Shown here: one piece after another, positions 1 through 6,386 of the stretch
How positions within the stretch are numbered: the first letter of the stretch is position 1
Layout: each line of letters starts with the position of its first letter
Assembly: GCF_003334305.1 (NCBI RefSeq)
Contig: NZ_QOWS01000049.1
Reading direction: 5' to 3' (one strand)
Source: Escherichia coli
GTDB lineage: Bacteria > Pseudomonadota > Gammaproteobacteria > Enterobacterales > Enterobacteriaceae
Length of the DNA: 6,386 bases
The notes under the pieces: generated by a model
Database searches by the model: none
Seen by the model: the letters and a program-made list of their open reading frames with translations, nothing else
Told to the model about the DNA's origin: nothing
Made by a program: the position numbers and the translations under genes

Positions 1-62
1 AATCGGTGGAGCTGCATGACAAAGTCATCGGGCATTATCTGAACATAAAACACTATCAATAA
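1..62 (+). CDS. insB: IS1 transposase InsB, C-terminal fragment (5' part lies outside the window)
   Basis: The frame starting at nt 3 reads SVELHDKVIGHYLNIKHYQ followed by TAA at 60-62, which matches the InsB C-terminus as I recall it. Confidence 0.7.
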   Translation, partial: SVELHDKVIGHYLNIKHYQ

Positions 63-77
63 GTTGGAGTCATTACC
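1..77 (+). mobile_element. IS1 insertion sequence, right end only (element continues upstream of the window)
   Basis: Nt 1-77 match, from my memory of IS1, the last ~77 bp of the element in canonical orientation (AATCGGTGGAGCTGCATGACAAAGTCATCGGGCATTATCTGAACATAAAACACTATCAATAAGTTGGAGTCATTACC), ending with the right terminal inverted repeat at 55-77. Not verified by search. Confidence 0.85.
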
Positions 78-735
78 GTGCACGGTAACGGGCCATATCA
101 ATGAGCAGTTCCTCTCCAATTTTATTTGCCCCTAGAGAGCGGCGAGTTTTCTTCACTTCAATGACAATCTTCTCTTTCTTCAGAAGAAAATCCTGTCTGG
201 ATGATGAACCTGCGAAGCTAGGTGAATTTTCTTCAGGTCTGACATCATTAAAATGCAGCAGCAGAAGAGCATGAACAAGATCCTGTACATCATACTCGTC
301 ATTAATTTCAAGCGGCGTTCTGTCATTGTATCGTTGCTTTAATTGACGACAAAAAGCTGGAAATTTATTGAGTATATTTATAATCAAATCCAGTTCGGCA
401 TGTTTTGTTGCTATAGTCGATGCCGTGCCGGAGTAAGTTAAATCGTCTCTGGCTGCATCAAAAATAGGTTTGTAATGTCTAACCAATCCCTGATAATTAC
501 TAGACCAAGCAATCCTTTGTGTATCATTAAAATCTTTGTAGTAATCAGATTCCTTTCCATAACTGTCTTCAAGTAACTTTTTTGCTCTTGCAATCCAGTT
601 ATTACCTTTAGCCGAATCAATATATTCCTGGCTTCTGTGACTAAATGCACTTGTTCCCATATATTTTGTCGACATGACAGAATTGTACTCTTGTTCAAGC
701 ACTTCAAATCTTTCAGCTAAGGTCTTCTTCGTCAT
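73..735 (-). CDS. Hypothetical protein with a C-terminal PD-(D/E)xK-like nuclease motif; 3' end created by the IS1 junction, so probably truncated
   Basis: ORF track frame 73..747 (-). Position 747 is a TTG; the first ATG is at 735 (MTKKTLAERFE...), giving about 220 aa. The C-terminal region reads EYDVQDLVHALLLLHF ... SSSRQDFLLKKEKIVIEVKK: an acidic helix, a D in a hydrophobic strand, then E-V-K 11 residues later, the arrangement expected for a PD-(D/E)xK core (motif-level inference only). The last sense codon and the TAA stop (73-75) overlap the IS1 terminus, which ends at 77. Confidence 0.55.
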   Translation of the reverse strand: MTKKTLAERFEVLEQEYNSVMSTKYMGTSAFSHRSQEYIDSAKGNNWIARAKKLLEDSYGKESDYYKDFNDTQRIAWSSNYQGLVRHYKPIFDAARDDLTYSGTASTIATKHAELDLIINILNKFPAFCRQLKQRYNDRTPLEINDEYDVQDLVHALLLLHFNDVRPEENSPSFAGSSSRQDFLLKKEKIVIEVKKTRRSLGANKIGEELLIDMARYRAR

Positions 736-811
736 AGCGCAATCCAAATTATATGCTAATAATACCTGTGAATTTTAATATTCTACCATATCTGGCTTTC
801 TTCCGTTCACA

Positions 812-837
812 TTGGACATTCAGGTAATTTCGTCCAG
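812..837. repeat. Dyad-symmetric motif copy 1 (TTGGACATTCAGGTAATTTCGTCCAG)
   Basis: Inverted repeat TGGAC (813-817) / GTCCA (832-836) around a 14-bp spacer. It is homologous to the copies at 1710, 2259 and 5447. It lies in the divergent promoter region between the 73..735 ORF and the 905..1099 ORF. Confidence 0.6.
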
Positions 838-863
838 TTCTGCTGGCTGTGCTGGAGCTAGCC

Positions 864-872
864 TGGTATAAT
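864..872 (+). promoter_or_regulatory. Candidate sigma70 promoter, extended -10 (TGgTATAAT)
   Basis: TG at 864-865 and consensus TATAAT at 867-872; the -35 region is poor. It sits about 33 nt upstream of the ATG at 905, and GGTGG at 894-898 could serve as the ribosome-binding site. Confidence 0.45.
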
Positions 873-904
873 TTAACCAGCCATTTCAACAGCGGTGGTG
901 TCTT

Positions 905-1099
905 ATGAACGTCAAGAACATGTTTTACGGTGCCATTCTGGTAAGTGCTGTATGGGCGGTTATTTTGCTCTCATGGTTTGAATCCAGCCTTACCTTAAGC
1001 GATTACCTCAGGTACGAATCGGTAATCCTGATCCCATGCCTGCTGTGGGTTGCTGTTTATGGGTTAGGTAAACGTTACCTCCAAAGAACATCAAACTAG
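905..1099 (+). CDS. Small hypothetical membrane protein (64 aa, two predicted TM helices)
   Basis: ORF track frame. It has two hydrophobic stretches (FYGAILVSAVWAVILLSWF and VILIPCLLWVAVYGL) and a basic C-terminus, and is preceded by the extended -10 promoter and a GGTGG Shine-Dalgarno-like sequence. Confidence 0.5.
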   Translation: MNVKNMFYGAILVSAVWAVILLSWFESSLTLSDYLRYESVILIPCLLWVAVYGLGKRYLQRTSN

Positions 1100-1131
1100 C
1101 CGCGCCAGCGACTTTTTTTACACCTTCGTTT

Positions 1132-1164
1132 AATTCCCTGGCTCACCTGGACAGCCAGGGAATT
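1132..1164. terminator. Perfect 12-bp stem / 9-nt loop hairpin between convergent ORFs; possible bidirectional terminator or RNA stability element (no U tract)
   Basis: AATTCCCTGGCT (1132-1143) pairs perfectly with AGCCAGGGAATT (1153-1164). The loop CACCTGGAC carries the CACCTGGACA core seen in the dyad repeats. No clear U run follows on either strand, so the terminator call is weak. Confidence 0.35.
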
Positions 1165-1174
1165 CTGCCCAGCG

Positions 1175-1654
1175 CTACTGGCTTGCTGTGCCAAACTTTC
1201 CGTTGCAGATTTCCTCATTCACAATGGCCTGAAACATGGAAACAGAATTTCTAGCCTTATCCCTCAGTGCATTAATGAGTTCTGTGTCGTGTATTTTGTT
1301 GTAGAAAATGAAAGTAGAAACATCAAACTGGAGTTTAAATGCTGCTTTCCTTATGGCTAAACCTGACGTGATCGTTATCTCATTATGTATGCGAAGATAG
1401 GCAAGATAATCATCGTTATTTGCTTCACACTGCTCATATAAATATTTTTGCATGAGAGATTGAGACAAGGCCAGAAATTCCACATATCGTTTGGTTTTTA
1501 TTTCTTTATCTTTTAATCCCTGTACTGCCGCTTCTTTTTTTAATTCGTGCTTTTGTGTTAGCTTAAGAGTCAGCCACCCCCCTAAAATAGTCAGCAACGA
1601 CCCCAAACCTATTTTTACGGCATTATCAGCCACATCCACCCACTCAGTCGCCAT
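1175..1654 (-). CDS. Hypothetical protein with an N-terminal membrane anchor (159 aa)
   Basis: ORF track frame. It has one N-terminal hydrophobic helix (VKIGLGSLLTILGGWLTLKL) followed by a charged, probably helical soluble region. No family recognised. Confidence 0.5.
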   Translation of the reverse strand: MATEWVDVADNAVKIGLGSLLTILGGWLTLKLTQKHELKKEAAVQGLKDKEIKTKRYVEFLALSQSLMQKYLYEQCEANNDDYLAYLRIHNEITITSGLAIRKAAFKLQFDVSTFIFYNKIHDTELINALRDKARNSVSMFQAIVNEEICNGKFGTASQ

Positions 1655-1692
1655 CTGTTACTCGTTCTTCCTGTGATGATCATGGTTGCCAG

Positions 1693-1698
1693 TATAAT
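1693..1698 (+). promoter_or_regulatory. Candidate -10 hexamer (TATAAT) for the 1772..2221 ORF
   Basis: Consensus TATAAT at 1693-1698 in the 117-bp divergent intergenic region. The -35 is poor. The dyad motif at 1710-1735 would overlap the predicted transcription start. Confidence 0.3.
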
Positions 1699-1709
1699 TC
1701 CAGCACAGA

Positions 1710-1735
1710 CTGGACGTACAGCATTTTCTGTCCAG
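1710..1735. repeat. Dyad-symmetric motif copy 2 (CTGGACGTACAGCATTTTCTGTCCAG)
   Basis: Perfect inverted repeat CTGGAC (1710-1715) / GTCCAG (1730-1735) with a 14-bp spacer. It matches the copy at 5447-5472 at about 22 of 26 positions. It sits just downstream of the candidate -10 for the 1772..2221 ORF. Confidence 0.6.
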
Positions 1736-1771
1736 TAGACAGACTGTTACACTCAGGATAGGATAGCTTCT

Positions 1772-2221
1772 ATGGTTAAATTTCCAGGTGAAGTTATGAG
1801 TTCGTCCGCTGCTGTAACCGTTATAACTGGTGTTCTTGTTTTTGTTGGTGGTCAGCTCATTGTAAAGAGCGCGATTGAACCTTATATAGAATTCAAGAAA
1901 CAATTGGGAAAAATATCAAATCTGCTATTAGCTAACCAAGCTAAATTAGCTAATCCTTGTGCTGTTGAAATGTCTGAGATCATCCATGAGTTGAAAGATG
2001 CCGCAGCTCAGTTAATGTCGAAGCATTCAGCTTTGCCTTTCTATATCAAAAAATTCCATATCGGATTCCGCTTTGTTCCATCAACGCCTGAAATTATTAG
2101 TTCGGCGCAAAAATTGAATTTGATAGCATCAATACATGAAGGTAAAAGCAAGGAAAGTACATATGAGCACATAGCCGAGATTGGACGTATGCTCAAAATC
2201 CCAACCACCTATTCTCTTTAA
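1772..2221 (+). CDS. Hypothetical protein with an N-terminal membrane anchor (149 aa)
   Basis: ORF track frame. It has an N-terminal hydrophobic helix (AAVTVITGVLVFVGGQLIV) and a soluble C-terminal region. An alternative start at the ATG at 1796 is preceded by AGGTGA. It is followed by the bidirectional terminator at 2278-2304. Confidence 0.5.
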   Translation: MVKFPGEVMSSSAAVTVITGVLVFVGGQLIVKSAIEPYIEFKKQLGKISNLLLANQAKLANPCAVEMSEIIHELKDAAAQLMSKHSALPFYIKKFHIGFRFVPSTPEIISSAQKLNLIASIHEGKSKESTYEHIAEIGRMLKIPTTYSL

Positions 2222-2258
2222 TCTTCACGCCGATCAGATTACATAATCCACGCGCCAC

Positions 2259-2284
2259 CTGGACATTCAGGTAAAAAAGTCCAA
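2259..2284. repeat. Dyad-symmetric motif copy 3 (CTGGACATTCAGGTAAAAAAGTCCAA), fused to the terminator stem
   Basis: TGGAC (2260-2264) / GTCCA (2279-2283). The right half-site is also the 5' arm of the terminator hairpin at 2278-2304. Confidence 0.55.
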
Positions 2285-2358
2285 CTGGTGAGGTTGGGCT
2301 TTTTGGCTTTCCGGTTCTGTTGGTGGCTATGACCGGAGAAAATTGCTCTACACCTAAC
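2273..2358 (-). ncRNA. Candidate small RNA, orphan paralog of the antisense RNA at 4727..4814
   Basis: Homologous to 4727-4814 along its length: the same terminator architecture, the same internal hairpin (TCCGGT ... ACCGGA), and a conserved -10 (TAAAAT on the minus strand, plus-strand 2365-2370). The predicted 5' seed is different (GUAGAGCAAUUUUCUCC versus GUAGAGUGACUUCCUCC). No adjacent toxin gene, and no target found in the window. Confidence 0.4.
2278..2304. terminator. Bidirectional rho-independent terminator (A-tract / 8-bp stem / 7-nt loop / T-tract)
   Basis: AGTCCAAC (2278-2285) pairs with GTTGGGCT (2293-2300), with one G-U pair. The loop is TGGTGAG. A5 lies upstream and T5 downstream, so it reads as stem plus U-tract on both strands. 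It serves the 1772..2221 ORF on the plus strand and the sRNA candidate on the minus strand. Confidence 0.6.
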
Positions 2359-2393
2359 GCTTACATTTTATTTACAGCGTTTGATATCTTCCT

Positions 2394-2429
2394 CGCCTTT
2401 AACGCCTTTAACGCCTTTAACGCCTTTAA
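2394..2429. repeat. Perfect tandem repeat, 4 copies of the 9-bp unit CGCCTTTAA
   Basis: Direct reading: the unit CGCCTTTAA occurs at 2394, 2403, 2412 and 2421, followed by G6. It occupies the -35/upstream position of the sRNA candidate promoter at 2365-2370. Confidence 0.9.
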
Positions 2430-2798
2430 GGGGGGAAGATAGAGCAACTCACCGATGATGAATAAAGTGGACGAAGAGACGATAACTACACTCCCATCCA
2501 GGGGGGGGCTTTTTTTGTGGTACTGTAGTGTGGGAGTAAGTTCGGGTCTCATATTGAATGAGGCGATTGCGAGCTGCCTTTCATCGAAAACTAATGTCCA
2601 TTGTCATTGTATTGTCTGACTCTATCTCGTAACAAGTCTTTGACACAAAGTTTTATATTTTTATCAAAGTGGACATGAGGGGAATTAAATTTGTGATCTT
2701 TTTCAAATAATGTGTTCTTGATAGTAGATTCTGGTTAGTGATATCTATTAACAATATATTAAATTTCTTTTGTATTATCGCTGATAAAACTACTGTAT

Positions 2799-2807
2799 TG
2801 GTATACT
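2799..2807 (+). promoter_or_regulatory. Candidate extended -10 promoter (TGgTATACT) for the 500-aa ORF
   Basis: TG at 2799-2800 and TATACT at 2802-2807, inside a very AT-rich ~280-bp upstream region. A second candidate is TTGACA at 2640-2645. The ribosome-binding site AGGAG is at 2825-2829, 8 nt before the ATG at 2838. Confidence 0.4.
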
Positions 2808-2837
2808 ATATATTATTGAGTAACAGGAGATATCACT

Positions 2838-4340
2838 ATGAAGAAATTTTATCAATTTAGGGATGAACAGCGAAAGGAGCTTGAACAACATGATTTTTAT
2901 AGTTTGATTTCTTCAGATTGTATAGCGTTGAAAGACAAACTATTATTTGCTCCTGTTATGGCTCATTTCATAATGAACTTCAGAGACATGAATAAATGGG
3001 TTATCAGGTTTGATAACAATGATAATGAATATAAATCTGTTATAAACGGTGGAACAATCGAGGATGAAACACATTCAAGATTGTTTCTGGAAGACTGGAG
3101 GAAACTATATATAGATGACAAACTTAACTGGAAAGCAAGTGATGTTATATACTGGTTGTTTATTAGTCGAGAAATGGAGTGTTTCCGAAAATTTGGTATT
3201 GATTTTATGAGACTTTGTGTAGATGATGGAGGAGACCCAATACTTCGATATTCTCACTCCGAGTCAGGAGAAACTTGCGGTAATATATTCTTTTCAAGAA
3301 TTAGTCCTATTGCTGATCAAGTTGCCAATCATTTGGGAATATCACTCCGTTATTTTGGAACATTTCACCTTAATCTTGAAAATGGACATGTATGGAAGTC
3401 AGAAGGTGTTTTTGAAAATATAGAGTTGTCACCAGATTCTTATAAGAAAATGGCTACTCTATCAAAGAGAATGTTTGATATATTTGAAGGAATTCATGAC
3501 TCTTTTTATAATTACCTGTCCAGTTATGTTCTTAATGGAAGTCATCCGTCATTTTTTGAATCATTACCTGTAGGGAAAAATGTTGCACCTATATACCCTG
3601 AATTTGTGATAGAAAACAAAAGCCATAACGATGGTAGACATATTGAACATATAAACAATTACCTGGAAAAAATATCGAGTCATGAGTTCTTTAAATGGCT
3701 GGTTAACACCTCAATAGACCCTCAATTGAAATTGAAAAGTTTCATACCTCTTTGGATTGTTGATATTATGGGGTATAGAGATATTAATAAATATGTTTTT
3801 ACATATGAACAGCCTGAATCAGAAAGTGAAAAGATTATAAATGATTATGCATTACACTTGTCAGAGCATAGCCGTTTATTTTATCATGACTGGAAGTCAC
3901 TTCAACTTGATGATATGTTACGTTGGAGTGCCAGTGATACTCTTGAGTTTATTTTTCTTAATTCAGATATGGATATGCATAGAGAAAATATAGTTAAGTT
4001 TTCTTTGTTCGGATTAAAACACAGAGATCCTGTTATCAGGTTCTGGTTTATGATGATACTGGAGTTAAGTGGAAAAGAATTTTTCTCTCATGTTGGAGAT
4101 ATAGCTTTACAGGTGGAAAGTAAATATAATATTTATCTCCCATATTTATGTGGACGCCATGCAACAGAAAATGAGCATGAAGCATATAATAATATGTATG
4201 AGCATTTTATGGTAAAGGAACTTAGCCCTGAACAAAGTGATCTAATAATACAAATTACAGACATGGTTATGCGGTCATTATTGAATAATTTGGATATCTC
4301 ATATCGATATGTAGTAAATAATTTATTGGCAGCTCGTTAG
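2838..4340 (+). CDS. Hypothetical 500-aa protein made of two homologous ~220-aa halves; function unknown
   Basis: Long ORF with a strong AGGAG Shine-Dalgarno site, its own AT-rich promoter region and its own terminator. The two halves share ETHSRLFLEDWRKLYIDDKLNWKASD versus EHSRLFYHDWKSLQLDDMLRWSASD, FRDMNKWV versus YRDINKYV, and a later ELSP motif. No signal peptide or TM helix is apparent. Codon usage is strongly AT-biased compared with the flanking sequence. Confidence 0.8.
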   Translation: MKKFYQFRDEQRKELEQHDFYSLISSDCIALKDKLLFAPVMAHFIMNFRDMNKWVIRFDNNDNEYKSVINGGTIEDETHSRLFLEDWRKLYIDDKLNWKASDVIYWLFISREMECFRKFGIDFMRLCVDDGGDPILRYSHSESGETCGNIFFSRISPIADQVANHLGISLRYFGTFHLNLENGHVWKSEGVFENIELSPDSYKKMATLSKRMFDIFEGIHDSFYNYLSSYVLNGSHPSFFESLPVGKNVAPIYPEFVIENKSHNDGRHIEHINNYLEKISSHEFFKWLVNTSIDPQLKLKSFIPLWIVDIMGYRDINKYVFTYEQPESESEKIINDYALHLSEHSRLFYHDWKSLQLDDMLRWSASDTLEFIFLNSDMDMHRENIVKFSLFGLKHRDPVIRFWFMMILELSGKEFFSHVGDIALQVESKYNIYLPYLCGRHATENEHEAYNNMYEHFMVKELSPEQSDLIIQITDMVMRSLLNNLDISYRYVVNNLLAAR

Positions 4341-4374
4341 AAGAACAGCATTGGTATGACTCTGATGCTCCTTA

Positions 4375-4404
4375 AAATCCCACTTTTCAGAGTGGGATTT
4401 GTTT
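4375..4404 (+). terminator. Rho-independent terminator of the 500-aa ORF
   Basis: Perfect 10-bp stem AAATCCCACT (4375-4384) / AGTGGGATTT (4391-4400), loop TTTCAG, followed by GTTTAAT. It lies 35 nt after the TAG stop at 4338-4340. Confidence 0.65.
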
Positions 4405-4504
4405 AATGCCCAGAACAGGGGGAATTTCCATTCATGCCCAAAAAATATTTTGATGTCCTCTCGCCAATTCTCGCGCTCAGTCCTTCCTGAAAAACCTCAG
4501 AATT

Positions 4505-4645
4505 CACGTAGCGCATCGCCGCTACTGCATCCATCAAAAAAAATGACAGCTTTTTTAATCATCTTGTGTTACTCAACTTACTGAAAAATGTGATTTATGA
4601 AAATGCCGCCGTCGGCATCAAGCAGTTGGCCAGCGCAACCGGCTG
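4505..4645. repeat. Repeat block U, copy A (about 140-bp core; homologous to 5765-5905)
   Basis: Shared anchors, by eye about 75% identity: TTCACGTAGCG, TACTG-ATCCATCAA, AATGAC, CTACTGAAAAAT, GGC-ACAGCATC. The reading frames are not conserved between the two copies, so it is probably non-coding. Confidence 0.55.
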
Positions 4646-4726
4646 CATCGACCGCAACAAAAAAACTGAAAGAGAAAGCCCCTCAAATGAGGGAGAAAAA
4701 AAGGAAGTGCAGTCAACGAGAGGCGT

Positions 4727-4814
4727 AAAAAACCCGACTGGTGAGGTCGGGTTTTAATACGGTTCCGGTTCTGAGTTGGTGGCTCTGACCGGAGGAAGTC
4801 ACTCTACACCTAAC
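4727..4814 (-). ncRNA. Candidate antisense small RNA (type I antitoxin-like), divergent from the 31-aa peptide gene
   Basis: Minus-strand promoter: TTGCAA (4844-4849), 17-bp spacer, TAAAAT (plus-strand 4821-4826). The predicted start is near 4814. The terminator is stem CCCGAC (4733-4738) / GTCGGG (4746-4751) with loop TGGTGAG and a U6 run on the minus strand. The first 24 nt (complement of 4791-4814) pair with plus-strand 5026-5049 in the peptide mRNA leader (23 Watson-Crick pairs plus one G-U). Confidence 0.5.
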
Positions 4815-4820
4815 GTTTAC

Positions 4821-4849
4821 ATTTTATGCACTCAGCCGCAGTATTGCAA
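4821..4849 (-). promoter_or_regulatory. Candidate sigma70 promoter of the antisense RNA (-35 TTGCAA, -10 TAAAAT, 17-bp spacer)
   Basis: Read on the minus strand: TTGCAA, then TACTGCGGCTGAGTGCA, then TAAAAT. Confidence 0.45.
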
Positions 4850-4903
4850 CTAACTGTGGTTAAGGCACCACATTTAGTTGTGTATCGTGGGTTTTATATA
4901 CCT

Positions 4904-4909
4904 TATAAT
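4904..4909 (+). promoter_or_regulatory. Candidate -10 (TATAAT) for the peptide mRNA, implying a leader of about 210 nt
   Basis: Consensus TATAAT at 4904-4909 with an AT-rich upstream region; the -35 is poor. It is divergent from the antisense RNA promoter, about 55 bp away. Confidence 0.3.
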
Positions 4910-5025
4910 CATGAAGTTAGCCGTGTGGTGTGGCTTCTTCCTCTGCCCTTCCCGTTTATGCAGGTATGAACGATTTTAAAGTCCTGGCTGAACAAACAGG
5001 TGGTGCTGTGTTTAGTGCTCTGGCA

Positions 5026-5049
5026 GGAGGAAGTCACTCTGCACCTAAC
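5026..5049 (+). promoter_or_regulatory. Predicted antisense RNA target site in the peptide mRNA leader
   Basis: GGAGGAAGTCACTCTGCACCTAAC (5026-5049) differs at one position (A to G) from plus-strand 4791-4814, so it is complementary to the 5' end of the minus-strand RNA with one G-U wobble. Confidence 0.5.
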
Positions 5050-5102
5050 AATGCGAGAGAACCGTTGTGACAGGCAGTGTAAGAGCAAGCAACGGTGATT
5101 TC

Positions 5103-5119
5103 CTCCAGTTTTACTGGAG
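5103..5119 (+). promoter_or_regulatory. Hairpin sequestering the Shine-Dalgarno sequence of the peptide gene
   Basis: CTCCAG (5103-5108), loop TTTTA, CTGGAG (5114-5119). The SD GGAG (5116-5119) is inside the 3' arm. TTCCTCC at 5100-5106 could alternatively pair with GGAGGAA at 5026-5032. Confidence 0.4.
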
Positions 5120-5125
5120 AAACGG

Positions 5126-5221
5126 ATGATTAATCTGTTAATCATCGTTCTCAGGGCTGTGGTCGCCGTTGCAAACGCGCTGATTGCAATTCTGGAACTG
5201 ATTCGCCAGTTCATCGACTGA
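5126..5221 (+). CDS. 31-aa hydrophobic peptide, type I toxin-like (MINLLIIVLRAVVAVANALIAILELIRQFID)
   Basis: ATG at 5126 with GGAG 6 nt upstream. An in-frame stop lies upstream at 5096-5098, so this is the first possible start. The peptide has one predicted TM helix and a charged C-terminus. A near-identical paralog is at 6044..6139. It is not in the ORF track, which lists only the antisense frame 4909..5214. Confidence 0.6.
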   Translation: MINLLIIVLRAVVAVANALIAILELIRQFID

Positions 5222-5446
5222 TGACAGCGGAAACGTAACTAAGGACAGGAAGTGAACCGCTTCCTGCCCTTTAACATACTGTGATATTTTTCAAAAAAAC
5301 TCACCAATATTCTCCTCGGCAGAAATGACATAACTCACTGTAAAATAACAAATCATCTAAACGCCAGCTTTGTATTGAGCGCGTTGGCCAACGCCTTTAT
5401 CAGCTGCGACCGCACCAGATAATTTGAATAAGATTTCCCGCATCAC

Positions 5447-5472
5447 CTGGACATACAGGTTATTCTGTCCAT
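5447..5472. repeat. Dyad-symmetric motif copy 4 (CTGGACATACAGGTTATTCTGTCCAT)
   Basis: TGGACA (5449-5454) / TGTCCA (5466-5471), with an inner dyad ACCTG ... CAGGT. It lies in the spacer between the two peptide units. Confidence 0.6.
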
Positions 5473-5764
5473 ACCTCATTAGTTACAACATTCACGCGTT
5501 CTGTTCCTTTATCCGGTGCCCTGTTCCAGTATATGTGCCCATATCCTGGGTTATTCAGGATAACCGCTTCCTTTTCGCCCTGTCCTGTCGTTCATATCCC
5601 CCTGGACAAAAATGCATTATCGGAAAAAATGTCCAAAATTTTTTTGGTGATCGGAATTTTTGTTGTCGGACGCACCTCTTCTTCAGGTCATAATTGCTGA
5701 CACATCCCAAAAAACAGGAGCGGAGATTTAAAAATTGAGTCACTTACCCGCCAAAATTTTCCAG

Positions 5765-5905
5765 ATTTCACGTAGCGTACCGTCGATACTGTATCCATCA
5801 ACAAATGACTATTTTTTGAATGTGTCATTTCCTGTAACCTACTGAAAAATATCAGTGAATGACAATATCGGCGACAGCATCGGAGCTGATAGCCAGTTTC
5901 CTGAA
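5765..5905. repeat. Repeat block U, copy B (homologous to 4505-4645)
   Basis: Same anchors as copy A. It is preceded by a candidate -10 (CATAAT, 5689-5694) and followed by the hairpin at 5994-6032. Confidence 0.55.
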
Positions 5906-5993
5906 TGCATATGGCCAGAACAGTAAATTTGAACCAGGTTCTCACGTCACCAGGCGACGTGTCTGGGAAACTGGTGAACAACAGGCACAGAAA

Positions 5994-6032
5994 AGCCCAA
6001 CTTTATGGGGGTCAGTTCAGTGAGGTTGGGCT
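5994..6032. terminator. Hairpin homologous to the sRNA terminators (8-bp stem, enlarged 23-nt loop), directly upstream of the second peptide gene
   Basis: AGCCCAAC (5994-6001) pairs perfectly with GTTGGGCT (6025-6032). The loop ends in TCAGTGAG, compared with TGGTGAG in the other copies. On the plus strand, A4 lies upstream and no U tract follows. Confidence 0.45.
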
Positions 6033-6043
6033 AAGAGAAACGA

Positions 6044-6139
6044 ATGATTAACCTGTTAATCATCATTCTCAGGGATGTGGTCGCCGTTGCAAACGCGCGG
6101 ATTGCAGTTCTGGAACTGATTCGCCAGTTCATCGTTTGA
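6044..6139 (+). CDS. Second copy of the 31-aa peptide (MINLLIIILRDVVAVANARIAVLELIRQFIV), possibly degenerate
   Basis: ATG at 6044 with a weaker ribosome-binding site (AAGAG). It differs from copy 1 at 7 nt (V8I, A11D, L19R, I22V, D31V, one synonymous), and two of these put charged residues in the hydrophobic core. It lacks the sRNA, promoter and leader block present upstream of copy 1. Confidence 0.45.
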   Translation: MINLLIIILRDVVAVANARIAVLELIRQFIV

Positions 6140-6309
6140 TGACAGCGGAAACGTAACTCAGGACAGGAAGTTCCAAATAGCTCCCAGCCAGCATATGTAA
6201 TTTTCAAAGGGGCAGTTGTTAACTCTGTAATAACGCCATGTAAAGTATTCCTGCCCCCTCCATGATCCTCCATAGTATTTCTTGAGTTAATTTTCAAAAA
6301 GCTTCTGAT

Positions 6310-6386
6310 GGTGATGCTGCCAACTTACTGATTTAGTGTATGATGGTGTTTTTGAGGTGCTCCAGTGGCTTCTGTTTCTATCAGCT
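6310..6386 (+). mobile_element. IS1 insertion sequence, left end (element continues beyond the window)
   Basis: GGTGATGCTGCCAACTTACTGATTTAGTGTATGATGGTGTTTTTGAGGTGCTCCAGTGGCTTCTGTTTCTATCAGCT matches the IS1 left inverted repeat and the insA 5' region as I recall them. It is in the same orientation as the IS1 fragment at 1-77. Confidence 0.9.
6365..6386 (+). CDS. insA: IS1 InsA, N-terminal fragment (GTG start; continues beyond the window)
   Basis: GTG GCT TCT GTT TCT ATC AGC translates to (M)ASVSIS, the InsA N-terminus as I recall it. Confidence 0.7.

Follow-up and report, generated by a model that had tools for sequence, protein, structure and literature searches.

The window, a 6,386-nt stretch of Escherichia coli DNA, begins and ends inside copies of IS1 and encloses a cargo of small genes and short repeated sites (Table 1). 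On the plus strand its left end terminates in ...AAGTTGGAGTCATTACC, the IRR end of IS1, and its right end starts with GGTGATGCTGCCAACTTACTG..., the IRL end; each is a 77/77-nt match, for which chance is ruled out. The plasmid pECOS88 of E. coli S88 (NC_011747.1) contains the window at 21029-27414 with two mismatches, and both IS1 copies are complete there and in direct orientation, as had been predicted from the partial ends. The hallmarks of IS1 are a length of 768 bp, terminal inverted repeats that match imperfectly (GGTGATGCTGCCAACTTACTGAT / GGTAATGACTCCAACTTATTGAT), and an InsA/InsAB' transposase whose synthesis involves a programmed frameshift. Both copies have this length and these ends and are annotated in the pECOS88 record as "IS1-like element IS1A family transposase", programmed frameshift included. 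They differ from each other at 9 of 768 positions, and pECOS88 carries a third, inverted IS1 copy at 4048-4815.

Table 1. Features of the window, with coordinates from its first nucleotide
Feature	Position	Strand	Evidence or remark
Left IS1, last 77 bp (IRR end)	1..77	+	pECOS88 20338-21105, full 768-bp copy
TAA stop codon of truncated ORF, inside IS1 terminal repeat	73..75	-	window sequence, ORF translation
Truncated gene, PD-(D/E)XK protein of DpnII-MboI type (PF18742)	76..735	-	homologue alignment, Pfam; RefSeq pseudogene
Cargo between IS1 copies, 6,232 bp	78..6309	.	comparison with related plasmids
Site 1, TGGACATTCAGGTAATTTCGTCCA, module boundary	813..836	+	24 nt
64-aa ORF, hydrophobic stretch, unannotated	905..1099	+	sites 1 and 2 enclose no other ORF; also predicted by gene callers in IncX1 contigs
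Site 2, TGGACAGCCAGGGAATTCTGCCCA	1148..1171	+	24 nt
159-aa hypothetical protein WP_000190053.1	1175..1654	-	identical protein encoded on IncX1 plasmids
Site 3, TGGACGTACAGCATTTTCTGTCCA	1711..1734	+	IncX1-plasmid homology breaks at its 3' end
149-aa hypothetical protein, RefSeq start 1796	1772..2221	+	match to phrog_7512, a family without assigned function
Site 4, TGGACATTCAGGTAAAAAAGTCCA	2260..2283	+	left boundary of a 3.2-kb module also on IncX1 plasmid pO111-110512_3
AgrB-family antisense sRNA copy	2271..2357	-	Rfam RF02891, 46 bits
500-aa protein, tandem of two AetD-like heme-oxygenase-like diiron domains	2838..4340	+	profile, AlphaFold, Foldseek
AgrB antisense sRNA, presumed antitoxin of dqlB copy 1	4725..4813	-	Rfam RF02891, 64 bits
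dqlB copy 1, DinQ-like type I toxin	5126..5221	+	NF041473, 72.4 bits
Site 5, TGGACATACAGGTTATTCTGTCCA	5448..5471	+	followed on the right by the sequence that is recombinase-proximal in IncX1 arrays
Remnant, first ~40 nt of IncX1 tyrosine-recombinase gene	5737..5777	+	homology to intact gene ends at 5777
dqlB copy 2	6044..6139	+	NF041473, 58.2 bits; inside 137-nt direct repeat
Right IS1, first 77 bp (IRL end)	6310..6386	+	pECOS88 27338-28105, full 768-bp copy

Cargo genes and the truncated nuclease-fold gene

Positions 78-1735 are 99.8% identical to the IncX1 plasmid NZ_CP023905.1, in which the nuclease-fold gene is intact, and in the related plasmid pEND_Eco18005 the cargo runs on beyond position 6309 into mcjABCD. 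The 500-aa ORF lies in a stretch of 29-35% G+C, and its product had no match in Pfam, NCBIfam, PADLOC or PHROG. A profile of its family matches AetD (E 5e-37 over residues 1-237), and its AlphaFold model (pLDDT 92.9) gave target-normalised TM-scores of 0.83-0.91 against AetD chains in Foldseek. Profile and modelled fold place the protein in the AetD-like heme-oxygenase-like diiron family, with a predicted role as an enzyme. We assigned a DqlB/AgrB system where a hydrophobic peptide of ~31 aa scores above the NF041473 cut-off of 35 bits with an AgrB-family antisense RNA nearby; both dqlB peptides exceed this cut-off, and two AgrB-family matches accompany them. The 137-nt direct repeat (5117-5253 and 6035-6171) is 93% identical between its copies.

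The gene cut by the left IS1 starts at an ATG at 735 and has 219 codons of its own followed by a hybrid Arg codon, ending ...CGT TAC CGT GCA C/GG TAA, where the slash marks the IS1 end. The first base of the last sense codon comes from the gene (78) and the other two from IS1 (77, 76), and the TAA (75-73) falls entirely within the IS1 terminal repeat, so that the left IS1 does supply the stop codon, as the original prediction had proposed. The same prediction described the ORF as a 3'-truncated remnant, and this is borne out by an intact allele (P0001) of the kind present on IncX1 plasmids: it is 99% identical and 263 aa long, DNA identity to it ends exactly at the IS1 end, and the last 44 residues are missing from the window copy. 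Full-length homologues all have 260-265 aa or, where the N terminus is extended, about 280-291 aa.

Further domains had been suspected beyond the PD-(D/E)xK-like region. The Pfam DpnII-MboI domain (PF18742) spans residues 118-262 of P0001 (model positions 3-149, E 4e-49), and the lost residues are the end of that one nuclease domain and do not form extra domains. Taking a full-length match to the 150-position model as the mark of PF18742 membership, the window copy, which stops at residue 219 and has lost about 30% of the domain, is a truncated member; RefSeq already lists it as a pseudogene "missing C-terminus".

The proposal that the left IS1 inserted into existing coding sequence holds in that the gene is truncated at IS1, but simple insertion does not account for it: the 134 nt lost from the gene were not found anywhere in pECOS88, and therefore a deletion or rearrangement was also involved. 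Among the complete E. coli genomes and PLSDB plasmids surveyed, none was found in which the gene's 3' part survives beside an IS1.

Modules bounded by 24-nt sites

The cargo is divided into small gene modules by 24-nt sites of the form TGGACA-N12-TGTCCA. Arrays of this kind adjoin a gene for a Xer-like tyrosine recombinase in other plasmids. The proximal site lies 265-343 bp upstream of this gene, with the array upstream of that site, and on IncX1 plasmids the recombinase has 274 aa. Among the contents of the array modules are toxin-antitoxin pairs, the putative tandem AetD-like enzyme and proteins of nuclease-fold, Abi, PIN, SLATT and HEPN type. The cargo looks like part of a gene-cassette array. 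It is quite possible, if still tentative, that it is a relic of a cassette system carried by Enterobacterales plasmids, in which modules would be inserted, excised and exchanged at a one-directional array of 24-nt sites beside a Xer-like recombinase whose gene has here been reduced to ~40 nt; we found no published description of such an arrangement of sites and recombinase.

The 24-nt elements could instead be binding sites for other proteins, such as operators or partition sites, with the modules shuffled by homologous recombination at short repeats and not by the neighbouring tyrosine recombinase. The link between recombinase and sites is drawn from sequence comparison and not from experiment, the sites occur both upstream and downstream of genes, and in several plasmids a ParA-type ATPase gene adjoins the recombinase gene, all of which would fit this alternative. 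We nevertheless regard it as rather unlikely, since the sites all point the same way and are confined to the upstream side of the recombinase gene (29 of 32 matches, p about 8e-15), homology in many independent pairs breaks within a few nucleotides of a core edge, and Cronobacter plasmids carry the sites with no ParA gene next to the recombinase gene. RecA, moreover, works poorly on imperfect 24-nt repeats. If the sites are indeed substrates of the neighbouring recombinase, conjugative plasmids of Enterobacterales would own an integron-like collector of addiction and defence modules.

The IS1-bounded interval in ColV plasmids

Related ColV plasmids form a nested series with constant outer junctions and a cargo of 12.8, 6.2, 6.0, 3.9 or 2.0 kb, or none. 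The outer junction is IS1/GCCTTGACC-sopA wherever a right IS1 is present, and wherever a left IS1 is present, iutA (TACCATGAA/IS1) or sitA (GAAGGGATC/IS1) lies outside it. The largest cargo, 12,791 bp in pEND_Eco18005, consists of window positions 78-6309 plus mcjABCD, an IS3 and a truncated resolvase gene; pECOS88 carries 6,232 bp, Br_54_kylling p1 the equivalent of 332-6309, pHNAH8212R-1, without the left IS1, that of 509-4440, and p_STEC1590_1 that of 2625-4619.

A cargo-free junction with a single IS1 is present in about 285 E. coli genomes (iutA-IS1-sopA in 281, sitA-IS1-sopA in 4), with outer flanks identical to those of cargo-bearing plasmids; it is exactly the product expected of the IS1-bounded excisable module that the original prediction had envisaged. 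Several of these single copies are mosaic, resembling the left copy at 117-258 and the right copy at 357-687. Mosaic patterns also occur in the left IS1 of a plasmid (L008) whose block is still in place, and the mosaics therefore show general exchange between IS1 copies, not this particular crossover.

Two IS1 copies flanking cargo in direct orientation are also the architecture of Tn9, and this arrangement is present here. An element of this type is further recognised by an 8-9-bp target-site duplication at its outer ends and by its occurrence as a unit at independent locations. The outer and inner ends were compared, as had been suggested, and no 8- or 9-bp duplication was found at the outer ends (GAAGGGATC, or TACCATGAA in relatives, versus GCCTTGACC) or the inner ends (GTGCACGGT versus GCTTCTGAT); nor is any single IS1 surrounded by one, the six flanks of the three copies containing no matching pair. 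At least 80% of the window is present in 49 genomes, and a single plasmid context was seen across the complete E. coli genomes and PLSDB plasmids surveyed. The left junction lies in the iutA/sitA context of ColV-type plasmids in 60 of 60 cases among the matches listed, and the right junction lies beside sopA in all seven IS1-sopA junctions inspected at base level; three of these (L001, L007 and L015) delimit cargo.

We consider it probable that the IS1 pair marks the edges of a foreign plasmid block fixed in the ColV/ColBM (IncFIB/FII) lineage, and not a transposon moved as a unit, and that IS1-adjacent deletions have eroded this block and IS1-IS1 recombination has led to its loss. The block, lying between the aerobactin/sit region and sopAB, would derive from the accessory region of an IncX1-type plasmid, to which the largest version adds the microcin J25 cluster. 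At each IS1 the outer junction would stay constant while deletions begin at the inner end and run into the block, in the manner of classical IS1 adjacent deletion. The nuclease-fold gene would have lost its last 134 nt in one such deletion or when the original IS1 junction formed, and the IS1 end now provides the Arg codon and the TAA. Because the two copies are direct repeats, recombination between them can remove the whole block and one IS1, which would give rise to the single-IS1 plasmids. Change appears to have run towards loss, not gain, and the most economical origin of the block would be an IS1 cointegrate with an IncX1-like plasmid.

Against the direction of loss, the ancestors could have been single-IS1 plasmids that gained the block through IS1 cointegration. 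Spelled out, a ColV plasmid with a single IS1 between iutA/sitA and sopA would have merged with an IncX1-like/microcin J25 plasmid through replicative transposition of IS1, the target lying inside the nuclease gene, and inner-end deletions would have trimmed the insert later. This account, which differs from erosion of a fixed block only in the polarity of the zero-cargo state, would produce in one step the direct repeats, the duplication-free copies, the shared outer flanks of single-IS1 plasmids and the break inside a gene, and the cargo is plasmid-derived. It is nonetheless on the unlikely side: the single IS1 is itself not flanked by a target duplication (TACCATGAA versus GCCTTGACC), the GTGCACGGT duplication expected at the far inner end is absent in the largest version examined, and the complete order of the cargo was not found on any autonomous plasmid.

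That a Tn9-type composite transposon, as first suggested by the two complete, apparently intact and directly oriented IS1 copies, brought the 6.2-kb cargo into the plasmid as one unit is highly improbable, given the missing outer duplication, the single context, the sequence differences between the copies, the fixed outer but variable inner ends among relatives, and the right IS1 of pEND_Eco18005 sitting 6.6 kb further out.

RefSeq already annotates both the IS1 pair and the truncated pseudogene, IS1-driven deletion is textbook knowledge, and this part of the locus is an ordinary IS1 scar. It serves as a worked example that an IS pair around cargo should be labelled a composite transposon only when target duplications and a second location are also seen, and it gives ColV virulence plasmids a variable, decaying IS1-bounded interval, from the iron-uptake region to sopAB, that is usable as a lineage marker. 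The cargo array was the unexpected finding, and it could matter more than the IS1 pair.

Relation to known systems

IS1-mediated adjacent deletion and IS1-IS1 recombination are classical IS1 biology, and the interval matches them without difference: IS1 and its outer flank are fixed, inner end-points are nested, and the single-IS1 product has hybrid flanks. With Tn9 and other IS1 composite transposons it shares two full, direct IS1 copies around non-IS DNA, but it has no target-site duplication, second location or selectable cargo gene, its inner junctions vary and its IS1 copies are non-identical. The ColV plasmid pColV-K30 reportedly has an IS1-flanked aerobactin region; in pECOS88 the left IS1 belongs to an inverted pair (4048-4815, 20338-21105) bracketing iuc/iut-sit, a segment present in both orientations among relatives, and the interval studied here is the next one, from the left IS1 to a third, directly oriented copy before sopA.

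Like integrons, the arrays combine a tyrosine recombinase gene, a proximal site and a one-directional series of short modules, many with addiction or defence-type genes, parted by repeats resembling recombination sites. In contrast to integrons, the IncX1 recombinase is not an integron integrase (54.5 bits versus the TIGR02249 cut-off of 265), and only ~40 nt of its gene are left in the window. Integron attC sites are imperfect inverted repeats of 57-141 nt that fold as single-strand hairpins, whereas the sites here are, by sequence, simple 24-nt imperfect palindromes; the modules hold genes in either orientation, and the system is plasmid-borne.

The likeness to Acinetobacter pdif modules and to plasmid dimer-resolution systems such as Cre/loxP, ResD/rfsF and Rsd/crs lies in short plasmid sites of tyrosine-recombinase type that bound exchangeable modules, and in a recombinase gene placed beside partition genes in the fashion of a resolution system. 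The sites here differ in bearing no likeness, judged by eye, to the dif/cer XerC-XerD consensus, and they are all direct, not alternating, with a plasmid-encoded recombinase.

IS1 copies bounding the cargo

The window aligns to NC_011747.1, the pECOS88 plasmid of E. coli S88, at 21029-27414, and mismatches it only at 2936 and 5276. The annotated order in pECOS88 is sitDCBA, an IS1A-family element, a PD-(D/E)XK pseudogene, four hypothetical genes, two dqlB genes, another IS1A-family element, sopA and sopB, and the PD-(D/E)XK nuclease pseudogene is labelled 'missing C-terminus'. The direct IS1 repeats predicted at both ends each belong to a full 768-bp copy on the same strand; the left and right copies of pECOS88 differ at 9 positions (Table). 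These repeats and the truncated ORF beside the left copy are real, yet already annotated and mechanistically ordinary.

Table. Coordinates of IS1 copies, cargo features, 24-nt sites and related cargo variants
Feature	Coordinates	Orientation	Details
IS1 IRR end (left IS1)	window 1-77	+	part of complete 768-bp copy, pECOS88 20338-21105; 9-nt flanks GAAGGGATC (IRL side), GTGCACGGT (IRR side)
IS1 IRL end (right IS1)	window 6310-6386	+	part of complete 768-bp copy, pECOS88 27338-28105; 9-nt flanks GCTTCTGAT (IRL side), GCCTTGACC (IRR side)
Third IS1 copy	pECOS88 4048-4815	inverted	1 position different from left copy; 9-nt flanks TACCATGAA (IRL side), TGCTTTTTC (IRR side)
500-aa ORF	window 2838-4340		29-35% G+C stretch
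dqlB genes	window 5126-5221, 6044-6139		in 137-nt repeat, 93% identical
AgrB-family antisense RNA genes	window 4725-4813 (-), 2271-2357 (-)		
Site 1	window 813-836	+	TGGACA-N12-TGTCCA
Site 2	window 1148-1171	+	TGGACA-N12-TGTCCA
Site 3	window 1711-1734	+	TGGACA-N12-TGTCCA
Site 4	window 2260-2283	+	TGGACA-N12-TGTCCA
Site 5	window 5448-5471	+	TGGACA-N12-TGTCCA
Site arrays in other plasmids	L017 10125-11950; L018 518-6323; L040 1647-9686	one orientation	
Cargo, pEND_Eco18005	window 78-6309, continued		12,791 bp; followed by mcjA-D, IS3, truncated resolvase gene, right IS1
Cargo, pECOS88	window 78-6309		6,232 bp
Cargo, Br_54_kylling p1	window 332-6309		5,978 bp
Cargo, pHNAH8212R-1	window 509-4440		~3.9 kb; left IS1 absent
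Cargo, p_STEC1590_1	window 2625-4619		1,995 bp; 500-aa gene is the only cargo gene remaining

The original prediction read the pair as a composite transposon of the Tn9 type. We compared the 9-nt and 8-nt flanks, inner and outer, of the three pECOS88 copies and of IS1 copies from eight related plasmids, and no IRL-side flank equalled any IRR-side flank, even allowing for inversion between inverted copies. Thus neither any single copy nor the pair has a target duplication, and undoing exchange between copies yields none either. The iuc/iut (aerobactin) and sitABCD segment is enclosed by inverted IS1 copies (pECOS88 4048-21105) and is present in either orientation among relatives. Because it inverts between this pair, the IS1 adjoining the truncated gene has either iutA (54) or sitA (6) on its other side, which makes a single context in 60 of the 60 listed records; together with the absent duplications, this leaves the composite transposon without support.

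The truncated nuclease gene and its neighbours

The minus-strand ORF (window 76-735) ends within the left IS1: the junction codons read GCA C/GG TAA (slash at the junction), and the final codon owes two of its bases, the stop all three, to IS1. Among 669 homologues, full-length proteins have 260-265 aa, or ~280-291 aa with an N-terminal extension. The intact allele P0001 (263 aa) is 99% identical to the window protein, and the DNA shows 7 mismatches in ~750 nt before identity stops at the first IS1 base. The window protein ends in MARYRA where the others run on through HPDCETLVCFVYDP to VVIAQF, so the predicted truncation is confirmed, at a cost of 134 nt (44 residues and the stop). The suggestion that further domains had been lost did not hold, since the single Pfam domain, of the DpnII-MboI restriction-endonuclease fold, spans residues 118-262 of the intact protein and the truncation takes ~30% of it and no additional domain. 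PADLOC relates this domain to the REase effector of Argonaute-associated proteins. Many database records name homologues of this ORF 'malate dehydrogenase', which looks like a propagated misannotation, without support in the Pfam, NCBIfam, PADLOC and PHROG results.

A blastn search of the whole of pECOS88 (word size 7) did not find the missing 3' end elsewhere in the plasmid, the sole match (72%) being one of the intergenic tail. Intact alleles of the ORF were recovered, nearly all on ~35-kb IncX1-type plasmids and with no ColV-type plasmid among those listed; no IS1-free allele of the left junction was found in a ColV context. A primary insertion or cointegrate junction would carry the 30-mer made of CAGTCCGGATGTGCACGGT followed by GGTGATGCTGC, in which the 3' remainder of the gene meets the IS1 IRL.

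Family searches of the cargo proteins in NCBIfam, PADLOC, PHROGs and Pfam returned only DqlB, the REase fold, and phrog_7512 and phrog_29450, two PHROG families of unknown function. Both 31-aa peptides are type I toxins of the DqlB (DinQ-like) kind; the name dqlB reportedly recurs often in recent plasmid-maintenance papers (PMC12365149, PMC12317039). The AgrB-family RNA gene at window 2271-2357 has no adjoining toxin gene. Window 905-1099 encodes a 64-aa product that includes a hydrophobic stretch; the ORF lacks RefSeq annotation, is the sole one from site 1 to site 2 and is kept in IncX1 plasmids.

The 500-aa ORF, which drew no family match in these searches, is one of a widespread family that lacks both a Pfam domain and an informative name; a profile of this family hits AetD, a nitrile synthase (E 5e-37). 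Its structural model is confident (pLDDT 92.9) and gives target-normalised TM-scores of 0.83-0.91 when superposed on AetD, and D-W and His positions are conserved and repeated in both halves. We read the protein as two putative heme-oxygenase-like diiron domains of the AetD type arranged in tandem. Upstream of the gene, window 2394-2429 is a perfect tandem repeat of four CGCCTTTAA units.

Nested cargo variants and their origin

The outer junction of IS1 with GCCTTGACC, ahead of sopA, is constant in relatives, and the interior varies (Table). In pEND_Eco18005, no IS1 lies between the window 78-6309 cargo and mcjA-D. This continuation past window 6309, through the microcin J25 cluster mcjABCD, IS3 and the truncated resolvase gene up to the right IS1, lies at 5761-12300 of L015 (pEND_Eco18005) and from 11003 onward in L008. 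At the other extreme, an uninterrupted single-IS1 form with both outer flanks exact occurs as iutA-IS1-sopA in 281 genomes and as sitA-IS1-sopA in 4. Several single copies are mosaic, resembling the left copy at positions 117-258 and the right copy at 357-687; a mosaic left copy is also present in a plasmid with the block in place, so these polymorphisms are supportive of a crossover rather than proof.

Deletions would start next to IS1, running from both inner ends into the block, and the direct IS1 repeats would recombine to leave the single-IS1 form. The nested series and the single-IS1 forms are what IS1 adjacent deletions and recombination between direct repeats would produce. Both the polarity of the change and the source of the block are inferred; the most economical origin would be a cointegrate formed by IS1 with an IncX1-like plasmid, itself a rival account that overlaps in part with this one.

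IncX1 plasmids of ~35 kb (e.g. NZ_CP023905.1) match window 78-1735 at 99.8% identity, and in them an intact nuclease gene neighbours the same 159-aa gene. The IncX1 sequence next to this region, which takes in the first ~40 nt of a tyrosine-recombinase gene, matches window 5447-5777 at 89%, and a module of the IncX1 plasmid pO111-110512_3 matches window 2260-5468 at 97%. The recombinase gene start survives at window 5737-5777, the dqlB module replacing the remainder, which leaves the pECOS88 array without a recombinase of its own. A stretch related to this remnant lies at window 4421-4634, and the same truncation is seen in plasmids L018 and L019.

Modules delimited by 24-nt sites

Of most interest in the interval, and absent from the original prediction, is an array of modules delimited by 24-nt sites with the consensus TGGACAtacaGGTnATTCTGTCCA. 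The five sites score 27.7-38.4 by position weight, whereas shuffled sequence reaches at most 18, and between successive sites lies one gene or a small gene set. The IncX1 plasmid has four, in one orientation and only from the recombinase gene to just past the nuclease gene, against 0.5 per 35 kb expected by chance; another plasmid carries eight or nine, which mark off seven modules that all differ, HigBA and a CopG set among them.

Across many pairs of arrays, BLAST homology begins or ends within a few nucleotides of the core edges. One left flank meets three different right flanks across the core, and the converse is also seen. Past the nuclease gene, the homology breaks in plasmids L019 and L020 reflect Tn3 and IS26 insertions of the ordinary kind and are not mediated by the sites. 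The ~150 nt just left of site 5 (window 5291-5439) are 72% identical to L017 11978-12126, which occupies the same place beside the site that comes after the nuclease gene in IncX1 plasmids; the neighbouring genes differ, and the likeness may mark a conserved module end.

The IncX1 recombinase (WP_000018882.1) has homologues, 66-71% identical, on unrelated plasmid backbones (Erwinia, Cronobacter, Salmonella and metagenomic), with the same kind of sites. Taking these loci together with two from IncX1, 29 of 32 site matches lie upstream of the recombinase gene on the same strand (p ~8e-15), the proximal one 265-343 bp ahead of the start codon.

Judged by sequence, dif/cer-like Xer sites and shufflon sfx sites are an unlikely identity for the 24-nt elements. 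A literature search, with poor coverage of subscription journals, found no published description of the site sequence or arrangement, of IncX cassette or integron-like arrays, or of an IncX multimer-resolution recombinase. Such absence is weak evidence, and we present the arrangement as a lead, with no claim of priority.

As flanks occur recombined through the core, the arrangement appears integron-like at the sequence level: as in integrons, an array of sites in one orientation lies just upstream of a recombinase gene. It differs from integrons in the recombinase itself, a generic Xer-like tyrosine recombinase that falls well under the integron-integrase threshold.

Follow-up and report, generated by a model that had tools for sequence, protein, structure and literature searches.

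An open reading frame on the minus strand of an Escherichia coli plasmid segment runs directly into an IS1 element, and its C-terminal third carries a motif of the PD-(D/E)xK nucleases. The question raised by this locus is whether the frame still encodes a nuclease or is what remains of one, and to what kind of protein it belongs. The frame was analyzed within a stretch of 6,386 nucleotides (contig NZ_QOWS01000049.1), called the window here, whose features are collected in Table 1. ColV/ColBM-type virulence plasmids of extraintestinal and avian pathogenic E. coli contain the window at 100% identity; one of them is pECOS88 (NC_011747.1), in which this segment has the sitABCD operon on one side and sopAB on the other. 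The whole segment is bracketed by two IS1A copies that point the same way, and this arrangement gives it the appearance of a composite transposon. The listing of open reading frames gives a longer form of the nuclease frame, starting from a TTG at 747. Because every homologue begins with MTKK, 735 was taken as the correct start.

Table 1. Positions of the features in the window, with the basis of each placement or a remark
Feature	Position	Strand	Basis or remark
IS1A right end (transposase CDS end and terminal inverted repeat)	1..77	+	pECOS88 RefSeq annotation; homology ending at base 78; sequence read directly
Truncated nuclease ORF, remnant of 263-aa protein	73..735	-	ATG 733-735; 219 native codons 79-735; hybrid Arg codon 76-78; TAA 73-75
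Retained PD-(D/E)xK (PF18742) part, residues 136-219: helix 1, strands 1-3, helix 2	79..330	-	Pfam, AF2, alignment
E193-V194-K195 codons, invariant E-x-K	151..159	-	align with EcbAgaN E309/K311
D182 codon, invariant Asp, predicted to be catalytic	190..192	-	aligns with EcbAgaN D298
E147 codon, invariant acidic residue of first core helix (DEYDVQD)	295..297	-	
N-terminal helical region, residues 1-135	331..735	-	AF2 secondary structure, Pfam scan, alignment
24-bp palindrome TGGACA-N12-TGTCCA, upstream boundary of nuclease cassette	813..836	+	about 80 bp upstream of nuclease start
All five 24-bp palindromes	813-836, 1148-1171, 1711-1734, 2260-2283, 5448-5471		same orientation; also in loci L002, L003 and L012-L016
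64-aa ORF	905-1099	+	divergent from nuclease gene
159-aa ORF	1175-1654	-	N-terminal hydrophobic helices
149-aa ORF	1772-2221	+	N-terminal hydrophobic helices
Rfam AgrB antisense-sRNA matches	2271-2357, 4725-4813	-	46 and 64 bits
Tandem repeat of 9-bp unit	~2395-2432		intergenic
500-aa ORF (WP_000715081.1)	2838-4340	+	
DinQ-like type I toxin genes (dqlB)	5126-5221, 6044-6139	+	annotated
Left end of second IS1A	~6310-6386		

The nuclease domain and its nearest relatives

The initial annotation had assigned a PD-(D/E)xK core to the C-terminal third from the strings EYDVQDLVHALLLLHF, RQDFLL and IVIEVKK. All three are present in the translation, and the spacing it described, an E-x-K following an Asp after 11 residues, is exactly that from D182 to E193. 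The similarity extends far beyond chance. The sole Pfam match of the window protein is PF18742 (REase_DpnII-MboI), with an E-value of 3.1e-33 and 114.9 bits; residues 118-219 align with positions 3-106 of the 150 in the model, so that the domain is visibly cut. The E-value reaches 5e-59 for the best relative, and this domain is carried by all of the 120 homologues listed. Three Aga_Helical-REase models of PADLOC, which represent an Argonaute-associated nuclease, were also matched, the best of them with E-values of 4e-23 for the fragment and 4e-29 for the intact protein. NCBIfam gave just a sub-threshold, meaningless match to OlsG (16 bits against a cut-off of 350). For the N-terminal part, where no recognizable motif had been reported, the Pfam scan agrees: residues 1-135 match no known family.

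The AF2 model (pLDDT 81) shows the alpha-beta-beta-beta-alpha-beta core. E147 is in helix 1, D182 in strand 2, and E193-x-K195 in strand 3, which are the positions expected from the secondary structure of such nucleases. The pTM value of 0.55 comes from the uncertain relative orientation of the two domains. Among 23 homologues with identities down to 39%, D146-E147-Y148-D149-V150-Q151-D152, R166, E168-E169, R180, D182, E193, K195-K196-T197-R198, D213, and Y217 are invariant; the equivalent Asp, Glu, and Lys are again invariant in a second alignment, of 23 longer relatives. Both the predicted fold and the conservation of D182, E193, and K195 thus bear out the assignment, for which they had been proposed as checks. 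E147, D182, and E193-x-K195 would constitute the active site. The window family shares the core fold and the D...E-x-K residues with PF18742, a family of the PD-(D/E)xK clan. This Pfam entry defines a domain only; for the stand-alone 263-aa architecture it gives no function.

The profile search against the PDB led to EcbAgaN (23wq), the nuclease of BPAN, a long-B Argonaute system of E. coli, with an E-value of 1.5e-4 and about 60 residues aligned (chain residues 258-320 of 390). Foldseek against the PDB gave weak E-values, the best being 6.7e-3. EcbAgaN is a dimeric, Mn2+-dependent, non-specific DNase that acts as an abortive-infection effector, and its D298A and E309A-K311A mutations abolish the Mn2+-dependent DNase activity (PMC10620215). 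As in the window family, a helical region is followed by a REase domain with D-EVK, and D298, E309, and K311 correspond to D182, E193, and K195, respectively. This homology suggests that the intact protein would be a divalent-metal-dependent DNase, and the same activity may be expected of the family. In its probable mode of action the nuclease most resembles bAgaN of BPAN, yet it is not a bAgaN. The bAgaN proteins have about 390 residues with a longer, non-matching N-terminus and are encoded beside a long-B Argonaute that activates them, whereas the members of the window family have 263 residues and no Argonaute neighbor. Of the two marks of BPAN, an adjacent long-B pAgo was not found in the window, on pECOS88, or in the other contexts examined, and similarity to bAgaN over its full length was not found either.

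In many GenBank, RefSeq, and UniRef records this gene is named malate dehydrogenase. That the product is such an enzyme is practically inconceivable: the name is inherited from record to record, whereas no Ldh/Mdh or other dehydrogenase domain is detected with Pfam or NCBIfam and PF18742 is the only domain in the protein. Newer RefSeq entries have replaced the name. It is a propagated misannotation, wrong for the family, and should not be carried further.

Truncation at IS1 and the state of this copy

Intact homologues on IncX4 plasmids are 99-100% identical to the window protein. The intact copy on one of these plasmids (NZ_OW967979.1) shows 99.8% identity to the window over 1658 bp, and base 78 of the window is precisely where this identity breaks off. 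Directly beside this last native base, at 77, lies the end of the IS1 terminal repeat. Since the identity runs exactly to base 78, codons 1-219 are native. At codon 220, the junction creates a hybrid CGG (Arg), which retains the first base of the native His codon and takes its second and third bases from IS1. The frame is closed by codon 221, a TAA within the terminal repeat of IS1. The description of the frame as IS1-truncated therefore stands, down to the single base.

The intact homologues consist of 263 residues, and the 44 C-terminal ones are absent from the window copy. Comparison of the alignment with the AF2 elements indicates that strand 4, helix 3, and strand 5 were lost. The alignment further shows the loss of the near-invariant residues H220, C223, F229, Y231-D232-P233, N239-P240, G242, D246, and L247. 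The complete alpha-beta-beta-beta-alpha-beta core is not found in the window copy. Because core strands 4 and 5 and many near-invariant residues are removed, this copy is most likely non-functional and passively carried.

No trace of the missing 3' end was found anywhere on the 133.9-kb pECOS88, at either the DNA or the protein level. In addition, the pECOS88 annotation places sitA on the far side of the IS1 at the nuclease end. Therefore, the event was an IS1-associated deletion or rearrangement, and not a simple insertion; in this ColV-type plasmid it cut the gene after codon 219, thereby removing core strands 4 and 5. Sister IncFIB/FIC (ColV) plasmids keep just residues 1-76, 1-135, or 1-177, and these remnants abut sitD, an enolase fragment, or IS1 together with iutA. 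In these plasmids, the nuclease gene has been shortened from the 3' side by nested IS1-associated deletions. Such a series is typical of neutral decay.

It might be argued that the truncated 219-residue product is still functional, either as a weakened nuclease or through its N-terminal domain alone, acting as a decoy or regulator. The truncated protein still has the three motif residues and core strands 1 to 3, the frame is closed cleanly by the IS1-borne stop codon, and at least 77 complete E. coli genomes contain the 219-codon allele. But the loss of the fourth and fifth strands with so many near-invariant residues, and the nested shorter remnants of the sister plasmids, which fit neutral decay, make a functional product improbable. 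Clonal spread of ColV plasmids explains the frequency of the allele, and leaves a small probability for a residual function. No sigma-70-like promoter was detected upstream of the nuclease gene by a simple scan. RefSeq also calls the pECOS88 locus a pseudogene, under the description [quoted passage not shown]. The nuclease nature of this locus is thus already in the public annotation, and the earlier motif call is correct and careful, but it was made on an already annotated pseudogene.

Taken as a whole, the explanation preferred here is that window positions 73-735 are the inactivated remnant of a plasmid-borne, stand-alone nuclease with two domains; its probability is put at roughly 0.8. The intact protein of 263 residues would consist of a variable N-terminal helical domain (residues ~1-135) and a highly conserved C-terminal domain of the restriction-endonuclease fold (PF18742).

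The intact family and its genomic contexts

An exhaustive HMMER search yielded 2,781 clusters (50% identity) at E<=1e-3, 973 of which were at E<=1e-30. In the best 149 clusters, the nuclease domain has a median identity of 56% to the query, with a range of 48-79%. The N-terminal regions of 145 cluster representatives (mostly 100-145 residues) fell into 50 BLAST-linked groups, and only seven were directly detectable from the query. W47, F69, and a G60/S63 motif are conserved in this region, which is otherwise variable among the relatives. When 23 longer architectures were scanned with Pfam, nearly all of the N-terminal extensions were left unannotated, with one integrase fusion and one DUF5763 being found. 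The family thus joins a nuclease of the effector kind, under strong constraint, to an N-terminal module that diversifies rapidly. The N-terminal domain might gate or control the nuclease, or target it.

Some part of the gene is carried by 307 of the 5,426 complete E. coli genomes; of its 326 places in them, 323 are plasmid-borne. In 138 of the genomes, 80% or more of the gene is present, a count that includes the 83% allele of the window. Members were also found in Paenibacillus and many metagenomic lineages. A tblastn search of 50,697 phage genomes found nothing, and PHROGs contains a family of the same length (phrog_29450, E=4e-58) without a known function there. No paper on the stand-alone family, and none mentioning its protein accessions, was found in the literature searched.

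On IncX4 and IncX1 plasmids, the intact nuclease gene adjoins the plasmid resolvase and ParA. Homologues are located on a Klebsiella IncF plasmid, in a Pectobacterium integrative mobilizable element, in a Yersinia ruckeri filamentous prophage, and in a Paenibacillus region of many small ORFs on the same strand. In about ten contexts, including that of pECOS88, no Argonaute, methyltransferase, Detocs, or other conserved partner is adjacent. A 159-aa gene lies upstream of the nuclease gene in the IncX4 plasmid and in the Klebsiella IncF plasmid. Enterobacterial plasmids in which the two genes occur together include at least L002, L003, L012, L013, and L016. The 159-aa gene was considered as an obligate partner and rejected: it forms a separate cassette, it is absent elsewhere, and its divergence differs, with nucleotide identities of 95.8% versus 77.5% in the Klebsiella plasmid.

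These contexts bear on the idea that the protein is the effector of a partner sensor since lost or separated, namely the long-B Argonaute of BPAN or the two-component system of Detocs. The best PADLOC models are indeed those of the Argonaute-associated Helical-REase, and the PF18742 REase is listed as the effector domain in some Detocs phage-defence systems (bioRxiv 10.1101/2023.01.24.525353, Fig. S8 legend). However, the PADLOC match of the intact protein is confined to profile positions ~212-362 of 378, so that the N-terminal part of bAgaN, about 200 residues, is absent. In Detocs, this killing or degrading module is part of a fusion with a receiver domain, and its gene is accompanied by those of a sensor kinase and a phosphotransfer protein, whereas the window protein has none of these: Pfam detects no receiver domain, such neighbors are not present, and PADLOC gives no Detocs match. 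Furthermore, repeats on both sides set the gene off as a self-contained cassette, and none of the partners is present in the contexts above. A lost or separated partner is very unlikely on this evidence.

The Pfam name REase_DpnII-MboI might instead suggest an orphan Type II restriction enzyme of the DpnII/MboI kind, cleaving GATC and tolerated without a methylase because Dam methylates this site. The close homologues are mostly in Dam-positive Enterobacterales, and no methylase is adjacent in the contexts examined. R.DpnII and R.MboI (PF04556) are similar in size, have the PD-(D/E)xK fold, and contain a locally similar strand (RxDFxxK...IEV); the window family, unlike them, is without a cognate methylase. 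Nevertheless, the DpnII sequence matches PF04556 over the full model (E=3e-100) and not PF18742, and the window protein has no PF04556 match. The PF04556 match confirms the identity of the DpnII query. In hhalign, the family and DpnII gave a 19-column match with a probability of 1.2%, which is not significant; kinship to DpnII was rejected, in spite of the Pfam name, on this value and on the lack of cross-matches between PF04556 and PF18742. Members in Paenibacillus and metagenomic lineages do not fit a Dam-dependent enzyme, and the closest characterized relative is a non-specific DNase. The nuclease domain also keeps about 56% identity over hundreds of clusters, unlike the fast-diverging Type II enzymes. 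An orphan GATC-specific enzyme can thus be given very little credence, as little as a lost partner. The cleavage domains of the Type IIS enzymes FokI, BspD6I, and PaqCI and the CdiA-CT(EC869) toxin nucleases show no sequence-level relationship to the window family; in these proteins, the domains for DNA recognition or delivery are known, as is the partner, either a methylase or an immunity protein.

The intact nuclease is adjoined, in two IncX plasmids, by a cassette for the abortive-infection protein AbiD (L014 4881-5855 and L016 4915-5823; PADLOC E=3e-46 and 2e-59), and the accessory arrays of these plasmids seem to act as small defence islands. This adjacency suggests that the stand-alone two-domain nuclease is probably a single-gene conflict nuclease. 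The family would then represent a conflict or defence effector of mobile elements, a role to which the neighborhood and the analogy with known effectors point. Its action may be by abortive infection or by direct restriction. A more specific proposal is tentative, and somewhat doubtful at present: the intact protein by itself might constitute a system of immunity or exclusion carried by plasmids and other mobile elements, in which the N-terminal domain would sense an invader or the state of the cell and thereupon release a non-specific DNase, and the gene would spread as a palindrome-bounded cassette.

Palindrome-bounded cassettes and other features of the window

The palindrome TGGACA-N12-TGTCCA (24 bp) occurs in five intergenic copies in the window, all in one orientation, whereas 0.26 would be expected by chance. 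On the 134-kb pECOS88, good copies are located in the window region only. In plasmids of the IncX1, IncX4, and IncF types, the same palindromes lie between single genes, namely the nuclease, AbiD, dqlB, the 500-aa ORF, and the 159-aa ORF. Intact nuclease genes have one palindrome upstream and a second one starting 13 bp after the stop codon. When plasmids are compared with each other, homology switches exactly at the palindromes. For example, the window and the IncX4 plasmid differ by 3.7 kb, and the third and fifth copies of Table 1 mark the limits of this difference.

The palindromes look like sites bound by a dimeric protein, and they may be recombination sites or operators. Folded sites resembling attC were considered and rejected, as RNAalifold gave no consensus structure for 25 sites and sequence changes in the palindrome arms do not compensate for one another. 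The palindrome sequence is printed in no paper within the literature searched.

Several other features were observed in the window. The two AgrB matches and the two dqlB genes do not correspond one to one: the first AgrB match has no adjacent dqlB, and the second dqlB has no above-threshold AgrB match nearby. Just downstream of the first AgrB-like element, there is an intergenic tandem repeat with a unit of 9 bp (CTTTAACGC) in about four copies. The 500-aa ORF has no match in Pfam, NCBIfam, or PADLOC; a CDS of the same length (1503 nt), likened to it by length alone, is located beside dqlB and the nuclease gene in the IncX1 plasmid (L015 5706-7208). The 159-aa and 149-aa ORFs have no family match. 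The 64-aa ORF has two predicted hydrophobic segments, a TATAAT-like box upstream, and a hairpin with a T-run downstream. It occupies a palindrome-bounded cassette of its own, and is conserved in the IncX4 plasmid, where it is unannotated.

The window locus itself matters little, being a pseudogene in decay on a ColV virulence plasmid that has been well studied. Among the side observations, the 24-bp palindromes around single-gene cassettes stand out most, and the arrays of such cassettes may merit a study of their own. The intact family is large, with thousands of clusters at 50% identity, and almost wholly plasmid-borne in E. coli. Its architecture, a variable N-terminus on an unusually conserved nuclease, is that of a single-gene defence effector, and the family would be a cheap candidate for screens of defence or plasmid competition. 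If the tentative proposal of immunity by a single protein is true, this gene would travel in the shuffling accessory arrays of IncX and IncF plasmids together with AbiD, DinQ-like toxins, and genes of unknown function.

What the first reader, a model, noticed from the sequence alone, without database searches (positions are those of the whole stretch)
812..5472. Recurring ~26-bp dyad-symmetric motif (TGGAC-N14-GTCCA) at four to five promoter- or terminator-proximal sites
Copies: 812-837 (between the divergent 73..735 and 905..1099 ORFs, just upstream of the extended -10 promoter); 1710-1735 (perfect CTGGAC-N14-GTCCAG, overlapping the predicted start of the 1772..2221 transcript); 2259-2284 (fused to a terminator); 5447-5472 (between the peptide units). 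A half-copy, CACCTGGACA, sits in the loop of the 1132-1164 hairpin. Pairwise identity is 19-22 of 26. Dyad symmetry with a fixed spacer and promoter-proximal placement fits an operator for a dimeric DNA-binding protein that co-regulates these genes. A miniature repeat or recombination site is an alternative.
Basis: seen in the sequence. Interest (0 to 1): 0.55.

Follow-up and report, generated by a model that had tools for sequence, protein, structure and literature searches.

The report
Recombination sites bounding plasmid gene cassettes
The repeated 26-bp motif is most likely not a gene-regulatory operator but the crossover site of a plasmid tyrosine recombinase; its copies mark the exact edges of small swappable gene cassettes (toxin-antitoxin, phage-defence and unknown genes), an integron-like arrangement on IncX-type plasmids for which I found no published description.

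Summary
TGGAC-N14-GTCCA occurs four times in the window (0 expected by chance), and these are the only four copies in the 134-kb parent-type plasmid pECOS88. A fifth, degenerate full copy lies at 1147-1172. All five point the same way.

The whole 26 bp is conserved, not only the arms: YTGGACATWCAGGTNATTCTGTCCAG.

In other plasmids, homology to the window breaks exactly at these copies. Across 64 loci I found 165 sites. In all 46 loci with two or more sites, every site is co-oriented. The 103 inter-site segments fall into 47 discrete cassettes that recur with different neighbours. The junction maps to one phosphodiester, GGTNA|TT (core position 16|17), 3 bp from the dyad axis. That fits a tyrosine recombinase with a 6-bp overlap.

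In IncX plasmids the array ends with a terminal site plus a conserved accessory element, about 265 bp upstream of a ResD-family tyrosine recombinase gene. In the window that gene is cut to 14 codons, so this array is an orphan.

The operator reading is not supported. Recombinase activity on the site is inferred, not shown.

I rate it a new variant of a known kind (integron-like or pdif-module-like), interest about 0.66.

The parts
812..837 (+). Site c1, TTGGACATTCAGGTAATTTCGTCCAG. It is the junction between the PD-(D/E)XK nuclease cassette on the left and the 64-aa cassette on the right. The crossover point lies after 827.
   Evidence: The same left half is joined to four different right halves in other loci. 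The hybrid with the right half of c5 is seen in L009 and L089.
1147..1172 (+). Site c2, CTGGACAGCCAGGGAATTCTGCCCAG, a degenerate full copy. It is the junction between the 64-aa cassette and the 159-aa cassette. Together with its upstream box it forms the 1132-1164 hairpin.
   Evidence: (D3/D4). As single-stranded DNA the hairpin folds at -13.1 kcal/mol, z = -4.1.
1710..1735 (+). Site c3, CTGGACGTACAGCATTTTCTGTCCAG. It is the junction between the 159-aa cassette and the 149-aa cassette.
   Evidence: Its left half, including the variant central GCATT, travels with the 159-aa cassette next to three different right partners.
2259..2284 (+). Site c4, CTGGACATTCAGGTAAAAAAGTCCAA. It is the junction between the 149-aa cassette and the 3.2-kb cassette. 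Its right half doubles as part of the terminator stem of the minus-strand AgrB-like RNA.
   Evidence: (D6).
5447..5472 (+). Site c5, CTGGACATACAGGTTATTCTGTCCAT. This is the terminal, recombinase-proximal site of the array.
   Evidence: It is followed by the conserved recombinase-upstream region, as in L004, L006, L087, L090, L102, L125, L134 and L010.
5603..5670 (+). Accessory element found only beside the terminal site. It comprises a second dyad, TGGACA-N22-TGTCCA, which contains TATCGGAAAAAATGTCC (5618-5634, 145 bp after the core), and a 16-nt repeat, TTTTTGGTGATCGGAA.
   Evidence: N23 hit. Conserved even in L010, whose recombinase is only 70% identical. It lies only after the last core of an array, at +144 to +146 bp in 26 of the loci and at +80 to +83 bp in four. 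Tandem-repeat result.
5735..5776 (+). 5' remnant (first 14 codons, LSHLPAKIFQISRS) of the ResD-family tyrosine recombinase gene. After ...CACGTAGCG it is fused to the second dqlB unit.
   Evidence: The same truncation is annotated as a partial tyrosine recombinase in L009 and L089.
78..827 (-). Cassette K2, IS1-truncated. It encodes a PD-(D/E)XK nuclease-domain protein. The intact cassette is exactly 905 bp elsewhere.
   Evidence: PADLOC match to Aga_Helical-REase, E = 4e-23.
828..1162 (+). Cassette K1 (335 bp). It encodes a 64-aa membrane peptide (905-1099) with its own extended -10 promoter.
   Evidence: (hits H39 and H40 end at its borders).
1163..1725 (-). Cassette K3 (563 bp). It encodes a 159-aa protein (1175-1654, minus strand).
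   Evidence: (hit H31).
1726..2274 (+). Cassette K4 (549 bp). It encodes a 149-aa protein (1772-2221).
2275..5462 (+). Cassette K6 (3188 bp). It holds two AgrB-like antisense RNAs (2271-2357 and 4725-4813, minus strand), a 9-bp x4 repeat, an AT-rich 500-aa ORF (2838-4340) and dqlB copy 1 (5126-5221).
1..77 (.). End of an IS1 copy that bounds the segment and truncates cassette K2.
   Evidence: IS1A transposase genes flank the segment in pECOS88. Inverted repeat I4 pairs 55-77 with 6310-6332.
6309..6386 (.). Start of the second IS1 copy that bounds the segment.

Best explanation
Each 26-bp element is a core recombination site for a plasmid-encoded ResD-family tyrosine recombinase of the IncX type.

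Two inverted arms (YTGGACA and TGTCCAR) would each bind one recombinase monomer. Strand exchange would occur at the edge of a 6-bp central region (AGGTNA, positions 11-16). Every natural recombinant examined is joined at GGTNA|TT.

The copy nearest the recombinase gene carries an extra accessory element. It is the resident site, with a role like attI, and probably also serves as the plasmid's dimer-resolution and autoregulatory site.

Circular cassettes that carry one site integrate at the resident site. This builds arrays of co-oriented sites, each separating a one- to few-gene cassette. A cassette consists of the right half-site, the gene or genes with their own promoter, a terminator, the TAATTCC box and the left half-site.

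The window is such an array of five sites and four and a half cassettes. It was carried into a ColV IncF plasmid between two IS1 copies. Its recombinase gene is reduced to 14 codons, so these sites can be active only if a related recombinase is supplied in trans.

Shown: the sites, their orientation, the cassette shuffling, the junction position and the synteny with the recombinase gene. Inferred: which protein binds and cuts, the circular intermediate, and a single-strand-exchange bias.
For: 1. Specificity. The motif gives 4 exact hits against 0 expected. There are none elsewhere in 134 kb of pECOS88 or in the rest of the 37.6-kb plasmid pTX313-2. A strict pattern found only 49 stretches among 241 million metagenome records and 1 in viral contigs.

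2. Module edges. BLAST matches to window 740-2320 in other plasmids start or stop at the copies, at window 812/813, 1172 and 1734/1735.

3. Arrays. There are 165 sites. In all 46 loci with two or more sites, none has mixed orientation.

4. Shuffling. There are 47 cassette clusters with fixed lengths. The 905-bp nuclease cassette has three different left and four different right array neighbours. Seven plasmids whose recombinase is at least 97% identical carry seven different arrays.

5. Exact junction. Sites that share a left cassette are identical through position 16 and diverge from position 17. Sites that share a right cassette differ only up to position 15-16. L009 and L089 carry the hybrid of c1-left and c5-right.

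6. Geometry. The junction lies 3 bp from the dyad axis. That is expected for a tyrosine recombinase with a 6-bp overlap and excludes the central 2-bp crossover of a serine recombinase.

7. Polarity and synteny. The accessory element occurs only after the last core. An intact recombinase gene lies 264-265 bp downstream in eight loci with recombinase 96-100% identical, and 421 bp downstream in L010, where the recombinase is only 70% identical.

8. Protein family. The recombinase is 49% identical to F ResD and hits Xer and integron-integrase tyrosine-recombinase models below their cut-offs.

9. Not a folded structure. Arm substitutions are uncompensated and folding is weak.
Against: No experiment links the recombinase to the site.

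The classical rfsF regions of F and R64, whose ResD proteins are 94% identical to each other, do not match the motif. Recognition therefore cannot be transferred from ResD by homology alone.

Many arrays, including the window, lack an intact IncX-type recombinase. Some lie next to the 3' end of a true ResD orthologue in the opposite orientation, or about 3 kb from a RepFIB-type integrase. The acting enzyme may therefore differ between contexts.

Sites were collected with a position matrix built from the first nine copies and with one strict pattern. This inflates apparent conservation.

Positions 1, 9 and 15 sometimes vary within one cassette family. The junction call therefore rests on the more distinctive variants: K3 (GCATT), K6 (AAAAGT), K37 (ATATGT) and K1 (TTTCGT).
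Confidence: 0.78

Rival explanations
1. Operator. The dyad is bound by a dimeric transcription factor, or by the recombinase acting only as a repressor, which co-regulates the flanking genes. The copies spread because they are part of promoter modules.
For: The motif has dyad symmetry and some copies lie near promoters. c1 is upstream of an extended -10, and c3 lies between divergent genes. The terminal copy and the second dyad lie in the recombinase promoter region. From memory rather than from any tool result here, F ResD has been described as both a repressor and a resolvase.
Against: Copies also lie between convergent or tandem genes and directly after terminators. All 165 copies are co-oriented within their loci. 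The asymmetric inner 12 bp are conserved. No regulator gene is present in the window. An operator would not explain hybrid half-sites or discrete cassettes of fixed length.
Confidence: 0.08
2. Homology-driven mosaicism. The 26 bp plus the TAATTCC box are conserved 'boundary sequences', like those at module junctions in lambdoid phages. RecA-dependent recombination shuffles the modules at these sequences, with no dedicated recombinase.
For: The sites are conserved enough to give 15-25 bp of near-identity. Many arrays lack an intact neighbouring recombinase.
Against: Crossovers by homologous exchange should be spread along the shared identity. Instead all informative junctions fall at 16|17. A 26-bp identity is a very poor RecA substrate (established knowledge). 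This model does not explain the strict co-orientation, the polar accessory element, or the constant spacing to a recombinase gene.
Confidence: 0.1
3. Structural nucleic-acid element. The dyad folds as RNA or single-stranded DNA, acting as a terminator, an attC-like folded site, a single-strand promoter or an antisense target.
For: c2 forms a strong hairpin (-13.1 kcal/mol, z = -4.1). c4 overlaps the AgrB-like terminator.
Against: The other copies fold weakly, at -2.9 to -5.4 kcal/mol with z between -1.1 and -2.2. In 82 unique cores, changes in the arms break pairing and are almost never compensated. For example, pair 3-24 has 18 broken and 0 compensatory changes. Sequence is conserved rather than structure.
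Confidence: 0.03

Closest known systems
Integrons (IntI integrase, attI, attC-bounded gene cassettes), especially sedentary chromosomal integrons that carry toxin-antitoxin and defence cassettes
   Same: A tyrosine recombinase gene lies next to a special primary site. From that site extends an array of co-oriented sites, each separating a small cassette. The cassette-borne site lies at one end of each cassette. The junction is a single exact position. The cargo includes toxin-antitoxin and phage-defence genes: HigBA, TenpIN, dqlB/agrB and AbiD.
   Different: The recombinase is not an IntI. It scores 54.5 bits on the integron-integrase model against a cut-off of 265. The sites are a short, sequence-conserved 26-bp duplex-type core, not long, structure-conserved attC hairpins. 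Cassette genes lie in both orientations with their own promoters. The recombinase reads away from the array on the same strand.
pdif modules of Acinetobacter plasmids (XerC/XerD sites bounding discrete modules)
   Same: Discrete modules that carry toxin-antitoxin and other accessory genes are bounded by short core sites of tyrosine-recombinase type and are shuffled between plasmids. This concept is as summarised in PMC5790767.
   Different: From memory, pdif sites follow the dif 11-6-11 consensus, are used by the host XerCD proteins and alternate in orientation. Here the sequence is unrelated (no dif-like match), all sites are direct repeats, and a plasmid-encoded recombinase gene lies at the end of the array.
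ResD/rfsF multimer-resolution systems of F, R64 and IncR plasmids
   Same: The recombinase belongs to the same family, at 49% identity to F ResD. The site lies upstream of the recombinase's own gene. rfsF is a known switch point for gene sets in IncI1 and IncR plasmids (PMC8004404, PMC9412624).
   Different: rfsF of F and R64 does not match the 26-bp motif. rfsF is described as a single site, not as an array of cassette-bounding sites.
Operators of dimeric repressors
   Same: A short dyad-symmetric site with fixed spacing.
   Different: See the rival explanation: the placement, orientation, inner conservation and hybrid half-sites do not fit an operator.

Membership tests
Core site of a tyrosine recombinase | Two inverted recombinase-binding arms flanking a 6-8 bp central (overlap) region | tested here: met
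   Arm positions 2-7 and 20-25 are complementary in 58-79 of 82 unique cores. The central region is asymmetric and conserved.
Core site of a tyrosine recombinase | Crossover at the boundary between an arm and the central region, 3-4 bp from the dyad axis | tested here: met
   Natural recombinants are joined at position 16|17. The dyad axis is at 13|14.
Core site of a tyrosine recombinase | Binding and cleavage by the cognate recombinase | not testable with these tools
   The only support is synteny. An intact ResD-family gene lies 264-265 bp after the terminal site in eight loci and 421 bp after it in a locus with a 70%-identical recombinase.
Integron | IntI-type integrase (integron-integrase family models) | tested here: not met
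   TIGR02249 scores 54.5 bits against a cut-off of 265. NF011946 scores 38.9 against 435.
Integron | attC sites: imperfect palindromes conserved in structure rather than sequence and recombined as folded single strands | tested here: not met
   Sequence is conserved, arm changes are uncompensated, and folding is weak.
Integron | An array of co-oriented sites separating cassettes, next to the recombinase gene and a distinct primary site | tested here: met
Xer / pdif modules | dif-like 11-6-11 XerC/XerD core | tested here: not met
   The window has no match to the E. coli dif sequence within 3 mismatches. The motif consensus is unrelated by inspection.
ResD/rfsF system | Recombinase homologous to F ResD | tested here: met
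   49% identity over 217 aa, E = 2e-60. The gene is truncated to 14 codons in the window itself.
ResD/rfsF system | Site equals the rfsF sequence of F or R64 | tested here: not met
   The position matrix finds no hit in the F or R64 resD regions. The rfsF region shared by F and R64 has a different sequence.
Transcription-factor operator | Placement restricted to promoters of the regulated genes, in either orientation | tested here: not met
   There is one copy per inter-cassette gap whatever the gene orientation. Orientation is uniform in 46 of 46 loci.
dinQ/agrB-type type I toxin-antitoxin (cargo, not the motif) | AgrB antisense RNA above the Rfam gathering score, next to a DinQ-like peptide gene | tested here: met
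   RF02891 scores 64 and 46 bits against a gathering score of 40. dqlB is annotated twice. Its function is reported in PMC12317039.

The most novel reading that the evidence does not exclude
IncX and related enterobacterial plasmids carry a previously unrecognised cassette-capture platform. A ResD-family tyrosine recombinase, a resident site with an accessory element, and arrays of 26-bp sites together exchange self-expressed toxin-antitoxin, defence and unknown-function cassettes between plasmids. It would be a functional analogue of the integron that evolved from a plasmid dimer-resolution system.
Probability: 0.5. Interest if true: 0.8.

Novelty: new variant of a known kind. Interest (0 to 1): 0.66.

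Why it matters
If the recombinase does move these cassettes, well-studied E. coli, Salmonella and Klebsiella plasmids hold a second, unannotated route for modular gene exchange besides integrons and transposons. The recombinase-proximal module alone is found in 647 PLSDB plasmids.

This would explain how toxin-antitoxin and anti-phage genes such as AbiD, TenpIN, HigBA, dqlB/agrB and PD-(D/E)XK nucleases hop between plasmid backbones. The site positions would give a simple rule for delimiting and mining dozens of small genes of unknown function as candidate defence or addiction modules. It would also show how a dimer-resolution system can turn into a cassette platform.

For the window itself, it accounts for the whole layout: an orphan array carried into a ColV virulence plasmid by IS1.

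Tried and rejected
- LexA box, sigma-54 promoter, sigma-70 -35 (TGGACA), hix/gix invertase sites, Tn3 res subsites and sopC were considered by inspection. None fits the spacing or the sequence.
- Rfam found no family for the motif, only AgrB for the cargo.
- F plasmid rfsF. I first took the partial match downstream of resD (AGGTTGTTCTGTCCA, L007 ~4970-4995) to be rfsF. Comparison of F with R64 places the classical rfsF upstream of the ccd/resD operon, with a different sequence, so I dropped the 'motif = rfsF' claim.
- I tested whether all ResD-family genes have the motif nearby. Only 9 of 58 loci had even a relaxed right-half match within 1.5 kb, and several of those look like chance matches.
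- Literature searches for the site, for 'rfsF-like', for IncX cassettes and for the literal sequences found no description. The library lacks most subscription journals, so this is not proof of novelty.
- NCBIfam, PADLOC and Pfam gave nothing for the 64-, 159- and 149-aa proteins. For the 500-aa protein, NCBIfam and PADLOC gave nothing and Pfam only an insignificant hit.
- Clustering cassettes at 80% identity blurred the junction analysis, because diverged cassette families were pooled. It was repeated at 97%.

Full report
**Where the window comes from.** Window 78-6308 is 100% identical to part of the ColV-type IncF plasmid pECOS88 of E. coli S88. About 50 other E. coli genomes carry the segment nearly complete. 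Both ends of the window are IS1 ends, and IS1A transposase genes flank the segment in the record. Annotation and Rfam give the cargo as follows:
- a PD-(D/E)XK nuclease gene truncated by IS1;
- three small ORFs of 64, 159 and 149 aa;
- an AT-rich 500-aa ORF;
- two AgrB-like antisense RNAs on the minus strand (2271-2357 and 4725-4813);
- two dqlB (DinQ-like type I toxin) genes.

The dqlB/agrB pair has recently been shown to be a functional plasmid toxin-antitoxin system (PMC12317039).

**The observation.** TGGAC-N14-GTCCA occurs at 813, 1711, 2260 and 5448, against 0 hits in 200 shuffles. In the 133,853-bp plasmid these are the only four copies with that spacing. A position matrix also finds nothing outside the segment. 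All five copies are on the same strand.

**The lead that changed the interpretation.** I compared window 740-2320 with all complete E. coli genomes at low stringency. The matches in other plasmids were fragments whose ends coincide with the motif copies, at window 812/813, 1172 and 1734/1735. Fetching those plasmids showed they are mostly 30-50-kb IncX plasmids. In them, the same motif occurs several times in the accessory region between the hns/topB side and a tyrosine recombinase gene. The copies are always co-oriented with that gene and occur nowhere else on the plasmid.

The window's last copy (c5) and the roughly 290 bp after it are the recombinase-upstream region of those plasmids. The small ORF at 5735-5845 begins with the first 14 codons of the recombinase and then runs into the second dqlB unit. 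The window is therefore an array whose recombinase gene has been lost. The same truncation is annotated in IncX1 plasmids, where a dinQ-like gene and a serine resolvase follow it.

**A larger sample.** I collected three sets of loci:
- 77 loci that encode relatives of the recombinase, from species-representative genomes;
- 49 metagenome stretches that contain a strict version of the motif, out of 241 million records;
- 1 viral contig.

The low numbers show that this is not a generic genomic repeat.

With the matrix at 25 bits or more, 64 loci gave 165 sites. All 46 loci with two or more sites have every site in one orientation. The 103 inter-site segments fall into 47 clusters with sharply conserved lengths, for example 905, 549, 560-563 and 334-339 bp. 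They are typically 0.3-3 kb and hold one to a few genes in either orientation.

The same cassette recurs with different neighbours. The 905-bp nuclease cassette has three different left and four different right array neighbours. The window's 64-, 159- and 149-aa cassettes each occur in at least two contexts. Seven plasmids whose recombinase is at least 97% identical carry seven different arrays.

Identifiable cargo includes HigBA, TenpIN, AbiD, dqlB/agrB and several PD-(D/E)XK nucleases that resemble Argonaute-associated REase effectors. Most of the rest is unknown.

**The junction.** L009 and L089 carry the site TTGGACATTCAGGTAA|TTCTGTCCATACC. This is the left half of window c1 joined to the right half of window c5. 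In those plasmids the nuclease cassette directly abuts the recombinase remnant, whereas the window has 4.6 kb of cassettes in between.

The pattern holds systematically. Sites that share a left cassette are identical through core position 16 and diverge from position 17. Examples are K2 joined to TTCTGTCCAT, TTTCGTCCAG, ATATGTCTTG or TTCTGTCCAA, and K4 joined to AAAAGTCCAA, TTCTGTCCAT or TTCTATCCAA. Sites that share a right cassette differ only up to position 15-16. The variant centre GCATT of the 159-aa cassette always stays with the left partner.

The logo from 101 unique sites is YTGGACATWCAGGTNATTCTGTCCAG, with sharp edges, one free position (N15) and an extra TAATTCC box at -14 to -8 on the cassette side. 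The symmetric arms are positions 2-7 and 20-25, so the dyad axis lies between positions 13 and 14. The junction at 16|17 is therefore exactly 3 bp from the axis. A tyrosine recombinase with a 6-bp overlap region cuts at that distance. A serine recombinase would cross over at the axis. The fact that only the right-hand boundary is seen suggests that one pair of strands is exchanged and that replication resolves the intermediate, as at attC or cer. That last step is inference.

**Polarity.** The accessory element is TGGACA-N22-TGTCCA, containing TATCGGAAAAAATGTCC, followed by a GATCGG repeat. In the window it spans 5603-5670. It occurs only after the last core of an array: at +144 to +146 bp in 26 loci and at +80 to +83 bp in four loci. 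Three of those four have a true ResD orthologue (84-87% identical to F ResD) reading towards the site from the other side. An intact IncX-type recombinase gene starts 264-265 bp after the terminal core in eight loci, and 421 bp after it in a Citrobacter locus. In that locus the recombinase is only 70% identical, yet the core and the accessory element are retained. The arrays therefore have an attI-like end.

**What the recombinase is.** It is 49% identical to F ResD, carries the usual R...HxxR...H...Y residues (read), and scores far below the curated cut-offs for XerC/D or integron integrases. ResD/rfsF systems are described as plasmid site-specific recombination systems and as switch points for gene sets in IncI1 and IncR plasmids (PMC8004404, PMC9412624). 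However, the classical rfsF region of F and R64, which lies upstream of the operon that holds resD, does not match the 26-bp matrix. The motif is therefore not rfsF itself. It is the site of a different clade of the family, and the assignment of enzyme to site rests on conserved synteny alone.

**Rivals.**
- An operator does not explain one copy per gap regardless of gene orientation, the uniform orientation, the conserved asymmetric centre, or the hybrid half-sites.
- Homologous recombination at conserved boundary sequences would scatter junctions along the identity and would not produce a polar array next to a recombinase gene.
- A folded RNA or single-stranded DNA element is contradicted by uncompensated arm substitutions and by weak folding of four of the five copies. 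The strong hairpin at c2 is peculiar to that copy.

**Comparison with known systems and novelty.** In function, this is closest to an integron and to the pdif modules of Acinetobacter plasmids. It is a member of neither: the recombinase is not IntI-type, the sites lack attC-type structure, and there is no dif-like core. I found no paper that describes the site or the cassette arrays. The searchable library omits most subscription journals, so prior description cannot be excluded. I therefore rate it a new variant of a known kind.

**Verdict.** The best explanation is a tyrosine-recombinase core site that bounds mobile gene cassettes (confidence about 0.78 for the site and cassette function, lower for the identity of the enzyme). 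In this particular window the array is an orphan, inactive unless a recombinase acts in trans.

Noticed in passing
window 5735-5776, 4498-4541 and 5762-5805: The tyrosine recombinase gene is cut after codon 14 and fused to a dqlB unit. Both dqlB units begin with the same recombinase-derived 16 nt (CAGAWTTCACGTAGCG). Unit 1 therefore seems to be a duplicate of the junction between the recombinase remnant and dqlB.
   Followed up: partly
window 2271-2357 (minus strand): An AgrB-like antisense RNA (46 bits, gathering score 40) has no dqlB gene beside it. It lies at the start of the 3.2-kb cassette, and its terminator supplies the right half of site c4.
   Followed up: partly
window 2394-2429: A perfect 9-bp tandem repeat, CGCCTTTAA x4, lies just downstream of the orphan AgrB-like RNA. 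A G-run terminator-like hairpin follows at 2491-2508. Function unknown.
   Followed up: no
window 2838-4340: A 500-aa ORF in a stretch of 31-35% GC (flanks 42-48%). It has no NCBIfam or PADLOC match and no significant Pfam match. It lies inside a cassette between two AgrB-like RNAs.
   Followed up: partly
window 1132-1164: Only in copy c2 are the upstream box and the centre of the core mutually complementary (AATTCCCTGGC / GCCAGGGAATT). This gives a 12-bp hairpin of -13 kcal/mol, z = -4.1. It may serve as the terminator of the 64-aa gene.
   Followed up: partly
window 73-747 (minus strand); intact copies in L009 7557-8348 and L087 6205-6996: The nuclease cassette protein matches the PADLOC model Aga_Helical-REase (E = 4e-23), an effector type associated with Argonaute. 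Three diverged versions (K2, K9, K30) circulate as cassettes. Some records annotate it as 'malate dehydrogenase' or 'peptidase M14'.
   Followed up: partly
L007 4970-5015 (F plasmid, downstream of resD): F carries AGGTTGTTCTGTCCA, the right half of the motif, about 300 bp after resD, in the same inverted position where ResD orthologues in Hafnia, Klebsiella and metagenome loci have full sites and arrays. It looks like a decayed relic of such an array.
   Followed up: partly
L007 ~3150-3170 and L141 ~2840-2860 (alignment A1, columns 395-415): Homology between F and R64 upstream of their resD operons ends right after CGGTAATT. This is the same GGTAATT that forms the centre and junction of the 26-bp motif, which hints at a shared crossover sequence in the ResD family.
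   Followed up: no
L097, L098, L103, L113, L128 and others (metagenome loci): A 329-371-bp cassette (K0), bounded by two sites, recurs 11 times. In five of those loci a RepFIB-type integrase, 99% identical to the one in pECOS88, lies about 3 kb away. No accessory element is present. This is a third genomic context for the sites.
   Followed up: no
L009 (NZ_JBUBJH010000005.1) 8410-19496: This plasmid record contains an 11-kb direct duplication of the whole replicon segment, including the terminal site. It may be a dimer-like assembly or a true tandem duplication.
   Followed up: no

Follow-up and report, generated by a model that had tools for sequence, protein, structure and literature searches.

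The window, meaning the whole stretch of 6,386 nucleotides that was analysed, is a segment of a ColV/IncF virulence plasmid of Escherichia coli (pECOS88), flanked by two IS1 copies whose inverted repeat has arms at 55-77 and 6310-6332. Its features, in window coordinates, are listed below; N12 and N21 denote two dyad elements with different half-site spacings.

1..77, no strand given: end of an IS1 copy, with the terminal inverted repeat at 55-77 (RefSeq IS1A transposase CDS ends at window 62)
79..747, - strand: PD-(D/E)XK nuclease gene fragment (RefSeq pseudogene; PADLOC Aga_Helical-REase, 4e-23)
813..836, + strand: N12 site 1, TGGACATTCAGGTAATTTCGTCCA (motif search; BLAST breakpoints q33/34)
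863..871, + strand: extended -10 TGgTATAAT, promoter of the orf64 cassette (read from the sequence)
905..1099, + strand: orf64, a 64-aa protein in a single-gene cassette of about 837-1147 (ORF list, plasmid searches)
1098..1120, + strand: hairpin followed by T7 (hairpin called on the - strand only, T run on the +)
1148..1171, + strand: N12 site 2, TGGACAGCCAGGGAATTCTGCCCA (motif search; BLAST breakpoints q354-393)
1175..1654, - strand: orf159, a 159-aa helical protein (homologue search, structure model)
1711..1734, + strand: N12 site 3, TGGACGTACAGCATTTTCTGTCCA, a CAGC variant (motif search; BLAST breakpoints q954-957)
1736..1764, + strand: promoter-like TAGACA-17-TAGGAT of orf141 (promoter pattern; this flank accompanies orf141 in L027, L029 and L045)
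1796..2221, + strand: orf141, a 141-aa protein, N-terminal hydrophobic helix plus helical bundle (RefSeq, family alignment, phrog_7512, model)
2260..2283, + strand: N12 site 4, TGGACATTCAGGTAAAAAAGTCCA (motif search; its right half overlaps the AgrB-like terminator)
2271..2357, - strand: AgrB-like antisense RNA (Rfam RF02891, 46 bits)
5448..5471, + strand: N12 site 5, terminal and platform-proximal (motif search)
5603..5635, + strand: second dyad N21, TGGACA-N21-TGTCCA, a single polar end element (dyad search, array comparison)
5735..5778, + strand: remnant of a tyrosine recombinase gene, about 14 codons (alignment with the IncX gene, translation compared)
6310..6386, no strand given: end of the second IS1 copy (RefSeq and inverted repeat)

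The three small ORFs of the original prediction (905..1099 +, 1175..1654 - and 1772..2221 +) were confirmed from the ORF list, and homologues of all three were found in related DNA. The first had been described as a two-helix protein with a near-consensus extended -10, and this description held: orf64 has hydrophobic segments at residues 3-29 and 37-55 (Kyte-Doolittle), and TGgTATAAT lies at 863-871. It is a conserved two-helix peptide that carries no RefSeq annotation. Its range is narrow, nearly all PLSDB copies having at least 95% identity, and a 36%-identical homologue is encoded by an Edwardsiella plasmid. Compared with the IncX4 copy, 3 changes were counted in the 195 nt of the gene and 17 in the 93 nt upstream. 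The hairpin at 1098..1120 is probably the orf64 terminator; the copy in IncX4 plasmid L028, where orf64 is the sole cassette, reads by eye as GCCGC-GTCA-GCGGC followed by a T run.

The orf159 protein is conserved throughout Enterobacterales, down to 43% identity. Neither a Pfam match, even at E<=10, nor an NCBIfam domain was found for it, and its structure model predicts a long N-terminal helix followed by a helical bundle, matching AlphaFold DB proteins labelled DUF4760 (E 1.5e-8, TM 0.84, 37% identity). Its database name, Peptidase M14, was rejected as an annotation error in view of the absent Pfam and NCBIfam matches and the all-helical bundle of the model.

The third gene proved real, with a start that is almost certainly at 1796 (141 aa) and not at 1772 (149 aa), since MSSSA is where both the family alignment and phrog_7512 start, RefSeq has the gene beginning at 1796, and this start is preceded at 7 nt by AGGTGA. 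In the 149-aa form, residues 9-148 align with positions 1-140 of the 141 in the phrog_7512 profile (E 3.8e-60). An NCBIfam domain was not found for orf141, and its sole Pfam match, CENP-B_N, was insignificant (E 0.69). It is likewise modelled as a long N-terminal helix with a helical bundle, with weaker matches to DUF4760-labelled proteins (E about 0.1-0.2), and a terminator-like hairpin is present. Relatives of orf141 stand beside an HTH gene in phage-plasmid-like contigs, outside the cassette system.

The statement that the proteins lack a recognisable domain thus agrees with the Pfam and NCBIfam results for orf159 and orf141. Their description as small membrane-anchored proteins is sustained in that all are small, helical and probably membrane-anchored; for orf159 the N-terminal hydrophobic stretch is borderline (maximum Kyte-Doolittle 1.54 against a cut-off of 1.6). 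The models of orf159 and orf141 resemble DUF4760 (PF15956) proteins, a family of no known function, in their N-terminal helix and helical bundle; the likeness lies at the fold level, the Pfam DUF4760 profile matching neither sequence. Almost all fold matches of the two were uncharacterised proteins, a few of which bear the DUF4760 label, and sequence and fold searches of the PDB returned only generic four-helix bundles. PADLOC gave no significant match for the three proteins, the best being orf141 against a CARF model (E 0.022). That they are membrane-anchored accessory proteins of an exclusion or abortive-infection type, as the other cargo would be, is a guess, and a rather doubtful one.

The dyad shared by these genes had been noted, and the motif search shows it to be real and non-random: CCTGGACANNCAGGTAA was matched four times in the window with up to 3 mismatches allowed, where 0.12 matches would be expected by chance, and a looser definition gave five copies, all on the + strand. 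It had also been placed over the start region of the divergent pair; instead, copies were found at both ends of every small ORF, 3' ends included, in one orientation and at homology breakpoints. The consensus of 59 distinct sites is a 24-bp element, TGGACR-nn-CAGGT-n-ATTC-TGTCCA, in which the two outer hexamers are perfectly dyad-symmetric and the inner, asymmetric 12 bp are equally conserved. The strict pattern is all but restricted to mobile DNA of Enterobacterales: it had 22 matches in the genomes of 100,044 species, 13 of them in Enterobacterales mobile DNA and the other nine consistent with an estimated ~17 chance matches; four stretches were found in viral contigs. The rest of pECOS88, including the leading and tra regions, contained none, and an Frpo-like leading-region single-strand promoter was rejected for this reason. 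The motifs of LexA, sigma-54, CRP/FNR, MlrA-type and lux boxes, the MqsA palindrome, the P2 Ogr site (TGT-N12-ACA), Xer/dif, the Hin/Gin hix and the Tn3 res half-site mismatch N12 in sequence and/or spacing and were rejected, as leads only.

Such dyads could be the operators of one transcription factor, the cassettes forming its regulon, as in the CUP-controlled regulon of IncN leading regions, with modules shuffled by homologous recombination. The perfect outer dyad would fit a dimeric binding protein. About 30 bp separate the end of site 1 from the orf64 -10 downstream of it, and site and promoter are conserved as a 62-bp unit (88.7% in Klebsiella plasmids, BLAST hits H63-H80); in the likely orf159 promoter the -35 region overlaps site 3, which is 57-58 bp from the ATG in several genera, and the CAGC variant lies at this distance upstream of most orf159 homologues examined. 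Sites 2 and 4, however, are found at the 3' ends of genes and where genes converge, site orientation tracks the array and not the gene, the inner 12 bp are conserved as strongly as the half-sites, and a regulator gene common to the arrays was not found. Nor is there a regulatory explanation for the split-site junctions or for the strict polarity of the arrays with respect to N21, both given below, and we consider operators unlikely. A host regulon is unlikely because the strict pattern occurs in only 13 Enterobacterales species genomes among the 100,044, none of them a Klebsiella, Salmonella or E. coli representative.

Uniform strand orientation is also what would be expected of elements acting as RNA or single-strand DNA, and the repeats might then be hairpin terminators, processing sites or single-strand DNA signals rather than recombination sites bound by a protein. 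Site 2 does lie within a hairpin with a 10-bp stem (1134-1162), and a bidirectional terminator adjoins site 4. Against this, stems of 6 bp around a 12-nt loop, or of 5 bp, are weak; by inspection of 59 sites, a half-site that deviates has no compensating change in its partner; and sites 1 and 3 lie upstream of predicted promoters and so would not be transcribed from them. With the split-site junctions also left unexplained, a function as nucleic acid is highly improbable.

In other Enterobacterales plasmids and chromosomes, homology to the window stopped at N12 sites. Partial BLAST matches in 1335 plasmids began or ended at them, as in q33-393 (H46, orf64 alone), q354/369/383-955 (H39-42, orf159 alone) and q915-1493 (H38, orf141 alone), and among the 59 distinct sites one left flank was joined to various right flanks and vice versa. 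The junction in L027 was off-core, homology to the window beginning 17 bp to the left of the core. Cassette order differed among L052, L090 and the window; genes were found on either strand and the N12 sites stayed direct. Orientation was fixed for each cassette type (orf159 and nuclease -, orf141 and AbiD +), the orf159 cassette being inverted relative to the array direction and always on the - strand relative to the N12 sites.

The left edge of the array was removed by the IS1 copy at 1..77, and the nuclease fragment at 79..747 is the leftmost cassette, truncated, with its C-terminus lost to IS1; full-length homologues are N12-flanked in Serratia (L032), and one adjoins an N12 site in Pantoea (L046). 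The cassette that begins with the AgrB-like RNA also carries a 500-aa gene (2838-4340) and dqlB (5126-5221), and the same block was found in L029 and L052; AgrB-like RNAs were the sole matches in the Rfam scan. Related arrays carry, among other cargo, AbiD, PDC-S15, an HNH-endonuclease-like protein, a PD-(D/E)XK nuclease and the dqlB/agrB toxin-antitoxin (PMC12317039), in keeping with the accessory or defence-type island that had been proposed.

IncX-type plasmids with an identical 271-aa recombinase supplied both states of a site. In L053, L054, L057, L058, L060 and L061 there is one N12 site; in L052 it is split into two hybrid sites around a 7809-bp array, and the left and right halves of site 4 occur apart as these two hybrids. 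The sequence common to the attL-like, attR-like and empty sites is only the 13-nt GACATTCAGGTCA, and the polymorphic position 14 is C in both hybrid sites, which gives no hint of where the crossover falls. This pairing of empty and split sites is a signature of site-specific insertion, and a recombinase would presumably cut within the CAGGT region. Rare homologous recombination between identical repeats of 24-39 bp could give the same products.

The three genes had been regarded as one cluster. In PLSDB (72,556 plasmids), 258 plasmids carry orf64, 659 a member of the orf159 family and 345 one of the orf141 family, against only 197 plasmids in which all three lie together; these are nearly all at least 99% identical and therefore probably represent one lineage. 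If the three proteins worked together as a single accessory or defence system, regulated through the shared dyads, their adjacency in the 197 plasmids would be expected, as would the divergent orf159-orf141 pair of one IncX4 plasmid (81% nucleotide identity), the orf159-site-orf141 adjacency that recurs in Pantoea (56-58% amino-acid identity) and the shared helix-and-bundle models. Yet every gene was found without the others in many contexts, diverged homologues being single, reordered or outside the system, and L090 has orf141 and an orf159 homologue apart from each other and in reversed order. The two families are unrelated in sequence (BLASTP E 0.17, hhalign probability 0.35%), so that orf159 and orf141 were rejected as paralogues, and the narrow range of orf64 also speaks against one system, which we judge very unlikely. 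The Pantoea adjacency could reflect a functional link or, equally, a poorly recombining CAGC-type site.

The second dyad gives the arrays their polarity. In a histogram of half-site spacings, N12 accounted for 61 and N21 for 17, every other spacing reaching <=3. In 27 distinct metagenomic layouts all N12 sites (69/69) lay upstream of N21, 67 co-oriented with it, 2 not assignable and none reversed, at an N12 spacing of 137-3206 bp (median 606). A recombinase gene of one of two unrelated classes followed within 1 kb of N21 in 32 of the 46 loci with enough sequence downstream of it, tyrosine in IncX and serine in other backbones, with a 210-aa enzyme in Klebsiella. A homologous platform (N12, N21 and about 60 bp) precedes these unrelated genes, which stand in either orientation, and the right flank of site 5, 'cattagttacaacat', agrees with the site that precedes the IncX recombinase gene. 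No DNA-binding domain common to the tyrosine and serine recombinases was found, and no recombinase gene was seen in several chromosomal arrays within the sequence spanned. An Edwardsiella IncX-like plasmid has a 39%-identical recombinase and no N12 site.

The full-length IncX copy is a tyrosine recombinase by its catalytic residues and fold match: HTFRH at 203, GH at 228 and a conserved C-terminal tyrosine are present, GARLNE and EIYTRV motifs were recognized by eye, and structure matches were XerC, XerD and IntI4 (phmmer 4a8e, XerC-like, 1.9e-9; 2a3v, IntI4, 1.7e-8). The gene is called 'resolvase' by some submitters and adjoins partition genes. In the window a 16-mer-containing repeat at 4498-4541 and 5762-5805 marks the place where the rest of the gene was lost; as only about 14 codons are left, the array is a fossil, and it is probably frozen unless some enzyme is supplied in trans.

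We consider it probable that the three ORFs are three separate mobile cassettes in a relic integron-like array (73-5780) with 24-bp recombination sites, and that their three proteins are cargo independent of one another. The cassettes would be self-contained, with their own promoter (orf64, orf141) or one overlapping a site (orf159), and terminator-like hairpins would belong to at least the orf64 and orf141 cassettes. Cassette circles would enter and leave by site-specific recombination in the central part of N12, so that an array would lengthen to one side of a fixed platform, made up of the terminal N12, 70-160 bp and TGGACA-N21-TGTCCA and situated beside a plasmid resolvase-type recombinase gene. 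As the class of the neighbouring gene is tyrosine in IncX and serine elsewhere, the enzyme that would act on N12 has several candidates: the adjacent ResD/Xer-like tyrosine family is slightly more likely than not, a serine recombinase is unlikely, and something else would make up the remainder. More tentatively, and somewhat short of probable, N12/N21 may define a system of gene capture that resembles integrons and has not been described before, resident in Enterobacterales plasmids (IncX, ColV relics, Klebsiella NDM) and some chromosomes, which stocks and exchanges self-expressed defence, toxin-antitoxin and small-membrane-protein cassettes and whose platform works with, or was repeatedly re-coupled to, tyrosine and serine recombinases.

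If this is right, mobile cassettes are bounded by a simple sequence rule, direct N12 sites closed by one N21 dyad, which would account for the blocks of hypothetical, abortive-infection, nuclease and dqlB/agrB genes that recur reordered on unrelated replicons. The backbones concerned have clinical weight (IncX-type plasmids, an NDM-4-carrying Klebsiella plasmid, ColV virulence plasmids), and small unannotated ORFs by the dozen, orf64 among them, would become defined units that can be tested singly. It also raises the question of how one conserved platform comes to stand next to unrelated tyrosine and serine recombinases. No description of the site or its arrays in enterobacterial plasmids was found in the open-access literature, which was also searched with the exact site strings.

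Multimer-resolution loci (F ResD/rfsF, Salmonella pSDL2 Rsd/crs, Tn3-type res) likewise have a small recombinase gene with the presumed site just upstream, and the identical half-sites at two spacings here, 12 and 21, may be reminiscent of res subsites. Resolution sites are not known to gather cassette arrays, and, unlike these loci, one platform here precedes both tyrosine and serine recombinase genes. The pdif modules of Acinetobacter are also discrete accessory modules (resistance, toxin-antitoxin and others) with short flanking sites, shuffled among plasmids, and in both cases a multimer-resolution function is the probable origin of the site. Xer sites have 28 bp, with a XerC arm, a 6-8-bp spacer and a XerD arm (…TTATGTTAAAT), and pdif sites, 28-bp XerC-6-XerD elements of alternating orientation, are used by the host Xer. 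In contrast, N12 showed no resemblance to dif/cer (by inspection against the Xer consensus), and N12 sites are all direct and tied to a polar platform whose recombinase gene is carried by the plasmid.

From integrons the arrays differ in that N12 is a near-invariant 24-bp duplex-type dyad, whereas attC is structured and variable in sequence; N12 cassettes carry their own promoters and point either way, and the recombinase gene is downstream of the array and varies in class. An attC site has the R''/L''-L'/R' structure with a GTTRRRY core, and this core is absent from the 59-site N12 consensus. Against integron-integrase models the IncX recombinase stayed far below the cut-offs (TIGR02249, 54.7 bits against 265; PRK15417, 39.3 against 435), the matches lying largely in the C-terminal catalytic region. 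As in integrons, however, N12 arrays are polar and direct, made up of short cassettes, mostly of one gene each, that adjoin a platform and a recombinase gene; single cassettes are exchanged among replicons, defence and toxin-antitoxin genes abound in the cargo, platforms without cassettes are found, and direct cassettes are gathered at one primary site, on the same side of N21 in every layout.

A 24-bp dyad element (the N12 site) was located in the window by repeat and pattern searches at 813, 1148, 1711, 2260 and 5448, on the + strand each time. Every gene is flanked by it, in the order nuclease, site 1, orf64, site 2, orf159, site 3, orf141, site 4, AgrB-like RNA with the 500-aa gene and dqlB, site 5. 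The 64-aa ORF carries no RefSeq annotation.

863-871, extended -10 of orf64 (TGgTATAAT)
905-1099, +, orf64
1175-1654, -, orf159, hypothetical protein (RefSeq, 159 aa)
1796-2221, +, orf141, hypothetical protein (RefSeq, 141 aa)
2271-2357, -, AgrB-like antisense RNA (Rfam)
2838-4340, hypothetical protein of 500 aa (RefSeq)
4725-4813, -, AgrB-like antisense RNA (Rfam)
5603-5635, N21, a second dyad (TGGACA-N21-TGTCCA)
RefSeq, in the window: truncated PD-(D/E)XK nuclease pseudogene
RefSeq, in the window: two dqlB (DinQ-like) type I toxins

The agrB-dqlB pair is a toxin-antitoxin system that stabilises IncX3 plasmids (PMC12317039).

The N12 pattern gave 4 matches in the window against 0.12 expected by chance. 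The logo of 59 distinct copies reads T-G-G-A-C-R-n-w-C-A-G-G-T-n-A-T-T-C-T-G-T-C-C-A, with high information content at nearly all 24 positions, and a weaker AATTCC motif lies 9-14 bp to its left. In genomes of 100,044 species, 13 of the 22 strict hits fell in Enterobacterales; about 17 chance matches were estimated for this set, which covers the 9 hits elsewhere. The strict pattern is almost exclusive to Enterobacterales. Strict sites were rare in viral contigs (4 stretches). Usually CAGC replaces CAGG at the centre of the site upstream of orf159 homologues (window 1711-1734; compared loci L006, L016 and L020). Such a site may be a poor recombination partner, which could explain the lasting adjacency of orf159 and orf141 in E. 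coli and Pantoea. Site 2 is contained in a perfect 10-bp-stem hairpin (1134-1162, TTCCCTGGCT…AGCCAGGGAA) between the convergent orf64 and orf159, and this hairpin is missing at the other sites.

IncX4-type plasmids carry the same cassettes (the DNA between two N12 sites), with the hns/topB backbone on one side and, on the other, a tyrosine recombinase of 271 aa and then a ParA-type ATPase. Places with an identical recombinase protein (n = 10) were divided into two classes, empty and occupied, with the following sites.

Empty plasmid, single site: aattcgccaggcagtTAGACATTCAGGTCATTCTGTCCAtacctcattag
Occupied plasmid, first site: …ggcagtTAGACATTCAGGTCAAAAAGTCCAactggtgagg
Occupied plasmid, last site: aatccacgcgccaccTGGACATTCAGGTCATTCTGTCCAtacctcattag

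In an occupied plasmid the first site combines the empty site's left part with a cassette-specific right part, and the last site combines a cassette-specific left part with the empty site's right part. Between these two sites is an array of 7809 bp, and only GACATTCAGGTCA is common to the empty, first and last sites. The cassette-specific halves are both halves of window site 4, and many more left/right flank recombinants were present among the 59 distinct copies. Judged from these junctions, the split-site pattern is the signature expected when DNA is inserted by site-specific recombination and the exchange falls in the central part of the site. At locus L027 the ParA-type partition ATPase (6785-7444), next to the IncX recombinase, is named 'peptidyl-arginine deiminase', a propagated annotation error (NCBIfam ParA_partition, 1.2e-24).

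A single N21 dyad, with inner consensus ttcGGCACTATCGGAAAAAg, follows the terminal N12 site at about 155 bp (IncX type) or about 93 bp (other types), and is itself followed by about 60 conserved bp. Scanning of metagenomes with the N21 pattern returned 52 loci in 27 distinct layouts, in which N12 was upstream of N21 at 69/69 sites, co-oriented at 67 and undetermined at 2, with none reversed. Successive N12 sites were spaced 137-3206 bp apart (median 606).

Genes downstream of the N21 dyad, with distance from N21
IncX-type tyrosine recombinase, about +100, co-oriented: 17 loci, plus one 68%-identical copy at +176
48%-identical tyrosine recombinase, +78 or +219, convergent: 5 loci
Serine recombinases of two lineages, +129 to +369, co-oriented: 7 loci, plus Klebsiella and Izhakiella plasmids
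Serine recombinases, about +800 to +990, convergent: 3 loci
Rpn-family nuclease only: 2 loci
No gene detected in at least 700 bp of sequence: 10 loci

The long-standing association of five lineages with diverged tyrosine recombinases favours the tyrosine family. A complete IncX4 plasmid encodes no second recombinase. The occurrence of identical half-sites at two spacings would be compatible with a serine resolvase. A third-party enzyme is also conceivable. No domain common to the tyrosine and serine classes was found. Plasmid families that differ in their recombinase gene (tyrosine or serine, unrelated to each other) have a homologous noncoding platform (terminal N12, N21 and about 60 conserved bp) ahead of it (window 5603-5635; L016, L040, L023, L033, L037). 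In non-IncX types this platform is often followed, usually just past a serine recombinase gene, by a gene for an Rpn-family (YhgA-like) recombination-promoting nuclease (L023 4496-5437; L016 3002-3952; L072, L076, L089, L104, L111).

The three small ORFs exist as originally predicted, with their dyads and the extended -10 of orf64, save that the third starts at 1796 (141 aa). Their reading as one three-gene cluster was unsupported: by blastn, 1335 PLSDB plasmids held some part of the 1.5-kb query and only 197 held at least 80% of it, and homologues of all three were found in related genomes, singly. It is the dyads that are the interesting part of the observation. Partial hits started or stopped at N12 sites (q33-393, q354/369/383-955 and q915-1493, in query positions), and orf64, orf159 and orf141 were counted in 258, 659 and 345 plasmids, respectively. 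Diverged orf159 relatives occur alone on Erwinia and Serratia chromosomes and on IncFII, Klebsiella and Enterobacter plasmids; relatives of orf141 stand by themselves next to an HTH gene in phage-plasmid-like contigs, where no N12 site was found. Across the 52 metagenomic arrays, orientation relative to the sites was constant for each cassette type, and order and company differed; at L090, orf141 precedes an orf159 homologue without adjoining it. Cargo of other cassettes included AbiD (3e-59), a PDC-S15/FRG protein (2e-36), an HNH-endonuclease-like protein (1e-22), a full-length PD-(D/E)XK nuclease (2e-28) and dqlB/agrB. Some 'cassettes' of 137-360 bp look ORF-less (L016 5326-5942; metagenome arrays) and may be empty or hold only an RNA or promoter.

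We take orf64 to be a real, unannotated small membrane protein. It has two hydrophobic segments, a hairpin and T7 follow its stop codon, and nearly all of its plasmid copies were at least 95% identical (tblastn). An IncX4 copy has 3 of its 195 nt changed, 2 of them synonymously, against 17 changes in the 93 nt upstream. An ORF on an Edwardsiella IncX-like plasmid is 36% identical, with the same hydrophobic pattern and a common (S/N)xSLSD(Y/F)xxYESV motif. Homologues of orf159 (lowest identity 43%) were found in Klebsiella, Citrobacter, Enterobacter, Serratia, Erwinia, Hafnia, Yersinia and others; its database name, "peptidase M14", is a propagated annotation error, no such domain being found in NCBIfam and Pfam searches. 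orf141 matched phrog_7512 (3.8e-60). AlphaFold models of orf159 and orf141 (pLDDT 82 and 79) both show a long N-terminal helix and then a helical bundle. Their AFDB fold matches were uncharacterised proteins, including DUF4760-labelled entries for orf159 (E 1.5e-8) and, weakly, for orf141 (E about 0.1-0.2); the PDB gave no significant match, and no sequence relationship was found between the two families. No significant match was found for orf159 or orf141 in NCBIfam or Pfam, or for any of the three ORFs in PADLOC. By association with the other cargo, the likeliest role of the three small membrane proteins, proposed at low confidence, would be that of lone factors in exclusion, abortive infection or competition.

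The 1.5-kb three-ORF stretch is 100% identical in many large ColV/IncF virulence-type E. coli plasmids such as pECOS88 (NC_011747.1), and plasmids account for 474 of its 479 matching places. In pECOS88 the segment is flanked by two IS1 copies, with sitABCD on one side and sopAB and the leading region on the other; the rest of the plasmid lacks strict N12 sites. Its sole relative of the recombinase (41% identical) lies beside RepFIB, in surroundings that lack N12. Over window 5448-5778 the alignment runs from the terminal site through the N21 dyad and the DNA ahead of the recombinase gene into about 14 of its first codons, and homology stops at a 16-mer found again at 4498. The window array is a fossil. 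A 44-nt repeat (4498-4541, 5762-5805) containing CAGATTTCACGTAGCG and a LexA-box-like TACTGTATCCATCAACAA marks the point of recombinase gene loss, and two copies of the dqlB toxin region are present, 93% identical to each other (5117-5253, 6035-6171). The 500-aa protein, which is low-GC and matched no family in NCBIfam, PADLOC or PHROGs, is internally duplicated (halves 32% identical over 173 aa, E 3e-25), with an HSRLFxxDW…W(K/S)ASD motif in both halves. At the start of the 500-aa cassette, the AgrB-like RNA at 2271-2357 (Rfam, 46 bits) lacks an annotated dqlB toxin ORF as its direct neighbour; it could be either an orphan antitoxin or a toxin-antitoxin copy that has degenerated. Just downstream of this RNA gene, the 9-mer CGCCTTTAA forms a short tandem repeat of about four copies (2388-2430).

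Full-text open-access literature, searched with exact site strings included, held no description of the N12 site or its arrays; a prior description elsewhere is possible. The array logic is like that of integrons and of Acinetobacter pdif modules, whereas the site, the recombinase and the architecture do not match what defines either system.

What the first reader, a model, noticed from the sequence alone, without database searches (positions are those of the whole stretch)
2259..2372. Orphan sRNA paralog with a re-coded seed; terminator stems show compensatory base changes
The segment 2273-2358 (minus strand) is a paralog of the antisense RNA at 4727-4814: same -10, same internal hairpin, same terminator loop (TGGTGAG). 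In the seed region, five of seven central positions differ (GGAGAAAATTGCTCTAC versus GGAGGAAGTCACTCTAC on the plus strand) while the flanks are conserved. The terminator stems differ at two paired positions with both partners changed (CCCGAC/GTCGGG in copy A versus CCCAAC/GTTGGG in copies B and C), which preserves pairing and argues the hairpin is under structural selection. No matching toxin leader exists in the window, so this sRNA either targets a peptide mRNA elsewhere or is a relic.
Basis: seen in the sequence. Interest (0 to 1): 0.6.

Follow-up and report, generated by a model that had tools for sequence, protein, structure and literature searches.

The report
Mismatched spare copy of antitoxin RNA
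This is a second, partly decayed copy of the small antitoxin RNA gene (agrB family) of a known plasmid toxin-antitoxin system; it no longer matches any known toxin message, much like the already described agrA RNA of E. coli K-12, so it is a real but ordinary feature.

Summary
The window is a stretch of E. coli S88 plasmid pECOS88 between two IS1 copies. Segment 2271-2357 (-) is a genuine paralog of the agrB antitoxin sRNA at 4725-4813 (-): both exceed the Rfam AgrB (RF02891) threshold (46 and 64 bits). Copy A is the cognate antitoxin of the annotated DinQ-like toxin gene dqlB (5126-5221), matching its leader at 5026-5049. Copy C differs from A at four seed positions (not five), all transitions. 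It pairs with the dqlB leader at 18 Watson-Crick, 3 G.U and 2 mismatches of 23, the same tally as K-12 AgrA:dinQ, which is experimentally inert. No leader carrying the copy C seed was found in PLSDB, 5,426 complete E. coli genomes, GTDB representative genomes or JGI metagenomes. Copy C also lacks the -35 box and the inner helix of the family hairpin. Its terminator carries a C.A mismatch and folds better on the opposite strand. Both flanks are unrelated to dql modules. The "compensatory" evidence is one base pair, and "copy B" is only a hairpin remnant. The best reading is an AgrA-like orphan relic travelling with a 500-aa gene of unknown function: a new member of a known kind, of low to moderate interest.

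The parts
2271..2357 (-). Copy C: AgrA-like orphan paralog of the agrB antitoxin sRNA gene. By homology the start is U at 2357 and the 3' U-run is at 2278-2273.
   Evidence: Rfam RF02891, 46 bits, E 1.5e-5, model positions 1-84. 80% identical to copy A.
2335..2358 (-). Antisense core of copy C (+ strand GGAGAAAATTGCTCTACACCTAAC). It differs from copy A at 2339, 2342, 2344 and 2345.
   Evidence: Against the dqlB-1 leader: 18 WC, 3 G.U, 2 mismatches of 23.
2365..2370 (-). -10 hexamer TAAAAT of copy C. The expected -35 position reads AGGAAG, so there is no -35 box.
   Evidence: Alignment of promoters. The promoter scan finds copy A's promoter but none for copy C.
2279..2299 (.). Terminator hairpin of copy C (GTCCAAC-TGGTGAG-GTTGGGC on +). 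It is stronger as + strand RNA, so it probably serves as terminator of the upstream gene 1796-2221.
   Evidence: -9.5 kcal/mol (z -1.6) on the - strand against -18.9 (z -4.4) on the + strand. Its 5' arm overlaps motif copy 2260-2283.
4725..4813 (-). Copy A: cognate agrB antitoxin sRNA gene.
   Evidence: Rfam RF02891, 64 bits. 22 WC and 1 G.U of 23 against the leader. Duplex -64.3 kcal/mol.
4821..4849 (-). Promoter of copy A (TTGCAA-17-TAAAAT).
   Evidence: The -35 box is conserved in the other family members.
5026..5049 (+). agr-repeat target in the dqlB-1 mRNA leader (GGAGGAAGTCACTCTGCACCTAAC).
   Evidence: (family D2).
5126..5221 (+). dqlB-1: DinQ-like type I toxin, 31 aa, MINLLIIVLRAVVAVANALIAILELIRQFID.
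   Evidence: RefSeq annotation WP_000609147.1. Translation.
5994..6031 (+). 'Copy B': a hairpin remnant of a C-like terminator (GCCCAAC...GTTGGGC) fused to the ribosome-binding region of dqlB-2. It is not an sRNA gene.
   Evidence: No AgrB hit at E<=1.
6044..6139 (+). dqlB-2: second toxin ORF without leader, promoter or cognate sRNA, with A11D and L19R in the hydrophobic helix. Probably inactive.
2838..4340 (+). 500-aa ORF of unknown function (32% GC) that separates copy C from copy A. Copy C almost always travels with it.
   Evidence: No Pfam, NCBIfam or PADLOC hit.

Best explanation
Copy C is a degenerate, non-cognate paralog of the agrB antitoxin sRNA gene of the plasmid's DqlB/AgrB type I toxin-antitoxin module. 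It is the plasmid counterpart of E. coli K-12 agrA.

The working module is copy A (4725-4813, -) plus dqlB-1 (5126-5221, +). The first ~24-36 nt of the copy A sRNA pair with a repeat in the toxin mRNA leader (5026-5049). By analogy with AgrB/dinQ, this keeps the ribosome-binding site shut.

Copy C is a ~100-bp solo fragment of another such module, running from the terminator to the -10 box. It has lost the -35 box and the inner helix of its hairpin, and it has a C.A mismatch in its terminator. Its antisense core matches no known toxin leader.

It most likely does nothing to dqlB, or at most mildly affects the level of the full-length mRNA. It persists because it is physically linked to the 500-aa gene block, and perhaps because its hairpin still terminates the upstream + strand gene.

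Shown: homology, family membership, the mismatch pattern, the absence of a partner in the searched collections, and the structural defects. Inferred: lack of expression or function.
For: Family membership: both copies exceed the RF02891 gathering score. RefSeq annotates two dqlB genes here, and DqlB/AgrB is an experimentally validated addiction module on pOXA-48 and pOXA-484.

Pairing: copy A against the leader is 22 WC + 1 G.U. Copy C against the leader is 18 WC + 3 G.U + 2 adjacent mismatches, identical in tally to K-12 AgrA:dinQ.

Duplex energies: A:leader -64.3, AgrB:dinQ -62.7, IncX-type cognate -57.4, AgrA:dinQ -47.2, C:leader -44.2. AgrA does not bind +44 dinQ or block its translation.

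No partner found:
- a dqlB leader carrying the C seed finds nothing better than the native leader in PLSDB;
- 807 of 809 PLSDB records that match the 34-nt seed query cover >=80% of it, the sRNA-gene type of match; one of the other two is a Halorubrum plasmid with a short 22-nt match, the other was not listed;
- all 472 such hits in the 5,426 E. coli genomes are likewise of that type;
- 16 leader loci from GTDB genomes and 21 leader types overall give a best match of 1 mismatch + 2 G.U, at -33.3 against -38.6 to -45.5 for cognates;
- a wobble-tolerant leader pattern gives one metagenome hit, which is not an exact match.

Decay: the -35 box is absent. The inner helix is lost only in the C lineage. 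MFE is -16.6 against -26.6 (copy A) and about -36 (IncX type). The terminator is weaker in the sRNA sense than on the + strand. The E. albertii variant has a 5-nt terminator deletion, and substitution density in the sRNA is about the same as in the flanks.

Solo fragment: neither flank has dql-module homology, whereas copy A has the conserved X region.

Dispensable: ORF501 + copy A + dqlB exists without copy C.

Mismatched extra agr paralogs are common: Hafnia has 3 copies, Citrobacter 4, plus K-12 and E69.
Against: Copy C keeps a perfect -10 box, the family 5' end, the outer hairpin stem, the conserved loop and a 6-U tail. It is 99-100% conserved in more than 200 plasmids, many of which show no second agr-like seed match. 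That conservation may only reflect recent spread.

The terminator pair that changed did so on both sides, so the hairpin was under selection at some time. In vivo, deleting agrA raised full-length dinQ mRNA 3-fold, so a mismatched paralog need not be wholly inert. Expression was not tested. Collections may lack the true partner. The E. albertii variant of C pairs with the one metagenomic leader at 0 mismatches + 2 G.U, so a partner may have existed recently.
Confidence: 0.65

Rival explanations
1. Copy C is an expressed orphan antitoxin directed at a dqlB variant carried by other plasmids or strains (anti-addiction or cross-immunity). It would let its host plasmid neutralise post-segregational killing by a competitor. 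Its U-rich seed would pair through G.U wobbles with several leader types.
For: It is retained in many IncF plasmids that show no second agr-like seed match (p1658/97). Two of the four seed changes give G.U rather than mismatches against the type A and IncX leaders. The E. albertii variant pairs with a metagenomic leader at 0 mismatches + 2 G.U, -38.0 kcal/mol, which is within the cognate range. Seeds and leaders are highly diversified across plasmid groups, so specificity classes exist.
Against: The window's version has an extra A>G change (2345) that adds a mismatch to every leader sampled. Its best duplex (-33.3) is below all cognate pairs and comparable with inert AgrA:dinQ. It has no -35 box and a weakened hairpin and terminator. 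No matching leader was found in PLSDB, the E. coli genomes, GTDB representatives or metagenomes.
Confidence: 0.13
2. Copy C is expressed and acts as a weak modulator of dqlB-1, as AgrA does for full-length dinQ mRNA. It would tune mRNA level or compete with copy A, without being a true antitoxin.
For: Deleting agrA raised full-length dinQ transcript 3-fold, although AgrA does not block translation. C:leader still has 21 of 23 positions paired or wobble-paired.
Against: The duplex is predicted weaker than AgrA:dinQ. The promoter lacks a -35 box, whereas agrA has a consensus-like one. Copy C lies 2.7 kb from dqlB and is absent from otherwise identical ORF501-agrB-dqlB blocks.
Confidence: 0.15
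3. The sequence is kept not as an sRNA gene but as a cis element of the neighbouring genes. The hairpin would terminate the + strand gene 1796-2221, and the rest would be promoter-distal filler or part of a recombination junction at the repeated motif.
For: The hairpin folds at -18.9 kcal/mol (z -4.4) on the + strand, followed by UUUUU, against -9.5 (z -1.6) on the sRNA strand. Its 5' arm overlaps the last 5 nt of motif copy 2260-2283, and homology breakpoints in other plasmids fall at this motif.
Against: This explains only the 21-nt hairpin, not the retention of the 60-nt body and the -10 box. It is compatible with, rather than opposed to, the relic reading.
Confidence: 0.05

Closest known systems
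AgrA of E. coli K-12 (arsR-gor region; Weel-Sneve 2013, PMC3567139; Kristiansen 2016, PMC5066626)
   Same: It is a paralog of the AgrB antitoxin sRNA with the same architecture. Its differences are concentrated in the centre of the 5' antisense domain. The pairing tally against the local toxin leader is the same (18 WC, 3 G.U, 2 mismatches of 23). It is non-cognate.
   Different: agrA has a consensus-like promoter (TTGCAA-17-TAGCAT), intact hairpins and is expressed. It lies between agrB and dinQ, within 300 nt of the toxin gene. Copy C lacks the -35 box and the inner helix, has a mismatched terminator, lies 2.7 kb away behind an unrelated gene, and arose by a separate duplication (its body is closest to plasmid copy A). 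In other Escherichia lineages the agrA-position sRNA is the cognate one. No such partner was found for copy C.
AgrB antitoxin of plasmid DqlB/AgrB modules (pOXA-48, PMC12365149; pOXA-484, PMC12317039)
   Same: Same Rfam family, same plasmid-borne toxin family (DqlB), and the same divergent sRNA/toxin arrangement for copy A.
   Different: Those sRNAs are complementary to their toxin leader (35 nt in pOXA-48) and are required for plasmid maintenance. Copy C has no complementary leader.
Multi-copy type I systems with discriminating antitoxins, such as Sib/Ibs and Rdl/Ldr in E. coli (recalled from memory, not tested here)
   Same: Several paralogous antisense RNAs whose few central nucleotide differences decide which toxin mRNA each controls.
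   Different: In those systems each sRNA overlaps, or sits next to, its own toxin gene. Copy C has none.

Membership tests
AgrB/AgrA sRNA family (Rfam RF02891) | Full-length match to the covariance model above the gathering score (40 bits) | tested here: met
   46 bits, E 1.5e-5, model positions 1-84 at 2357-2271.
AgrB/AgrA sRNA family (Rfam RF02891) | Internal hairpin: 7-bp outer stem, 3-bp inner helix and GCCACCAAC loop | tested here: inconclusive
   The outer stem and loop are present. The inner helix is lost through G>U and a 2-nt deletion (NC marks). Across the family the helix is paired in 87.5% of cells, with 2 covarying pairs.
AgrB/AgrA sRNA family (Rfam RF02891) | Rho-independent terminator at the 3' end | tested here: inconclusive
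   There is a 5-bp core plus a flanking A-U stem and a U6 tail, but with a C.A mismatch. Energy is -9.5 kcal/mol and 17 of 200 shuffles fold as well. Other members fold at -13 to -20.
AgrB/AgrA sRNA family (Rfam RF02891) | Own sigma-70 promoter (-35 TTGNNN, 17 nt, -10 TANNAT) | tested here: not met
   The -10 box TAAAAT is present. The -35 position reads AGGAAG in all copy C lineages, against TTGCAA, TTGCTT or TTGACA in the others.
Functional AgrB-type antitoxin of a DinQ/DqlB type I TA module | About 24-36 nt of near-perfect complementarity (at most 1 mismatch in the 23-nt core) to the agr repeat in a toxin mRNA leader | tested here: not met
   2 mismatches + 3 G.U against the local leader. 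Every leader examined has a cis sRNA with at most 1 mismatch, apart from three loci where the first bases of the sRNA alignment are offset. No leader with the C seed was found in PLSDB, the E. coli genomes, GTDB representatives or metagenomes.
Functional AgrB-type antitoxin of a DinQ/DqlB type I TA module | Encoded divergently within about 500 nt of the toxin gene (the T1TAdb rule, PMC8594479) | tested here: not met
   The copy C start (2357) is 2.77 kb from the dqlB-1 start codon (5126), with a 1.5-kb unrelated ORF in between. Copy A is 313 nt away.
Functional AgrB-type antitoxin of a DinQ/DqlB type I TA module | Transcribed, and protects against the toxin | not testable with these tools
   No expression or rescue data could be obtained.
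DqlB/AgrB type I toxin-antitoxin module (the window's copy A + dqlB-1) | 31-aa hydrophobic DinQ-like peptide, a leader with an SD-sequestering stem and an agr repeat, and a cognate divergent sRNA | tested here: met
   RefSeq dqlB annotation. The leader repeat is at 5026-5049. Copy A pairs at 22 WC + 1 G.U. The leader is 94% identical to that of IncX modules.

The most novel reading that the evidence does not exclude
Copy C is transcribed and is kept as a spare specificity. It would act either as a wobble-tolerant trans-antitoxin that shields its plasmid's host from dqlB toxins of competing IncX/IncI plasmids, or as a donor for gene conversion with the homologous leader repeat, so that a toxin/antitoxin pair can switch recognition code. 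In Escherichia chromosomes the dinQ leader matches the agrB-position sRNA in K-12 but the agrA-position sRNA in E69, E. albertii, E. whittamii and Escherichia sp. E1V33.
Probability: 0.1. Interest if true: 0.6.

Novelty: new member of a known kind. Interest (0 to 1): 0.27.

Why it matters
On its own it matters little. It adds an unannotated AgrA-like sRNA gene fragment to a plasmid region where RefSeq annotates only the toxin ORFs. It shows that the sRNA halves of DqlB/AgrB modules on ColV/IncF and IncX plasmids go unannotated.

The wider pattern is more useful. Loci of this family commonly carry one matched and one or more mismatched sRNA paralogs. The 11-12 central nucleotides of the antisense core and of the leader repeat diversify together across plasmid groups. 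Which paralog is cognate can differ between strains. That bears on how type I addiction modules avoid cross-talk and on plasmid incompatibility and competition, but it needs experiments.

Tried and rejected
- Chance similarity: rejected (blastn E 6e-22; Rfam E 1.5e-5).
- A target elsewhere in the window, including the 5' region of the 500-aa ORF: a duplex scan of both strands gave only copy C's own antisense strand and the copy A gene (-42.7) on the + strand. The best - strand hits (-27.6) are at the level of shuffled seeds, -24.2 +/- 2.5.
- Copy B as a third sRNA copy: rejected.
- Region 2373-2520 as a remnant of a toxin leader or ORF: it has no homology to any dql module. The 54-aa ORF at 2455-2619 is not DinQ-like.
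- The copy C and copy B hairpin arms fit the integron attC core motifs (RYYYAAC / GTTRRRY). I considered this and set it aside: the hairpin is only 21 nt and I saw no integrase. This rests on memory of the attC consensus and was not tested.
- RNAalifold on a MAFFT alignment of 29 family members returned no structure, because the terminators were misaligned by loop indels. I used explicit pair counts for hairpin 1 and per-sequence folds for the terminator instead.
- One protein-family call failed on wrong coordinates, and one regular expression for sRNA genes found nothing. Both were replaced.
- I did not scan the whole S88 chromosome directly. I relied on the search of all 5,426 complete E. 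coli genomes; the S88 plasmid record is in that collection.

Full report
WHERE THE WINDOW COMES FROM. The window is 100% identical to E. coli S88 plasmid pECOS88 (NC_011747.1), in the stretch between two IS1 copies. The same block occurs in about 49 complete E. coli genomes and many ColV/IncF plasmids. RefSeq annotates two 'DinQ-like type I toxin DqlB' genes here, at window 5126-5221 and 6044-6139. It also annotates four hypothetical proteins and a truncated PD-(D/E)XK nuclease gene, but no RNA genes.

Rfam finds two full-length matches to AgrB (RF02891, 'ArsR-gor region gene B'), the antisense antitoxin of the DinQ type I toxin. They lie at 4813-4725 (-), 64 bits, and 2357-2271 (-), 46 bits, against a gathering score of 40.
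- The two are 80% identical (72 of 90 columns).
- They share the -10 box TAAAAT, the 5' end UUAGGUGUAGAG, the outer stem of the hairpin and the terminator loop.
- The copy A core GGAGGAAGTCACTCTAC recurs with one G/A difference at 5026-5042, 84 nt upstream of dqlB-1. The copy C core GGAGAAAATTGCTCTAC is unique in the window up to three mismatches.

So the homology, the diverged core and the absence of a matching leader are real.

Details that are wrong:
- Four core positions differ, not five, and all are transitions.
- The inner helix of the hairpin is destroyed in copy C by a G>U change and a 2-nt deletion.
- One terminator pair, not two, changed on both sides. Copy C's stem also has a C.A mismatch in the sRNA sense.
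- Copy C has no -35 box.
- 'Copy B' (5994-6031) is only a hairpin with a 22-23-nt loop abutting the dqlB-2 start. Rfam finds no third AgrB match at E<=1.

THE SYSTEM IS KNOWN. dinQ/agrA/agrB were described in K-12. AgrB pairs with a repeat in the dinQ 5' UTR and keeps the ribosome-binding site closed. AgrA is a paralog with mismatches in that region; it does not bind +44 dinQ or block its translation. Kristiansen et al. named the plasmid and chromosomal homologues dqlA and dqlB. DqlB/AgrB was shown in 2025 to be a toxic-peptide/antitoxin-RNA addiction module on pOXA-48 and pOXA-484. In this window copy A + dqlB-1 is such a module:
- a TTGCAA-17-TAAAAT promoter;
- 22 Watson-Crick pairs and 1 G.U over the first 23 nt;
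- a predicted duplex of -64.3 kcal/mol, comparable with AgrB:dinQ at -62.7.

IS COPY C MATCHED TO ANYTHING? Against the dqlB-1 leader it gives 18 Watson-Crick, 3 G.U and 2 adjacent mismatches. This is exactly the tally of K-12 AgrA against dinQ. Its predicted duplex is -44.2 kcal/mol, slightly weaker than the inert AgrA:dinQ pair at -47.2. I then looked for a cognate leader in five ways.
1. A synthetic dqlB leader carrying the copy C core, searched against 72,556 plasmids, found nothing better than the native leader (94.5% identity, the four core differences; no record at 95% or above).
2. A 34-nt query around the core, at E<=10, hit 809 plasmid records. Of these, 807 cover at least 80% of the query, which is the sRNA-gene type of match. 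One of the other two is a Halorubrum plasmid with a short 22-nt match; the other was not among the rows listed.
3. The same query against 5,426 complete E. coli genomes hit 472 records, all of the sRNA-gene type. Only 7 places are on chromosomes.
4. A generic leader pattern scanned over one genome per bacterial species gave 16 loci. Together with ten plasmid groups fetched separately (IncHI2, IncI/K, IncK2/Z, IncI1/B/O, IncX3, IncL/M, pESI and others), this gave 21 distinct leader cores. None matches copy C.
5. A wobble-tolerant, copy-C-type leader pattern scanned over the metagenome collection gave a single hit, a fused sRNA/leader with core GGAGGAAGTTACTCT.

The best partner for the window's copy C is that metagenomic leader: 1 mismatch + 2 G.U, -33.3 kcal/mol for the 24-mer. 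Cognate pairs give -38.6 to -45.5. The E. albertii variant of copy C, which has A instead of G at the position equivalent to 2345, pairs with it at 0 mismatches + 2 G.U (-38.0). So the lineage may once have had such a partner, and the window's version has drifted one step further.

SIGNS OF DECAY.
- Every other family member examined that sits next to a toxin has a TTG-type -35 box 17 nt from the -10. All three copy C lineages have AGGAAG there.
- The inner helix is canonical in 24-25 of 29 members. The exceptions include all three copy C lineage members.
- The whole-RNA MFE is -16.6 kcal/mol, against -26.6 for copy A and about -36 for IncX copies.
- The terminator folds at -9.5 kcal/mol as the sRNA strand (z -1.6; 17 of 200 shuffles do as well) but at -18.9 (z -4.4) as the + strand. 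Copy A is balanced at -17.1 and -19.4. On the + strand the hairpin is followed by UUUUU and lies 58 nt after the stop codon of ORF 1796-2221. It may therefore survive as that gene's terminator.
- Among copy C lineages (IncX4, IncX1, IncF, E. albertii) the sRNA changes as fast as the flanking intergenic DNA: 2-3 substitutions in 87 nt against about 2% in the flanks. The E. albertii copy has a 5-nt deletion in the terminator loop. These numbers are small.

A SOLO FRAGMENT. A normal module has a conserved 'X' region on the 3' side of agrB. It is present next to copy A (4400-4724) and in IncX, IncHI2, Photorhabdus and metagenome loci. The module also has a promoter-leader-toxin segment on the other side. 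Copy C has neither. On one side it runs into a repeated motif and on the other into sequence found only in copy C/ORF501 blocks.
- The copy C to 500-aa ORF block occurs in 281 PLSDB plasmids.
- About 223 plasmids carry copy C itself.
- In a sample of E. coli records with copy C, more than half have no second agr-like seed match. p1658/97 is one example.
- Conversely, ORF501 + copy A + dqlB exists without copy C (pO45-type), and an 89%-identical ORF501 homologue has no agr gene nearby.

Copy C is therefore dispensable for the module and looks like a passenger.

THE COMPENSATORY-CHANGE ARGUMENT. At the fourth stem pair, 24 of 29 family terminators have G-C. The copy C lineage and hairpin B have A-U, and one Citrobacter copy has the G.U intermediate. 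This is one double change, probably one event shared by C and B. It shows the hairpin was once selected. It does not show that copy C is functional now, given the C.A mismatch and the strand asymmetry above. Real covariation in the family is better seen in hairpin 1, with two covarying pairs and 87.5% of cells paired against at most 53% in slid controls.

VERDICT. The finding is a correct sighting of an sRNA paralog. It belongs to a described family and repeats a described situation (AgrA). The most likely state is a non-cognate, decaying relic, with confidence about 0.65. The smaller alternatives are a weak AgrA-like modulatory effect on dqlB-1 mRNA and cross-immunity against an unsampled dqlB variant. 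I rate it a new member of a known kind.

WIDER PATTERN SEEN ON THE WAY. Arrays of 2-4 agr paralogs, with one matched and the others carrying 2-9 mismatches, are common: Hafnia, Citrobacter, K-12, E69 and IncX1/IncF plasmids. The central ~12 nt of the core differ between almost all leader types while GGAG...CTAAC stays fixed. In E. coli E69, E. albertii, E. whittamii and Escherichia sp. E1V33 the dinQ leader matches the agrA-position sRNA and not the agrB-position one, the reverse of K-12. The E69-type leader is at least 99% matched in 148 of 5,415 E. coli genomes. I did not find this reversal mentioned in the passages I read of the papers consulted.

Noticed in passing
window 813-836, 1148-1171, 1711-1734, 2260-2283, 5448-5471 (all + strand); also L003 5928-5951, L011 3388-3411 and 7091-7114, L025 9529-9552 and 11638-11661: A 24-nt motif TGGACNNNCAGN8GNCCA (inverted ends TGGAC/GTCCA, inner ACCTG..CAGGT) occurs five times in one orientation, with none expected by chance. 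The copies sit between gene cassettes: ORF64 | ORF159 | ORF141 | copyC-ORF501-copyA-dqlB1 | dqlB2. Homology with other plasmids stops exactly at the motif's right end. In L011 a serine recombinase gene lies 230 nt beyond it. Copy C's terminator arm overlaps the last 5 nt of one copy. It may be a recombination site that builds this mosaic.
   Followed up: partly
L022 1499-2017 (E. coli E69), L013, L014, L024, L026, compared with L005 (K-12): In several Escherichia lineages the dinQ leader core (GGAGTGAGATAGTCGTC) pairs with the agrA-position sRNA at 22 WC + 1 G.U and mismatches the agrB-position sRNA at 4 positions. This is the reverse of K-12. The E69-type leader is at least 99% matched in 148 of 5,415 E. 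coli genomes, and the leader region is highly polymorphic. AgrA is therefore not an orphan species-wide.
   Followed up: partly
window 6044-6139 with 5994-6043 and 6140-6175: The second dqlB ORF has no promoter, leader or cognate sRNA. It carries A11D and L19R in the hydrophobic helix, and its terminator's 3' half is replaced. It is probably a dead toxin gene, although RefSeq names it DqlB.
   Followed up: partly
L003 5440-5605 (IncX1 p573-5) and L028 240-400 (metagenome contig QZLY01000173.1): The agrB gene and the dqlB leader are fused at their shared 33-nt repeat, which deletes both promoters and everything between. This looks like homologous recombination between the sRNA gene and its target repeat, seen independently in two sources.
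   Followed up: partly
window 2394-2429 and 2500-2507: A perfect 9-nt tandem repeat (CGCCTTTAA x4) lies just upstream of copy C's missing -35 box. Its copy number varies from 1 to 7 between otherwise near-identical plasmids. A G8 tract inside a + strand terminator-like hairpin (2491-2518) also varies in length between them (about 5 to 9 G).
   Followed up: partly
window 2838-4340 (+): A 500-aa ORF with 32% GC (window average 40%) has no Pfam, NCBIfam or PADLOC match. It is present with at least 80% coverage in 281 PLSDB plasmids (IncF, IncX1, IncX4), usually between two agr copies. Its function is unknown.
   Followed up: partly
window 4400-4724 and 5762-5896: An 'X' region on the 3' side of agrB is conserved (70-80% identity) in dql modules of IncX, IncHI2, Photorhabdus and metagenome loci. 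It contains a RefSeq-annotated 55-aa ORF (4590-4757) that overlaps the agrB terminator. Its role is unknown.
   Followed up: no
L018 5373-5690 (Hafnia paralvei); L012 4744-5797 (Citrobacter werkmanii): There are tandem arrays of three and four AgrB-family genes around one dql leader. In each array only one or two copies match the leader.
   Followed up: partly
window 73-747 (-): A truncated ORF resembles the 'Aga helical-REase' class II defence proteins of PADLOC (E 4e-23). RefSeq calls it a partial PD-(D/E)XK nuclease, and it is cut by the left IS1.
   Followed up: no
L040 5027-5127: In pO45-type plasmids a ColE1-type RNAI (Rfam RF00106, 66 bits) lies about 240 nt downstream of dqlB.
   Followed up: no

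Follow-up and report, generated by a model that had tools for sequence, protein, structure and literature searches.

A polymorphic 9-bp tandem repeat with neighbouring poly-G tracts in rearrangement-junction DNA of Escherichia coli ColV/IncF plasmids

A perfect tandem array of a 9-bp unit and two runs of G lie between a small RNA gene and the gene of a 500-aa protein in the window, as we call the whole stretch of 6,386 nucleotides that was analysed. These tracts differ in length from plasmid to plasmid, they are placed at a rearrangement junction, and the array persists in plasmids from which the adjoining sRNA gene (copy B) is deleted. Copy B itself has no native -35 element and pairs poorly with the toxin leader. 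Judged from sequence comparisons, the array and both G runs are probably a neutral and hypermutable variable-number tandem repeat (VNTR) plus poly-G in rearrangement-junction DNA. According to this explanation, the tracts would be non-coding simple-sequence DNA between the degenerate copy B and the long leader of an AetD-like gene, and their length would change by slipped-strand mispairing during replication. They would have little or no regulatory consequence and would serve at most as a plasmid typing marker.

Plasmid setting and structure of the tracts

Sequence identity places the window in ColV/IncF plasmids, as a segment with IS1 at both ends. Between these IS1 ends, its sequence agrees at 100% with that of pECOS88 (the pS88 ColV plasmid), in which the segment has sitABCD on one side and sopAB on the other. 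The ORFs between sitA and sopA, and so within the window segment, are pS88026-031, whose levels in the pS88 transcriptome did not change significantly, be it in iron-poor medium, in serum or in urine (PMC3438092). The 611 bp around the array are present in 298 PLSDB plasmids and in 285 of 5426 complete E. coli genomes; the carriers are nearly all plasmids, mainly conjugative IncF. A 3.2-kb cassette (2260-5470) shows at most 1.5% divergence among IncF, IncX4, IncX1 and IncK plasmids, and the module to its left diverges by about 30% between plasmid lineages. The cassette has thus spread recently across IncF, IncX and IncK plasmids. Because its divergence is so low, conservation and covariation tests have no power to show constraint.

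Two other observations concern the same DNA. An element of about 24 nt with inverted ends, TGGACAnnCAGG...GTCCA, is found in five copies (813-836, 1148-1171, 1711-1734, 2260-2283 and 5448-5471), and mosaic breakpoints between plasmid lineages coincide with these five elements, which could be recombination sites, operators or conserved terminators. Moreover, a minus-strand ORF of 224 aa (73-747), which extends into the IS1 end, matches the PADLOC profile Aga_Helical-REase at positions 213-332 of 378 (E = 4e-23). This ORF is probably what remains of a defence-type nuclease gene after truncation by IS1.

Table 1. Features of the 6,386-nt window that are discussed in the text, in order of position.
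Feature	Position	Strand	Remarks
IS1, right end	1-77		
D4 element, 24 nt, TGGACATTCAGGTAAAAAAGTCCA	2260-2283		Left boundary of the conserved cassette 2260-5470
AgrB-family sRNA, copy B	2271-2359	minus	Rfam RF02891, 46 bits (gathering score 40); -10 TAAAAT at 2365-2370
22-bp junction DNA	2372-2393		Between the copy B -10 and the array; common to no other agrB gene
Tandem array (CGCCTTTAA)x4	2394-2429		Polymorphic VNTR, 1-8 units among plasmids
Proximal G tract	2430-2435		G6 here, G7 in IncX lineages
Distal G8-C-T7	2501-2516		G8 2501-2508, C 2509, T7 2510-2516
ORF promoter-proximal region	2683-2837	plus	CRP-like TGTGATCTTTTTCAAA at 2692-2707
500-aa ORF, WP_000715081.1	2838-4340	plus	Tandem double heme-oxygenase-like (AetD-like) domain
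AgrB-family sRNA, copy A	4725-4815	minus	Rfam RF02891, 64 bits; -10 at 4821-4826, -35 TTGCAA at 4844-4849
sRNA target region, dqlB-1 leader	5010-5049	plus	Repeat family D2; pairing counts
dqlB copy 1 (DinQ-like type I toxin)	5125-5220	plus	RefSeq annotation; PMC12365149
dqlB copy 2	6044-6139	plus	RefSeq annotation
Second IS1 copy, left end	6310-6386		

The tracts had been described beforehand in a sequence-only reading of the window, and its coordinates are confirmed exactly by direct reading and, for the array, by TRF. TRF reports a period of 9, 4.0 copies, 100% matches and a score of 72 for the array, which contains zero mismatches, and the first G of the G8 run is spaced 71 nt from the array end. 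Four tandem perfect 9-mers are beyond chance in 6.4 kb. G runs of at least 6 nt give five overlapping matches in the window vs 1.0 expected from dinucleotide shuffles, of which 5 in 200 reach five. Being made of head-to-tail copies of one unit whose number varies on conserved flanks, the array matches the definition of a VNTR.

Other identities were considered for the repeat. A plasmid iteron or centromere-like repeat was ruled out by the 9-bp unit, the range of 1-8 copies and the absence of an adjoining rep or par gene. Such repeats measure about 17-43 bp, are conserved in number and stand beside the rep or par gene whose product binds them; sopA is located about 5 kb from the array, on the far side of an IS1. 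Other copies of the unit in the window were considered as a target duplication of a mobile segment: the only one, CGCCTTTAT at 5392-5400, falls inside the GCGTTGGCCAACGC hairpin and was judged coincidental. The repeat sequence was not found in the literature searched.

Length variation and IS1 junctions among plasmids

With a query of 171 bp spanning the tracts, matches were obtained in 246 plasmids, from which an evenly spaced sample of 60 records was examined. In this sample, the matched spans deviate from 171 by multiples of 9 plus -1 to +3 nt. The numbers of units inferred from the sampled rows are roughly 1 (2 rows), 2 (3), 3 (11), 4 (10), 5 (11), 6 (at least 1, BLAST splitting some 6-unit alleles as seen at locus L011), 7 (4) and 8 (1), and about ten additional sampled rows are left out of these counts. 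Twenty-one loci were retrieved and their alleles read in sequence, by which fourteen of the sampled alleles were confirmed; the copy number read was identical to the number inferred from the span in every retrieved allele. Every array size from 1 to 8 units occurs among the retrieved loci. The proximal tract is G6 or G7, and the distal tract is GGGATG, G6, G8, G9, G10 or G11, always followed by the invariant C and T7. These states occur on otherwise identical flanks, in agreement with the earlier suggestion that the tracts are slippage-prone, and the invariance across strains that would have spoken against it is clearly not what is seen over about 250 plasmids.

The twelve IncF alleles illustrate the contrast between the tracts and their surroundings: over the 527 bp that surround the tracts, from the sRNA terminator to the ORF start, they differ by 0-1 substitutions, vs seven array lengths and four distal-G lengths. 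Some poly-G lengths may be long-read assembly errors; G11, however, recurs in three independent assemblies. Since, in addition, G10 and G11 accompany one allele of the 500-aa protein (WP_072657541.1), the length of the G run is lineage-linked and real. Within this lineage the array has 3, 4 or 5 units, so the G run changes more slowly than the array. One allele is common to eight related hen-derived plasmids, which indicates that the locus is stable within clones and that its mutation rate is moderate, not extreme.

The two most divergent lineages (L010 and L013) carry GGGATG at the distal tract, and the L010 array is a single unit. This suggests that the simple tract states (GGGATG and the single unit) are ancestral. 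A single copy of CGCCTTTAA would have been amplified to up to eight, and GGGATG would have become G6 by two substitutions before expanding to G8-G11. The substitution density of the cassette is highest at 2430-2520, with 4-5 differences in 87-89 aligned sites vs about 1% in the ORF, and gives no sign of constraint.

The same alleles bear on the idea that the repeat is coding, the array being part of a minus-strand small protein of 63 aa (ATG at 2552) with a (KAL)n repeat and a C8 run acting as frameshift switch. The 9-bp unit keeps the frame, and an ORF of this kind has been called by PGAP in part of the records (WP_012300439.1). It stays open and in frame (63-72 aa) in the G8 as well as the G11 allele, a coincidence expected 1 time in 3 by chance, which also counts somewhat against neutrality. 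However, the frame is broken or the start codon lost in the G9, G10, G6 and GGGATG alleles, the IncX lineages read the array in another frame (KGV), and no Shine-Dalgarno sequence precedes the ATG. PGAP gene calls over the array are inconsistent between records, in strand as well as in extent, and none of the six frames compared over 15 alleles is conserved. A coding function is therefore extremely unlikely.

IS1 is inserted within the array in five plasmids (L012 and L018-L021), with identical orientation, variant end and right junction (...ACC/TAACGCCTTTAAGGGGGG). The target duplication is 9 bp long, TAACGCCTT, and corresponds to one repeat unit in a shifted register. The right remainder of these split arrays, 1.3 units, is invariant; the left part comprises 2, 5, 5, 6 or 7 units, one of the two 5-unit parts containing a point-mutated unit. 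The most economical reading is that the five split arrays go back to one insertion, followed by further slippage only where at least two units were left.

Other rearrangements have taken place close by. A Salmonella Kentucky ColV plasmid (L029) has an independent IS1 junction at 2377/2378, where copy B is deleted and five units and G8 are kept. The IncK locus L013 lies beside an IS91-family element; its homology to the window starts only at 2432, a position within the proximal G run, and both the array and copy B are missing. Junctions are seen to cluster at the array: within 55 bp there are three, two of IS1 that are independent of each other and one associated with IS91. Further along the cassette, an IS1 at 4440 (L011 and L012) removes copy A and both dqlB genes, and the array is retained.

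These junctions raise the question of how the first duplication of the unit came about. It may have been a target-site duplication left by IS1 or another element that duplicates 9 bp, with slippage setting in afterwards; such an origin is compatible with a neutral VNTR. The unit has the length of the 9-bp duplication made by IS1, the IS1 in the array is flanked by one shifted unit, a second and independent IS1 junction is only 16 bp away, and IS1 copies bound the whole segment. Furthermore, the step from one to two units has no flanking microhomology to start from (CT/CGCCTTTAA/GG). On the other hand, a footprint intermediate was not found among the retrieved alleles, IS1, when it excises precisely, takes one copy of the duplication with it and leaves no net gain, and many 9-bp VNTRs arise without transposons. 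We consider this origin improbable.

The flanking sRNA and AetD-like genes

Both sRNA genes proposed in the sequence-only reading are genuine and belong to the AgrB family (Table 1), their RF02891 matches covering 4725-4813 (copy A) and 2271-2357 (copy B) on the minus strand. Copy B matches the RF02891 model over its full length (1-84), with both stem-loops present, and the terminator stem has undergone paired changes from copy A to copy B (CCGAC/GTCGG to CCAAC/GTTGG), suggesting that copy B was an RNA gene after the duplication. Over 31 positions of the dqlB-1 leader, copy A forms 28 Watson-Crick and 2 G-U pairs with a longest helix of 24, vs 23 Watson-Crick and 4 G-U pairs with a longest helix of 13 for copy B. 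Full-length RNA duplex energies were discarded in favour of these explicit pairing counts because they were inflated by long non-specific pairing. From these comparisons, copy A appears to be the cognate antitoxin and copy B a degenerate, agrA-like paralog.

The plasmid dqlB-agrB pair is an experimentally validated addiction module of the type I toxin-antitoxin class (PMC12365149, PMC12317039). In this module, agrB loses its antitoxin activity when the pairing region contains a 4-nt mismatch (PMC12365149). In the chromosomal dinQ-agrAB system, agrB pairs at 30 of 31 positions and agrA at 25 of 31, and the latter was described as "partly degenerated ... appears to be non-functional"; the full-length dinQ transcript was lowered about 3-fold by agrA (PMC3567139). 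As in these systems, both sRNAs of the window match Rfam AgrB. Copy A and dqlB-1 show the validated architecture, and copy B parallels the degenerate agrA paralog. In contrast to them, copy B is 2.4 kb from copy A with the 500-aa gene in between, it is devoid of a -35 region, a VNTR replaces its native upstream DNA, and the window contains an extra dqlB copy without target repeat.

This second copy is 93% identical to dqlB-1 over 137 nt and is preceded by a hairpin resembling an sRNA terminator (5995-6035); no sRNA target repeat was found upstream of it. A repeat of about 90 nt (families D7 and D10, 84-93% identical) is present upstream of copy A (4498-4589) and upstream of dqlB-2 (5762-5850), and it has no match in Rfam. 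Because chromosomal dinQ is SOS-regulated, the window was also scanned for LexA operators: two one-mismatch matches were detected vs 2.2 expected, none of them near the tracts.

The homology between copies A and B, repeat family D5, stops at 2371/4827, directly upstream of the shared -10. When both genes are aligned on this TAAAAT, the TTGCAA of copy A corresponds to AGGAAG (2388-2393, minus strand) in copy B; that copy B lacks the TTGCAA had been noticed in the sequence-only reading. A distant search with 2300-2402 retrieved another 587 plasmids, and in their agrB genes the match ends at about 2375. Since agrB homology ends at about 2371-2375, the -35 zone, the array and the G run are junction DNA and part of no other agrB gene. 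A rearrangement has deprived copy B of its native -35 and left it only the -10. The placement of the array at the -35/UP region of the sRNA promoter, also proposed in that reading, is therefore correct for the UP-element zone and beyond (-36 to -71) but not for the -35 itself.

Could the array nevertheless act on copy B as a contingency locus? The number of repeats upstream of the -35 would then set the transcription of copy B, hence the antitoxin pool and post-segregational killing by DqlB, the array working either as an UP-like, A/T-phased element or by rotating the upstream DNA around the helix. Several features agree with this. The array abuts a promoter with a good -10 and no -35, at which an upstream element could matter, and the tracts are truly hypervariable. 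Moreover, copy B scores above the Rfam gathering threshold and has paired terminator-stem changes, its seed helix with the toxin leader is 13 nt long, and the chromosomal agrA does reduce the full-length dinQ transcript about 3-fold (PMC3567139). But the whole UP-element zone is identical in all arrays of at least three units, and most of the variation (3-8 units) cannot alter promoter-proximal DNA. The unit, TTAAAGGCG, matches an UP subsite poorly when compared by eye, and copy B leaves 4 of 31 positions unpaired, as many as the 4-nt mismatch that abolishes agrB function (PMC12365149). The array persists where copy B is deleted, it varies where IS1 severs the DNA to its right, and it is also kept in the two plasmids (L011 and L012) in which IS1 eliminated copy A and dqlB.

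On balance a contingency locus of this kind is unlikely. The related suggestion of the sequence-only reading, that repeat number could modulate sRNA transcription, finds no support: copy B has only a -10, with junction DNA upstream and poor pairing to the toxin leader, the promoter-proximal units are the same at three or more copies, and the array is kept and remains variable where IS1 splits off copy B. A broader form of the idea, a contingency switch on a virulence plasmid in which the tracts tune the promoter of the -35-less agrA-like sRNA or a longer minus-strand precursor, is distinctly improbable. If it held, it would set the threshold of post-segregational killing by DqlB, and plasmid populations could hedge between strong and weak addiction. 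To our knowledge, no type I toxin-antitoxin system has been described as being under simple-sequence control.

On the other side of the array, residues 1-231 of the 500-aa protein match the heme-oxygenase-like diiron enzyme AetD (PDB 8ji2, E = 8e-18). The N- and C-terminal halves of the 500-aa protein share 32% identity (E = 3e-25). By these matches, the protein consists of two tandem copies of a heme-oxygenase-like diiron domain. It has no match in Pfam, NCBIfam or PADLOC, and its relation to AetD was found only through PDB sequences. Homologs are present in Salmonella, Yersinia, Piscirickettsia, myxobacteria and actinomycetes. The gene represents an uncharacterised enzyme family on virulence plasmids, adjoining a toxin-antitoxin module.

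The tracts are 320-440 bp from the ATG of this ORF. Of the upstream DNA, only 2683-2750 is also found at the Salmonella homolog (85% identity), and neither the array nor equivalent G tracts are present upstream of the 86%, 79%, 68% and 64% identical ORF homologs. As divergent homologs share only 2683-2750, the core control region lies within about 160 bp of the ATG, far from the tracts. CRP-like sites (TGTGA-N6-TCAAA) are found at 2692-2707 and 5280-5295, two matches vs 0.32 expected, and the Salmonella homolog of the 500-aa gene has the former conserved in its upstream DNA.

The G8-C-T7 element had been proposed as a weak plus-strand terminator. In a consensus scan, CTCCC...GGGGG with the adjoining T7 was picked up as a terminator-like hairpin in four registers; its stem has five pairs, one of them G-U. 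The minimum free energies of the GGGATG, G6, G8 and G9 alleles range from -5.9 to -9.0 kcal/mol, at z values of -0.64 to +0.62 vs shuffles, and in the G8 and G9 alleles the surplus G residues part the stem from the U tract. As none of the four folded alleles is better than shuffled sequence, a Rho-independent terminator was rejected. With a stem of five pairs, z values at the level of shuffles and GGGATG at this place in other lineages, the proposal of even a weak terminator is doubtful.

A wider role for the tracts in the expression of the 500-aa gene was considered as well, either through G8-C-T7 as a tunable terminator that would insulate the gene against read-through or through an effect of the tracts on a distal operator. 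Besides the hairpin in its four registers, the segment from 2432 to the ATG argues for such a role, since it accompanies the ORF in all E. coli plasmid lineages, L013 included. Against it are the unremarkable folding and the shift of the stem off the U tract in longer G runs, to which must be added that the bidirectional terminator of sRNA B (2275-2302) already stops upstream transcription and that the core promoter, about 150 bp from the ATG, is 180-440 bp from the tracts. A promoter scan around the tracts gave one minus-strand match (2635-2606) vs 2.6 expected and no sigma-70-like promoter flanking the G run, and the G8 run lies within no conserved ORF and no recognisable promoter spacer. 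Hence, a regulatory or insulating element of the 500-aa gene is very unlikely.

Relation to known repeat loci

Intergenic VNTR loci of E. coli, including plasmid-borne ones (pO157), serve for MLVA typing. The present locus resembles them in its short, perfect, non-coding units, in being polymorphic between lineages and stable within clones on identical flanks, and in its presumed slippage. It differs from them in being carried by ColV/IncF, IncX and IncK plasmids within a toxin-antitoxin cassette, and in the two polymorphic poly-G runs that flank the array.

The other comparison is with promoter contingency loci, for which nadA (TAAA repeats upstream) and porA (poly-G between -35 and -10) of Neisseria meningitidis and hif of Haemophilus (TA repeats) are examples. 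Two G runs and a VNTR within 125 bp recall the contingency loci of other bacteria, which speaks against neutrality, as do the position of the array beside a promoter and the fact that runs of G8-G11 are unusual in E. coli. With nadA, porA and hif the locus has in common a hypermutable repeat just upstream of a promoter and a poly-G of 8-11 nt. Unlike in these genes, the G run here is in no recognisable promoter spacer or ORF, and the array is beyond the -35 of the crippled promoter of a degenerate sRNA. As far as we know, simple-sequence repeats rarely act as switches in E. coli. Control of the agrA-like RNA by the tracts is unlikely on present evidence; if it did exist, a type I toxin-antitoxin module would for the first time be seen under a simple-sequence switch.

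Together, these results describe a real and previously unreported plasmid VNTR with poly-G tracts, a feature of an ordinary kind that is probably neutral. Its alleles split by IS1 would illustrate that slippage needs at least two units. The locus is a possible plasmid typing marker, as it is short and easily typed and has eight array states and at least six G-tract states. Such a marker could sharpen plasmid epidemiology where point substitutions are almost absent, its cassette being common to the ColV/IncF virulence plasmids of APEC/ExPEC and to IncX and IncK plasmids.

Follow-up and report, generated by a model that had tools for sequence, protein, structure and literature searches.

A repeated non-coding block beside a dqlB/agrB module as possible vestigial IncX backbone carrying a palindrome linked to tyrosine recombinases

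The stretch of Escherichia coli DNA analysed here, referred to as the window, comprises 6,386 nt of contig NZ_QOWS01000049.1; it is of IncX origin, bounded by IS1 copies, and belongs to ColV-type IncF plasmids. It contains two toxin-antitoxin units of different integrity and a non-coding block repeated in association with them. A 500-aa ORF had no match in Pfam, NCBIfam or PADLOC. The features needed to follow the argument, with their coordinates in the window, are these:

4453–4519, plus strand: copy A of a palindrome designated E (nhmmer E-value 4e-5, 23.6 bits)
4503–4530, no strand assigned: imperfect 11-6-11 palindrome, TTCACGTAGCG-CATCGC-CGCTACTGCAT, read from the sequence
4514–4661, plus strand: core copy A, A/T-rich and non-coding (core profile, E-value 4.7e-34)
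4679–4694, minus strand: further terminator-like hairpin, weak, beyond the AgrB terminator (terminator scan)
4725–4813, minus strand: AgrB-like antitoxin sRNA, full length (Rfam RF02891, 64 bits, E-value 1.6e-9)
4821–4849, minus strand: predicted promoter of the AgrB-like RNA, TTGCAA-17-TAAAAT (promoter scan)
5002–5049, plus strand: AgrB target repeat in the 5′UTR of dqlB-A, a direct repeat of 4767–4814 (81 %)
5126–5221, plus strand: dqlB-A, DinQ-like type I toxin of 31 aa (ORF; RefSeq WP_000609147.1)
5286–5419, plus strand: core copy C, diverged and with no E before it (core profile, E-value 6.9e-26)
5448–5471, plus strand: TGGACA-N12-TGTCCA palindrome, one of five copies in the same orientation in the window
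5479–5491, minus strand: Tus-binding Ter core ATGTTGTAACTAA, exact match
5717–5783, plus strand: E copy B, resD type (nhmmer E-value 1e-6), with an exact right arm at 5762–5777
5767–5794: palindrome before core copy B, TTCACGTAGCG-TACCGT-CGATACTGTAT
5779–5896, plus strand: core copy B (core profile, E-value 1.5e-15)
5990–6030, no strand assigned: what is left of an AgrB terminator hairpin, its loop interrupted by an insertion (module alignment)
6044–6139, plus strand: dqlB-B, decayed toxin copy (ORF and translation; RefSeq WP_000609144.1)

Both 31-aa ORFs are named DqlB in RefSeq. Unit A shares with the published type I toxin-antitoxin systems dinQ/agrB and dqlB/agrB (Weel-Sneve, 2013, PMC3567139; Kristiansen, 2016, PMC5066626; the pOXA-48 study of 2025, PMC12365149) a hydrophobic toxin of 31 aa, a divergent AgrB-like sRNA and a 23–36-nt pairing in the 5′UTR. 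The first 23 nt of its AgrB-like RNA pair without interruption with positions 5026–5048, the predicted duplex with the target reaching −86.5 kcal/mol versus −51 ± 5 in shuffles, and the position of the predicted promoter fits the 5′ end given by Rfam at 4813. A hairpin at 4727–4755 does exist, as had been predicted, at the end of block copy A; nevertheless, its U-tract is better on the minus strand (GUCGGGUUUUUUAC) than on the plus strand (GGGUUUUAAU). It is the terminator of the AgrB-like RNA matched by Rfam and not the plus-strand terminator first proposed. In unit B, the body of AgrB, both promoters and the 5′UTR have been deleted between the hairpin remnant and the SD of dqlB-B, Rfam returned no AgrB match and no promoter was predicted, and the substitutions A11D and L18R place charges in the membrane helix of the deduced product. 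Gene dqlB-B is, by all appearances, a dead copy within a decayed unit, and the AgrB-type antisense pairing to the toxin 5′UTR is predicted for unit A only, having been lost in unit B.

The original prediction described a repeat between 4437–4730 and 5706–5991 with a core at 4505–4645 and 5765–5905, and both statements proved accurate, the latter to within about 10 nt. Local alignment of the two segments joined 4498–4633 to 5762–5896 with 100 of 132 positions identical (76 %) and a score of 49, against 10.0 ± 1.4 in 500 shuffles (z = 28); the same match had a blastn E-value of 4.7e-13, and past ca. 4645/5905 hardly any alignment between them is possible. A core profile built solely from sequences of other plasmids, when run on the window, identified three copies (4514–4661, 5286–5419 and 5779–5896), of which copy C had been missed before. 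The core is A/T-rich and ca. 150 nt long, and in copy A retains the conserved strings CATCAAAAAAA, AACTTACTGAAAAAT and GTTGGCCAGCGC; the agrB/dqlB module is located between two core copies, and copy C lines up with the part of the IncX4 backbone that precedes resD. Reading frames are not conserved, also as predicted: the longest stop-free stretch varies in frame and length among six homologues of the block, whose alignments contain 1- and 2-nt indels. The 61- and 63-aa frames are thus artefactual, and for the same reasons the 55-aa "hypothetical protein" annotated by RefSeq at 4590–4757 was not kept as a gene and is, as far as sequence comparison can tell, an artefact.

The block (4437–4724) lies outside the conserved dqlB/agrB toxin-antitoxin unit, being missing from chromosomal dinQ-agrAB and present in plasmids without dqlB; the tie to toxin units first proposed for it is therefore not maintained. 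Alignment with the chromosomal dinQ-agrA unit is limited to 4725–5277 of the window, and E with the core but without dqlB occurs in four of the comparison loci (L012, L013, L014 and L015).

Each block consists of a degenerate copy of E followed by a core, and profile searches found two E copies and three cores in the window, the nhmmer profile for E comprising 52 elements from other genomes. E is a 59-bp palindrome, CGCTACGTGAAATCTG-N25-CAGATTTCACGTAGCG, with 16-nt arms and a fixed 25-nt spacer. Copy A has a degenerate left arm (4457–4472), a 25-nt spacer and an exact right arm, CAGAATTCACGTAGCG (4498–4513), and conserves the 11-mer TTCACGTAGCG exactly. In copy B the left arm has turned into an SD and a TTG start (5735) followed by 14 ResD-family codons, and exactly where its right arm ends this resD-type E gives way to a core, followed by a dqlB unit that has been gutted. 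The imperfect palindrome at 4503–4530 overlaps the right arm of E and in its spacing resembles a tyrosine-recombinase core site, with a symmetry of 7/11 between its arms, which are conserved among plasmid homologues, whereas the 6-nt centre is variable. Copy A has a good version of this 11-6-11 palindrome, L014 a weak one, and most resD starts none.

The origin of the surrounding DNA is evident from IncX4 plasmids, in which the intact backbone runs from E through the core, the TGGACA..TGTCCA palindrome and the Ter site to a second E with the resolvase start codon, and then to parA. In these relatives the unit adjoins the Tus Ter site, shared by the window with the IncX4 locus L017, and lies upstream of a ResD-family resolvase gene that starts inside E; the TGGACA-N12-TGTCCA palindrome was found by pattern search five times in the window versus 0.26 expected. 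Window positions 5291–5777 are 83 % identical to L014 (3035–3542), and 5100–5777 are 94.7 % identical to L003 (3393–4072). The homology to L003 stops at 5777, the end of E, where L003 runs on into a recombinase gene whose product is 49 % identical to ResD of F; in the window, a ResD-family gene is cut short after 14 codons. The block is non-coding IncX-type plasmid backbone brought into an IncF plasmid between two IS1 copies, and what these enclose is the terminus and resolution region captured from an IncX plasmid.

E is associated with recombinase genes well beyond the window. It overlaps the start of the ResD homologue in eight loci (L003, L008, L009, L012, L014, L031, L072 and L140), lies at the start of three of six ResD homologues picked solely for their protein similarity, occurs at resD starts on IncX, IncL and other resistance plasmids, and is directly upstream of 15 Cre-like genes. 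A ResD-type recombinase gene adjoins E in IncX4, IncL and other relatives, and in a whole IncX4 plasmid all three copies of TTCACGTAGCG are within 600 bp of resD. A search of 5,426 E. coli genomes with a 72-nt E query (E-value ≤ 0.01) identified no chromosomal place and 22 plasmid places, all of them at recombinase genes. Among 132 genome matches to the 16-mer, 66 had the other arm at exactly 39 nt, and fetched loci contain from one to four E copies. E is also found between loxP and cra-cre in phage P1, around the start of gene 18.5 in virulent T7-like phages, and flanking single-gene cassettes in chromosomes of Tatumella, Pantoea and Serratia. No Rfam family was found for full E elements, and a sequence-based literature search returned only unrelated primer matches. 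The possibility raised at the outset that the block matches a known generic intergenic repeat holds in part, its left 60 nt belonging to a widespread family of which we found no description in the papers searched; the dqlB/agrB toxin-antitoxin system is already known, and the E palindrome is apparently undescribed.

With moderate confidence, we propose that the block would be vestigial IncX backbone in which E is a putative recognition or recombination site linked to tyrosine recombinases. The tandem arrangement E-core-agrB-dqlB ... E-core-(remnant)-dqlB may have arisen by recombination within E, the recombining pair being presumably the E at the resD start and the E that precedes the core, and the partner probably a different, diverged plasmid. 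Recombination at E draws support from the end of homology at 5777 and from the exchanged flanks around E copies in Tatumella. The suggestion that the block is the 3′ remnant of a longer ancestral unit holds in spirit, the repeated unit being E palindrome, core, agrB and dqlB. E and the overlapping TTCACGTAGCG-N6-CGCTACTGCAT could form a protein-recognised site serving in binding, autoregulation or crossover by an E-type ResD resolvase, to which the core would contribute as accessory DNA. Because resD is deleted in the window, both blocks are probably vestigial there, and would be relevant as recombination substrates rather than in the control of the toxin.

Several observations temper the crossover role. 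Any crossover within a shared stretch of 16–60 nt would leave homology breaking off where E ends, and such a break is hence no proof of site-specific recombination; the one at 5777 is compatible with RecA-dependent or replication-slippage events and, like the reassorted flanks in Tatumella described below, also with homologous recombination inside E. Arms placed 25 bp apart make a non-canonical tyrosine-recombinase core, the stable presence in IncX4 plasmids of two directly repeated E copies at a distance of 525 bp argues against an efficient resolution site, and a resolvase site makes no sense in virulent T7-like phages. In the Cre-like loci there is a separate lox/pox-like 13-8-13 site 80–130 nt upstream of E, and E is therefore not their crossover site. 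Compared with loxP-Cre and pox/rox sites, E occupies the interval between lox site and recombinase in P1-like phages and likewise in 10 loci of Pantoea, Rahnella and Moritella, but differs in the presence of that separate lox-like site.

A further parallel is the rfsF-ResD system of F, R64 and IncR plasmids; rfsF has been reported as a hotspot of plasmid mosaicism, with mosaic junctions at ResD sites in IncI1, IncR and IncF plasmids (PMC8004404, PMC9412624). The IncX4 recombinase gene lies upstream of parA as in R64, and the 11-6-11 imperfect palindrome of the block comes close to rfsF in geometry. Nevertheless, the arms of E are 16 nt long, 25 bp apart and overlap a gene start, and the F-type ResD genes lack E: no E was found in the resD regions of F and R64, and no rfsF-like string in the block. 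The rfsF site itself was rejected as an identity for E, its sequence being different (AGATCCGAAAA-CCCCAA-GTTACGGATCT). Should E prove to be the target of a recombinase or to mark module boundaries, the precision of mosaic junctions in clinically important plasmids would have an explanation, and two phages that are among the best studied would gain an element open to experiment. For the window itself, the annotation is corrected to include a 55-aa artefact, an AgrB hairpin, one dead dqlB, and a captured IncX terminus and resolution region.

It is possible, though on balance rather unlikely, that the block is a pure relic, that is, a functionless spacer duplicated with the toxin module, in which E acted as a portable homology "linker" for general recombination. 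Copy B is clearly decaying, the window has lost resD, E occurs in unrelated contexts that include T7, and the breakpoints between A-type and C-type cores fall at more than one position. However, the 16-nt arm is identical in Alteromonas, Moritella, Enterobacterales, P1 and plasmids, always with the spacer fixed at 25 nt, which would be hard to keep across orders without selection on E, and the core retains 65–80 % identity across IncX1, IncX4, IncK and MOBF plasmids.

We consider it unlikely that E instead controls expression of resD, cra-cre and T7 gene 18.5, either as an operator or promoter or as an mRNA hairpin at the translation start, the copies in the block being leftovers. E is always situated 5′ of recombinase genes in a single orientation, in P1 it is placed between the Dam-site region and the start of cra, and in T7 its 25-nt spacer contains the SD and ATG of gene 18.5; moreover, the left arm is often CGTAAAATCTG, resembling a −10 box, and canonical E has a predicted fold of −25.7 kcal/mol. 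Against this, with respect to the asymmetric spacer the gene points one way in T7 and the other way in the resD/cre loci, resD-type copies lose the hairpin yet keep the distal arm, changes in the left arm are uncompensated (in a biased sample), and in the chromosomes of Tatumella and Pantoea E faces the 3′ ends of genes.

More doubtful is the wider proposal that E might be a new site, recognised by its sequence, in a system for recombination or cassette exchange common to gamma-proteobacterial plasmids, phage-plasmids, phages and islands, with E-type ResD acting on it and dqlB/agrB, the chromosomal cassettes, T7 Rz and P1 cra-cre as the units moved or exchanged. In Tatumella, four E copies in the same orientation flank cassettes whose left and right flanks are reassorted, with no integrase within 14 kb of the array. 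In this respect E resembles Acinetobacter pdif modules and integron attC cassettes, in which single-gene or toxin-antitoxin modules are bordered by short palindromes; both the array and the window show reassortment of flanks at the site. It is unlike the XerC/D arms and the attC R″/R′ consensus, has no integron integrase nearby, and in the window the dqlB module is flanked by core copies rather than by two E copies.

A comparably low probability attaches to a role in the toxin-antitoxin system for the right-hand 70 nt of copy A (4662–4724), as a 3′ extension of AgrB, a back-up terminator or an insulator against read-through. This "A-type" tail, to which the hairpin at 4679–4694 is confined, carries that minus-strand terminator-like structure 30 nt beyond the AgrB terminator and is shared solely by cores directly adjoining agrB (copy A, L002, L006, L007 and L010), the hairpin itself being conserved in those four loci but not in copies B and C. 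But the hairpin is weak, with a 6-bp stem and an interrupted U-tract, and the tail accounts for a quarter of the block and for none of the A/B repeat.

That E is a miniature transposable element of 59 bp with 16-nt terminal inverted repeats, inserted in intergenic sites of phages, plasmids and chromosomes, seems very improbable. Inverted ends, an unvarying length and a few copies scattered through mobile DNA would suit such an element; however, no target-site duplication is visible at E and no pair of empty and filled sites was found, flanks are shared on one side only, which fits recombination rather than transposition, and E belongs to the coding start in resD, T7 18.5 and related genes. Scarcely credible is a plus-strand non-coding RNA ending at the hairpin at 4727–4755, as originally suggested. 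In its favour are the UUUUAAU that follows the hairpin on that strand and a plus-strand folding z-score of −2.7 with the terminator included. However, the hairpin belongs to the 3′ end of the minus-strand AgrB-like RNA, no plus-strand promoter was predicted in 4400–4730, and the block had no Rfam match; copy B lacks such a terminator, and different DNA follows copy C. The conserved strings show no arrangement into covarying helices, and apart from the terminator the block is predicted to fold no more stably than shuffled sequence (z = −0.7 on the minus strand).

Other identities for the block and for E were considered and rejected. The block has no long stem, as would be required of an Frpo-type single-stranded promoter or a long hairpin, does not align with the chromosomal dinQ promoter or the agrA-agrB spacer, and as a LexA box has only a partial right half in copy B (TACTGTATCCATCAACAAAT), copy A being worse. 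A minus-strand ORF starting MIKKAVIFF... resembles the N-terminus of DinQ, and is not kept in L002 or in copy B; a 59-aa hydrophobic ORF 3′ of dqlB in L007 and L010 is in DNA different from the core. R6K Pir iterons share TACGTGAA with E, but the IncX4 iteron AGGGGACAGATTTATGGTCAAA is unrelated to it, and the TTTCACGT common to E and half of parS was judged coincidental. Comparison by eye with consensus sequences gave no convincing match to Xer sites (cer/psi/dif), the ArgR box, matS, the SlmA site or KOPS, or to ECF and sigma-54 promoters, and the likeness of the right arm to a downstream box is weak. A lox site was discarded because Cre-like loci carry their own, and integron attC because the arms lack the RYYYAAC...GTTRRRY consensus and no IntI gene is nearby. 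The T7 RNase III site R18.5 is a hairpin ca. 30 nt upstream of E and not E, T7 coordinate 36,856 being presumably that of this upstream hairpin. Finally, E shares with REP/BIME, ERIC and Correia elements the character of a short, imperfect intergenic palindrome able to form an RNA hairpin, but differs from them in being low-copy, conserved across orders and tied to the starts of recombinase genes.

The segments 4437-4730 (copy A) and 5706-5991 (copy B) are related, as originally predicted: their best local alignment pairs 4498-4633 with 5762-5896, with 100 of 132 aligned bases identical, and is far above chance (score of 49 versus 10.0 +/- 1.4 in 500 shuffles; blastn E-value of 4.7e-13). The similarity is nearly gone beyond ca. 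4645/5905. Both copies carry at their head the 16-mer CAGAWTTCACGTAGCG (4498-4513 and 5762-5777), and each block is formed by a member of a family of palindromic elements, designated E, followed by a plasmid-specific core. We searched the window with a profile of 52 E elements, none of them from the plasmid loci studied here, and with a core profile built solely from homologous plasmid sequences outside the window, which also identified a third core (copy C). The features of the block are:

4453-4519, E of copy A, left arm worn (E-profile E-value 4e-5)
4514-4661, core of copy A (core-profile E-value 5e-34)
4590-4757, 55-aa hypothetical protein of the RefSeq annotation
5286-5419, core of copy C, more diverged, downstream of the first toxin gene (core-profile E-value 7e-26)
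5717-5783, E of copy B, of "resD type", its left arm now being GGAG...TTG, a Shine-Dalgarno (SD) sequence plus start codon (E-profile E-value 1e-6)
5779-5896, core of copy B (core-profile E-value 1.5e-15)

The block is non-coding. There is no conserved reading frame, the longest stop-free stretch varying in frame and length across six homologues, and indels of 1 and 2 nt occur in the alignments. The ORF-track frames in the block are thus artefacts, as had been suspected, and so, most likely, is the 55-aa hypothetical protein, because no frame is kept among the homologues.

The block is not a plus-strand RNA gene either. The original prediction had it ending, as a possible non-coding RNA, at a hairpin (4727-4755) that is instead the terminator of a minus-strand AgrB-like antitoxin RNA, so that the block lies downstream of the antitoxin gene and has no plus-strand hairpin of its own following it. 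Part of the tail of copy A (4662-4724) may serve AgrB as a back-up terminator. The neighboring features are:

2357-2271, minus strand, second AgrB-like RNA gene (Rfam RF02891, 46 bits)
4813-4725, minus strand, full-length AgrB-like RNA (Rfam RF02891, 64 bits, E-value 1.6e-9)
4849-4821, minus strand, its promoter, TTGCAA-17-TAAAAT
5126-5221, dqlB-A, annotated as DinQ-like type I toxin DqlB
5479-5491, minus strand, exact match to the Tus-binding Ter core, ATGTTGTAACTAA, with dqlB-A on one side and the truncated resD start on the other
6044-6139, dqlB-B, annotated as DinQ-like type I toxin DqlB

AgrB forms, with its first 23 nt, an uninterrupted stretch of pairs with 5026-5048 of the dqlB-A leader, and the whole duplex reaches -86.5 kcal/mol versus -51 +/- 5 for shuffled RNA. 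Kristiansen et al. (2016; PMC5066626) defined the DqlB family; DqlB and the AgrB antisense RNA of pOXA-48 were shown to be a plasmid addiction module, which IncF plasmids gain sporadically from other plasmid groups (PMC12365149). The AgrB-like RNA at 2271-2357 has no adjoining toxin gene and is followed by four tandem CGCCTTTAA units (2393-2428). Its pairing with the dqlB-A leader is poorer (12-nt run; -65 kcal/mol versus -45 +/- 5 in shuffled sequences), and it may be an orphan or, like agrA on the chromosome, a second antitoxin.

The block lies outside the conserved toxin-antitoxin unit. In K-12, the chromosomal dinQ-agrA unit can be aligned only with 4725-5277, with no counterpart of the block in the arsR-gor region, and the block occurs without a nearby dqlB in an Enterobacter MOBF plasmid (L012), pIMI-6 (L013), an IncX4 plasmid (L014) and a Klebsiella plasmid (L015). 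The order in L014 is hns, a hypothetical gene, the block, a TGGACA..TGTCCA palindrome, a Ter site, a tyrosine recombinase gene and parA; in intact backbones the block is thus located in the terminus/resolution region upstream of resD. Window 5291-5777 is collinear with L014 (83 % identity), so the agrB-dqlB-A module sits between two diverged cores, A and C. The Ter core, also found in L002, L003, L012 and L017 (10048-10060), identifies the segment as an IncX-backbone replication terminus region of the R6K-like kind that has come to reside in an IncF plasmid. A 2-kb region is 100 % identical to many E. coli ColV-type IncF plasmids, such as pECOS88 (NC_011747.1), where one IS1 copy flanks it on each side and its location is between the sit operon and sopAB.

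Copy B most likely has a composite origin. Window 5100-5777 is 94.7 % identical to 3393-4072 of the IncX4 plasmid L003, and the homology ends exactly at 5777, past which L003 runs on into a tyrosine recombinase gene (4030-4845; product 49 % identical to ResD of F) and the window into core B. In the IncX4 relatives, CAGAWTTCACGTAGCG lies within the first 14 codons of that gene. L014 carries two direct E repeats 525 bp apart, with E1 preceding the core and E2 located where resD starts. The junction of copy B, shared by the IncX1 plasmid L002, consists of the resD upstream region, SD, TTG and 14 codons, followed by the core. This is exactly what recombination of E2 in one molecule with E1 in a second one would yield, which is the most likely origin of the arrangement. 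Core B is only about 76-80 % identical to any other core while its left side is 95 % identical to IncX4, indicating a diverged plasmid as exchange partner rather than a sister copy. Since E is the last stretch common to both partners, any crossover within it mimics a break at its end; the junction is compatible with a site-specific, RecA-dependent or replication-slip crossover, and is no proof of site-specific recombination.

We aligned full modules from the window, IncX1, IncX3, IncX4 and one untyped (MOBP) plasmid. An intact module begins with the block, which is followed by the terminator and body of AgrB on the minus strand, the divergent promoters, the leader containing the AgrB target, and finally dqlB. 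Copy B retains just the two terminator halves, with an insertion in the loop (5990-6030), and the SD of dqlB-B follows them immediately. It has therefore lost the AgrB body, the leader and the two promoters, and neither an AgrB match (Rfam) nor a promoter (promoter scan) was found there. DqlB-B carries A11D and L18R within its membrane helix. Copy B is thus a gutted full module, which bears out the alternative view of the block as the remnant of a longer unit. In L002 (NZ_CP016571.1, 4259-4391), agrB recombined with its own target repeat in the dinQ leader, deleting both promoters and leaving a single hybrid copy ahead of dinQ, which is a second, independent route of toxin-unit decay. In some IncX plasmids (L007 3833-4012, L010 1480-1659) a conserved hydrophobic ORF of 59 aa (MDFMSILGRCLLLPFPVAMFVGC...), which has a good SD, replaces the core copy after dqlB, and may code for a second small membrane protein.

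As a feature of the window, the block is ordinary plasmid debris beside a known toxin-antitoxin system; it merits attention chiefly because E is a sharply conserved, widely spread palindrome. An exact-pattern scan of one genome per species found 132 occurrences of the 16-mer. By our own estimate, ca. 280 would be expected by chance for this pattern (one two-fold position) in about 6e11 positions, so part of the matches, e.g. a conserved Rothia gene, are noise. Nevertheless, 66 of the 132 have the inverted arm CTACGTGAAATCTG (up to 4 mismatches) exactly 39 nt upstream, for which we calculate a chance probability of about 3e-4 per site. E is CGCTACGTGAAATCTG - 25 nt - CAGATTTCACGTAGCG, with a spacer that is asymmetric in Enterobacterales (roughly ..GTAAC.CCCCTGC..TTTT..), and occurs in Enterobacterales, Alteromonadales, Pasteurellales and Pseudomonas. 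In the blocks it is directly followed by CACCGC-CGCTACTGCAT or a variant, which forms with the right arm an 11-6-11 imperfect palindrome with conserved arms and variable centre. Full E elements matched no Rfam family, a literature search by sequence returned only unrelated primers, and E appears to be neither annotated nor described in the well-studied replicons T7, P1, IncX and IncL.

E is associated with recombinase genes. It overlaps the start of ResD-type genes in L003, L008, L009, L012, L014, L031, L072 and L140 (an IncL pOXA-48-like plasmid), and a 72-nt query found it in 5,426 E. coli genomes solely on plasmids, at recombinase genes, and never on the chromosome. Six ResD homologues were also sampled by protein similarity alone (about 45 % identity), avoiding ascertainment by DNA similarity: E was present at the start of the three stand-alone genes (Pantoea, Yersinia, Citrobacter; E-values 8e-4 to 3e-9) but not at the three genes of F/R64 type, each coupled to an ORF upstream. 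ResD thus falls into two subfamilies, and rfsF, the site known from experiments, goes with the F/R64-type one and differs in sequence from E. For 15 Cre-like genes, E is immediately adjacent to the 5′ end, at a distance of no more than roughly 100 nt. It is not their crossover site, because the ten loci inspected (Pantoea, Rahnella, Moritella, Pluralibacter) have a separate canonical lox/pox-like 13-8-13 site (compare PMC4957104) 80-130 nt further upstream.

We give about an even chance to E and the overlapping 11-6-11 palindrome being a recognition site tied to E-type ResD, at which the resolvase would bind, regulate its own gene or cross over, the core serving as accessory DNA; both would be vestigial here, since resD is gone. 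Against this reading, arms spaced 25 bp apart would be unorthodox for a crossover site, IncX4 stably keeps two direct copies, Cre-like loci own a separate lox site, and E occurs in T7. As the main rivals, E could be a mere conserved linker where general recombination reshuffles modules, which we consider possible but doubtful, or it could act on expression of the following gene, which seems improbable.

In the Tatumella ptyseos chromosome, four copies in one orientation (L062 4450, 6355, 7357 and 10122) bound cassettes with NUDIX and a type II toxin-antitoxin pair, a lytic polysaccharide monooxygenase and lipoproteins, with no recombinase within 14 kb. The left flank is common to E2 and E4 and the right flank to E3 and E4, so flanks were reassorted at E. 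Pantoea stewartii has an NlpC/P60 gene between two copies.

Among viral contigs, 113 loci contain the 16-mer. The T7 element, CTACGTGAAATCTG-N25-GAATTTTTACGTAAGC (NC_001604, about 36,883-36,937; L255 383-437; E-value 1.3e-7), has the SD and ATG of gene 18.5 (Rz-like spanin) inside the 25-nt spacer, CTACGTGAAATCTG being the proximal arm and the distal arm codons 3-8; we know of no function assigned to it. The 285P/BA14 group shares this arrangement (phage 285P, L254 955-1021), and another phage group has an E arm between the endolysin and Rz genes. P1-like phage-plasmids have loxP, then ca. 100 nt with GATC sites, and after these E (E-value 2.5e-14), 30 nt, cra and cre, with E just past the GATC cluster (L150 1372-1438; P1 records H174-H176). 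In other P1-like contigs (L148, L224, L232), E is followed by a 356-aa ORF and then cre.

The window also contains five TGGACA-N12-TGTCCA palindromes (0.26 expected by chance), with an inner part of about TTCAGGTAAT, which mark module boundaries:

813-836, palindrome copy
1148-1171, palindrome copy
1711-1734, palindrome copy
2260-2283, palindrome copy
5448-5471, palindrome copy

All are in the same orientation, and the palindrome looks like an operator of a plasmid-wide regulator. After the copy at 813 come GTTCTGCTGGCTG...CTGGTATAAT and a hydrophobic ORF of 64 aa (905-1099), a layout shared with pIMI-6 (L013) and L015. A 500-aa A/T-rich ORF (2838-4340, plus strand), with no match in Pfam, NCBIfam or PADLOC, accompanies the block and dqlB in IncX4, IncK2/Z and IncF plasmids (L003, L016, L011). 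A 224-aa ORF (73-747, minus strand) matches the C-terminal part of PADLOC Aga_Helical-REase (E-value 4e-23, positions 213-332 of 378) and is probably a defence-type nuclease gene cut by IS1, because it extends into the IS1 end located at the start of the window.

Follow-up and report, generated by a model that had tools for sequence, protein, structure and literature searches.

dqlB/agrB, a DinQ-like toxin-antitoxin module of type I, in a ColV-type plasmid segment of Escherichia coli

INTRODUCTION

The DNA analyzed here (6,386 nucleotides of Escherichia coli contig NZ_QOWS01000049.1, assembly GCF_003334305.1; hereafter, the window) contains a very small open reading frame (ORF) for a hydrophobic peptide and, divergent from it, a candidate small RNA (sRNA) complementary to its leader. 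Do these form a toxin-antitoxin (TA) system of type I, to which family would it belong, and would it serve a stress response or the maintenance of a plasmid? An earlier note, made from the letters alone, had proposed a type I TA module whose sRNA, encoded divergently, pairs with the long and structured leader of the toxin mRNA. Curated DqlB and AgrB models support that architecture, with the sRNA acting in trans, and the locus is very probably a dqlB/agrB (DinQ-like) type I TA system, intact in appearance, with a predicted dinQ-type structural switch and a role in plasmid addiction. The note had also called the module hidden and implied that it was new, and on these points it was mistaken: RefSeq annotates dqlB, Rfam detects the sRNA above its gathering score, and the family was described in 2016 (PMC5066626) and validated experimentally in 2025 (PMC12365149, PMC12317039).

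The dinQ/agrA/agrB locus of E. coli K-12 was characterized by Weel-Sneve et al. in 2013 as encoding a LexA-repressed toxin that is translated solely from an mRNA processed at +44, that is repressed by AgrB but not by AgrA, and that causes membrane depolarization and loss of ATP (PMC3567139). Kristiansen et al. in 2016 described four elements of the dinQ 5' untranslated region (UTR) whose mutually exclusive helices close or open the Shine-Dalgarno (SD) sequence, with AgrB binding re-closing the SD and triggering RNase III cleavage; the same study introduced dqlA and dqlB as the dql (dinQ-like) genes carried by chromosomes and plasmids of enterobacteria (PMC5066626). In 2025, DqlB/AgrB of pOXA-48 was reported to be toxic, rescued by agrB, and an addiction module with homologues in 3,310 plasmids (PMC12365149), and DqlB/AgrB of the IncX3 plasmid pOXA-484 was reported to be toxic and plasmid-stabilizing (PMC12317039). 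The module is already known: publications describe the dqlB family, how it works, and what it does for plasmid maintenance, and annotation of the toxin gene is routine.

RESULTS AND DISCUSSION

Source plasmid and distribution

At 99.9% identity, the window matches the ColV-type plasmid pECOS88 (E. coli S88), where it corresponds to positions of about 21,029 to 27,414, a segment between two IS1 copies; it matches equally well numerous further large plasmids of E. coli isolated from humans and poultry. Related sequence occurs in 1,247 of the 5,426 complete genomes of E. coli, almost always on plasmids (1,415 of 1,440 places), and PLSDB matches comprised at least 5,000 plasmid records, mostly conjugative. 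The host plasmid differs from those usual for the family, which is reported to be uncommon on IncF plasmids (4.2% of them; PMC12365149), whereas the window derives from an IncF/ColV virulence plasmid; our literature search found no reports of toxins like DinQ on ColV plasmids. ColV/IncF virulence plasmids resembling pECOS88, which occur in neonatal-meningitis and avian pathogenic E. coli, carry an apparently intact DqlB/AgrB module, a point of relevance to plasmid-curing strategies and to possible cross-talk among co-resident plasmids with related modules. The neighboring ORFs of 500, 159, and 149 amino acids had no match in PADLOC, NCBIfam, or Pfam.

For comparison we used 12 plasmid loci (from IncX4, X5, X3, X1, IncI, IncK, pO113, pESI, IncL/M, and IncFII/R backgrounds) together with the K-12 agrA/agrB-dinQ locus, which aligns with the window over the sRNA, both promoters, the leader, the ORF, and the terminator. 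The features identified are collected in Table 1.

Table 1. Coordinates of dqlB/agrB and related features in the window
Feature	Position	Strand	Description or basis
Orphan AgrB-like remnant	2271-2358	-	Rfam AgrB, 46 bits; repeat families D2 and D5
AgrB antitoxin sRNA	4725-4814	-	About 88 to 90 nt; Rfam RF02891 and fold
AgrB promoter	4849-4821	-	TTGCAA, 17 bp, TAAAAT
dqlB -10 box	4904-4909	+	TATAAT, aligned to the dinQ promoter; no good -35
Predicted primary dqlB mRNA	4916-5275	+	210-nt 5' UTR, ORF, terminator hairpin; homologous to K-12 dinQ throughout
Element 1	4933-4947	+	With the 5'-terminal GUUAG (4916-4920), predicted to lock the full-length mRNA by pairing with element 2 and with the AgrB site
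AgrB target	Core 5026-5049; extended 5002-5049	+	Complementarity to the sRNA; overlaps element 2
Element 2	5022-5034	+	GGCAGGAGGAAGU; within the AgrB target
Element 3 (anti-SD)	5100-5108	+	UUCCUCCAG; predicted partner is element 2 or the SD; covariation in helix 9
Element 4 (3' arm of SD hairpin)	5114-5119	+	Contains GGAG (5116-5119)
dqlB toxin ORF	5126-5221	+	31-aa single-helix membrane peptide, MINLLIIVLRAVVAVANALIAILELIRQFID
dqlB 3' stem-loop/terminator	5240-5271	+	AAGGACAGGAAG...CUUCCUGCCCUUU; promoter/terminator scan and fold
Second dqlB copy	6045-6140	+	Repeat D1, 93% identical over 137 nt; RefSeq dqlB

The toxin gene and its peptide

An HMM search of the 31-aa peptide, as the earlier note had proposed, assigned it to the DqlB family: the NCBIfam equivalog model NF041473 gave 72.4 bits against a cutoff of 35 and covered residues 1 to 31 of 31, whereas the DinQ equivalog model NF041472, at 25.1 bits, fell short of its cutoff (30) and matched residues 18 to 30 only. 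These DqlB and DinQ models were the only matches in the NCBIfam scan of the peptide. The identical ORF is annotated as dqlB by RefSeq/PGAP on pECOS88 and many other plasmids (WP_000609147.1). The suggestion that the core of the peptide resembles DinQ/Zor-class peptides stands for its DinQ-like part, and no Zor/Orz family appeared in the NCBIfam or Rfam scans. More widely, tisB/istR-1, zorO/orzO, and shoB/ohsC share with the present locus a small hydrophobic toxin, a long, structured 5' UTR whose processing (presumed for the window) is a prerequisite for translation, and a divergent sRNA that pairs with that UTR (PMC5397157; PMC3567139); a sequence relationship to any of the three was absent from the Rfam scan of the window and the NCBIfam scan of the peptide. 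At E ≤ 1, the Rfam scan of the window returned AgrB and two chance-level matches and nothing else.

Selection on the peptide is apparent among homologues. The DqlB peptides of 13 plasmid loci are all 31 aa long and near-identical despite a DNA identity of just 72 to 88% among the compared loci, and synonymous changes exceed nonsynonymous ones across 12 homologues (e.g., 15 versus 6). The peptide of the window is identical at 25 of 31 residues to the pOXA-48-type peptide (six differ) and at 29 of 31 to an IncX3-type peptide that may not equal that of pOXA-484 (two differ). Relative to K-12 DinQ, it carries a 7-residue insertion. By homology with DinQ and with the DqlB peptides already tested, it is probably an inner-membrane peptide that is toxic when made. 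The ORF, its GGAG 6 nt upstream of the ATG, and a hairpin over that SD (5103-5119) all lie where the earlier note had placed them, and 6 of the 13 pairs of the downstream terminator (helix 14) show compensatory changes across homologues.

The antitoxin sRNA

Divergently from dqlB and upstream of it, the minus strand encodes an RNA that scored 64 bits against Rfam RF02891 (AgrB; gathering score, 40), with a full-length model match from 4813 to 4725. In its predicted fold, about 20 nt at the 5' end stay single stranded and precede an internal stem-loop and a terminator stem (4727-4755) with U6 after it; the RNA of about 88 nt, with a hairpin and U6 terminator, that had been proposed agrees with both this fold and the Rfam alignment. 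The proposed minus-strand promoter (TTGCAA, 17 bp, TAAAAT) was recovered as well: it is the sole sigma-70-like site that the promoter scan reported in 4600-5400, and in K-12 the promoter region of agrA/agrB aligns with it. Transcription would start at G4814 or U4813. The AgrB terminator, visible in the fold and the Rfam alignment, is absent from the list of the promoter/terminator scan, probably because its stem runs into an A/U stretch. As part of the dqlB/agrB explanation as a whole, the sRNA is very likely the antitoxin, expressed from its own promoter. The expectation that standard annotation would miss both genes was half right: agrB has no feature in the RefSeq record of pECOS88, but dqlB is annotated.

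Among the 12 compared plasmid loci, 9 also matched Rfam AgrB above the gathering score; the 3 without a match are IncL/M or IncFII/IncR loci with the pOXA-48-type peptide. The IncL/M (pOXA-48-type) loci contain a direct repeat whose spacing is as expected.

Pairing of AgrB with the dqlB leader

The 24-nt complementarity that the earlier note reported between the 5' end of the sRNA and 5026-5049 is present, with the qualification that one of the pairs is a G-U wobble (at 5041), leaving 23 Watson-Crick pairs. A looser complementarity extends over 5002-5049 (39 of 48 positions). A second copy of the 24-mer with at most three mismatches occurred in 0 of 200 dinucleotide shuffles of the window, and the duplex energy of the sRNA with the leader, the check for which the note had called, had a z score of -8.4 relative to shuffled sRNAs, with the 24-nt helix at 5026-5049; together these rule out chance complementarity. 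The perfect helix is shorter than that reported for pOXA-48 (24 versus 35 nt). Applied to K-12, the same duplex method ranked AgrB (-66.6 kcal/mol, 23-bp run) above AgrA (-51.1 kcal/mol, 9-bp run), in agreement with the published genetics (PMC3567139).

A predicted structural switch in the leader

The dqlB promoter was recognized by homology. It has no recognizable -35 element and went unreported by the promoter scan of 4600-5400; all six plasmid rows of the alignment that cover the region have (G)TATAAT followed by GTTAG, where K-12 has TATGAT. By homology with +1 of dinQ, transcription would begin at G4916 (GTTAGC).

We folded three states of the predicted mRNA with ViennaRNA: full length (4916-5275), processed (4974-5275), and processed with the AgrB site blocked. 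In the full-length fold, 4916-4947 pairs with 5022-5049 (element 1 and GUUAG having 5022-5034 and 5045-5049 as minimum-free-energy partners), and the SD hairpin (CTCCAG-TTTTA-CTGGAG) forms with a probability of about 0.9. In the processed fold, 5026-5032 pairs instead with the anti-SD at 5100-5106 (P of about 0.9), the probability of the SD hairpin falls to about 0.1, and the helix between elements 2 and 3 reaches about 0.9 in this form only. Blocking the AgrB site releases the anti-SD, and the SD hairpin returns at a probability of 0.73 to 1.0. As modeled, the four leader elements, with mutually exclusive pairings (1:2, 2:3, and 3:4) that close or open the SD, are those of the published dinQ switch.

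Homologues bear out both conformations. In an 11-sequence alignment, 88% of cells are paired under the full-length structure, against 37 to 50% for slid controls, a comparison that is partly circular and somewhat flattering as the structures were derived from the window sequence; 30 pairs of that structure have changes on both sides. Helix 1 is 83% paired, with five pairs changed on both sides, and the SD hairpin has both sides changed in four of its seven pairs. The alternative helix of elements 2 and 3 is 90% paired in the alignment.

Proposed mechanism

These folds and the dinQ precedent suggest how the module would operate. The primary dqlB mRNA, starting at about 4916, would be untranslatable: its 5' end (4916-4947) would be held by 5022-5049, and the anti-SD (5103-5108) would cover the SD (5114-5119). 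Removal of about 58 nt from the 5' end, giving a new end near 4974 homologous to dinQ +44, would free 5026-5032 to capture the anti-SD, so that the SD would open and translation could proceed. The free 5' tail of AgrB would then bind 5026-5049, the anti-SD would be released, and the SD hairpin would close again; by analogy with dinQ, the resulting AgrB-mRNA duplex may become a substrate for RNase III. Upon plasmid loss, the supply of antitoxin would cease while the toxin mRNA persisted, resulting in postsegregational killing. The processing site, the role of RNase III, the relative stabilities of the two RNAs, toxicity, and stabilization of the plasmid are all presumed for the copy in the window.

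The likeness to tested dqlB/agrB modules is close, including a divergent AgrB, complementary at its 5' end to the 5' UTR of the toxin, an SD hairpin, and a plasmid location. The likeness to K-12 dinQ likewise spans homology over the whole locus, the predicted four-element leader switch, the sRNA fold captured by the Rfam AgrB model, and the pattern of one well-matched sRNA accompanied by one degenerate paralogue. The two differ in which sRNA lies nearest the toxin promoter, namely, the functional one in the window but the nonfunctional AgrA in K-12, and in that the window locus is plasmid-borne, that of K-12 being chromosomal, and has no LexA operator at its promoter. With no promoter LexA box, the locus is not dinQ itself.

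Stress response or plasmid addiction

The clear homology to dinQ/agrB raises the alternative that the module is an SOS-induced stress toxin like the chromosomal dinQ, repressed by LexA and induced by DNA damage, and not an addiction system. A CTG-N10-CAG at 4984-4999 is in keeping with this, being the sequence of pTF2 that was predicted as a weak LexA site with a heterology index of 11.64 (PMC12211044). That motif, the sole LexA-like one near the locus, lies about 70 nt inside the transcript, however, where it falls on a conserved stem-loop of the RNA (helix 4, 100% paired), which accounts for its being palindromic; one-mismatch matches to it occur at chance frequency. At the promoter, the K-12 LexA operator that overlies the dinQ -10 box (CTGTATGATTATCCAG) is replaced by CCTTATAATCATGAAG, which has neither the CTG nor the CAG half-site. 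SOS proteomics of pTF2 did not detect DqlB (PMC12211044), and the plasmid homologues act as addiction modules (PMC12365149, PMC12317039). An SOS gene is thus improbable here: with the promoter operator gone and the leader motif at chance level, a plasmid addiction system is the better reading.

Degenerate relatives in the same segment

A difference from the dqlB/agrB loci that have been tested is that the window also contains an orphan AgrB-like remnant and a second, leaderless dqlB. Homology of the orphan to AgrB stops just after the -10 box, with no -35 element, and alignment of the adjacent interval (2358-2840) found no homology beyond the -10 box, hence no third dql gene beside it. It resembles K-12 AgrA in where its homology stops, in this lack of an adjoining dql gene, and in its moderate leader pairing. 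With the dqlB leader the orphan RNA pairs more weakly than does AgrB (-48 kcal/mol, 13-bp run). We also rejected the idea that the cognate leader of the orphan is to be found in a different plasmid group, the best sampled leader reaching about -50 kcal/mol. The second dqlB copy still scored 58.2 bits with NF041473; it lacks a leader, a promoter, an AgrB site, and an SD hairpin, is fused directly to what remains of an agrB terminator (5994-6030), and carries charged substitutions (A11D and L19R) within the helix. No target was found near it for either sRNA, the best energies being -26 and -23 kcal/mol.

These two relatives within 6.4 kb, the IS1 elements on both sides, and the weak -35 of dqlB might together suggest that the main copy, too, is an inactive relic, a TA system decaying in an IS1-bounded mosaic with neither toxin nor antitoxin activity left. 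Its state of preservation makes this very unlikely. The sRNA promoter and terminator, all four elements of the leader, the SD sequence, the ORF of 31 aa, and the dqlB terminator are intact; the 24-nt helix equals or surpasses those of most other plasmid loci compared; and, beyond the mere two-residue difference from the IncX3-type peptide, an 801-bp region recurs with 99% identity or more in 97 replicon records of E. coli.

Finally, that the real gene is the 101-aa ORF antisense to dqlB (4909-5214, minus strand), with the small ORF and sRNA incidental, is hardly credible: although it is the longest ORF of the interval, it has no RefSeq annotation, its frame is open for at least 100 aa in just 4 of 13 homologous loci (44 to 74 aa in the other 9) while the 31-aa ORF is intact in all 13, and the curated DqlB and AgrB models account for the region fully; the earlier note had called this ORF spurious. 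Codon-position variability did not separate the antisense frame from the 31-aa frame, as their third positions coincide.

Apparent pairing-specificity classes

We compared sRNA-leader duplexes in a matrix of ten plasmid loci and K-12, within which sRNA and leader co-vary in cognate groups. Cognate sRNA 5' ends and leaders gave -56 to -72 kcal/mol; duplexes between groups gave about -31 to -64 kcal/mol, a range that overlaps slightly with the cognate one. AgrB of the window paired with its own leader at -69 kcal/mol and with the IncX4 and IncX5 leaders at -70 and -71 kcal/mol, with a 24-bp run in each case. Its pairing with the pO113 leader was intermediate (-64 kcal/mol, 19-bp run), and that with the leaders of IncX3/X1, IncI, IncK, IncL/M, and K-12 dinQ was worse (-33 to -51 kcal/mol).

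The matrix leads us to propose, tentatively, that AgrB/dqlB modules fall into discrete pairing-specificity classes and that the AgrB of this ColV plasmid might neutralize dqlB mRNAs from IncX4 and IncX5 plasmids in the same cell as efficiently as its own, although we consider this on balance doubtful. The apparent classes and the possible cross-neutralization of IncX4/IncX5 dqlB mRNAs are what may be mildly new here. If such cross-neutralization occurs, one plasmid could cancel the addiction imposed by another or make that addiction dependent, and the orphan AgrB-like RNA (2271-2358) might have a minor part in such cross-talk or be a vestige of it.

AgrB pairing across plasmids

Duplex predictions for the 5' end of AgrB (4770-4814, minus strand), the antisense sRNA of the dqlB toxin gene, separated the dqlB leaders of different plasmids by energy. 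The leaders of the IncX4 and IncX5 loci (-70 and -71 kcal/mol, with 24-bp runs) were paired as well as AgrB's own leader (-69 kcal/mol). Pairing was weaker with the leaders of IncX3/X1, IncI, IncK, and IncL/M plasmids and of K-12 dinQ, the chromosomal relative of dqlB (-33 to -51 kcal/mol), while the pO113 leader gave -64 kcal/mol. These values suggest that AgrB/dqlB pairings form discrete specificity classes and that cross-neutralization between plasmids is possible.

Additional copies of the module and overlapping annotations

Parts of the module recur elsewhere in the window (see the table). The orphan AgrB-like sequence has no adjoining toxin gene and lacks a -35 box because its homology to the main AgrB copy stops just past the -10 box. 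Like AgrA, the degenerate AgrB paralogue beside dinQ in K-12, the orphan RNA paired only partially with the dqlB leader (-48 kcal/mol, 13-bp run). Directly past the end of its homology lies the tandem array of 9-nt units.

The second dqlB copy is without a promoter, leader, AgrB site, or SD hairpin; it is fused to a remnant of an agrB terminator (5994-6030), and its helix carries two charged substitutions, A11D and L19R. RefSeq annotates it as dqlB; we consider it probably a dead copy. The ORF of the 55-aa hypothetical protein is convergent with AgrB and overlaps the AgrB terminator at 4725-4757. This protein is probably a spurious call.

Features of the dqlB region and its surroundings (window coordinates)
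Feature	Position (nt)	Strand	Remark
IS1 ends	1-62 (at least); 6309-6386		window ends
Truncated PD-(D/E)XK nuclease gene	73-747	-	RefSeq pseudogene
24-nt palindromic repeat, TGGACA...GTCCA	813-836; 1148-1171; 2260-2283; 5448-5471		four copies, 75-83% identity
Orphan AgrB-like sRNA sequence	2271-2358	-	Rfam, 46 bits
Tandem array of 9-nt units (CGCCTTTAA)	2394-2429		four units, perfect
500-aa "hypothetical protein"	2838-4340	+	two-half protein
55-aa hypothetical protein WP_000638861.1	4590-4757	+	RefSeq annotation
CTG-N10-CAG motif CTGGCTGAACAAACAG	4984-4999	+	within dqlB leader
Second dqlB copy	6035-6171 (ORF 6045-6140)	+	RefSeq annotation, dqlB

A LexA-like motif in the dqlB leader

On plasmid pTF2, the reverse complement of the CTG-N10-CAG motif lies upstream of dqlB and has been predicted to be a weak site for LexA (HI 11.64; PMC12211044). 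The same motif also makes an RNA stem that is 100% conserved among homologues, and its palindromic character may therefore reflect RNA structure alone.

Neighboring genes and segment boundaries

AetD is a heme-oxygenase-like diiron enzyme of aetokthonotoxin biosynthesis. It was matched by the N-terminal half of the 500-aa protein (E = 8e-18; PDB 8ji2, 8zvg, and 8twn), the two halves of which are 32% identical to one another; searches of Pfam, NCBIfam, and PADLOC with this protein returned zero matches. Separate study may be warranted for a tandem AetD-like enzyme carried by a virulence plasmid of E. coli.

One IS1A transposase CDS ends at ~62 and the next starts at ~6365, and position 6309 is what we take to be the start of the familiar IS1 left-end repeat GGTGATGCTGCCAACTTACTGATTTAGTG. 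Since both window ends are IS1, the whole segment sits between two IS1 copies in the ColV-type plasmid pECOS88, where it adjoins sopAB. The nuclease gene, truncated beside IS1, matched the PADLOC "Aga_Helical-REase" models (E = 4e-23) and may be the remnant of a defense gene. The 24-nt palindromic repeats could mark the edges of modules or serve in recombination; some copies are contained in a longer 39-nt repeat (CACCTGGACA...), and the copy at 2260-2283 runs into the 3' end of the orphan AgrB-like sRNA sequence.

Follow-up and report, generated by a model that had tools for sequence, protein, structure and literature searches.

The 5′ leader of a plasmid-borne dqlB gene of Escherichia coli as a probable dinQ-type RNA switch

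The best-described relative of the leader examined here is that of dinQ on the E. coli chromosome. The dinQ transcripts, including the +44 form, were mapped by Weel-Sneve et al. 2013 (PMC3567139), and the leader is known to comprise four elements, with 1:2 and 3:4 pairing in the inert +1 RNA and 2:3 pairing in the active +44 RNA, in addition to SL2, SL4 and an a/a′ helix (PMC5066626). In the model proposed for dinQ, the binding of AgrB re-closes the SD hairpin and triggers cleavage by RNase III (PMC5066626). The dql genes, the leaders of which share the dinQ 5′ UTR architecture, were defined by Kristiansen et al. 2016 (PMC5066626). Papers of 2025 described the dqlB-agrB pairs of pOXA-48 and pOXA-484 as addiction and stability modules, in which the peptide is toxic and AgrB rescues the cell by base pairing with the 5′ UTR over 35 nt (PMC12365149, PMC12317039).

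Modules of the dqlB-agrB type are carried by thousands of conjugative resistance plasmids and act as addiction systems on pOXA-48-type plasmids. A correct annotation of the leader, without a spurious upstream ORF, is of importance for the annotation of plasmids, and also for attempts to cure plasmids by supplying or blocking AgrB. The stretch analyzed here, termed the window, is 6,386 nt of E. coli DNA, and we estimate at roughly 85% the probability that its region 4904-5125 consists of the -10 box and the 210-nt 5′ UTR of a plasmid-borne dqlB gene, which would work as a dinQ-type, three-state RNA switch. The leader is of the known dinQ type, that is, an ordinary and already described regulatory leader.

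Relation to described toxin-antitoxin systems

The window is 99.8% identical to the E. coli plasmid pMS7163A, in which the peptide ORF is annotated as dqlB in RefSeq. The peptide matches the NCBIfam model NF041473 (DinQ-like type I toxin DqlB) across all 31 residues with 72.4 bits, against a cutoff of 35, and reaches 25.1 bits with the DinQ model NF041472, under the cutoff of 30. Given that no LexA-box match lies near 4880-4920, the locus is dqlB rather than dinQ, and it is a member of the already described and annotated dinQ/agrB (dql) type I toxin-antitoxin family. Homologues of the leader and ORF are present in at least 5000 PLSDB plasmid records, mostly of conjugative plasmids from Escherichia, Klebsiella, and Salmonella. 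A permissive Rfam scan of 4700-5300 returned nothing beyond AgrB and a match of OrzO-P, below threshold, to the terminator hairpin, and Pfam and PADLOC searches of the neighbouring ORFs gave nothing bearing on the leader.

The parallel with chromosomal dinQ/agrAB extends along the whole leader, in which the +1 GU, a/a′, element 1, SL1, and SL2, followed by the AgrB site with element 2, SL4, element 3, and the SD hairpin, can all be aligned (PMC3567139, PMC5066626). Both systems also have a divergent AgrB gene with approximately 33 nt of complementarity, and a short single-helix toxin peptide with an ELIR motif. The differences lie in the promoter, which has no LexA box in the window and a -10 box of TATAAT rather than the TATGAT of dinQ, and in the leader, which has 210 nt in the window and 194 nt in dinQ, the variable 5′ part and SL1 accounting for the excess. 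The window toxin starts with ATG and has 31 aa, whereas dinQ starts with GTG and has 27 aa. The window locus is also plasmid-borne, and its second AgrB-like gene is 2.4 kb away, rather than adjacent, as in dinQ.

The dqlB-agrB modules of pOXA-48 (IncL) and pOXA-484 (IncX3) belong to the same dqlB family as the window locus and have the same layout, with approximately 72-79% DNA identity over the leader and ORF. Given that the sequences of the AgrB sites differ, the two modules and the window module are probably not cross-neutralised.

More distant systems offer analogies of mechanism. In tisB/istR-1 and zorO/orzO, which the earlier note had invoked, a long 5′ UTR is likewise inert at full length and active after 5′ processing, and the antitoxin pairs far upstream of the SD. 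The comparison holds for long processed leaders, but does not extend to homology, as these leaders are not homologous to that of the window, and the direct homologue is dinQ/agrB. In tisB, in addition, the sRNA occludes a ribosome standby site and the SD stays closed after processing (PMC5066626), whereas the logic published for dinQ and predicted for the window is that of a helix-exchange switch. The hok/sok/mok system of plasmid R1 shares with the window the addiction function, a stable but inert full-length mRNA with a long-range fold-back lock, activation by processing, and a labile antisense RNA. The hok lock, however, is formed between the 5′ and 3′ ends and freed by 3′ trimming, unlike the window lock, and Sok works through the overlapping mok frame, whereas the upstream ORF of the window lacks both conservation and any overlap with the toxin ORF.

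Promoter, AgrB target and leader structure

The window was aligned with 19 dqlB loci (IncX1/3/4/5, IncI/K, IncL/M, IncN, IncF, and IncHI2), plasmid-borne dinQ, and chromosomal dinQ. The -10 column reads TATAAT or TATACT in all 19 aligned dqlB loci, and TATAAT in the plasmid-borne dinQ; in the same alignment, the -10 of chromosomal dinQ is TATGAT, inside a LexA box. A consensus promoter scan missed the 4904 promoter, given its poor -35. The mapped dinQ +1 (GUUGG...) aligns to G4916, seven nt after the -10 box, and G1 and U2 are invariant across the 19 leaders, which points to G4916 as the probable start of dqlB transcription. A search of the literature found no mapped 5′ ends, whether start or processing sites, for any dqlB leader. 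The earlier note had reckoned with a leader of about 210 nt if transcription starts after the TATAAT at 4904-4909, and the length is exactly 210 nt when counted from G4916. The coordinates of the features are collected in Table 1.

Table 1. Features of the dqlB-agrB locus in the window (positions are those of the 6,386-nt stretch).
Feature	Position	Strand	Basis and remarks
AgrB antitoxin sRNA gene	4725..4814	-	Rfam RF02891 at 4725-4813, 64 bits vs gathering score 40, full model; terminator hairpin at end
dqlB -10 box TATAAT	4904..4909	+	sigma-70 type, perfect -10; -35 weak: TGTATC at 4881-4886
dqlB 5′ untranslated leader, 210 nt	4916..5125	+	putative start G4916, from the aligned dinQ +1
S1 long-range stem, 5′ strand, including a (4916-4920) and element 1 (4931-4948)	4916..4947	+	pairs with 5023-5049 in the MFE fold
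SL1 hairpin	4953..4972	+	fold; aligns to dinQ SL1 G32-C43; 3′ arm carries the upstream-ORF AUG
Upstream ORF, 34 codons, MNDFKVLAEQTGGAVFSALAGGSHSAPNNAREPL	4966..5070	+	ATG 4966-4968, TGA 5068-5070; chance, non-conserved frame
Putative equivalent of the dinQ +44 processing site	4974	+	dinQ U44 aligns to T4974
SL2 stem-loop	4987..5016	+	RNAalifold consensus, compensatory changes; maps to dinQ G57-U87
AgrB target site, including element 2 (5023-5035) and a′ (5045-5049)	5017..5049	+	33-nt complementarity, duplex -65 kcal/mol; maps to dinQ G88-A119
SL4, core 5061-5068 with 5089-5096	5055..5102	+	fold, RNAalifold; dinQ projection 5060-5098
Element 3	about 5097..5109	+	5097-5106, or 5098-5109 by dinQ projection; partner is element 2 (5026-5035, open) or element 4 (SD hairpin, closed)
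SD-sequestering hairpin (3:4)	5103..5119	+	5103-5109 with 5113-5119 (element 4); SD GGAG 5116-5119
dqlB toxin ORF, 31 aa, MINLLIIVLRAVVAVANALIAILELIRQFID	5126..5221	+	RefSeq WP_000609147.1; NF041473; codon periodicity 0.148/0.021/0.347
dqlB terminator hairpin (Rho-independent)	5242..5271	+	conserved with compensatory changes in alignment; present in fold

The AgrB gene is preceded by a promoter-like TTGCAA-17-TAAAAT at 4849-4821 on the minus strand, just upstream of 4725-4814, and a second, weaker AgrB copy lies at 2271-2357 (46 bits, Rfam). Among the 17 homologous loci scanned, AgrB is divergent and upstream of the toxin gene in 13, and in a 14th (L017) it is found downstream. The target region and the agrB gene share a direct repeat, in which 4767-4814 recurs at 5002-5049 (repeat family D2). 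Within this repeat, the 24-nt block 5026-5049 (GGAGGAAGTCACTCTGCACCTAAC) repeats 4791-4814 and is complementary to the 5′ end of AgrB with one G.U pair; it is the uninterrupted core of a complementarity that covers 33 nt in full, with 30 Watson-Crick pairs, 2 G.U pairs, and 1 mismatch. The claim that antisense pairing takes place far upstream of the toxin start agrees with the position of this site, which ends 76 nt before the toxin ATG and 66 nt before the SD. Duplexes between cognate AgrB and target range from -48 to -69 kcal/mol, with 11 of 14 at -56 or stronger, and the cognate AgrB is the best or tied-best partner of its own leader in 10 of 14.

Every published element of the dinQ leader (Kristiansen) projects onto the window, following a check of the dinQ numbering in which the published landmarks were reproduced (U16-U19 is UUUU, and the SD is G184-G187). 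The leader is structured beyond chance, as the earlier note had supposed. The unconstrained fold of 4916-5128 has an MFE of -78.2 kcal/mol, against -62.4 +/- 4.6 for shuffles (z = -3.43), and none of 200 shuffles folds as well. This MFE fold contains S1, SL1, SL4, and the closed SD hairpin, with the S1 duplex at -38.4 kcal/mol, compared with -18.8 for shuffles (z = -5.9). The SD-sequestering hairpin that the same note had placed at the end of the leader is present and encloses the GGAG, which lies six nt before the ATG at 5126. The invariant loop of SL4, GUGACAGGC, contains the TGA of the upstream ORF.

Comparative evidence was drawn from the same set of loci. The RNAalifold consensus includes SL2, SL4, and the SD hairpin, and 19 pairs in it show compensatory changes, such as the 81:109 pair of SL2, which passes from CG to UA in four sequences; changes on both sides are seen in 8 of the 12 pairs of SL4, and compensatory changes in 5 of the 7 pairs of the SD hairpin. 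S1 is missed by RNAalifold on the MAFFT alignment, given that the variability of the 5′ ~45 nt precludes their alignment, and its support was derived instead from duplex tests of each sequence against shuffles and from an explicit count of the a/a′ pairs. The duplex between the first 36 nt and the AgrB-site region is significant in 19 of 19 leaders (z from -2.9 to -5.9), the window having the strongest of the 19, and the 5′ ends differ in sequence among the leaders. The a/a′ pairs covary. In a/a′, SL2, SL4, and the SD hairpin taken together, 92.2% of cells are paired, against 32-55% in slid controls, with 16 double-change pairs, and 0 of 500 shuffles match the observed values. For the alternative 2:3 helix, the paired fraction is 86.3%, against 41-67% in slid controls, with 5 double-change pairs and a covariation of 0.458, against 0.15-0.32. 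These controls are biased, in that the tested structures derive from the window, which is part of the alignment, and the 19 sequences are related by phylogeny. With this proviso, the covariation across the 19 homologues supports both conformations.

Predicted states of the switch

The probabilities of the alternative helices were computed with five different 3′ ends, under no constraint other than those named here, and were stable across them. In the full-length RNA from +1, P(3:4) is 0.87-0.97 and P(2:3) is 0.00, with the SD unpaired at 0.00-0.03. In the RNA that begins at 4974, P(3:4) falls to 0.12-0.32 and P(2:3) rises to 0.78-0.92, with the SD unpaired at 0.19-0.44. When 5017-5049 is blocked in this shorter RNA, mimicking AgrB, P(3:4) is 0.96-0.97, P(2:3) is 0.00, and the SD unpaired probability is 0.00. 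A scan of 5′ ends places the flip of the switch between 4934 and 4946, which coincides exactly with the loss of element 1, and the change is seen once the 5′ end has passed about 4940-4946. Folding in silico reproduces, in this leader, the three published states of dinQ.

The predicted opening of the SD after truncation is uneven among the homologues, and in some leaders, those of IncX4 and IncX3 among them, it fails to appear and the SD remains closed. In dinQ itself, the computed opening passes only from 0.11 to 0.18, even though opening has been shown experimentally. Given this lack of uniformity across homologues, thermodynamic prediction alone is weak evidence for state 2, and the per-homologue prediction of SD opening, which is inconsistent even for dinQ, was dropped as comparative evidence.

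The sequence of events that may be proposed for the window follows that of dinQ. In the full-length RNA, 4916-4947 would pair with 5023-5049 (S1), which would hide the AgrB target and hold element 2, and the free element 3 would pair with element 4, closing the SD GGAG in the hairpin; with the SD thus closed, the mRNA would be stable yet untranslatable. S1 would, in this way, act as a double lock on the full-length mRNA, against translation and against access by AgrB. A cut at ~4974, the equivalent of that in dinQ, would remove the 5′ strand and free element 2 (5026-5035), which would capture element 3, open the SD hairpin, and permit the synthesis of DqlB. The sequence ACGA|UUUU at 4970-4977 fits the RN|WUU preference of RNase E, a tentative lead to the enzyme that would make this cut. 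AgrB, by binding to 5017-5049 of the processed RNA, would take element 2 back and allow the SD hairpin to re-form, and the duplex of AgrB and leader would probably be cut by RNase III. Following the loss of the plasmid, the pool of labile AgrB would run out and synthesis of the toxin would follow, resulting in post-segregational killing. It is this whole explanation, with the double lock included, to which the probability given above refers, and for this copy we infer the transcription start, the cut site, the nuclease, and the activity of the toxin.

The earlier note had compared this leader with those of tisB and zorO, as long leaders that need either processing or the standby loading of ribosomes. 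Activation of dqlB probably depends on 5′ processing, as the folding results suggest, but standby is not the mechanism published for dinQ, which is a four-element switch (PMC5066626). Standby may contribute in the window, where the SD of the truncated RNA is predicted to open in part (0.19-0.44); in several homologues it stays closed.

The upstream reading frame and other interpretations

The 34-codon frame that the earlier note had described, from the ATG at 4966 to the TGA at 5068-5070 and across the 24-nt sRNA target, is present in the window with the 34 residues given there. This frame arose by chance, as a by-product of the RNA sequence, and is not purposefully translated. A regulatory role like that of mok or of a leader peptide, with ribosomes on this frame masking the AgrB site or refolding the leader, is very unlikely, although a number of observations could be read in its favour. 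The aligned codon is ATG in 14 of 21 leaders, the whole AgrB site lies within the ORF, the frame enters the toxin ORF in L015 and L019, one of which has it as a CDS in GenBank, and Kristiansen et al. left a contribution of ribosome standby in dinQ possible (PMC5066626). The frame, its length, and its start, however, are not conserved. The aligned codon is ATA in dinQ, GTG in pOXA-48-type leaders, AAG in L016, and ACT or ATT in other leaders; the closest relatives shown (IncX4: L003, L006, L007) have a TAA after 9 codons, L004 and L011 have frameshifts, L010 has no ORF of at least 10 codons, and a similar peptide is found only in L012, and only for the first 23 residues. Indels in this region are mostly of 1-2 nt, and the pattern of substitution is not that of a coding sequence, with pairwise differences by codon position that are flat (0.268/0.261/0.288), in contrast with the 0.148/0.021/0.347 of the toxin ORF.

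The translation signals also argue against such a role. The anti-SD pairing of the upstream frame is only -3.1 kcal/mol and abuts the ATG, compared with -6.4 kcal/mol and proper spacing for the toxin, so that the alternative offered by the earlier note itself, of a poor ribosome-binding site and a frame that may be untranslated, is the better reading. The AUG at 4966-4968 is paired in SL1 (P(unpaired) 0.07), and a cut at the +44 equivalent, eight nt downstream of it, would remove it from the active mRNA; the stop, 55 nt before the toxin ATG, precludes translational coupling. The length of the frame is within chance, in that 8.4% of 5000 dinucleotide shuffles contain an ATG ORF that is complete and has 34 or more codons. 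The peptide has no match among the NCBIfam families, and 25 sampled plasmids carry no CDS annotation at this position. In dinQ, upstream ORF I is neither detectably translated nor toxic (PMC3567139). This ORF I (18 aa, PMC3567139) could not be placed on the E2348/69 copy, which has only a 10-codon ATG ORF at +30, and, for this reason, no positional match with the window frame is claimed. A narrower version, in which the SL1 AUG would be used as a lineage-specific layer on full-length or partly processed mRNA, with ribosomes crossing 5017-5049 modulating AgrB access or the 1:2/2:3 exchange in a mok-like or standby-like manner, is highly improbable. Matches of the peptide in 1671 plasmid records by tblastn were considered and rejected as coding evidence, given that a tblastn match can extend across stop codons, as in the class with 85% identity (IncX4-type), which has a TAA at codon 10.

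Two other interpretations concern the promoter. The mRNA might have a short leader, made from a promoter near 5126, with the upstream conservation reflecting something else, such as the leftover of an AgrB-related duplication. The -35 of the 4904 promoter is weak, as this would require, and the target block, being a direct repeat of the agrB gene, can be read as a remnant of duplication. The consensus scan, however, found no promoter-like site on the plus strand between 4916 and 5126, all 210 nt from the -10 box onward are conserved across many plasmid groups, compensatory pairs join the +1 nucleotide to 5049 and element 3 to the SD, and the mapped dinQ +1 aligns to 4916 (PMC3567139). The second dqlB copy of the window, which is without this leader, looks dead. 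The short leader is, on this evidence, highly improbable. Similarly slight is the probability of SOS control through a LexA operator, as in chromosomal dinQ, by which the leader would matter mainly after DNA damage. A LexA box does cover the dinQ -10 (PMC3567139; seen in L002), and a weak LexA site (HI 11.6) has been listed for dqlB on pTF2 (PMC12211044), but CTGT-N8-ACAG is absent near 4880-4920 even with one mismatch allowed, and the only LexA-box matches, at 4984-4999 and 5789-5804, are in no excess over chance. Read as its reverse complement, the pTF2 site falls in the SL2 region, ~66 nt into the transcript and away from the promoter. The proteomic analysis of that study did not detect DqlB, and the study thus provides no evidence of SOS induction (PMC12211044).

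Some minor features of the region may also be recorded. A 101-aa antisense ORF at 4909-5214 on the minus strand was considered and rejected, being the mirror image of the toxin gene and leader, without a RefSeq annotation, and recurring only where it mirrors the second dqlB copy. That second copy carries charged substitutions in the helix, and the 31 codons of dqlB itself encode a hydrophobic peptide. The terminator hairpin at 5242-5271 was also flagged on the minus strand.

The second dqlB copy and the orphan AgrB-like gene

The homology between copy 1 (the dqlB toxin ORF, 5126-5221, +) and the second dqlB copy starts only 9 nt 5' of the ATG (5117/6035); the latter lacks a leader, and directly 5' of it lies an agrB-terminator-like hairpin, GTGAGGTTGGGCT, identical to the copy found at 2290-2302. 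The sequence AAGAG is also present where the SD was GGAG, and the hydrophobic helix of the peptide carries both A11D and L19R. Despite its annotation as a toxin gene, this second copy is probably a dead deletion remnant.

The orphan AgrB-like gene is located 2.4 kb away from the toxin gene, and its homology with the agrB-1 promoter stops past the -10. Its 5' region has three extra mismatches to the site in the dqlB leader at 5017-5049, with a duplex energy of -46.8 vs. -65.3 kcal/mol, and in all 14 of the sampled leaders its pairing (-29 to -48 kcal/mol) was weaker than that of any cognate AgrB; no target for it was identified. This gene is either agrA-like or decaying.

Features of the window beyond copy 1 and its antitoxin gene
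Feature	Position	Strand	Details
Second dqlB copy	6044-6139 (upstream 5985-6043)	+	RefSeq WP_000609144.1; NF041473 (NCBIfam DqlB model) 58 bits
Orphan AgrB-like sRNA gene	2271-2357	-	Rfam 46 bits
Terminator-like hairpin TGTGGTTAAGGCACCACA, then TTTAGTT	4855-4872	+	between agrB promoter and dqlB -10
Imperfect palindrome TGGACA-N12-TGTCCA, four copies	813-836, 1148-1171, 2260-2283, 5448-5471		
Tandem run, four units (A/C)GCCTTTAA (...TTAACGCCTTTAACGCCTTTAACGCCTTTAAGG)	2396-2434	+	
500-aa ORF	2838-4340	+	RefSeq hypothetical protein WP_000715081.1; between both AgrB genes
224-aa ORF	73-747	-	PADLOC model Aga_Helical-REase, E 4e-23, residues 106-221

Motifs and reading frames of the dqlB leader

A “LexA box”, ACCTGTTTGTTCAGCCAGGA, with an HI of 11.6, has been reported for dqlB on the plasmid pTF2 (PMC12211044). 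This sequence is the reverse complement of the region of SL2, a conserved stem-loop of the leader (window 4984-4999, +), and its counterpart here lies approximately 66 nt 3' of the inferred transcription start. Given this position inside the transcript and the match to SL2, it is probably a motif of RNA structure and not an operator.

In some homologues, such as the loci L015 and L019 from other plasmids, the reading frame of the leader stays in register and continues into that of the toxin, and GenBank presents one such frame (L019 404-655, CP088742.1) as an 83-aa “hypothetical protein”. This protein in fact consists of the leader plus dqlB, and is an annotation artefact. The terminator-like hairpin upstream of the dqlB -10, which is retained in the IncX4 relatives, might insulate dqlB against read-through transcription.

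Repeats and neighbouring ORFs

The four copies of the palindrome are located at the borders of the gene modules, one of them adjoining the orphan agrB terminator. The motif often has CACC before it, and overlaps ACCTG..CAGGT. Strong folding was found only for the copy at 1133-1171 (z = -4.8). Related sequences occur in approximately 312 plasmids, none of which has an annotation for them. The tandem run sits just past the orphan agrB promoter region, and its motif is similar to the GCCCTTTAAC tail of the dqlB terminators.

The 500-aa ORF has no match in either Pfam or PADLOC; its halves are alike by eye, with HSRLF..DW..L..DD.L.W.ASD being repeated. Finally, RefSeq labels the region of the 224-aa ORF as a partial “malate dehydrogenase” pseudogene, whereas the PADLOC match indicates that it may be a mis-annotated fragment of a defence-related nuclease.

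Follow-up and report, generated by a model that had tools for sequence, protein, structure and literature searches.

The stretch of DNA analyzed here, referred to as the window, comprises 6,386 nucleotides from Escherichia coli and matches the E. coli S88 plasmid pECOS88 over its full length with 100.0% identity (rounded); related ColV-type IncF plasmids match it likewise. The window differs from the S88 copy by one base in the segment compared, and copies of IS1 are located on both sides of the equivalent region in pECOS88-type plasmids. The features recognized in the window are collected in Table 1. The first of two small peptide genes is dqlB, which encodes a DinQ-like type I toxin, and a second dqlB gene is found at 6044–6139. 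The dqlB module is complete here, as it includes the AgrB sRNA, the AgrB target repeat in the 5' UTR of dqlB-1 (5002–5049, repeat family D2), the toxin ORF, and a terminator. The two AgrB matches were the only ones returned by an Rfam scan of the window with E values up to 1, and the palindrome region described below contains no match. Experiments on pOXA-48 have demonstrated that the DqlB/AgrB pair acts as a plasmid addiction module, and dqlB/agrB is reported to occur commonly among IncX plasmids (53%) and sporadically among IncF plasmids (4%).

Table 1. Positions of the features discussed in the text, numbered from the first base of the window.
Feature	Position	Strand	Basis or remark
Crossover site, array copy 1	813–836	+	
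Crossover site, array copy 2	1148–1171	+	
Crossover site, array copy 3	1711–1734	+	Repeat family D9
Crossover site, array copy 4	2260–2283	+	Abuts the 3' end of the AgrB-like gene at 2271–2357 (minus strand)
Second AgrB-like sRNA	2271–2357	-	Rfam, 46 bits
Diverged paralogous element copy 1	4498–4700	+	Repeat families D7 and D10; keeps GTTGGCCAGCG at 4625–4635, no palindrome beyond TGGCCA
AgrB-like antitoxin sRNA	4725–4813	-	Rfam RF02891, 64 bits
dqlB-1, DinQ-like type I toxin, 31 aa	5126–5221	+	Annotation and ORF
dqlB-1 terminator hairpin, orthologue of the dinQ terminator	5241–5271	+	Fold, alignment, dinQ paper
Upstream part of the element, TCAAAAAAACTCACCAATATT...TAACTC	5290–5336	+	Alignments
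99-nt block, ACTGTAAAA to TTTGAATAAGATT, containing the palindrome	5337–5435	+	No indels in 37 homologues
Perfect 14-bp palindrome GCGTTGGCCAACGC	5381–5394	.	Chance level; weak hairpin
Dyad-symmetric core CG-N-TGGCCA-N-C	5382–5392	.	37 homologues; N (5384, 5391) hypervariable
Crossover site, 24 bp, TGGACATACAGGTTATTCTGTCCA	5448–5471	+	Repeat families D3/D4/D9; comparison of empty and occupied loci
Conserved region from crossover site to recombinase gene	5472–5734	+	Nearly invariant in a three-sequence alignment
Exact match to the Tus-binding Ter core, ATGTTGTAACTAA, candidate Tus site	5479–5491	-	Same place in IncX loci
ResD-family tyrosine recombinase remnant, first 14 codons	5735–5777	+	Alignment with intact relatives
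Diverged paralogous element copy 3	5762–5960	+	Repeats, alignment; core degenerate (GATAGCCAGT)

A preliminary description of this DNA had drawn attention to a 14-bp palindrome downstream of the first peptide gene, and the sequence confirms that description in each particular. The inverted repeat is exact, has no spacer, begins 160 nt past the last base of the dqlB-1 stop codon, and is followed directly by CTTTAT. The repeat is no longer than 14 bp because both 5380 and 5395 are C. The preliminary description had called the palindrome weak on its own, and this judgment was correct. When the whole window was shuffled 500 times with its dinucleotide composition preserved, 41% of the shuffled windows had one or more perfect palindromes of 14 bp or longer (mean of 0.52 per shuffle), so that the palindrome is not significant alone. 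The low chance expectation calculated for the sequence itself applies to that exact 14-mer and not to palindromes generally, and a longer perfect palindrome (16 bp, 73–88) is found elsewhere in the window.

The palindrome had also been suggested to form a short hairpin that marks the 3' end of the peptide mRNA, and the predicted terminator of dqlB has now been located 110 nt upstream of the palindrome. The hairpin at that position has a predicted folding energy of -17.2 kcal/mol (z = -4.8). Alignment with the K-12 dinQ gene indicates that the homology spans the stop codon and the terminator hairpin and stops at TTTAACAT, near 5276. Both arms of the terminator stem differ from those of K-12 (GGACAGGAAG...CTTCCTGCCC in the window, GGGCTAAGAG...CTCTTAGCCC in K-12) while pairing is kept, and the dinQ paper places a putative terminator in the short interval immediately past the gene. 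The distribution of the flanking DNA in E. coli was examined as well. Coverage of at least 80% of 5222–5760 is observed in only 172 of the 1,491 matching E. coli records, and 27 of the 40 records listed in an even sample drawn from these 1,491 match from 5222 or 5229 to 5276 only. By comparison, the hairpin that could form at the palindrome would have a stem of only 5 bp and a loop of 4 nt, with an energy of -6.7 kcal/mol as RNA (z = -0.03 relative to shuffled sequences) and -4.2 as DNA. The sequence that follows, CUUUAU, offers only three U's, and a scan for terminator-like sites gave no call there. The palindrome as dqlB terminator was consequently ruled out by energy, by the missing U-tract, by position, and by homology. 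As dinQ/dqlB homology stops near 5276, the palindrome lies outside the dqlB/agrB toxin–antitoxin module and is not the terminator of its mRNA.

The palindrome belongs instead to a conserved non-coding element. The region 5291–5760 of the window is 82–87% identical to DNA located just upstream of the recombinase gene in 33-kb IncX plasmids, and the block that bears the palindrome was found by blastn in 485 PLSDB plasmids from Escherichia, Salmonella, Klebsiella, Enterobacter, Proteus, and other genera. In its full form the element consists, in order, of the 16-nt motif CAGATTTCACGTAGCG, the block TAACTCACTGTAAAACAACAAATCA, CGCCGG, the palindrome region, CAGCTGCGACCG, CCAG..TTTGAAYAAGATT, and a variable G+C-rich spacer. 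In the window, the end of the dqlB module stands in place of the usual 16-nt motif (the 'A' motif). A contig or plasmid can contain several copies of the element, always in one orientation, and a recognizable crossover site follows the spacer in 38 of the 45 contexts fetched. The exceptions are the IncX8 loci, in which a Ter site directly follows the element, and the IncX4 loci, in which the site is degenerate. Where dqlB is missing from the corresponding position in IncX plasmids, the element follows other genes, such as a Hok-family gene. The element is therefore not part of the dqlB module, in agreement with the homology described above. A copy of the 16-nt motif lies within the 5' end of the recombinase gene as well. 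Homology between the element and that gene was considered and rejected, as this motif is all that the two have in common, and replication iterons were rejected as the source of the motif, which bears no relation to those of an IncX plasmid.

Homologues of the 99-nt block were gathered from plasmids, genomes, and metagenomes with a pattern anchored only on the two blocks that flank the palindrome, and the selection is therefore not biased with regard to the palindrome itself. The 37 distinct homologues obtained all have 99 nt between the anchors, and one further relative (L008/L029) has 98 nt. Some IncX records carry annotated ORFs of 63–130 aa ("hypothetical proteins") over the homologous stretch, which raises the question of whether the palindrome region codes for a small protein. 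This is very improbable, as no open frame is common to all homologues in any of the six frames (stops interrupt 12 to 37 of the 37 homologues per frame) and the substitutions among the 37 homologues show no 3-base periodicity. In addition, the annotated ORFs differ among records in start, end, and length, and hand translation of an IncX locus (L002) and a Proteus homologue gives a protein identity of about 42% compared with a DNA identity of 68%.

The palindrome might instead be one segment of a unit that extends over the whole element, such as a small non-coding RNA, a promoter or leader directed towards the crossover site, or a sequence resembling an origin of transfer. Consistent with such a unit, the approximately 100 nt upstream of the palindrome are 80–100% conserved, free of indels, and non-coding, and the constant orientation of the several copies per plasmid would fit this explanation as well. 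Long spacers also contain a plus-strand stem-loop whose arms differ between two of the loci (L028 and L019) and are still complementary, as judged by eye. However, scans called no promoter-like or terminator-like sites in the element, no Rfam family was found, and RNAalifold returned only trivial consensus folding energies on both strands for the 37 homologues of the 99-nt block and for 33 homologues of the 190-nt element. An element-wide unit is thus rather unlikely.

The distribution of substitutions within the 14-mer is more informative than its length. Among the 37 homologues, the columns conserved at roughly 90% or above are positions 2, 3, 5–10, and 12 (C, G, T, G, G, C, C, A, and C), and no columns in the whole 99-nt block vary more than positions 4 and 11. 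Parsimony on a neighbor-joining tree, which was built from 77 columns of recombining sequences and includes one visible recombinant (L053), assigns 9, 2, 0, 7, 0, 0, 1 | 2, 1, 0, 8, 2, 6, and 8 steps to successive positions of the 14-mer (the bar marks the center; mean of 3.5 per column), such that the conserved positions have 0–2 steps each and positions 1, 4, 11, 13, and 14 have 6–9. These steps mirror each other across the center of the palindrome (r = 0.91), and this center ranks first of 64 possible centers. In a permutation analysis of the mirror symmetry, P was 0.002 for the pre-specified center and 0.15 if any center was allowed. The mirror-symmetric constraint is consequently suggestive rather than conclusive. 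Summed over all positions, the 14-mer has 46 steps and ranks 34th of 64 windows, which puts its overall rate at the median for the element.

The constraint is not accompanied by compensatory change. In the first relatives examined, the pair formed by positions 4 and 11 was T-A, C-G, or A-T, and an IncX1-like lineage possesses a 22-bp perfect palindrome, GATCGCGCTGGCCAGCGCGATC, with a folding energy of -17.4 kcal/mol. These observations are in favor of a hairpin, either in RNA, as a signal for processing or for termination of read-through transcripts of dqlB or of another plus-strand transcript, or in single-stranded DNA, as a structure on the transferred or lagging strand. The textbook-like covariation seen in the first three relatives disappeared once 37 homologues were placed on the tree, and compensatory evolution was rejected. 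Positions 4 and 11 form a Watson-Crick pair in 22 of the 37 homologues, with T-T, A-A, A-G, or C-A in the remaining 15, and a hand count on the tree finds the pair complementary in about 5 of 13 clades, which is about the expectation from base frequencies. The outer pairs are broken in most lineages, as the pair 1/14 is disrupted in 13–22 sequences and the pair 2/13 in 11 of the 37. The 22-bp form itself has only a marginal advantage in folding over its shuffles (z = -1.8), and no such consensus helix was recovered by RNAalifold on either strand. Together with the weak fold and short U-tract of the window form and the position of the predicted dqlB terminator, these results make a functional hairpin quite unlikely, and the hairpin reading of the preliminary description is unsupported also because pairing at the palindrome is not kept among relatives.

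The homologues have perfect palindromes of anywhere between 0 and 11 pairs, and changes are equally evident close to the window sequence. In its own lineage (93–97% identity), three of four variants have a single uncompensated change in the 14-mer, two of which fall within the TGGCCA center. Changes in this lineage affect 3 of 56 sites inside the 14-mer and 15 of 340 outside, which is the same rate as in the flanks. Only the center of the palindrome is conserved, and the outer pairs and the pair 4/11 vary freely without compensation. The perfect 14-bp symmetry in the window is a lineage-specific accident layered on the dyad core, and the palindrome is the locally perfect form of the core CG-N-TGGCCA-N-C in a conserved non-coding arm to the left of the crossover site.

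Symmetric constraint without base-pair covariation is the pattern expected of a site that is read by a protein dimer, and the explanation tentatively preferred here is that the core is bound as DNA by a dimeric protein that acts on recombination or expression at the arm. This explanation is put forward as the leading candidate at somewhat less than an even chance. Each monomer would read G..TGG and would ignore positions 4 and 11 as well as the outermost pairs. The dimeric protein would help or regulate recombination, or would regulate transcription across the arm, and its role would resemble that of the accessory-protein sites located beside other plasmid resolution sites such as cer and psi. 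The protein-binding site proposed in the preliminary description thus gains modest support from the retention of the dyad core and the mirror-symmetric rates, while the search for further occurrences counts against it. The core sequence GNTGGCCANC occurs only in copies of the same element, and a search through 418 kb of related loci and one whole IncX plasmid found none outside these copies. Since the core does not recur outside the element, it has no support of the kind provided by a regulon. Comparison by eye with known motifs (ArgR, IHF, LexA, sigma-54, CpxR, TyrR, matS) revealed nothing convincing, and the same is true of a comparison with the ColE1 bom/nic region, also made by eye.

The possibility that the palindrome is incidental and has no function of its own is nearly as likely as a site for a dimeric protein. 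By this explanation, the center is conserved as part of a spacer or for an unrelated reason, and the outer complementary bases arose by chance or through template-switch "correction" of a quasi-palindrome in this lineage. Several of the results given above are consistent with an incidental origin, including the frequency of equally long palindromes in shuffled windows, the wide range of palindrome lengths among homologues, the near-random complementarity of the pair 4/11, the uncompensated changes of close relatives at the rate of the flanks, and the overall rate of the 14-mer, which is no more than the median. The adjoining recombinase is also truncated in this plasmid. An incidental origin does not readily account for the finding that the core is among the best-conserved blocks of the element, or for the symmetry of the rates about the fixed center. 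It is also at odds with the distribution of the central hexamer, as TGGCCA occurs only once in the complete 33.8-kb IncX plasmid, at the position of the palindrome.

The DNA to the right of the palindrome provides the context in which a protein site would have to operate. The 24-bp sequence that follows the spacer was characterized by comparing loci that differ in content. Two related loci, an empty IncX locus with one site (L002) and an occupied locus with two (L003), differ by exactly one cassette, and the cassette of the latter, which encodes a 64-aa protein, is also present in the window between the sites at 813 and 1148. The left flank that consists of dqlB and the palindrome element is joined to five different right flanks, with the breakpoints inside the 24-bp site. 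Metagenomic contigs contain arrays of at least six sites in one orientation, with some cassettes that also occur in the window. Judged by these comparisons, the 24-bp sequence is a real crossover site for DNA exchange, and it belongs to a plasmid ResD-family tyrosine recombinase, found on IncX-type backbones and on cassette arrays derived from them.

The intact recombinase in IncX plasmids is a protein of 274 aa with a Pfam Phage_integrase catalytic domain. The L002 enzyme is 47% identical to ResD of the F plasmid over 232 aa (E = 4e-61). Enzymes of this type score below every curated NCBIfam cut-off and are annotated merely as "recombinase" or "resolvase", and relatives at about 44–47% identity are present in more than 5,000 enterobacterial plasmids. 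In the window, the recombinase remnant is fused at the motif CAGATTTCACGTAGCG to the third copy of the element. The conserved stretch that separates the crossover site from the recombinase gene contains further TGGACA/TGTCCA half-sites, as well as a promoter-like sequence, TGGACA-16-AAAAAT, at 5603–5630. As the promoter-like sequence overlaps a half-site, autoregulation of the recombinase gene would be possible. A candidate Tus site lies between the crossover site and the recombinase remnant, and it is named for its match to the established Ter consensus. No second Ter site was found besides this one. The prototype of the IncX plasmids, R6K, has Tus-dependent terminus sites.

The spacer from the core to the crossover site measures 13 to about 140 nt across contexts, and it is constant in IncX backbones. 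This variable spacing argues against a fixed recombination architecture, with the exception of the IncX backbones. Because the recombinase gene has been reduced to 14 codons, the site in this plasmid is probably a relic.

A broader proposal, which is unlikely as it stands, is that the core serves as the site of an accessory or regulatory factor in an undescribed cassette-capture platform of enterobacterial plasmids. In such a platform, a ResD-family recombinase encoded beside a Tus/Ter arrest site would insert and shuffle promoter-bearing cassettes at the 24-bp repeats, the cassettes including toxin–antitoxin and nuclease-like genes. The role of the arm that bears the palindrome would be to mark the primary site or to control it, in the manner of the attI side of an integron or the accessory sequences of cer. 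Literature searches with sequence strings and keywords, whose coverage of the literature is incomplete, found no description of the 24-bp site, of cassette arrays beside Ter, or of the palindrome-bearing arm, and a paper on R6K names terR and not the region of the palindrome element.

The palindrome itself is therefore of little weight, as it does not serve the toxin gene as a signal and may be without function. The stretch of the ColV-type virulence plasmid in which it is located has greater interest as an apparent relic of an IncX-style recombination platform, with its series of crossover sites on either side of cassettes, its Ter-like site, its truncated recombinase gene of the ResD family, and its conserved arm of non-coding DNA. 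If the arm and the dyad core prove to be needed for recombination, they would account for the transfer of small accessory modules, among them the dqlB/agrB addiction module, from one plasmid family to another, and would offer a concrete cis-element to test.

The dqlB/agrB module and resolution systems of the ResD/rfsF type are already known, and the palindrome itself is ordinary. With regard to the dinQ-agrAB and dqlB-agrB systems, the similarity is that a dqlB gene precedes the palindrome by 160 nt, whereas its position outside the module, beyond the end of the homology, separates it from these systems. Xer-dependent resolution sites contain sites for accessory proteins, namely an ArgR box in ColE1 cer and an ArcA site in pSC101 psi. 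The locus described here has in common with cer and psi a short dyad motif in non-coding accessory DNA, 70–90 bp from the crossover site of a tyrosine recombinase, which is a resemblance only. In contrast to cer and psi, there is no evident match to the ARG box or to other consensus sequences considered, the recombinase is ResD-like rather than XerCD, and the spacing between palindrome and crossover is variable outside the IncX backbones.

A further similarity is to the ResD/rfsF system of the F plasmid, alongside which stand the related rfsF-ResD and rfsF-RsdB systems of IncI1, IncR, and pSLT plasmids. In both cases a crossover site is located upstream of the gene for a recombinase, and the two recombinases share the 47% identity given above; the likeness resides in the recombinase, in the placement of the site, and in the promoter-like sequence that overlaps a half-site. 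Exchange of gene sets at rfsF has been reported among IncI1, IncR, and IncF plasmids. In contrast to ResD/rfsF, the loci described here contain arrays that reach at least six sites in the same orientation and bound cassettes of one to several genes, a Ter-like site is adjacent, and a non-coding element of approximately 200 nt that includes the palindrome precedes the site. The recombinase gene in the window is also only a 14-codon remnant.

Integrons and the pdif modules of Acinetobacter likewise have cassettes bounded by tyrosine-recombinase sites in the same orientation beside a recombinase gene, and in these systems, too, identical cassettes recur in different arrays. The recombinase is distinct from that of integrons, as it scores 54.6 bits on TIGR02249 (cut-off of 265) and 39 on NF011946 (cut-off of 435), and the crossover sites, unlike those of pdif modules, are not dif-like. 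In contrast to integron attC sites, the sites are conserved as a 24-nt sequence and not as a folded structure (as single-stranded DNA, the site at 5448 folds no better than its shuffles, z = -0.37), and, unlike in integrons, many of the cassettes here possess their own promoter-like sequence.

The gene cassettes in the window are delimited by five copies of a 24-bp recombination site, and both empty sites and cassettes identical to those of the window are found in IncX plasmids and metagenomic arrays. Because the five sites share one orientation, identical cassettes recur and empty sites exist elsewhere, the sequences indicate site-specific insertion of the cassettes by a ResD-family tyrosine recombinase. 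In many cassettes the crossover site is directly followed by a conserved promoter-like sequence that ends in an extended -10 (..CTGGCCTGGTATAAT), at equivalent positions in the window and in the homologous loci L003, L024, L026, L031, and L036. Since this sequence opens the cassettes immediately after the site, they may bring their own promoter.

Positions of the cassette, recombination and toxin-associated features in the window
Feature	Position	Strand	Detail
24-bp site TGGACATnCAGGTnAnnnnnGTCCA	813-836, 1148-1171, 1711-1734, 2260-2283, 5448-5471		all in one orientation
Promoter-like cassette start	837-900
PD-(D/E)XK nuclease gene	73-747	minus	truncated by IS1; PADLOC model Aga_Helical-REase, E=4e-23
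16-bp palindrome TTACCGTGCACGGTAA	73-88		perfect
9-nt tandem repeat CGCCTTTAA	2394-2429		four perfect copies
500-aa ORF	2838-4340		A+T-rich
16-nt motif CAGATTTCACGTAGCG	4498-4513, 5762-5777
LexA-box pattern CTGGCTGAACAAACAG	4984-4999		CTG-N10-CAG
Ter core ATGTTGTAACTAA	5479-5491	minus	exact match to Tus-binding core
ResD-like recombinase gene	5735-5777		truncated
dqlB-2	6044-6139		region 5990-6139
dqlB-2 terminator counterpart	6160-6260
IS1 downstream of dqlB-2	6310 (start)

A full-length relative of the truncated nuclease gene constitutes a cassette between two sites in the homologous locus L028, and the nuclease gene represents a possible anti-phage defence cassette. The palindrome that spans the junction of this gene with the IS1 end (1-77) is longer than the 14-bp palindrome under study. 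The largest cassette contains the 500-aa ORF, for which NCBIfam and PADLOC give no match, flanked by the two genes for AgrB-like antitoxin sRNAs. The tandem repeat lies just upstream, in the minus-strand sense, of the second AgrB-like gene.

The 14-bp palindrome has a longer counterpart in IncX1-like loci (L003, L006, L007, and others; e.g., 2586-2607 in L006), where it comprises 22 bp (GATCGCGCTGGCCAGCGCGATC) and each arm holds a GATC (Dam) site. In sister sequences the left arm has changed at three positions without compensation and, judged on this basis, the extension is not stably retained in the IncX1-like lineage.

The Ter core and the crossover site are 8 bp apart, and IncX loci conserve the core at this position; the bases G-A stand directly before it, in agreement with the consensus. 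Given the known polarity of Tus-Ter complexes, this candidate site would arrest forks arriving from the recombinase side. The ResD-like recombinase gene retains 14 codons and breaks exactly at the 16-nt motif, which also stands first in every full copy of the conserved non-coding element, as if truncated by a deletion between two copies of the motif. The 9-mer TTTCACGTA occurs five times in a whole IncX plasmid, versus roughly 0.3 expected by a rough estimate.

The second DinQ-like toxin gene, dqlB-2, lacks the usual leader bearing the AgrB target, and its Shine-Dalgarno region is joined to an apparent AgrB-gene 3' stem-loop with an enlarged loop (~5993-6025). Because of this absence and fusion, dqlB-2 probably has neither a promoter nor antisense control. 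Downstream, in the counterpart of the dqlB-1 terminator hairpin, an insertion of ~75-80 nt apparently separates the stem arms GGACAGGAAG ... TTCCTGCCCC. The AgrB-target repeat of dqlB-1 is closely preceded by a match to the LexA-box pattern, and this LexA-box-like sequence is in line with the SOS control of dinQ.

Follow-up and report, generated by a model that had tools for sequence, protein, structure and literature searches.

The chromosomal dinQ-agrAB locus encodes a single-helix inner-membrane toxin and combines a switch between anti-Shine-Dalgarno (anti-SD) and Shine-Dalgarno (SD) sequences with a trans-acting, repeat-derived sRNA (PMC3567139, PMC5066626). The dql genes have been defined by their likeness to dinQ (Kristiansen et al. 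2016, PMC5066626). Among these, the dqlB/agrB pair of pOXA-48 is an addiction module that depends on base pairing (PMC12365149), and that of pOXA-484 is a stabilising toxin-antitoxin pair (PMC12317039). Here we compare with these systems two dqlB units, A and B, on a stretch of DNA of 6,386 nt (hereafter the window), and argue that unit B is likely the fossil of a dqlB/agrB type I toxin-antitoxin locus.

Results

The window and its relatives

The window is a 99.9-100% match to ColV-type IncF virulence plasmids such as pECOS88 (NC_011747.1), and spans the DNA between two IS1 copies, the ends of which lie at 1-78 and 6310-6386. RefSeq calls two "DinQ-like type I toxin DqlB" genes within it, which score 72.4 bits (unit A) and 58.2 bits (unit B) with the NCBIfam DqlB model NF041473 (cut-off 35). 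With the Rfam AgrB model (RF02891, gathering score 40), two AgrB RNAs are called on the minus strand, one of 64 bits at 4725-4813 and one of 46 bits at 2271-2357. As judged by these Rfam and NCBIfam scores, the predicted assignment to the DqlB/AgrB family is beyond chance.

Relatives of DqlB were gathered by exact cluster look-up, profile search of representatives and tblastn. Of the loci named below, L003 is the Salmonella IncX1 plasmid CP093097, L004 is pC59-153, L015 is the IncX4 plasmid pNIID93_2, L016 is the IncX1/X3 plasmid CP133142 and L020 is plasmid p100 of E. coli 317.

Several features of the window outside the two units were also recorded. An inverted repeat of ~24-39 nt, ATTCCnnGCnTCACC-TGGACA-TWCAGGTAATTC-TGTCCA, occurs five times in one orientation (813-836, 1148-1171, 1711-1734, 2260-2283 and 5448-5471; 0.26 expected by chance), each time between small gene cassettes, and recurs at the corresponding junctions of L002, L004 (two copies), L015 and L018. 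The left limit of the DNA common to the window and pC59-153 (5463) falls inside one of these copies, and pC59-153 has its own variant there. The repeat looks like a recombination site or a marker of module junctions, and is possibly the target of an IncX-type tyrosine recombinase. On the minus strand, a 224-aa ORF (73-747) cut by the left IS1 matches PADLOC Aga_Helical-REase (E 4e-23), is called a PD-(D/E)XK nuclease pseudogene by RefSeq, and may be the remnant of a defence gene. A 500-aa AT-rich ORF on the plus strand (2838-4340), for which no Pfam or PADLOC match was found, is 93% conserved in L020 and stands directly upstream of an A-type or a B-type dqlB unit.

Unit A is an intact dqlB/agrB locus

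By its sequence, unit A spans 4725-5271 and is a complete member of the dqlB/agrB family of type I toxin-antitoxin loci, a family already described and experimentally validated. All features looked for are present, namely the AgrB sRNA, the complementary leader, the DqlB ORF and the terminator, and are arranged as follows.

4725-4813, minus strand: AgrB antitoxin sRNA of unit A (Rfam RF02891, 64 bits against a gathering score of 40)
4849-4821, minus strand: promoter-like TTGCAA-17-TAAAAT of AgrB (promoter scan)
4904-4909, plus strand: conserved TATAAT, -10 of the unit A toxin gene, present in L002 and L003 too
5005-5049, plus strand: AgrB target in the unit A leader, equal to direct repeat D2 (pairing with AgrB nt 1-44, -65.1 kcal/mol)
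5103-5117, plus strand: anti-SD/SD hairpin (fold)
5126-5221, plus strand: dqlB-A ORF (NCBIfam, 72.4 bits)
5241-5271, plus strand: dqlB-A terminator (fold, z = -3.28)

The conserved -10 at 4904-4909 implies that the toxin mRNA would have a leader of ~210 nt, and the encoded peptide is identical to that of dqlB in pNIID93_2. By analogy of unit A with the work on pOXA-48 and dinQ, the anti-SD of an intact locus would close the SD, and the divergently transcribed AgrB would pair with the leader repeat and block translation.

The AgrB-like sRNA at 2271-2357 (minus strand, 46 bits) is a third, orphan one with no adjacent dqlB. Partial pairing of its 5' end with the leader of unit A is predicted at -46.8 kcal/mol (cognate AgrB, -65.1), and it may be an 'anti-addiction' or spare antitoxin; at about 2393-2428 it is followed by a (CGCCTTTAA)x4 repeat. 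Other copy numbers of toxin and antitoxin were seen among the relatives. Positions 2500-3931 of L003 hold a true tandem array of two dqlB/agrB units, and L015 has two tandem AgrB genes (1316-1398 and 1951-2038) upstream of one dqlB, which resembles the agrA/agrB pair beside chromosomal dinQ. L016 carries at 1240-1600 a wild-type-looking dqlB, encoding an L017-type peptide, which only ~260 nt separate from one end of a Tn3 transposase gene. A search of 3 kb of this plasmid yielded no AgrB, and the gene may be another antitoxin-less copy.

Unit B has lost the control region of the locus

The features of unit B and its surroundings are as follows.

5667-5694, plus strand: weak promoter-like CGGACG-16-CATAAT, the only candidate source of read-through into unit B (8/12 match, below scan threshold)
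5737-5777, plus strand: 5' end of a tyrosine recombinase gene, first ~41 nt, IncX4-like, fused to the unit B block (comparison with pNIID93_2)
5752-5990, no strand assigned: unit B copy of the conserved block beyond the AgrB terminator (70-80% against L002/L003; 91.5% against L020 2414-2682)
5994-6032, minus strand: remnant terminator stem-loop of a B-type AgrB, with expanded loop (folds; arms alignable with those of the AgrB terminators, 4727-4755 and 2274-2302)
6032-6035, plus strand: deletion junction, where 359-363 nt of intact loci (about 4754-5116 of unit A) are gone (alignments)
6033-6037, plus strand: degenerate Shine-Dalgarno AAGAG (GGAG in intact loci)
6044-6139, plus strand: dqlB-B ORF, 31 aa, MINLLIIILRDVVAVANARIAVLELIRQFIV (NF041473, 58.2 bits; RefSeq dqlB, WP_000609144.1)
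6140-6171, plus strand: truncated 3' UTR, in which the left terminator arm alone is kept (6159-6171; end of homology, fold)
6172-6309, no strand assigned: DNA past the 3' end of mcjA, flanking the microcin J25 module (unrelated to dqlB loci; continuous with mcjA in L004, L005, L006 and L018)
6310-6386, plus strand: left end of IS1A, breakpoint of an IS1-adjacent deletion (annotation of NC_011747.1)

By these predicted features unit B (5752-6171) is a degenerate member of the dqlB/agrB family. A preliminary description of this DNA had proposed that the two units are homologous, which agrees with our data: 6035-6171 is 93% identical to 5117-5253 of unit A (9 differences in 137 nt), and the upstream block (~5752-5990) is collinear with 4491-4724 of unit A at about 70-75%. 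The hairpin that it placed against the ribosome-binding site has a 13-bp stem on the plus strand, and its last base lies directly 5' of AAGAG. It had also reported that the segment of unit A with the antisense RNA, promoters and leader (4761-5115) is missing from unit B. Mapped against four intact loci, the deletion indeed covers this segment with slightly different ends. With it went both promoters and the AgrB body, together with the complete 5' UTR, which includes the target of AgrB, and the anti-SD; the conserved TATAAT and the anti-SD CUCCAG both fall inside the deletion.

Within the block that was kept, the stretches at 4491-4640 and 5752-5850 read CAGATTTCACGTAGCG...CTACTG.ATCCATCAA...ACTTACTGAAAAA, with a GTAGCG/CGCTAC hairpin. 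All dqlB/agrB loci compared have the CAGATTTCACGTAGCG block on the far side of the AgrB terminator, and the first ~16 nt of the block are also found in the start of the IncX4 recombinase gene.

No AgrB was found in 5272-6386, either at the Rfam gathering threshold or at a permissive E <= 5. Nor was an AgrB target found in unit B: the best duplex in 5700-6175 reached -26 kcal/mol and was scattered, against -65.1 in unit A. This comparison used a 45-nt AgrB seed analysis in place of RNAduplex on whole RNAs, which is noisy over long range and gave for AgrB and unit B a duplex energy equal to the shuffle mean. Because unit B has no AgrB pairing site, it is not expected to be under AgrB control.

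The SD reads GGAG in five intact units (unit A, L002, L016, L017 and unit 2 of L003) and AGAG in unit B, where the spacing is AAGAG-N6-ATG with the ATG at 6044. In the fold this SD is unpaired because the anti-SD has been deleted. The first 20 nt of both ORFs (5126-5145 and 6044-6063) fold into a hairpin with a perfect stem of 8 bp, AUGAUUAA-NNNN-UUAAUCAU, which takes in the start codon; this hairpin, found family-wide, probably damps translation initiation further. Downstream of the ORF, homology to dqlB (unit A, L002, L016, L017 and L003) stops at 6171, in the loop of the terminator, and 6136-6309 folds without significant structure (z = 0.13; unit A 3' region, z = -3.28). The insertion of ~60 bp at 6172-6232 that had been suggested earlier was not recovered, as similarity between the units ends at 6171 and the best match further downstream is an A/T-rich one of 13 nt, reached by 12/500 shuffles.

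The deletion is derived

The AgrB terminator and its neighbouring conserved block are both still present in unit B, arranged as in intact loci. Evidence on the earlier state of this lineage comes from L020, in which a B-type block (91.5% identical) is followed by the same expanded-loop hairpin, here as the 3' end of an AgrB match (38.8 bits, E 5.7e-5), and the AgrB body is fused to remains of the leader, after which the locus is truncated by Tn3. Since L020 retains the AgrB body and leader remains, the loss in unit B is derived, not ancestral. On this sequence comparison the unit B lineage once had the sRNA and leader block, and the only two forms of it observed today were damaged independently of each other. 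L018 and L019 contain a microcin J25 (mcj) module that is roughly 2-5% diverged, with the same deletion and with D11 but L19 in the peptide; L19R therefore arose after the deletion.

The preliminary description had proposed examining whether related genomes always lack the sRNA block in unit B, which it took as a sign of an ancestral arrangement. The block is absent throughout 100 E. coli genomes and 70 plasmids, but this does not refute decay, as L020 shows the loss to be derived.

Charged residues in the membrane helix

The dqlB-B and dqlB-A ORFs differ at exactly 7 nt, the number counted earlier, which give V8I, A11D, L19R, I22V and D31V together with one synonymous change. Among 144 family sequences, A occupies position 11 in 113/127 aligned, and L, V or M occupies position 19 in 135/142; D11 and R19 have six occurrences each, of which five fall in the unit B cluster. 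No intact locus encoding D11 or R19 was found, and the exact-sequence variants P0017 and P0018 share the deletion. In this sequence set the charged residues are thus restricted to the unit B lineage. The nearest intact peptide by tblastn, the L017 type, differs from that of unit B at positions 8, 11, 19 and 31 alone. On a helical wheel the polar stripe of the family (N3-R10-N17-E24-D31) lies at 140-200 degrees and R19 lies opposite it, at 0 degrees. A rough sum on the Hessa scale shifts by ~6.5, from -0.7 to +5.9 kcal/mol. A term search of the 2013 DinQ paper for mutagenesis and substitutions gave nothing that maps to positions 11 or 19.

The ratio pN/pS is 0.07-0.15 among intact units and 0.36-0.9 between unit B and intact units, in each case from a handful of substitutions; the unit B stem has three nonsynonymous and no synonymous changes, again small numbers. 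The substitution pattern of unit B is, as read from these alignments, relaxed. Among unit B copies there is 1 difference in the 96 nt of the ORF against 6 in 545 nt outside it, which is too few to split neutrality from constraint. Among the observations that count against reading unit B as a relic, its ORF is open and identical in about 100 genomes and scores above the DqlB model cut-off, and the peptide has a Kyte-Doolittle mean of 1.97 over 19 residues, which is compatible with membrane association.

Unit B travels with the microcin J25 module

Unit B with its deletion was found in 100/5,426 complete E. coli genomes and in 70 PLSDB plasmids, 99.5-100% identical, and 6160-6309 is confined to these 70 plasmids. 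It adjoins mcjA in 43/43 of the PLSDB plasmids that have mcjA. In plasmids without the IS1 of the window, unit B lies ~220 nt from the 3' end of mcjA, convergent with it, at the left edge of the microcin J25 cluster. pC59-153 and E. albertii plasmids have unit B beside mcj with unit A absent, and a Rfam scan found no AgrB within 7 kb of unit B in pC59-153; L006 has unit A, unit B and mcjABCD together, without the IS1. A literature search found no connection of microcin J25 with dqlB.

In pC59-153, 5.3 kb of mcj DNA (7576-12869) lie between the equivalent of 6309/6310 and the same IS1-sopA junction as in pECOS88, and the IS1 end in the window is 98.8% identical to that of pC59-153. With this junction shared and the mcj DNA still present in pC59-153, the window is best explained by an IS1-adjacent deletion of mcjABCD, and it appears that this event cost ColV plasmids of the pECOS88 type their entire microcin J25 cluster. 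IS1 does have its left end at 6310, as had been noted, with the transposase CDS beginning 55 nt inside the element in NC_011747.1; what it removed was the mcj cluster and no part of the dqlB unit.

Between the units, 5277-5777 is 92% identical to IncX4 pNIID93_2, in which dqlB is followed by a tyrosine recombinase gene with its CDS start at the equivalent position. As this is IncX4 backbone, units A and B were juxtaposed and not duplicated in place. The description of unit B as a second tandem copy is thus apt for the layout but not for the origin, as unit B accompanies the microcin J25 module whether unit A is present or not.

Discussion

How the relic may have formed and persisted

If unit B is the fossil of a dqlB/agrB locus, a single deletion of ~360 bp would have taken both promoters, the AgrB body and the leader in which AgrB has its target, as well as the anti-SD and half of the SD. 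The hairpin of the AgrB terminator would have been left, along with an SD now weak and unguarded, the ORF of 31 codons and a 3' UTR cut short mid-terminator. The ORF would then have gained only substitutions that change amino acids: V8I and A11D came first in this scheme, L19R followed, and D31V is limited to part of the lineage. Two of the new residues, D11 and R19, would put charges into the membrane helix, in the case of R19 opposite the polar stripe. Such a relic would be no addiction module and would be beyond the control of AgrB. It is probably tolerated as barely expressed, as detoxified, or as both, and probably persists as a physical part of the microcin J25 module, moving with mcjABCD. 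In the pECOS88 lineage, the mcj module would have come to lie beside an intact IncX4-type unit A, and the IS1-adjacent deletion would have taken mcjABCD and left unit B against IS1. The earlier suspicion of a decaying paralog is in agreement with the absence from unit B of AgrB, the -10, the target, the anti-SD and the terminator, and with its weak SD, two charged residues and relaxed substitutions.

Alternative explanations

As the main alternative, unit B could be a differently regulated, expressed paralog, with read-through from the site at 5667-5694 giving a ~350-nt leader, and with low constitutive translation from the unguarded AAGAG of an attenuated or re-purposed membrane peptide, possibly one of use to the microcin J25 module. 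Transcription of unit B from 5689-5694, within this site, had already been raised as an alternative in the preliminary description. This promoter-like site lies upstream of the truncated recombinase gene and is kept in every unit B copy, including that of L018, which has lost 5483-5668; no plus-strand terminator was found between it and the unit B ORF. The hairpin at 5994-6032 has no T-run on the plus strand and therefore should not terminate transcription. The unpaired SD region, the ORF intact in all copies and the invariable linkage to mcjA also fit expression. However, the match to a promoter is no better than chance expectation, even in the L018 version (TAGACG-16-CATAAT, 9/12), and the site is probably the promoter of the recombinase. 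The SD is degraded, the start codon lies in the 8-bp hairpin and there is no terminator, while the substitutions are all nonsynonymous and at otherwise invariant hydrophobic positions. Physical adjacency explains the mcj linkage equally well. The pS88 qRT-PCR study did not have the unit B ORF among the genes it covered. We consider an expressed paralog unlikely.

Co-option of the relic is, in our estimate, quite improbable, and could take three forms. The mcjA transcript may end at the minus-strand hairpin 6032-5994, the old AgrB terminator, and would then run antisense through unit B; no intrinsic terminator was predicted between the mcjA stop and unit B. Alternatively, the charge-modified peptide may have a non-lethal role at low level in microcin J25 producers, or may be a dominant-negative partner of toxic DqlB peptides.

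A recent in-situ tandem duplication of unit A, with unit B decaying where it was formed, might be suspected because the two ORFs, at a distance of 918 bp, point the same way and share 93% identity. This was rejected, and we regard it as very improbable: the upstream blocks are only ~70% identical, unit B is found next to mcj without unit A in pC59-153 and the E. albertii plasmids, IncX4 intergenic DNA and the 5' end of a recombinase gene separate the units, L020 has a B-type unit in the place of unit A after the 500-aa ORF, and codons 3 and 22 of unit B are common to L017-type loci and not to unit A. The least credible proposal, to which we give almost no weight, is that the short arrangement is ancestral and that this dqlB type never had its own sRNA or long leader; it is in keeping with the absence of the block from all ~100 genomes and 70 plasmids with the unit B ORF, but the AgrB terminator and the block beyond are retained in intact-locus order, and it is contradicted by L020, in which the B-type hairpin is still joined to an AgrB body and leader remains.

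Implications

The fossil that we propose is an ordinary relic and not a new kind of element. The RefSeq DqlB label on the unit B ORF in about 100 complete E. coli genomes nonetheless calls for caution in annotation. Unit B lacks five defining features of dqlB/agrB and therefore should not count as a functional locus, and since it is without working toxin-antitoxin parts, toxin-antitoxin counts on ColV and microcin J25 plasmids would be inflated by it. Unit B would also be a natural example of a type I toxin gene that has outlived its antitoxin, with the promoter lost, the SD weakened and charged residues added one at a time, and this history points to D11 and R19 as candidates for detoxifying mutations in work on DqlB structure and function. 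ColV plasmids of the pECOS88 type would descend from an arrangement that carried microcin J25.

Comparison with known systems

In relation to the dqlB/agrB systems of plasmids (PMC5066626, PMC12365149, PMC12317039), unit A has every part, whereas unit B shares with them the DqlB ORF and the AgrB terminator and is without the AgrB body, both promoters, the target leader, the anti-SD and the right terminator arm; its D11 and R19 were not seen in intact members. Chromosomal dinQ-agrAB shares architecture and regulatory logic with dqlB/agrB, but dinQ is SOS-regulated and chromosomal, DqlB is a peptide of 31 aa with a 7-residue insert relative to DinQ, and unit B has none of the dinQ regulatory elements. 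Unit 1 of L003 represents a second, independent decay of the toxin in a multi-copy setting, in which the SD has changed from GGAG to AGAG, a premature stop has arisen at codon 28 and pN/pS is about 0.8-1.0. That unit keeps AgrB (68.8 bits) and the leader while its toxin has decayed, and unit B is the reverse. As Pedersen and Gerdes reportedly found in 1999, chromosomal hok/sok loci of E. coli K-12 have been inactivated by IS insertions, deletions and point mutations, and are harmless passengers. Unit B resembles these K-12 relics as a type I toxin gene after loss of its regulatory regions, but they are of the Hok family and chromosomal, whereas unit B is plasmid-borne and linked to a bacteriocin.
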